This document shows, in pieces, positions 1 through 18,173 of a stretch of 18,173 nt of DNA (position 1 is its first letter; every line of letters begins with the position of its first letter). Both the position numbers and the translations under genes were made by a program. The stretch is from Candidatus Woesebacteria bacterium. Lineage in GTDB: Bacteria; Patescibacteriota; Microgenomatia; UBA1400; PJMF01. The stretch is taken from contig DAOQVB010000014.1 of the NCBI GenBank assembly GCA_035341315.1, forward strand, positions 1 through 18,173. The letters run 5' to 3'. Below the pieces are notes generated by a model. That model did not search any database and was not told where the DNA came from. It was given only the letters and a program-made list of their open reading frames with translations.

Positions 1-67
1 TTGTCTAACTTTCACACTTACCTTTCCATTCCGGAAAGTATCGTGCCTAATTCAGAGTAACTCTTGA

Positions 68-802
68 ATGAAAGGCAGTATGTCAGACGCGGCTGTTACA
101 TTTAAAAATGTTGATCTATATAAGGATGGCTGGAATCTTCTCAAAGAAACTTGGAAGCCACTGCTCTCAATTGGAGCTATTTGGCTGATTATTGAAGCAT
201 TAGCTCAATCCTCACTTCAGTATGTTGAACAACAGGAAAATTCTTTGCTGTCTTTGTCGGTAAGTTTGGCTAGTTTGGCATTAAGCGTGATCTTACAATC
301 AGGATTCATTGCCGCATCATTTCGGATTGTTCGTGAGAAAACTGCTGAAATCAGTGATTTATTTGCACAAAAACCTGTTTGGATGAACTATTTTCTCGCC
401 TTAATTGCCTATCAATTACTAGTGGCGCTAGGCACAATCTTACTTATAGTGCCAGGGATATACTGGGCTCTTAAATACAGTCAGGTTTTGTATTTGATAG
501 TTGATAAAAAAGTAGGTGTGTCTGAGGCCTTCAATATGTCTGGAAGAATGACTCAAGGGATGCTGTTGAAATTACTAGGATTTGGGTTAATTTCCATTCC
601 GCTAAATCTAATCGGGTTATTAGCCTTGGGCGTGGGTGTGTTTGTCACCTTAGGAATTACTGCTTTAGCCTATGTGTTGTTGTATGAAAAGCTGTTACAA
701 AGAATCGGAACAACCCAAGTGGCCGCGGTGGTAAAAGAGTCACCTCCGGCAAACCCTACAACGCCAGTTGATCCACCAACTTCTGCTTCCTCAAAAACGT
801 AG
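68..802 (+). CDS. Integral membrane protein, DUF975-like, with a Pro/Thr-rich C-terminal tail
   Basis: 244-aa ORF with several predicted hydrophobic helices. The N-terminal pattern (K..W..LK..W.PLL.I..IWLI) resembles DUF975 membrane proteins. The C-terminus is PANPTTPVDPPTSASS. Family assignment is from memory of the family pattern and was not searched. Confidence 0.5.
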   Translation: MKGSMSDAAVTFKNVDLYKDGWNLLKETWKPLLSIGAIWLIIEALAQSSLQYVEQQENSLLSLSVSLASLALSVILQSGFIAASFRIVREKTAEISDLFAQKPVWMNYFLALIAYQLLVALGTILLIVPGIYWALKYSQVLYLIVDKKVGVSEAFNMSGRMTQGMLLKLLGFGLISIPLNLIGLLALGVGVFVTLGITALAYVLLYEKLLQRIGTTQVAAVVKESPPANPTTPVDPPTSASSKT

Positions 803-813
803 TTAATCTTGAT

Positions 814-1302
814 TTATTGATTCAACTCTCCAGAAATACTGGCGTCTAACTCTGAGCCAGTCATTACTAGTTCCCCAAGATAGTATTGTTGCAGCATTTC
901 TTGTGCTTTGCTGGAGTGCGCGGTGCCAGACCCCATTGGTCTGGTCATAAATAATTCGGTGGCTTCCTTGCCACAACCCTCGAGTACTGCATCACCACCA
1001 GGATGTTTTTGTGTAGCTATGAAGGCGGTTACGTCGTAGACTTTATTTTCTACAATCATCCAACAATTATCTGGAGTGCTATGGAGCGAAACCTCATCGC
1101 TCGTGAGAGGTTTCGCTGTTCCTGAGGGTAGCGTAGAAACAGTTGCGTCTTCAATAACTACATTTTCGTTCATCATTTCGGTTTGACCCTCAATTTCTTC
1201 AGTATCAACGGGTGTGGAAGACTGAGGTAAGAGAGAACACGCTGAAAGTGTTAAACCTGCTCCAATAATAATGAGTGCTGAAGTTAGTTTGGTCATATGC
1301 AT
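814..1302 (-). CDS. Lipoprotein with a cytochrome b5-like heme-binding domain
   Basis: The N-terminus is MHMTKLTSALIIIGAGLTLSAC, a signal peptide plus lipobox L-S-A-C. The body contains W..VENKVYDVT.F...HPGGDAVLEGCGKEATELF, which matches the cytochrome b5 family signature (HPGG, G.DAT..F). Confidence 0.7.
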   Translation of the reverse strand: MHMTKLTSALIIIGAGLTLSACSLLPQSSTPVDTEEIEGQTEMMNENVVIEDATVSTLPSGTAKPLTSDEVSLHSTPDNCWMIVENKVYDVTAFIATQKHPGGDAVLEGCGKEATELFMTRPMGSGTAHSSKAQEMLQQYYLGELVMTGSELDASISGELNQ

Positions 1303-1391
1303 TTGCTTTCAGTAGTACTAAGAAGATGATTGGAAATGTAACAGAAACAACGGCATTTTGACAAGTATAAAAAAGTTTTGATTAAACTTAA

Positions 1392-2942
1392 CTAATTGGT
1401 TGGTTTGCCGGTAAACATTGACTTGGGCAGGCCGTAGGTTTTGATTAGTTCTTGGTTCATTGCTGTATTGCGCGCTAGCACGACAATGCTTTGGTCCACG
1501 TAGACGGGCTGCCAGTCGTTTTCAGCGATTTTTTCAATCAAAAATGGCTGGCCCCAGGGTGTAGCATCGTGTCGGTAAAAAATAATACTTTGGAAATCGT
1601 ACTGCGCCAGTAGGGCCAGCCAGCGATCCCGATTTTCCTGAGGCTCAATATAGTCATTTGGAAAAAATCCCTCGGGGTAAGCCTCAGGGCGATTGTCGGT
1701 ATAGACCGACAATCGCGGATACAAAGCATAAATTAACATTCCTCCAATATCGTAGTTATTAAAAATTGGTCCATTTACTTGGTTTTGTAAAAAATGTATG
1801 GCTGTGGGATTATCAGCACTTAAGCCAGCACCCAACTGCGACCAGTTTGGCAGAAACAAACCAGTACTCAGCAACAAAACTAACCCAACTAAGCCCATTG
1901 GTAAACCCAGTGACCAAACTGCAGCTTGATCCTTGTGCTGGGTTAACCACCTCCACCATTTCTTAGTTTGCATGACTTCAGCCAACAGCAGTGCCAAGAT
2001 CAAGCCGGTAAATGGCAATAAACGCACCACCCGGAAGTTCACCACCATAAAGATTAAACTCAAAGCCATGATTGGTAGTAGCTTTTTGTAATGCTGAAAA
2101 TTCCTTTTTTTTATCCAAACTGTAAATTGTGAGCCAATCCCAAATAAGATTCCAATAAACGCAATTAAGGCATACATATAAATGGGTTGAGCGAAGCGCT
2201 TAATCATAAACCACAGAGTTTGATTTTCGACAATTTGATATTCGTACGTTTGAAAAATTGTCAGTGGTGCCAATAAACCAGCTAGGCCATGAGGATTAAC
2301 CAGCGAAATTAAAATTAATAAACTGGCTAAGATTCCCCAGCGTAGTTTTTCTAGTTTGGGTGAGAATAAGCCAAAAATGATGGGCAAACCGATGCCAAAG
2401 ATAAAGAAAATATGAGTGTTGACCCAGATTAACTGCATTACTATTAGCAGGGGCATCAACCAATTCCAAGATAATTTACTTTTTTGATGCAAAGTCAGTA
2501 AAAAAAGTGAGAGCGATAAGAAAACCATACTAACTAGTTCTGGCCGAATTTCTGTACGATAGGTGAGTAGGGGAATTAAGAGAAAAATGCTGAGTAATGA
2601 TTGGCTCGCGCCACTGTTCAATCGACAAGTTAAATAGGTGATAGTGGCGGCCGATACAACCAGGGTTACCCCCAGCCAACTCAGTGCGGTAAAGCCGCCG
2701 AGCTGATGGACAAAAAAAGTTAAGACACCAAATAACCAGTGATGGTTTTCAACAATATAATCAGGATGAGTGTAGGAATAGACGTTGAAAGCCAGAATTT
2801 TGCTCTGCCAACCATTTTCTATAATTTGTTGTCCGTTGATGATGTGTCTGCCTAAGTCCGCAGTAGCAAGTTGAATTGGTTTCAAGCACAGCAGGCCAAC
2901 AAGAAACAGCAAGGGCACAATCAACCAGTGACGATATTGCAT
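1392..2942 (-). CDS. Large polytopic membrane protein with a C-terminal soluble domain; possibly a GT-C-fold glycosyltransferase or YfhO-like protein
   Basis: 516-aa ORF. About 10 hydrophobic segments are followed by a roughly 150-aa hydrophilic C-terminal domain. That architecture is typical of membrane glycosyltransferases of the ArnT, PMT or YfhO type. No diagnostic motif was confirmed. Confidence 0.55.
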   Translation of the reverse strand: MQYRHWLIVPLLFLVGLLCLKPIQLATADLGRHIINGQQIIENGWQSKILAFNVYSYTHPDYIVENHHWLFGVLTFFVHQLGGFTALSWLGVTLVVSAATITYLTCRLNSGASQSLLSIFLLIPLLTYRTEIRPELVSMVFLSLSLFLLTLHQKSKLSWNWLMPLLIVMQLIWVNTHIFFIFGIGLPIIFGLFSPKLEKLRWGILASLLILISLVNPHGLAGLLAPLTIFQTYEYQIVENQTLWFMIKRFAQPIYMYALIAFIGILFGIGSQFTVWIKKRNFQHYKKLLPIMALSLIFMVVNFRVVRLLPFTGLILALLLAEVMQTKKWWRWLTQHKDQAAVWSLGLPMGLVGLVLLLSTGLFLPNWSQLGAGLSADNPTAIHFLQNQVNGPIFNNYDIGGMLIYALYPRLSVYTDNRPEAYPEGFFPNDYIEPQENRDRWLALLAQYDFQSIIFYRHDATPWGQPFLIEKIAENDWQPVYVDQSIVVLARNTAMNQELIKTYGLPKSMFTGKPTN

Positions 2943-3005
2943 GATTTGGTTATTGTAGCGTCTTCTGAACTAAGTATCATCGTGTACAATACGACTTGAG
3001 GCAAC

Positions 3006-4784
3006 ATGTCGCAGATTCAACAGGTTAAAGAAGCTATCGATATTGTGGAGATAATTGGCCAGCGAGTGGAGTTAAAACGAGCTGGCACATACTTCAAAGG
3101 ACTGTGTCCTTTCCATGCCGAAAAATCGCCCTCATTTTTTGTGAGTGACGTGATGCAGCGTTTTAAATGCTTTGGCTGTGCCAAGGGCGGTGACGTTTTT
3201 GAGTTTCTCCAGCAGTATGAGAGCATGACGTTTTATGAAGCCTTGGAATTTTTAGCAGATAAAGCTGGTATTAAGCTAGAGCATGAACTACGTTCCAGAG
3301 ATGATGAGCAGCGCCAGCAACTCTTAGCAGTCTTAGATTTAGCGCGGGAATACTATCACTTCGTGCTGACCAAACATAAGGCTGGCGCCGTTGCCAGACA
3401 GTATTTAGCTGATCGGCAAACTACTGCCGACTCAATCAAGCTTTTTCAGTTGGGTTATGCCCTACCCAAATGGGATGGCTTAATTGCCTATCTGCATCGC
3501 AAAAAGAAATTTCCGTTGGAATTATTAGTTCAAGCTGGTCTGGTGATCAAGGCTCAGGGTGGCCGGTACTACGATCGATTTCGCGATCGCGTCATGTTTC
3601 CCTTGCGAAATCCTCGGGGACAAGTAGTGGGCTTTTCCGGCCGAGTTTTGCCTAGTACTGCCGATGATCAAACCAAACAAGAAGCCAAATACATCAATAC
3701 GCCAGAAACGTTGCTCTATCACAAAAGTAAAATGTTGTTTGGTTACAGCGAGCTTCACCAACAAATCAGAGCCAAAAAGGAAGTGTTGGTGGTAGAAGGT
3801 GAATTTGACGTGATTACTTCTACCCAGGCTCACGTCAATCATATTGTAGCCATCAAAGGCAGTGCGTTGACTGCCGATCACGCTCTGTTACTCAATCGCA
3901 CAGTTGAACGAGTACTACTGGCCTTAGATAAAGACTCAGCCGGAGTCGAAGCAACGAAGCGTTCATTACAAGTGTTGAAACCGTATGATTTGGAACTCCG
4001 AGTTGTAGAAATCCCCGAGGGCAAAGATCCCGATGATTTAGCTCGTACACAACCAAAAGTTTGGCGCGAAGTGGTGGATCGCTCGATGAGTGCATATGAG
4101 TTTATTTTGCAAGCGAGTCTGAATGCCCATGATGCCACGAGCGCTCCTGGTAAACGAAAGATTATTCAAGAACTTGCCCAAGATTTTTGGACAATTGAAA
4201 GCCAGGTTGAACGCGAATTCTATCTCCAACGCTTAGCCAAGCTACTCCAAGTACAACCAGAAATTCTCAAGTCCGATATTAAACATTTTGCGGAAAAGAA
4301 ACGGTTGCCCGATGCCAAACCAGTTTCAACAGCTCAAGTTGAACAAATACAACCTTCTAGAAGAGGTCAGCTTGAGCGGTATTTAACTTTTTTACTTCTT
4401 CGGGGAGATTTGTCAGATGTCAGTCGACGATTAGAACAATTAATTCAGTACACAATTGAGTCGCCAGTTTTATTTGCTTTAGTGCAAAACCAGACTGCGT
4501 TGAGCCAGATTAGTAACTTTCAACAGCTAGTAGATTCGTTGGCAGGAGATTTACAACAACAGCTGATGGAGTTATTTGTTGACGAAAAAATGGGTCCAAT
4601 TTTGGAAACGGCCAGTGTGGAAGCAGAATGGCTACGAACGATGGCAGAATTTGTGCAAGAGGCTAACCGAGCTAAGCGGGCTGATCTCTCACGACAATTC
4701 GCTGAGCTAGAAGCTAAAGAAAAGAAATCACCCGAACAGGAAAAAAAGTTAGAAGAAATTCTGGCAGAGTTGGCAAGACTATAA
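3006..4784 (+). CDS. dnaG: DNA primase DnaG
   Basis: CHC2 zinc-finger motif (CPFHAEKSPSF...FKCFGC). RNA polymerase core domain. Toprim motif (EVLVVEGEFDVIT ... DKDSAGVEA ... DPDD). GAGG Shine-Dalgarno 5 nt upstream of the ATG. 592 aa, a typical DnaG length. Confidence 0.92.
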   Translation: MSQIQQVKEAIDIVEIIGQRVELKRAGTYFKGLCPFHAEKSPSFFVSDVMQRFKCFGCAKGGDVFEFLQQYESMTFYEALEFLADKAGIKLEHELRSRDDEQRQQLLAVLDLAREYYHFVLTKHKAGAVARQYLADRQTTADSIKLFQLGYALPKWDGLIAYLHRKKKFPLELLVQAGLVIKAQGGRYYDRFRDRVMFPLRNPRGQVVGFSGRVLPSTADDQTKQEAKYINTPETLLYHKSKMLFGYSELHQQIRAKKEVLVVEGEFDVITSTQAHVNHIVAIKGSALTADHALLLNRTVERVLLALDKDSAGVEATKRSLQVLKPYDLELRVVEIPEGKDPDDLARTQPKVWREVVDRSMSAYEFILQASLNAHDATSAPGKRKIIQELAQDFWTIESQVEREFYLQRLAKLLQVQPEILKSDIKHFAEKKRLPDAKPVSTAQVEQIQPSRRGQLERYLTFLLLRGDLSDVSRRLEQLIQYTIESPVLFALVQNQTALSQISNFQQLVDSLAGDLQQQLMELFVDEKMGPILETASVEAEWLRTMAEFVQEANRAKRADLSRQFAELEAKEKKSPEQEKKLEEILAELARL

Positions 4785-4874
4785 TTTAAATGTATCCACC
4801 TAGTTTTTACATACTCATGCTGTATTCGTGATATACTTCGATTACTTTAACATGCTCTGCTCAAGAGAGGAAAA

Positions 4875-5744
4875 ATGTCAAAAGAAACTAAGGGAATACA
4901 TTTGGAAATTCAGATTGGCGACGAAAAGTTTGACTTAATGCATTTTGCTGCGGCATATGCTGAATTGACTGAGCTTGCTGTCGCCAATTATGTTCAAAGG
5001 GAAGTGACTAACAAGGGTGGAGTATTGGACCAAATGCAGAATGGTATTGAATATAGAAAGGTGTTAATTGATAGAGTTCACAAACATTGGGAGGAAAGTC
5101 GAATTGGTAACGATGCTTTTCACAAACTGATGAGCAATCCAGAAACGCGAGAATTAGGCTTAGATCTCTATGGAGCCTACCATGACTATAGAAGGAATTC
5201 AGTTGAGGATGAAGTGTTACCTTGGCATGAATCTATGCGTTTAGTACATCTACTTATGGCAAACGTGTATGGTGTGTCTTTGGATGAACAACAAGATTTG
5301 ACAGCAGAAGTTGGTGAAGATTGGGTGAAAATGATGGGTACCACTGAAGATATGATCACTGACGCTAGTCATCGCTCTAAAGCTAAACAAGAAGTTCAAG
5401 TAATAGAGTCATATGTGCGGCAATTTCGAGATTTTAATACACGATATTTCACTCGGGTGTTTGGTAAACCCTATGGATTCGAAGACGCGTCTATGAAAGA
5501 GAAGGTGGTTACTACTTCAGACCCAGGCTCAGCCAAAAGACAAGTATTCTTTGTGTTACTGCATGAGCTGTATGGACTCGATCCTAGAAACCGTGAGGAA
5601 GTGTTGAAGCCAAGTGATGATCTTGAAATTAAGGAAAAGCAGGCAGAGTGGCTTGCGATGGAAGCACAATTAGTTGATGAAATCGTGGCTCACGAAGTGG
5701 CCAATCGGTTTCGATCGGTTAAGTTGAGTGACTACGTAGACTAA
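4875..5744 (+). CDS. Hypothetical protein (289 aa) downstream of dnaG
   Basis: Long ORF with a strong RBS (AGAGAGGAAAA then ATG). Acidic, soluble. No recognisable motif and no sigma-70 regions 2.4 or 4.2, so it is not rpoD. Confidence 0.6.
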   Translation: MSKETKGIHLEIQIGDEKFDLMHFAAAYAELTELAVANYVQREVTNKGGVLDQMQNGIEYRKVLIDRVHKHWEESRIGNDAFHKLMSNPETRELGLDLYGAYHDYRRNSVEDEVLPWHESMRLVHLLMANVYGVSLDEQQDLTAEVGEDWVKMMGTTEDMITDASHRSKAKQEVQVIESYVRQFRDFNTRYFTRVFGKPYGFEDASMKEKVVTTSDPGSAKRQVFFVLLHELYGLDPRNREEVLKPSDDLEIKEKQAEWLAMEAQLVDEIVAHEVANRFRSVKLSDYVD

Positions 5745-5755
5745 CAAATGTTATT

Positions 5756-6376
5756 TTAAAAACCGTCTGGCACCGCCCTGACAATCAATCGATCTTTGTC
5801 TAAGAAACCAGCGCAAGTATAGATTGTCAGTTGCTCCCTGTTGGTGGGGAATAGGTAGCCATTTTCATCTGGTGGCACAGTAGTTACGTCAAAGACTTGA
5901 TAATTTCTCGTTGTGCCATCGAGCGTAGTCACCTCAATAAGATCATTGATTTTCAACAATTTAAGTGAGCCAAAAATATTTGATGTATTGTGGCCATAGA
6001 CGATGGCATTACCAGCTTCTCCAGGGTACGCTGATTGCTCTACATGGAAAGCTGATTGACGATCGAGTGTCCAACCAGTCGCAGATTCAGTACCTGGTTT
6101 AATCGAGATAGTTTTGCCATTGAGCTCAATGGCGACGGGGCGCTGCCCTAAGTCTCGCTGAGCTGATACCGGTTGGATCTCCGCCACTGACTGAAAATTT
6201 GGCAGCAGCGCCCGCAAGCGCCAGACTTGATGTAAGATAGAAACGCAGAGCAGGATGCTACCAAGGAGTACTAAAACAGCCGGCAGATACTGCCGGCTGT
6301 TCTTTTTGACACTCTTTTTTTTCTTCGAATGTTTGGTTTTTTTACTTTTGTTTGGCATGCATGAGAGCTCCGGCAC
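5756..6376 (-). CDS. Sortase family transpeptidase, membrane-anchored, class E/F-like
   Basis: N-terminal polybasic segment followed by a TM helix (LPAVLVLLGSILLCVSIL). Catalytic His motif (NAIVYGHN). Catalytic Cys motif TLxTC (LTIYTCAGF). Conserved Arg (RLIVRAV). It overlaps the 3' end of the upstream substrate ORF. Confidence 0.82.
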   Translation of the reverse strand: MPELSCMPNKSKKTKHSKKKKSVKKNSRQYLPAVLVLLGSILLCVSILHQVWRLRALLPNFQSVAEIQPVSAQRDLGQRPVAIELNGKTISIKPGTESATGWTLDRQSAFHVEQSAYPGEAGNAIVYGHNTSNIFGSLKLLKINDLIEVTTLDGTTRNYQVFDVTTVPPDENGYLFPTNREQLTIYTCAGFLDKDRLIVRAVPDGF

Positions 6377-6809
6377 TGACCATCAGTGTACCAAGAACTC
6401 CAGTTAATTGCATAAGGGTATCTGCAGCAACACCAGTTTTGGCGTAGCTAGTGGCACCGAGTACTTGACCTTTGCTGGTTGTAGCACCTAAGACAGTACC
6501 GCCAGTAGCTGGACAGTCGGGGAATTCCACGGTTTTTTCAATTTTGTAAAAACCGTCTGCATATCCAGTTAGTTTGTTTTCACCATCTCTTGGGTAGATG
6601 ACGATGGCCCAGCCGTCACTGTTGCTAGTCGCGGTTTTCTTGTTACCGTTGTAGTCAAATTCTGCAGTGACGTTTTCCATAGGTTTGCCATCATTGGTAA
6701 AACGCATTTCCGCTTTGACTTCATCATTTTCACAGCTAACTTGGTATTCCAACGCCGCCACTCTTCCTGGTCCAGGAGTGGGGGGTGATGGTTGGAGTTG
6801 GTCGCTCAC
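6342..6809 (-). CDS. C-terminal portion of the sortase-substrate surface protein (out of frame with the N-terminal portion)
   Basis: Ends with ...TSYAKTG-VAADTLMQLTGVLGTLMVSAGALM-HAKQK. That is a sorting-motif-like YAKTG, a hydrophobic stretch and a basic tail, the classic cell-wall sorting signal layout. The frame is open upstream back to 6827 and starts on GTG. It joins the 6736..7371 ORF if one base is gained or lost in the G6 run at 6780..6785. Confidence 0.6.
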   Translation of the reverse strand: MSDQLQPSPPTPGPGRVAALEYQVSCENDEVKAEMRFTNDGKPMENVTAEFDYNGNKKTATSNSDGWAIVIYPRDGENKLTGYADGFYKIEKTVEFPDCPATGGTVLGATTSKGQVLGATSYAKTGVAADTLMQLTGVLGTLMVSAGALMHAKQK

Positions 6810-7371
6810 CCTCGGTTGGGGTTGGTTCTACCGAAGGGCTAGGTTCAACAGATGGGCTTGGATCTACCGAAGGACTAGGCTCAACAGATGGGCTTGGATC
6901 TACCGAAGGGCTAGGTTCAACAGATGGGCTTGGTTCTACCGAAGGGCTAGGTTCTCCCGTTGGTTTAATGGATAACTTAAAAGAAGCGTGCGAGATATTA
7001 GCGCAAATATTTTCAGGAGCGTCGCCGTGTCTAGCTACCACCTTTCCATCTTCACGCCAATTAGCTCCGACACAATTCTTTCCATCAACTTGATACCAAC
7101 TAGTTGAGGTAAACTTTTTCAGATAACCATTTTTTGAATTGTCACTCCCGCCCTTAATACAAACCTCAACTACTATTTTACCCTCAGGTACTGTAAAAAT
7201 GACCTTCCCAGCTTCATTAGGACTATAATGTTCTGTCCAATCTCCTGTATGTGGACACACTTCTTGAGCATTTTCAGAACTAGCCCGCACAATCTCATTG
7301 TTTGATTGAAAAACCAATCCGACAAGTGTACCTGCGAACAGAATACCGAGGGTCAAAAATAGTTTTTTCAT
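6736..7371 (-). CDS. N-terminal portion of the secreted surface protein: signal peptide, Cys-containing domain and (EPSPSV/DPSPSV)n repeat linker
   Basis: Signal peptide MKKLFLTLGILFAGTLVGLVFQS. RBS AAAGGTG upstream. Tandem 6-aa Pro/Ser repeats are encoded by 36-bp DNA repeats. The ORF ends in an implausible tail (HSWTRKSGGVGIPS) straight after the poly-G run, consistent with a frameshift. Confidence 0.65.
   Translation of the reverse strand: MKKLFLTLGILFAGTLVGLVFQSNNEIVRASSENAQEVCPHTGDWTEHYSPNEAGKVIFTVPEGKIVVEVCIKGGSDNSKNGYLKKFTSTSWYQVDGKNCVGANWREDGKVVARHGDAPENICANISHASFKLSIKPTGEPSPSVEPSPSVEPSPSVDPSPSVEPSPSVDPSPSVEPSPSVEPTPTEGERPTPTITPHSWTRKSGGVGIPS
6828..6959. repeat. Tandem 36-bp repeat, about 3.7 copies, encoding the (SPSVEPSPSVDP)n linker
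   Basis: Direct reading of the sequence. Units at 6828-6863, 6864-6899 and 6900-6935, plus a partial unit at 6936-6959. Only 2-3 mismatches between units. Confidence 0.9.
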
Positions 7372-7596
7372 TTAGCACCTTTGTTTTATTTGTACAAAAA
7401 ACGTACTACTGTAAAAAAGTAGCAAATTATAACATACTGCATCAGTATGGATCAACAATTAAACTTAAAGAACCGCTAGTTGTGAAAATTCTATATATAA
7501 CGATATAATCGGCTACTGTTGTTAAGAGGAATGAACCCCATTTAACAGCGCGCACATTATTATCCCCTGTAGCTCAATGGCAGAGCATTCGGCTGT

Positions 7597-8145
7597 AGAC
7601 ACACTAAATAAAGTCTGGTATTTTTCGAAAAATGCCTGAGAAGAGAAAGTACGCCGACCGAAGAGAATACATGATTCAAGCTGTCAGTAAGCGTAGATTA
7701 AAAATCAAGCAAATGGCAATTGAATATAAGGGTGGTCGATGTACTGTATGTGGCTATGATCGCGAAGTTAGTGCCTTGGAGTTCCATCATCTAGATGACA
7801 CAAAAAAAGATTTTGGACTTTCACAAAGAGGACTAACCCGATCGTGGAAGCGTACTCAAGTTGAGTTGGATAAGTGTATTTTGGTTTGCGCCAATTGTCA
7901 CAGAGAAATCCACTCAGGAAAACTGCAGCTTTCGTTGGAAACAACGAAATGAACATCGGGTGAATTGCGGGAAGCCTAAATCTAAATGATATGGTAATCC
8001 GCAGCCAAGCCTCGTTTCGATGAGGAAGGTTCAGAGACTAGGTGAGTACACCACTTCGTAAAAACGAAGAAGCGCCCGACACCGTAATCCTAACAAGGAT
8101 TGGTGATGAGATAGTCCACGCCACGCAGAAATGCATGAATCAGTG
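7597..8145 (+). mobile_element. Group I self-splicing intron (about 549 nt) carrying a homing endonuclease ORF
   Basis: Conserved group I core elements are visible. P: AATTGCGGGAAG (7962-7973). Q: AATCCGCAGCCAAGC. R: GTTCAGAGACTAG. S: GAGATAGTCCACG. The 5' exon ends in U and the intron ends in G (the omega-G) just before the 3' exon. The ORF sits between the 5' splice site and the P element. Confidence 0.75.
7632..7952 (+). CDS. HNH homing endonuclease encoded inside the group I intron
   Basis: 106-aa ORF with C..C ... EFHHLDD ... N ... CANCHREIH, the HNH nuclease signature. It lies entirely within the intron. Confidence 0.78.
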   Translation: MPEKRKYADRREYMIQAVSKRRLKIKQMAIEYKGGRCTVCGYDREVSALEFHHLDDTKKDFGLSQRGLTRSWKRTQVELDKCILVCANCHREIHSGKLQLSLETTK

Positions 8146-8306
8146 TAACCGAAGGGTTGTAGGTTCGAATCCTACCGGGGGAGCCATCAGTGTGGGTTGC
8201 TAAAAAATACTAGTTCTATAGATCGTATTCACTGCAAATAACTTAATAACCTACGCGGATTGATTGATTCTGCAAATACCCATGATAACCAATATAATAG
8301 AAAGGC

Positions 8307-8609
8307 ATGAATAATATTGAAGAGATTTACATATATTTCGGAGTAGATAAATATGCCGCTTCACTTGATAAACAAGTGGATGCATCGAAAGTTGAGCAGT
8401 TAAACAGGATAATCACAAAATATATTCTGTCGAAGGCAATAGAAGATGTTCCCCGAGAAAAACTTATCATATTTGACACGATCGATTTCAAAAACGAAAG
8501 TATGTTAGTATTATTCTTATCAAAACACATTCCAAATTTTTCAAAGAGACTTATTAACTATGGAAATGATTTCAGAAGAGATTTTTCAACCACCGGAATC
8601 GTCTCCTAA
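8307..8609 (+). CDS. Hypothetical small protein (100 aa) in the AT-rich region after the tRNA
   Basis: ORF only. Very AT-rich. It overlaps the 5' extension of the next ORF. No motif. Confidence 0.3.
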   Translation: MNNIEEIYIYFGVDKYAASLDKQVDASKVEQLNRIITKYILSKAIEDVPREKLIIFDTIDFKNESMLVLFLSKHIPNFSKRLINYGNDFRRDFSTTGIVS

Positions 8610-9402
8610 TCTGGATGCAATAGAGCAACAAGTTGACTTTGCAATTGCAACCAAGTCAAATATCAAAAAGCGTATTGTTACTAGACTAGCAATGACCGTG
8701 CTTGTTGGAGCACTGTTTCTCTCTGCGTGCTCCACTGTGGAGACACAGGGAAATCCGCCACCACAGTACGCATCTGCGACTGAGTTTGCTCGAACGCCAA
8801 TCGCTTTGTCAGAAGAATCTTCGCACACATATTCACCCGATCGAGTTATTTTTGAGCCCTATAAGGAACTAGCACCATATGCTATCAATCTTCCAGCACA
8901 GCTGAAAGAAGACTTGGTAAAAGTCATTTGGCATGCGTTGCAGAACAACGCAGCAACAAATATTGACCCTGACGATTTATTTCATTGTCATGTTTTAATG
9001 ACTCAGGAGAAATATAAGCAAAACTATGATATTGATGTATATGAAGGCACATTATCCGGGTGGCTAAACGGTTATGCTCAAGATTATTCGGGATTACTGT
9101 GCCATTCTCAAGAATACGCCAATAAAGGAGCGGACCCACAGAAACGTAATATTGTAGTCATGAAGGGCCAAGAACCTTTTATTCCTTTGGCTACGGCAGG
9201 AGAAGGAATATCCATTCCTGAATTGGATGACATGATGGGGGGTAGTAGAATCGGCGTACTTCAATTACATTTTTATATTACCCCAGACGGTAAAATTAAG
9301 CTTCCAGATGGAAGACGAATTGATGTTGTAGTTGAGTCCCCTGGCGTATACACGTCTTTGCGTACGAAAATGAGCGTTGACTTACCTAGTGTGACAGAAT
9401 AG
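8560..9402 (+). CDS. Hypothetical lipoprotein
   Basis: Contains KKRIVTRLAMTVLVGALFLSACST, a signal peptide with lipobox L-S-A-C. The true start is probably the internal Met near 8692, and the 8560 start would give a 36-aa N-extension. No recognisable domain. Confidence 0.6.
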   Translation: MEMISEEIFQPPESSPNLDAIEQQVDFAIATKSNIKKRIVTRLAMTVLVGALFLSACSTVETQGNPPPQYASATEFARTPIALSEESSHTYSPDRVIFEPYKELAPYAINLPAQLKEDLVKVIWHALQNNAATNIDPDDLFHCHVLMTQEKYKQNYDIDVYEGTLSGWLNGYAQDYSGLLCHSQEYANKGADPQKRNIVVMKGQEPFIPLATAGEGISIPELDDMMGGSRIGVLQLHFYITPDGKIKLPDGRRIDVVVESPGVYTSLRTKMSVDLPSVTE

Positions 9403-9775
9403 TGTGTATAAGCTAAAAATAGTTGAAGGGGCAGAACATACATTTAGAGATCCTTCGCATTTAAGTCAAATCAGAGAAATAGTCAAAAATTGGATGAGAA
9501 GAATTACCTAAAACAACTCCTAATTTGGTTTGTAAATGGAAAACTAACCTCAACAGACAACGGGTACAGGTTTTATTTGTGTTAGTAAGTTCGTGTAGTG
9601 ATACCCATTCGGGCACACGTCTGTTGGGATGGGGTTTTTCACATAGATAGATATAGCAATATAAAATAGCCTTTAGACACCCCTCCCAGTAGGATGACGA
9701 TTATCAATTGCCAAGATTATCTGTTACTATTATTGCTGTTGAAACAAACCAAATTAGAAGTAGCTTATTGTTTAT

Positions 9776-10768
9776 ATGGTTGAAAACGCCGCTTTAAATC
9801 CTCATCTTCGGTTCGTGGGAGTGCCTGAGAGTTCTCCTTGGATAAAGGGAATCAGAGATGTTGCAGACCAAATAGTTGAAGCATCGCAAGAAGAAGGTAT
9901 GATAGAAATAGATATTGATGATTCTGATGTGCTTCGGGAAGTTAAACAACTGCTCACCGCTCATTTTTCTAACTTAAATCTTGAAGAGGCCATGTTGTTG
10001 CCAAATCATGTGTTTATGGCTCCCGGTACCAGCAATAAAGGACATGGAATTCCATTTGTTGGAGCTACATCTGATGATGGATCTATACTTGTTTTTGAAT
10101 ATTCGCCTACTTTAGAGACAGAGGAGTATAGGGACTGGAATGAACTCTTAAGAACATCAATTATCGCTCATGAAATGTATCATGCTACCGCTCCGACAAT
10201 TTTTGCACCAGTTTGGAATGGAGTGGCTAGAGAGAGTTCTGGGCTGAATTACGCAAAAAAACCTGGAGCTGTAGAAGAAGGTCTTGCTACACGATTTCAA
10301 ATTGAAGCATATACAATTATCGCTAGACACTTCAGGATATCAGGGAACATGTTTCAATTCTATCGAAATAATCTTGAAGGATTTAATGACAGAGCAAAAG
10401 ATCTTATTTATTTGAGAGGTATAGACGAAGAGGGAGGAGCAATACCTGCCTTCTTACCTTATAAGGACTCCTATGTATTGGTTGATTGGTTGATCAATGG
10501 TGGAAGTGATTTAATTGAAATCCTAAGCCCCCAATTCAGAGCCAAATATGAGAAGTTGTTTAGGGATTTTTCAGGAATTCAAGGTATGGAAAAATTAATG
10601 GAAGGTGCAAGACTTAAAAAGCATACACTTGCTTTTGCCAAAAAGATTGAAGGAGTATTTGGCGCTGGTTCTTTTAGGGAATTAGTGACTTCAGATAGCA
10701 CACAAGCTGAGGCGCTTCTAGGCAGACTGCTTGACAGACTCGCCGAGAGCAAAAGAGTTGTTACCTAG
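9776..10768 (+). CDS. Hypothetical protein with an HExxH motif (putative zinc metallopeptidase-like)
   Basis: 330-aa ORF. IIAHEMYHATAP contains HEMYH. The acidic EEGLA stretch about 35 aa downstream could supply the third zinc ligand, as in gluzincins. It is preceded by a 370-nt AT-rich non-coding stretch. Confidence 0.55.
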   Translation: MVENAALNPHLRFVGVPESSPWIKGIRDVADQIVEASQEEGMIEIDIDDSDVLREVKQLLTAHFSNLNLEEAMLLPNHVFMAPGTSNKGHGIPFVGATSDDGSILVFEYSPTLETEEYRDWNELLRTSIIAHEMYHATAPTIFAPVWNGVARESSGLNYAKKPGAVEEGLATRFQIEAYTIIARHFRISGNMFQFYRNNLEGFNDRAKDLIYLRGIDEEGGAIPAFLPYKDSYVLVDWLINGGSDLIEILSPQFRAKYEKLFRDFSGIQGMEKLMEGARLKKHTLAFAKKIEGVFGAGSFRELVTSDSTQAEALLGRLLDRLAESKRVVT

Positions 10769-10835
10769 TTAAATCCTGGATTGAATTGTTGCTGTAGCTC
10801 TAAGTCAGTTTATGTGCAAGTTTTGTTATGGATAA

Positions 10836-11339
10836 TTATTTGATTTCAACTTCACCATTTTTCTCCGCTGACAACAAAGTATCTATTTGGTTTGTCAAGG
10901 TTTCCAGAAAAGCGACGCGCTTGGAGATTGCTGTCTCAATTAGAGAAACAAGTGGCTGATCATCAAAGCCTTCCAATTCACCATAGTGTCTCGCCATAGC
11001 TATCCCGCTTTCGAAGTTTCGTAACAGCGATACATCGTATGAGATCAGAAAGTGGATAGTTTTGAGATCGTCAATCTCAATATCAGCACCATTGGCTCTC
11101 TCAACGAATTGATCAAATATTTGGTCTAAAACTTCAAAGTTTGGTGCGTTCCGTCTCAGCCAATTAGGGAGGCCTGCTGACTCTGGCATTAGCTCCCTTT
11201 TCCCATAAAGCAGGTCATCGAAATTAACGCGTTTGACTCGATTTACCAAAACACCATCAACGGAGTGAACACCTAATTCATTATCGCCCATAGCTTCCTT
11301 TCGCTTGCTAACCACTAATTGTAACATTTTTATTGTCAA
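10836..11339 (-). CDS. Hypothetical protein (167 aa)
   Basis: ORF convergent with the HExxH gene. Acidic. No motif recognised. Confidence 0.5.
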   Translation of the reverse strand: MTIKMLQLVVSKRKEAMGDNELGVHSVDGVLVNRVKRVNFDDLLYGKRELMPESAGLPNWLRRNAPNFEVLDQIFDQFVERANGADIEIDDLKTIHFLISYDVSLLRNFESGIAMARHYGELEGFDDQPLVSLIETAISKRVAFLETLTNQIDTLLSAEKNGEVEIK

Positions 11340-11482
11340 ACATAGCTTGGTATATTAGCAGGCATCTGATAAAGAAAGCATCCAAAATCACCTGTTTGCA
11401 CATATCAGTTTGAAAAGTAGGATCGTCCCATAACAAGTTTCCACACTTTTCCTCTTCAGATCAGATTAGTTCGTATAGTGAC

Positions 11483-11506
11483 CCCGACTTTCGCGAAAGG
11501 CGGGGT
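11483..11506. other. GC-rich imperfect hairpin in an AT-rich divergent intergenic region
   Basis: ACCCCG-a-CTTT-cgcg-AAAG-g-CGGGGT. About 10 bp of stem with a CGCG loop. No U-tract follows on either strand, so it is not a canonical intrinsic terminator. Confidence 0.4.
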
Positions 11507-11694
11507 AGACCTGATCGTGAAGAATAGTCCTATAACATTGACAATACTCTTGAATGATGTTATTATAAAAGCATCAAAAATGATCAGGAAGCCAGATGCT
11601 ACCAACGCGGTAGATTGTTTGGCGATTTTTCACTTTTGTAGCACTTTAATATCATAAAAGTATGTTGTTATAGAGATTTAATTTTCACTTTACT

Positions 11695-11745
11695 CAAGAC
11701 TGACAATGAATGCATATATTATATGTGCCTTTTTCGTCAGTCTTG
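11695..11745. promoter_or_regulatory. Perfect 10-bp inverted repeat CAAGACTGAC ... GTCAGTCTTG with a 31-nt spacer, upstream of the SPFH-like lipoprotein gene
   Basis: Direct reading: 11695-11704 and 11736-11745 are exact reverse complements. It lies about 100 nt upstream of the ATG at 11844. Candidate operator or RNA stem. Confidence 0.4.
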
Positions 11746-11843
11746 AACTGATTGGGCGACTCTGTGTCTTGGCCCAGTACCCATGGAGGTACAAGTTGAC
11801 ACAAATCGAAGACCGATTCAACTTTTCAATTAGGAGAACAAAC

Positions 11844-12992
11844 ATGTCTACGTTTAGGAAGTTTGGATGGTTGCTCGTTCTGAGCATGACGGTGGTGGTA
11901 CTGCTCTCGGCATGTAGCGGGACGGAACCTATTGTCTCAGCGGGCCAGGTAGCGGTAAAGCTGAATCCAGCTTTTCTGCCTGGCGGCAACGAACCCCGCT
12001 ACACCTCGGTGATAACGGCGGGGAATCGGTACGATGTGAACGACAAGGGTTATGAGCTCAAAAAAATTCTTATCGTTCCTGAAGGAAAGCTGGGTTGGGA
12101 TGGCACGAGGAACCTGTTGCCCGGGCCATACCCCAACCTAGCGGAAGGAGATATCACCATCTTTCGTGATATGACTGTGATCACGACAGGCTGGATTGCT
12201 GTCCACAGTACCGGAGACGGAACTTACCAGGCTTTGCAACCTGGTCGTCATGCTGTTCCGCTGGAAGAGGTGATACGAATCCCTACCGGCAGTCTTCGCT
12301 ATCGGACGTTGGCGTCAGAACTGCTGCCTGACGAGAATGCTTGTGAATCGTTCAAGTGCGAAACTTCTATCACGCGAGCATCTGTCTCCGGCAGTCAAGT
12401 GGAGGCAACAGTCGATGTGGATGTCCTGTTCCACTTCGATACAACTGACCCACAAGCACTCTGGAAGTTACAAGATTTAGAAGTAGCAGTACAGAACTTT
12501 GTGGGTTCTACACTTCGAGGAAGTCGGGCTGCCAGTTCACCATTTACTATCGAACAACTTAAAACACAGGCTGGTAGAGAGGCGCTTCAGGAAGCTTATC
12601 TACAGCCGCTTAAGGCTTCAACAGCAGCCACTCCGATCATTGTGGACCAAGTTCTGGTCCGCAGCATTACCTTTGGGGATGAGGCCTGGAGACAGGCTCA
12701 GCTCCAACGGGAGCAGGAGTTGGCGGTCGAGCAGAACCAGGCTGCGCTGTTGCAGGAGCAACAGAAAAACCTGGCGGCAGAGAACAAATTGAAGGCGGAG
12801 CGGGCAGCGTTTGCCCGAGAGCAGGCGCTTTTGGACGCGGACAATCGCGTGCAGGTGGCGCAGAAGCTACTGACTGCCTACTCAACATCTGATTGGAGGA
12901 TCCTATGGGTTCTCATGTACGGTGAGCAAGTCCCGCCTTTCATGAACGCCGATGGCAACCTCAGCCAGCAGCCGGAATTACTCCGGCCGTAA
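11844..12992 (+). CDS. Lipoprotein with an SPFH/band-7 (stomatin/prohibitin/HflKC-like) domain and a C-terminal coiled coil. The GC-rich gene looks horizontally acquired
   Basis: TAGGAGA Shine-Dalgarno 8 nt before ATG 11844. The ORF track extends to 11706, but that extension lacks an RBS and is low-GC. Signal peptide plus lipobox MSTFRKFGWLLVLSMTVVVLLSAC. IIVDQVLVRSITFGDEAWRQAQLQREQELAVEQNQAALLQEQQKNLAAEN fits the SPFH C-terminal consensus (I.V..V.I..I ... A.Q.AERE ... AEGE-like). GC content is visibly about 55%, against about 40% in the flanks. Confidence 0.65.
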   Translation: MSTFRKFGWLLVLSMTVVVLLSACSGTEPIVSAGQVAVKLNPAFLPGGNEPRYTSVITAGNRYDVNDKGYELKKILIVPEGKLGWDGTRNLLPGPYPNLAEGDITIFRDMTVITTGWIAVHSTGDGTYQALQPGRHAVPLEEVIRIPTGSLRYRTLASELLPDENACESFKCETSITRASVSGSQVEATVDVDVLFHFDTTDPQALWKLQDLEVAVQNFVGSTLRGSRAASSPFTIEQLKTQAGREALQEAYLQPLKASTAATPIIVDQVLVRSITFGDEAWRQAQLQREQELAVEQNQAALLQEQQKNLAAENKLKAERAAFAREQALLDADNRVQVAQKLLTAYSTSDWRILWVLMYGEQVPPFMNADGNLSQQPELLRP

Positions 12993-13018
12993 CAACAACT
13001 TTTTTGATACAAGTGCTG

Positions 13019-13050
13019 AAGCTGCGGAACACCCGTTCCGCAGCTTTTAG
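13019..13050 (+). terminator. Rho-independent terminator of the SPFH-like gene
   Basis: AAGCTGCGGAAC-ACCC-GTTCCGCAGCTT followed by TT. A 12-bp perfect stem with a 4-nt loop and a T-run, 27 nt after the stop codon. Confidence 0.7.
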
Positions 13051-13122
13051 CCTCTACGGATGTGTGTCCGTACTGATGAGTCCAAAAGGACGAAAGGGAT
13101 TTGACACGAAAAGGTTGAAAGT

Positions 13123-14349
13123 TCAAATATGCGGGATTGTTTTTATATTCATAACCCAATTTTTCCAAGTTGTAATCTCGCTAGCAGTAAATGATTCATT
13201 TGGAGAGCGTTTAAATATTTCGAAATGGTCAACATAATAATTTCCAATTTCTAGTGATTGAAAGTTTAACGCAAAAACACCTCTTTGATTGTCTCTCCAA
13301 ACTCGAACTTTTGCATCTTCTCCAAATTTATTTATTTTTTCGTCGGTATATGTACATCCACTTCCATCATCCTCCCAAGGGCACAATCCTCCAGCTGCAC
13401 TGGTAAATGAATACTCGCTGTTTGCTGTTTTCACTGTCTGCTCATATACATCCATGCCCTTAATTTTTCTTTCAGTCTGGACGACTGATGCATTAGCTCC
13501 TAAGTCAATGATGATGTCCACAGATGCTACCCCTGGGATAGTATTTCCCTTATCGTCGTACTGCTGAACATTTTTCGCAACTTCAAGAATTGAGGTTGTT
13601 GGTTGATTATTTGCCGTCAAATTAGTAGTAAGTTTAACTGAAGAAAGGATTTGATTGAGATAGGTTTTGGCGATACTTTTGTCACTTAGCGGGTAGTCAT
13701 AGCTTATGTGTAGTTGATTCAGTGGTAGGCCGTCAGTTGTATCTTCAAGTGGTATCAGCACATACGTATTCCCACGATTGGCATACTCTTCGGGTTTATC
13801 ACACATTTCTGATGGTCCAACGCCATCTGCTGTTTCTGCGTTTTTAGTACCAACTACAATTGTCTGTTTTTCACCATATATATAACAATAACCAAATCCA
13901 GTAACTCGCCAAACACTAACATTGATTGTGTGACCCTCGGGGATGTTGGTGAACGTTAACTGAGGATCTTGGTTGGAACTTGATTTGTCATTCACTTGCC
14001 AGCTTTGTGGATAAGAAAAACTAAATCTACTCTTCGGGTCAGTGTATGTTCGCGACTCAGGTGCGGTGGCTGTGGGGGACAGAGTAGCAGAAGTAGGAGG
14101 GGTAGTTGGTGTTGAGGGTTGTAAACCAATTTTTTGGTTTTGAGTGAAGAGTTGGTAGCCAAGTGCAATGGCAACTCCCACTGCAACGATAAGCAAAGTA
14201 GTAAGAACAAGTGTAATTTTTGACTGATTTTTAGGTGGCTGGAGGAGCAGTTCATTTTCCAACTGATCGTTGCTGGGAGGAAAGTCTTGATTATTCATAC
14301 GCTCTAGCTTATCAGAAATGATCCACCTTAGTCCAATAGGGTGAGGCAA
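13123..14349 (-). CDS. Membrane-anchored protein with a Pro/Thr-rich linker and a large extracytoplasmic domain
   Basis: N-terminal TM segment ITLVLTTLLIVAVGVAIALGY. Linker QPSTPTTPPTSATLSPTATAP. About 300-aa C-terminal domain with no recognised motif. The start could be the internal Met MNNQDF. Confidence 0.6.
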   Translation of the reverse strand: MPHPIGLRWIISDKLERMNNQDFPPSNDQLENELLLQPPKNQSKITLVLTTLLIVAVGVAIALGYQLFTQNQKIGLQPSTPTTPPTSATLSPTATAPESRTYTDPKSRFSFSYPQSWQVNDKSSSNQDPQLTFTNIPEGHTINVSVWRVTGFGYCYIYGEKQTIVVGTKNAETADGVGPSEMCDKPEEYANRGNTYVLIPLEDTTDGLPLNQLHISYDYPLSDKSIAKTYLNQILSSVKLTTNLTANNQPTTSILEVAKNVQQYDDKGNTIPGVASVDIIIDLGANASVVQTERKIKGMDVYEQTVKTANSEYSFTSAAGGLCPWEDDGSGCTYTDEKINKFGEDAKVRVWRDNQRGVFALNFQSLEIGNYYVDHFEIFKRSPNESFTASEITTWKNWVMNIKTIPHI

Positions 14350-14431
14350 TTTTGAGTAACAGCGACTAACACTTTATTAAACGAGTTTGCAGAAAAATTA
14401 TTGAGTGGATTGGGCGCCTGTAAAGTCAATT

Positions 14432-14471
14432 TTTTATTTGTGTCTGTGAAAAATCTTGTATAATCGACTCT
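14432..14471 (+). promoter_or_regulatory. Putative sigma-70-like promoter: TTTGTG, 16-nt spacer, TATAAT. The -10 lies only 7 nt before the ATG, which suggests a leaderless transcript
   Basis: TATAAT at 14459-14464 and ATG at 14472. No Shine-Dalgarno sequence is possible in a 7-nt leader. Confidence 0.35.
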
Positions 14472-14816
14472 ATGCCTGAAGTTGCTCCCAGTCGCACAGA
14501 TAGCTATCCATTTCAATACAGACCAAGAGATATTCAAGTTATAGCCGAGATGATTGCTGATGGCAGTTCTATTTCTGTGACGGTAAGCTCTCGTGCACAT
14601 GCTGAAGATTTGGTAGAACGTATTAAGAACCATCTTTCTCAGTTAGATGCTGCACAGCCAATTGTTCTTTCTTTAAATTCACCTGCCTTAGAGGCAGATA
14701 TAGCCAGAGTAGTCGATATAGCAATGAATAGTCAAGGTTTTCCGAGTGCATTTAAGCAACAACATCCGGAGTATTACGTTTGGGTTAATGCTGATCACAT
14801 ACTAAATACTGTTTAG
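14472..14816 (+). CDS. Hypothetical small protein (114 aa)
   Basis: ORF divergent from the 13123..14349 gene. No motif recognised. Confidence 0.45.
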   Translation: MPEVAPSRTDSYPFQYRPRDIQVIAEMIADGSSISVTVSSRAHAEDLVERIKNHLSQLDAAQPIVLSLNSPALEADIARVVDIAMNSQGFPSAFKQQHPEYYVWVNADHILNTV

Positions 14817-15125
14817 CTGCAGAACTTTCTAGAATCAGCAAATACACAAGGTGTATTTTCATTTTTGACCACCCGTATGAATTTTCAAGTTTACCTTCTG
14901 CTTTAAAATATGCGCTGGGGGCTGAGGTCGACAGAAATATCACGCTCAATGAAGCAGTGTCAAGCTCGTGAATGGATTCTAAATTGAGCTGTGTTTGCCG
15001 CATCCAGCTTTTTGATTCCCACTTTCTGACTATTGCGTTCTTCGTACAACACTGCAGTATTTGCTACTGCTTGCTAGATCTATAGGGACCAGAATAAGTG
15101 GTAGTAAGCAGTGGCTTGGGCCGCA

Positions 15126-16748
15126 CTATAATTGAATCGCATCTCCACCAAGGCGATTGATGAAATAGGTATCATGAGAAATATACAGAATTGCGCCAGG
15201 AAAATTTTCGAGCATGGTTTCAAGCTCTTCAATTGAGGGCAAATCCAAATGGTTAGTAGGCTCATCAAGAATTAATAAATTTGGTTCACCAATAAACATT
15301 TTGATTAATTGAAACCGCGCTTTTTGACCGCCTGATAAGTTGGCAATTTTTTGGTGTGCATCTAGTTTGGTGTCAAATAAATATTGGGCGAGCAGGCTAT
15401 AGACTTTTCTTTCATCAATTGCCACCTTTTTTTCCTCATGAATAACGCGAATGGCTTCAACTAGAGGTAGTGACAGATATTTTCCATCAATTTCTTGTTG
15501 GTACTCGCCAATTCTCAAATCATTGCCAAATGTAATTTCACCATCCAAAAGATTGGCAGTTGGTGGTTGTTTTTCTGATAAGGCAATCAAAGTCTTTACC
15601 AAAGTACTTTTGCCAGCACCATTCCTACCTTTTATAAAAACGCGACCACTTTCTTTGAGGCTAAAATTGATTTCAGAGAAGAGGCATTCATCATACCCAA
15701 CTGCCAATTGTCGGACAGAAACCAGCTCTCCGCCTCTTTTTACGTCACCAGTACCTGAAATCTTAATGTTTTTTTCTTTAAACTTATCATACGAATCAAC
15801 TACTTTTTTGTCCAAACTTTCGATTGAATTTTGATCAATCCAAAAAGCTGGTTTGATAGTTGCTGCTTTAATTTTTTCATAATCTCTTAGCCAGTGATCG
15901 TAGCGAATCTTCCACTCTTTACTCTTAGCACGCATTTGGAGTCCCCACTCAACTTTCTTTTTAGCTTCTTTTAAGCGACTGAGTTGATCTTCGTAGAGTT
16001 TTACTGATGTGAGTGTTTGCGTGGCGTTTTGCTTTATATAACTGTGGTAATTACCTTTAAAAAAATGCATTTTTTGATCTTTTAACTCAATTATTTTTGT
16101 AACATTTTTAAGTACATCTCTATCGTGAGTAATGACAACAACTGCCTGAAGAATACTTCGCATCCATGTAATAAAGCGCTCTTTTCCCTTATAGTCCATG
16201 TGATTGGTTGGTTCATCAATCAGGAGAATATCCGCCTGAGAAAACATCATCCGAGTCATTTCAACATAGCGTTTTTGACCACCAGACAAGTGTTTTAATG
16301 GTTGGTGAACCATTACTGTAGATATACCAAAGTCTTCTAAACTACTGATAACAGCTTCTCTTAAATTGAAGTATTTATGTTCGGTAAAATATTCCAAAAC
16401 TTCCAAATATCGGTTTAAATTTGTATTCTGACCACTTTCGTACTCTTCCAGGAATTTTTGATACTCAAAATAATGGGGAACACTATTCAAAATATACTCC
16501 AACGCTGATTGTTCTAATTCCTGAATATGCTCTTGTTTGGTAAGTACTATGCGAGTACCTTTGCGAGTTGTAACCGTGCCTTCAAAATCATGATCTTCGC
16601 CACTGAGGATTTTAAATAAGGTCGTTTTTCCGTAGCCGTTTCTGCCAATGAGGGCAATTTTTTCTCCAGCCACGATAGTAAAAGCTAAGTCTTGGAAAAG
16701 ATACTTCGCTCCAATAGATTTGGCTAGGTTGGTTGCTTCTAGTAACAT
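15126..16748 (-). CDS. ABC-F family ATPase (tandem ABC domains, no TM domain; EttA/Uup/YbiT-like)
   Basis: Two Walker A motifs (GRNGYGKTT and GRNGAGKST). Two ABC signature motifs (LSGGQKRYVEM and LSGGQKARFQL). Two Walker B motifs (LLIDEPTNHMD and LILDEPTNHLD). A charged inter-domain linker. 540 aa and no hydrophobic segments. Confidence 0.9.
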   Translation of the reverse strand: MLLEATNLAKSIGAKYLFQDLAFTIVAGEKIALIGRNGYGKTTLFKILSGEDHDFEGTVTTRKGTRIVLTKQEHIQELEQSALEYILNSVPHYFEYQKFLEEYESGQNTNLNRYLEVLEYFTEHKYFNLREAVISSLEDFGISTVMVHQPLKHLSGGQKRYVEMTRMMFSQADILLIDEPTNHMDYKGKERFITWMRSILQAVVVITHDRDVLKNVTKIIELKDQKMHFFKGNYHSYIKQNATQTLTSVKLYEDQLSRLKEAKKKVEWGLQMRAKSKEWKIRYDHWLRDYEKIKAATIKPAFWIDQNSIESLDKKVVDSYDKFKEKNIKISGTGDVKRGGELVSVRQLAVGYDECLFSEINFSLKESGRVFIKGRNGAGKSTLVKTLIALSEKQPPTANLLDGEITFGNDLRIGEYQQEIDGKYLSLPLVEAIRVIHEEKKVAIDERKVYSLLAQYLFDTKLDAHQKIANLSGGQKARFQLIKMFIGEPNLLILDEPTNHLDLPSIEELETMLENFPGAILYISHDTYFINRLGGDAIQL

Positions 16749-16837
16749 ACATGAATTCTAGTAACACAAGTGACGAATTATACAGGAAAAAGGATGAATT
16801 ATTTGACATTGTCTAGACACATACCTATGTTAGAAAC

Positions 16838-17287
16838 ATGGATTCACAAGCAATTCCCCCAATTGAGCAGCAACTTCCAAAGGAGACAAAGAGTTCAACT
16901 TTCCGTGTAAAACCCACTTCCATAATTATTATCTTTCTCGTTTTATTGAGTGTTATTTTGATGTTACAAAATCGCCAACTCAAATTATCTAAAATTGCTC
17001 AGAATGCAGATGTGATCGAATTAGAACAAGTGCTTGATGCTTCAAGCCCCACTGCTGTGGCACAAACAGATAATCTTAATCCTGTTGCAACTAATACAGA
17101 ATTAACCTCTTTGAGGGCATACTCAATTAAAGTAGGAGGTACGAAACAAGACGAATCTCTCCAATTAATGGTGTACAAAACACTATTTGGTGATGAATGG
17201 ACTACATGGTCCAATAATCGAAATTGGTCAGTTATCTACCGCCAATATTCTCAATCCTCGTCTGAGATATATAAGAAATCATTTTAA
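16838..17287 (+). CDS. Small membrane-anchored hypothetical protein
   Basis: N-terminal TM segment IIIIFLVLLSVILML, then a hydrophilic domain of about 100 aa. Confidence 0.45.
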   Translation: MDSQAIPPIEQQLPKETKSSTFRVKPTSIIIIFLVLLSVILMLQNRQLKLSKIAQNADVIELEQVLDASSPTAVAQTDNLNPVATNTELTSLRAYSIKVGGTKQDESLQLMVYKTLFGDEWTTWSNNRNWSVIYRQYSQSSSEIYKKSF

Positions 17288-17314
17288 GAAAAACAAAACA
17301 TTGTTTTTTATGTC

Positions 17315-17710
17315 TTGTCGGAAAAAGAGCTTCAACCCAATAAACGCTATGGAAATGATTTATTTTCTGTTACTGTCCTCAGTGAAATTCCAGCCGTGGT
17401 TCCTTTCTTGGAAAATCAAGATTACTGCAAGGTAGATGCAGACTGTTCAATCAGATATAACTGGTGTGAAAAAGGTGGCTGGAATGACTACTCCGCATAT
17501 GTGGAGGACATTGGATGTACTGCTGGATTTAATGAAGGTCAGAGCGAGTCAATGGCGGAGCAGTTGGAATGCGATGTGAGTTACTTTCCAGGAATGGTTG
17601 CGAGCTATAGCTCTGTTCGGTGCATAGACAATAGTTGTGTGGCGCAAAACCCATCCTTTTCGTGTCCTTCAGACACCGACTCATGGGTTAATGATGGATT
17701 AGTTCTTTGA
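17315..17710 (+). CDS. Cysteine-rich small hypothetical protein, possibly secreted
   Basis: At least 9 Cys in about 100 aa (C..DADC, WCEKGGW, GC, EC, RCIDNSC, SC). The ORF as called starts on TTG with no RBS. An overlapping frame (17310..17435) encodes a signal-peptide-like MSCRKKSF...MIYFLLLSSV, so a frameshift or a mis-called start is possible. Confidence 0.4.
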   Translation: MSEKELQPNKRYGNDLFSVTVLSEIPAVVPFLENQDYCKVDADCSIRYNWCEKGGWNDYSAYVEDIGCTAGFNEGQSESMAEQLECDVSYFPGMVASYSSVRCIDNSCVAQNPSFSCPSDTDSWVNDGLVL

Positions 17711-17821
17711 GATAAAATCAAACTAAGGTAATACTTGGCCGATTTCCAAGTCCTATTTACCTCGTTTTTTAATTCATCCCGACCGATATGATATAAAATG
17801 GTACATTAAAGATATTTATGT

Positions 17822-18139
17822 ATGATAAGGGAGACCATGAAAGAGAGAGAAACGGGTGTTGAAGGAAAATTGGCTGCAAAAGTCGTTACACTAGGTGGTC
17901 TTAACTCAGACCATATTTTGAGTATCATTGAAGCAAATGCGCCAGTGCCGTTAAGTTGGGAAGTTACAGAGGCCATTCATGCGTATGCGAAGGGAAATCC
18001 TGGAGTAGCTGTAGTGCTATCAAAACATGCAGCCTGCTTGAAGACAGCGGTGGATGTTGAGGAACTCGTCGGTTGGCCACTGAGCGTTCACACAATCGAA
18101 CGCACTGGGGACATTTGGGATAAATTGAAGAATAGTTAA
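17822..18139 (+). CDS. Hypothetical protein (105 aa)
   Basis: ORF with plausible codon usage. No motif recognised. Confidence 0.4.
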   Translation: MIRETMKERETGVEGKLAAKVVTLGGLNSDHILSIIEANAPVPLSWEVTEAIHAYAKGNPGVAVVLSKHAACLKTAVDVEELVGWPLSVHTIERTGDIWDKLKNS

Positions 18140-18173
18140 TTATTTCTCAGTTACTGTTTTAGAGAGTTACATC

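Follow-up and report, generated by a model that had tools for sequence, protein, structure and literature searches.

A sortase-substrate gene of a Candidatus Woesebacteria bacterium split by a one-nucleotide frameshift at a C6 run

THE LOCUS

The window, by which we mean the whole 18,173-nt stretch of DNA analysed, is an entire contig of a metagenome-assembled Candidatus Woesebacteria genome (Patescibacteria/CPR) from wastewater and carries on its minus strand two reading frames, offset by one base, that belong to a single sortase-substrate gene. The upstream frame (6736..7371, minus strand) specifies 211 aa: a signal peptide, an N-domain, PSPSVE/D repeats and a 14-residue out-of-frame tail. 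Its product begins MKKLFLTLGILFAGTLVGLVFQ and ends ...PTPTITPHSWTRKSGGVGIPS at a TAG stop codon (6738..6736). The downstream frame (6342..6779, minus strand; stop 6344..6342) specifies a beta-sandwich C-domain, the sequence GQVLGATS-YAKTG, a hydrophobic segment and an HAKQK tail. As a minus-strand ORF this half runs from 6809 to 6342; its 155-aa product reads ...PTPGPGRVAALEYQ...SYAKTG, hydrophobic stretch, HAKQK and stop, and proved to be HNS65164.1 by exact-sequence look-up. Both frames traverse a run of six Cs at 6780..6785 (minus strand; G6 on the plus strand), the site of the frameshift, and in the window allele the N-terminal signal peptide and the C-terminal sorting signal therefore sit in different frames.

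The span from 7371 to 6342 is 1030 nt, or 3n+1. The frames are fused by the loss of one base (C5) or the gain of two (C8), and a C7 run fails to fuse them. The preliminary description of this DNA had stated that a one-base change would join the frames, which is right for a loss and wrong for a gain. It had also put the fused protein at about 345 aa. With C5 the fused protein has 342 aa and is joined as ...PTPTITPTPGPGRV...; the junction proposed earlier (ITP followed by PTPGPG) is that of the C8 version. Predicted tryptic peptides would distinguish the fused product (PTPTITPTPGPGR) from the truncated one (PTPTITPHSWTR).

Upstream of the tract, as first described, is a tandem array (6817..6959, minus strand) that encodes (PSPSVE/D)n. 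Tandem Repeats Finder (TRF) resolves it into 3.8 copies of a 36-bp period at a match level of 93%, or 7.6 copies of an 18-bp period; the array ends 31 nt upstream of the C6 run. In one ENA contig (L014) the array is 72 nt shorter and C6 is still present, a difference that may reflect real copy-number variation or assembly collapse. Further upstream, a consensus scan picks out a promoter-like site (7426..7455, minus strand; 10 of 12 matches) consisting of TTGATC, an 18-nt spacer and an extended −10 element, TG-TATAAT. It is a match to a pattern and no more; across orthologous loci this region shows 73–84% conservation.

The sortase gene follows directly (5756..6358, minus strand; 200 aa). Starting from an ATG at 6358, it shares 17 nt with the end of the substrate gene, stop codon included, an overlap common to all orthologous loci, and this bears out the earlier proposal that substrate and sortase form one operon. 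The sortase ORF is intact. It matches PF04203 with an E-value of 8.3e-21 (74.5 bits against a cut-off of 26.6), and catalytic-type His (YGH), Cys (LTIYTC) and Arg (LIVRA) residues are present in the translation. None of the NCBIfam sortase class cut-offs is reached, the best score being for class GN (38.5 bits against a cut-off of 158). A GGAG sequence can be read 9 nt ahead of the ATG, and the sortase can probably initiate translation independently. The gene order substrate–sortase–(289 aa)–DnaG is conserved among orthologous loci, and the long neighbouring genes of the window are unbroken (DnaG, 592 aa; a 516-aa ORF; an ABC-F protein, 540 aa).

THE SUBSTRATE PROTEIN AND ITS FAMILY

Close homologues of the split gene (P0001–P0007) are single ORFs of 327–434 aa that have the same C-domain, which confirms the initial view that the two frames are one sortase-substrate gene divided by a 1-nt frameshift at a homopolymer. 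In these proteins the C-domain and sorting signal are 73–93% identical to those of the window, and the N-domains differ. Members of the family run from a signal peptide through a highly variable N-domain and a Pro/Thr/Ser linker to a beta-sandwich domain, which is conserved, and end in a sorting signal that is LAxTG-like. When the C-domain was searched exhaustively with HMMER, 171 cluster representatives were returned with E<=0.001. Among the best 150 of these, most carry the domain at the C-terminus of proteins of 250–480 aa, and the tails read ...GQVLGA[ST]T[YLMF]A.TG, followed by about 22 hydrophobic residues and a K/R-rich end. The sorting pentapeptide of the window, YAKTG (6432..6446, minus strand), has this LAxTG-like form, [YLMF]A.TG in the family; in alignment A1, Y309, A310, T312 and G313 are invariant. 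It is not a canonical LPXTG motif, and no match to an NCBIfam anchor model was obtained. All parts of a sorted surface protein are nonetheless encoded: MKKLFLTLGILFAGTLVGLVFQ at the N-terminus and, at the C-terminus, YAKTG, 24 mostly hydrophobic residues and HAKQK. A scan of species-representative genome contigs (genome_contigs) matched only the P0001 and P0006 loci.

The substrate domains have no match in Pfam. AlphaFold2 modelling of the fused protein is confident only for the C-domain, which comprises about 85 residues and is predicted to form a seven-strand beta-sandwich (residues ~200–285, pLDDT 64–87). Foldseek comparison with the PDB was considered as a route to functional assignment and set aside, the matches being generic Ig-like beta-sandwiches. 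The N-domain of the window, designated type A, contains Cys and is an orphan. A search with the N-domain by itself returned no relatives, nor itself, the word index being without the 211-aa product, so that it is silent on ON variants; the result suggests that the N-domain is rare. The 211-aa product has CPxTGDW and its overall architecture in common with P0008 and P0009, two full-length but distant relatives. Short, C-domain-only family members were considered as further split genes and rejected: P0082 is a contig-end fragment with an open upstream frame, and short matches cannot for this reason be counted as frameshifts.

REPRODUCIBILITY OF THE C6 ALLELE

Homopolymers are classic sites of indel error, and the window derives from a metagenome-assembled genome (MAG) in which the gene is otherwise perfect; one account of the split is therefore a sequencing or assembly error, the true genome having C5 and an intact gene. 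The preliminary description had offered this as one of its two readings. It is contradicted by the recurrence of the allele. All nine distinct contigs fetched carry an identical C6 allele and none carries C5, at the level of assembly consensus. Four of the nine are from JGI metagenomes (3300009687, 3300025784, 3300025859 and 3300010356), two are ENA assemblies (ERZ27257434 and ERZ27257442) and three are Logan assemblies (SRR5007133, SRR4236648 and SRR4236649). The contigs come from independent builds by JGI, ENA/MEGAHIT (k141) and Logan and draw on several runs and samples, those with SRR numbers being from wastewater in the United States (PMC7300365). The sortase recurs exactly on 15 contigs and the 211-aa ORF on 10, and two NCBI TPA Woesebacteria MAGs are annotated with the identical split ORF. 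A second G6 run of the window (9237..9242) serves as a control: in these contigs too, the 280-aa ORF around it is intact. The unbroken state of the long neighbouring genes likewise argues against error, and a 6-nt run is not known as an error hot spot in short-read data.

Because C6 is reproduced across contigs and the control run is intact, an error of the consensus is very unlikely. The dominant population carries the insertion in its DNA, and assembly did not create it. The C6 contigs are 99.7–100% identical over 2 kb; they represent one near-clonal strain recovered by several assemblers from several samples. The underlying studies may be related, and the contigs are independent as assemblies but not necessarily as populations. 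Scans of the metagenome_contigs collection for the tract at any length and for a conserved 40-mer immediately 3' of it gave no match; these contigs are evidently missing from that collection, and the scans have no bearing on C5.

INTACT ORTHOLOGUES AND THE ORIGIN OF THE ALLELE

Alignment of the window DNA with four intact orthologues (alignment A2) contains exactly one gap column, and it falls inside the C6 run. The four loci (L001, L002, L004 and L020) encode in-frame proteins of 327–419 aa. At the position of the tract they read ATTA-CTTTAACTCC, ATTA-CCCTAACTCC, ATTA-CCCTCACTCC and ATTA-CTCCTACACC, with the codons ACT-TTA, ACC-CTA, ACC-CTC or ACT-CCT, and a homopolymer is absent from all four (P0001, P0002, P0004 and P0043). 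Elsewhere in the linkers of the intact alleles, C runs reach at most C5 (L004 and L020), and none of 5 or more is found in L001 or L002; the C6 of the window is the only run longer than C5 among the linkers compared.

One of these orthologues is closely related to the window on one side of the tract. P0043 (L020/L021, from other samples) is an intact 340-aa allele with a C-domain that is 100% identical in amino acid sequence to the window's and an N-domain of another type. From 6779, the first base after the tract, L020/L021 and the window share 99.0% identity over 5172 nt. On the upstream side, the promoter and signal peptide of the window resemble a third type of allele (L004/L001, about 80–84%), and the final 45 nt of the linker are similar to those of L001 and L002. 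On these alignments the gene is a mosaic, since identity to L020 begins at 6779 while the upstream part resembles other alleles; an N-domain cassette has been exchanged between strains, and the tract marks its 3' border. Had the alleles simply crossed over in ACTCCTGGA, the frame would have been kept, and the extra C is therefore a separate slip or repair error, made perhaps during the exchange. Between the window and L020 the C-domain has only four nucleotide differences, all of them synonymous. We considered these as a gauge of selection after the frameshift and rejected them, for they are polymorphisms shared among alleles and are too few to measure selection.

A second split allele occurs in the family. 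In L025/L026 the frame is interrupted in the Pro/Thr linker by a 1-nt shift of opposite sign (−1 nt) to that of the window. The shift lies between ...GKCEKPSVSP and STPTPTPTDSE..., around TCTCCCCAGT, and the only homopolymer in the interval where the frame switches is a C4 run. L025 and L026 are two ENA assemblies, identical to each other, one of them a contig with a k-mer coverage of ~1; they possibly share reads, and theirs is the weaker case. Together with the window split, they hint at recurrent events.

PHASE VARIATION AND RECODING

The other reading first proposed was that of a phase-variable surface protein. Slipped-strand mispairing at the C6 run would switch the product between an anchored, full-length form (C5 or C8) and a truncated, secreted one (C6), the sampled populations all being OFF. 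Several features suit this idea. The homopolymer is located in the coding sequence for a surface protein, and altering its length by 1 nt can bring the two halves back into one frame; both halves of the gene are undamaged; L025/L026 is likewise split by 1 nt in the Pro/Thr linker; and the N-domain is hypervariable, as would be expected under diversifying pressure. The intact orthologues speak against it. Comparison of orthologous loci had been recommended at the outset, on the grounds that a fixed in-frame gene with no homopolymer would argue against phase variation, and a fixed in-frame gene with no homopolymer is what all four present; the tract is no device kept across orthologues. The uniformity of the nine contigs also counts against it, as no polymorphism in tract length was seen among their consensus sequences, and the fused 342-aa sequence has no match in a collection of 15 billion proteins. 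Known contingency loci typically carry 7–8 or more G/C residues, and the tract, at 6 nt, falls below this. Nor are such runs enriched: a first-order model predicts about 2.3 G/C runs of 6 or more in the window, and 2 are observed. We judge phase variation at this tract unlikely.

Alternatively, the full-length protein might be made from the C6 gene as it stands, either because tRNA-Pro slips +1 at CCC_C or because RNA polymerase slips on the C run, giving a short secreted form and a long anchored one. The sequence ACC-CCC-C permits perfect re-pairing of tRNA-Pro in the +1 frame, +1 is the shift required, and the downstream frame is intact; in E. coli and Salmonella, CCC-C is known to slip +1 spontaneously. 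Signs of programming are lacking from the site. It is not conserved, the four orthologues being in-frame single ORFs, and the stimulators sought around the tract were not found. The A-site is occupied by CAC, a common sense codon (31 of 85 His codons) and not a slow one; the only Shine–Dalgarno-like sequence (GAGGGTGAG) is ~24 nt upstream, too distant to stimulate slippage; and no RNA structure was found 3' of the tract (z −0.13). Ordinary genes of the window contain CCC_C in frame at six further places, and six residues are short for slippage by RNA polymerase. Recoding is in our estimation quite unlikely, and at CCC_C only low-level, spontaneous slippage is plausible.

A broader version of both ideas takes in the family as a whole. 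Its linker C runs might be contingency or recoding sites that reversibly toggle a hypervariable protein between anchored and shed forms, with the window (+1) and L025/L026 (−1) as captured OFF states, in cells that may lack mismatch repair. Many CPR genomes are without mismatch repair, and rates of slippage would rise accordingly. We regard this as an improbable account. If heterogeneity of the tract were real, this would be a first candidate contingency locus in CPR bacteria; the present evidence is against it.

A PROBABLE POPULATION-WIDE TRUNCATION ALLELE

What remains, and what we consider likely, is a young +1-nt frameshift fixed in the population: the cell would secrete the 211-aa N-domain and linker with no means of anchoring them, and would leave the C-domain silent. 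The lesion is the insertion of a single C into the ACC-CCC codon pair of the linker, which converts C5 to C6. Ribosomes would translate the 14 out-of-frame codons and terminate at the TAG (6738..6736), and the resulting 211-aa product, without its stalk domain and sorting signal, would be one that the co-encoded sortase is unable to attach to the wall. The last 145 codons would be silent, save for spontaneous +1 slippage at CCC-C. The homopolymer itself would be a by-product of Thr/Pro codon usage in the linker, at the edge of an exchanged segment, and no dedicated switch. The lesion appears to be young: apart from it, both halves of the gene are undamaged, and at the amino acid level the C-domain does not differ from that of an unbroken allele whose flanks are 99% identical. 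The product is best read as a secreted, unanchored 211-aa protein, or the gene as a pseudogene.

Neither half of the gene bears a second disabling mutation, an observation that runs counter to plain mutation. The broken allele also dominates several samples, so that selection against it is not strong, and something may favour its retention. Most likely, it is an ordinary frameshift allele in an uncharacterised CPR family of sortase substrates. Annotators should not repair the split as though it were an artefact, nor does it serve as evidence of phase switching: the truncation allele of this sortase substrate is real and population-wide. As a by-product, the analysis describes an unannotated CPR family, with a variable N-domain, a Pro/Thr linker, a beta-sandwich, the signal GQVLGA[ST]T-[YLMF]A.TG and a dedicated, overlapping sortase. 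The exchange of its N-domains between near-identical strains is relevant to surface variation in episymbiotic CPR cells.

COMPARISON WITH KNOWN SYSTEMS

LAxTG signals are the substrates of class E sortases in Actinobacteria (PMC5148588). The window gene and its relatives share with such sortase-dependent sorting a signal peptide, a pentapeptide that ends in TG and has Ala at position 2, a hydrophobic segment and a basic tail, and next to the substrate gene a sortase gene that overlaps it translationally and encodes His, Cys and Arg. They differ from LAxTG sorting at position 1 of the motif, which is Y in the window (Y, L, M or F in the family) and is preceded by a conserved GQVLGA[ST]T. Unlike the class E systems, the host is a CPR bacterium, the sortase scores below the NCBIfam class cut-offs and the substrate domains belong to no Pfam family. 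In the window, a frameshift severs the substrate from its sorting signal.

With the poly-G/C loci of Neisseria, Campylobacter and Helicobacter, the window gene has in common a G/C homopolymer in a surface protein gene, one length of which is out of frame. In contrast to those contingency loci, the tract is 6 nt long, is not conserved in orthologues, shows no length polymorphism among the contigs observed and is not over-represented. With +1 frameshifting (e.g. prfB at CUU-UGA-C, and tRNA-Pro at CCC-C) it shares a CCC_C heptamer-like context at which a +1 slip restores the frame; unlike prfB-type sites, it has no conserved site, rightly spaced Shine–Dalgarno sequence or hungry or stop codon in the A-site, and intact orthologues exist.

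The remaining parallel is with inlA of Listeria monocytogenes, in which premature stops and homopolymer frameshifts give rise to truncated, secreted alleles of an LPXTG protein, and these can dominate natural populations. The organism, the protein family and the environment are different from those of inlA, and the window allele has been seen in metagenomes only. As in the inlA truncations, a point indel or stop upstream of the sorting signal would convert an anchored surface protein into a secreted fragment.

Exchange of the N-terminal domain

Judged by sequence comparison (window 6779..7596 against the orthologous loci L020, L004, L001 and L002), the mature N-domain of the sortase substrate family is a swappable cassette. 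The same C-domain is joined, in different alleles, to at least four unrelated types of N-domain. L020, the flanks of which are 99% identical to those of the window, has another N-domain type, and the promoter and signal peptide of the window resemble those of yet another allele (L004/L001), not those of L020. The N-domain of the window itself, designated type A, has no close relatives that we could detect.

Other split and length-variant alleles

A second split allele of the substrate gene is present on two ENA contigs, L025 and L026 (assemblies ERZ15185866 and ERZ28615168), which are identical to each other and for one of which the coverage is ~1. Here, the reading frame shifts by 1 nt within the Pro/Thr linker, at approximately L025 690..735. 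An N-domain (type C) shares its frame with a Cys-rich module; the C-domain (P0046, 140 aa) lies in another. Fusion of the two requires the addition of 1 nt, perhaps by extension of the C4 run in TCTCCCCAGT to C5.

The window's own split allele recurs, with its C6 tract unchanged, in a further contig, L014 (ENA ERZ27257442). The tandem array that corresponds to window 6817..6959 is shorter in this contig by 72 nt, or two 36-bp units, and the upstream ORF comprises 187 aa versus 211 aa. This difference may reflect real variation in copy number, or collapse of the repeat by the assembler.

A conserved hairpin within the sortase gene

Codons 20–29 of the sortase gene contain a GC-rich hairpin (6275..6301, both strands), ACAGCCGGCAG-TAT-CTGCCGGCTGT, with a perfect stem of 11–12 bp. 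It is followed on both strands by a run of U or T, the mRNA strand reading UUUU and the plus strand CTTTTT. The stem is 100% conserved in all orthologues, third codon positions included, down to an overall identity of ~77%; the loop varies, and is either TAT or TCT. From its sequence, the hairpin may be an attenuator internal to the operon that sets the ratio of substrate to sortase, or else a bidirectional terminator.

The tRNA-Asn gene and its surroundings

Strains with other alleles (L020, L021 and L004) have a gene for a large serine recombinase, 486 aa, directly adjoining the 3' end of tRNA-Asn (L020 1..4525; L021 1..7758; L004 878..2338). It is accompanied in L020 and L021 by genes for an Mrr-type nuclease and an HTH protein, and the arrangement looks like an element integrated at the tRNA. 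Different genes occupy the corresponding position in the window, 8187 onward.

The records of the closest intact orthologues (L022 and L023; GTDB representative genomes CAZFRD01 and CAYNWG01) are titled 'uncultured Pseudomonadales bacterium'; the NCBI label on the window's own proteins is Candidatus Woesebacteria. CPR hallmarks are present at the locus, the tRNA group I intron among them. The Pseudomonadales label on these two genomes is probably wrong.

The tRNA-Asn(GUU) gene (7563..8186, plus strand) is divergent from the substrate gene, and is interrupted at anticodon-loop position 35/36 by a group I intron of 549 nt (RF00028, 89.4 bits, E 4.6e-22). Exon 1 occupies 7563..7596, the intron 7597..8145 and exon 2 8146..8186. 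ARAGORN did not detect the gene in the window; it calls tRNA-Asn when the exons are joined in silico. Within the intron lies an HNH endonuclease ORF (7632..7952, plus strand; PF01844, E 6.6e-5). At L004 and L005, both orthologous loci, the same intron lacks the HNH insert of ~320 nt, and in L020, L001 and L002 the tRNA-Asn gene is continuous, with no intron. Such tRNA group I introns are already known from Patescibacteria, among which copies with an endonuclease are said to be uncommon (PMC13011429).
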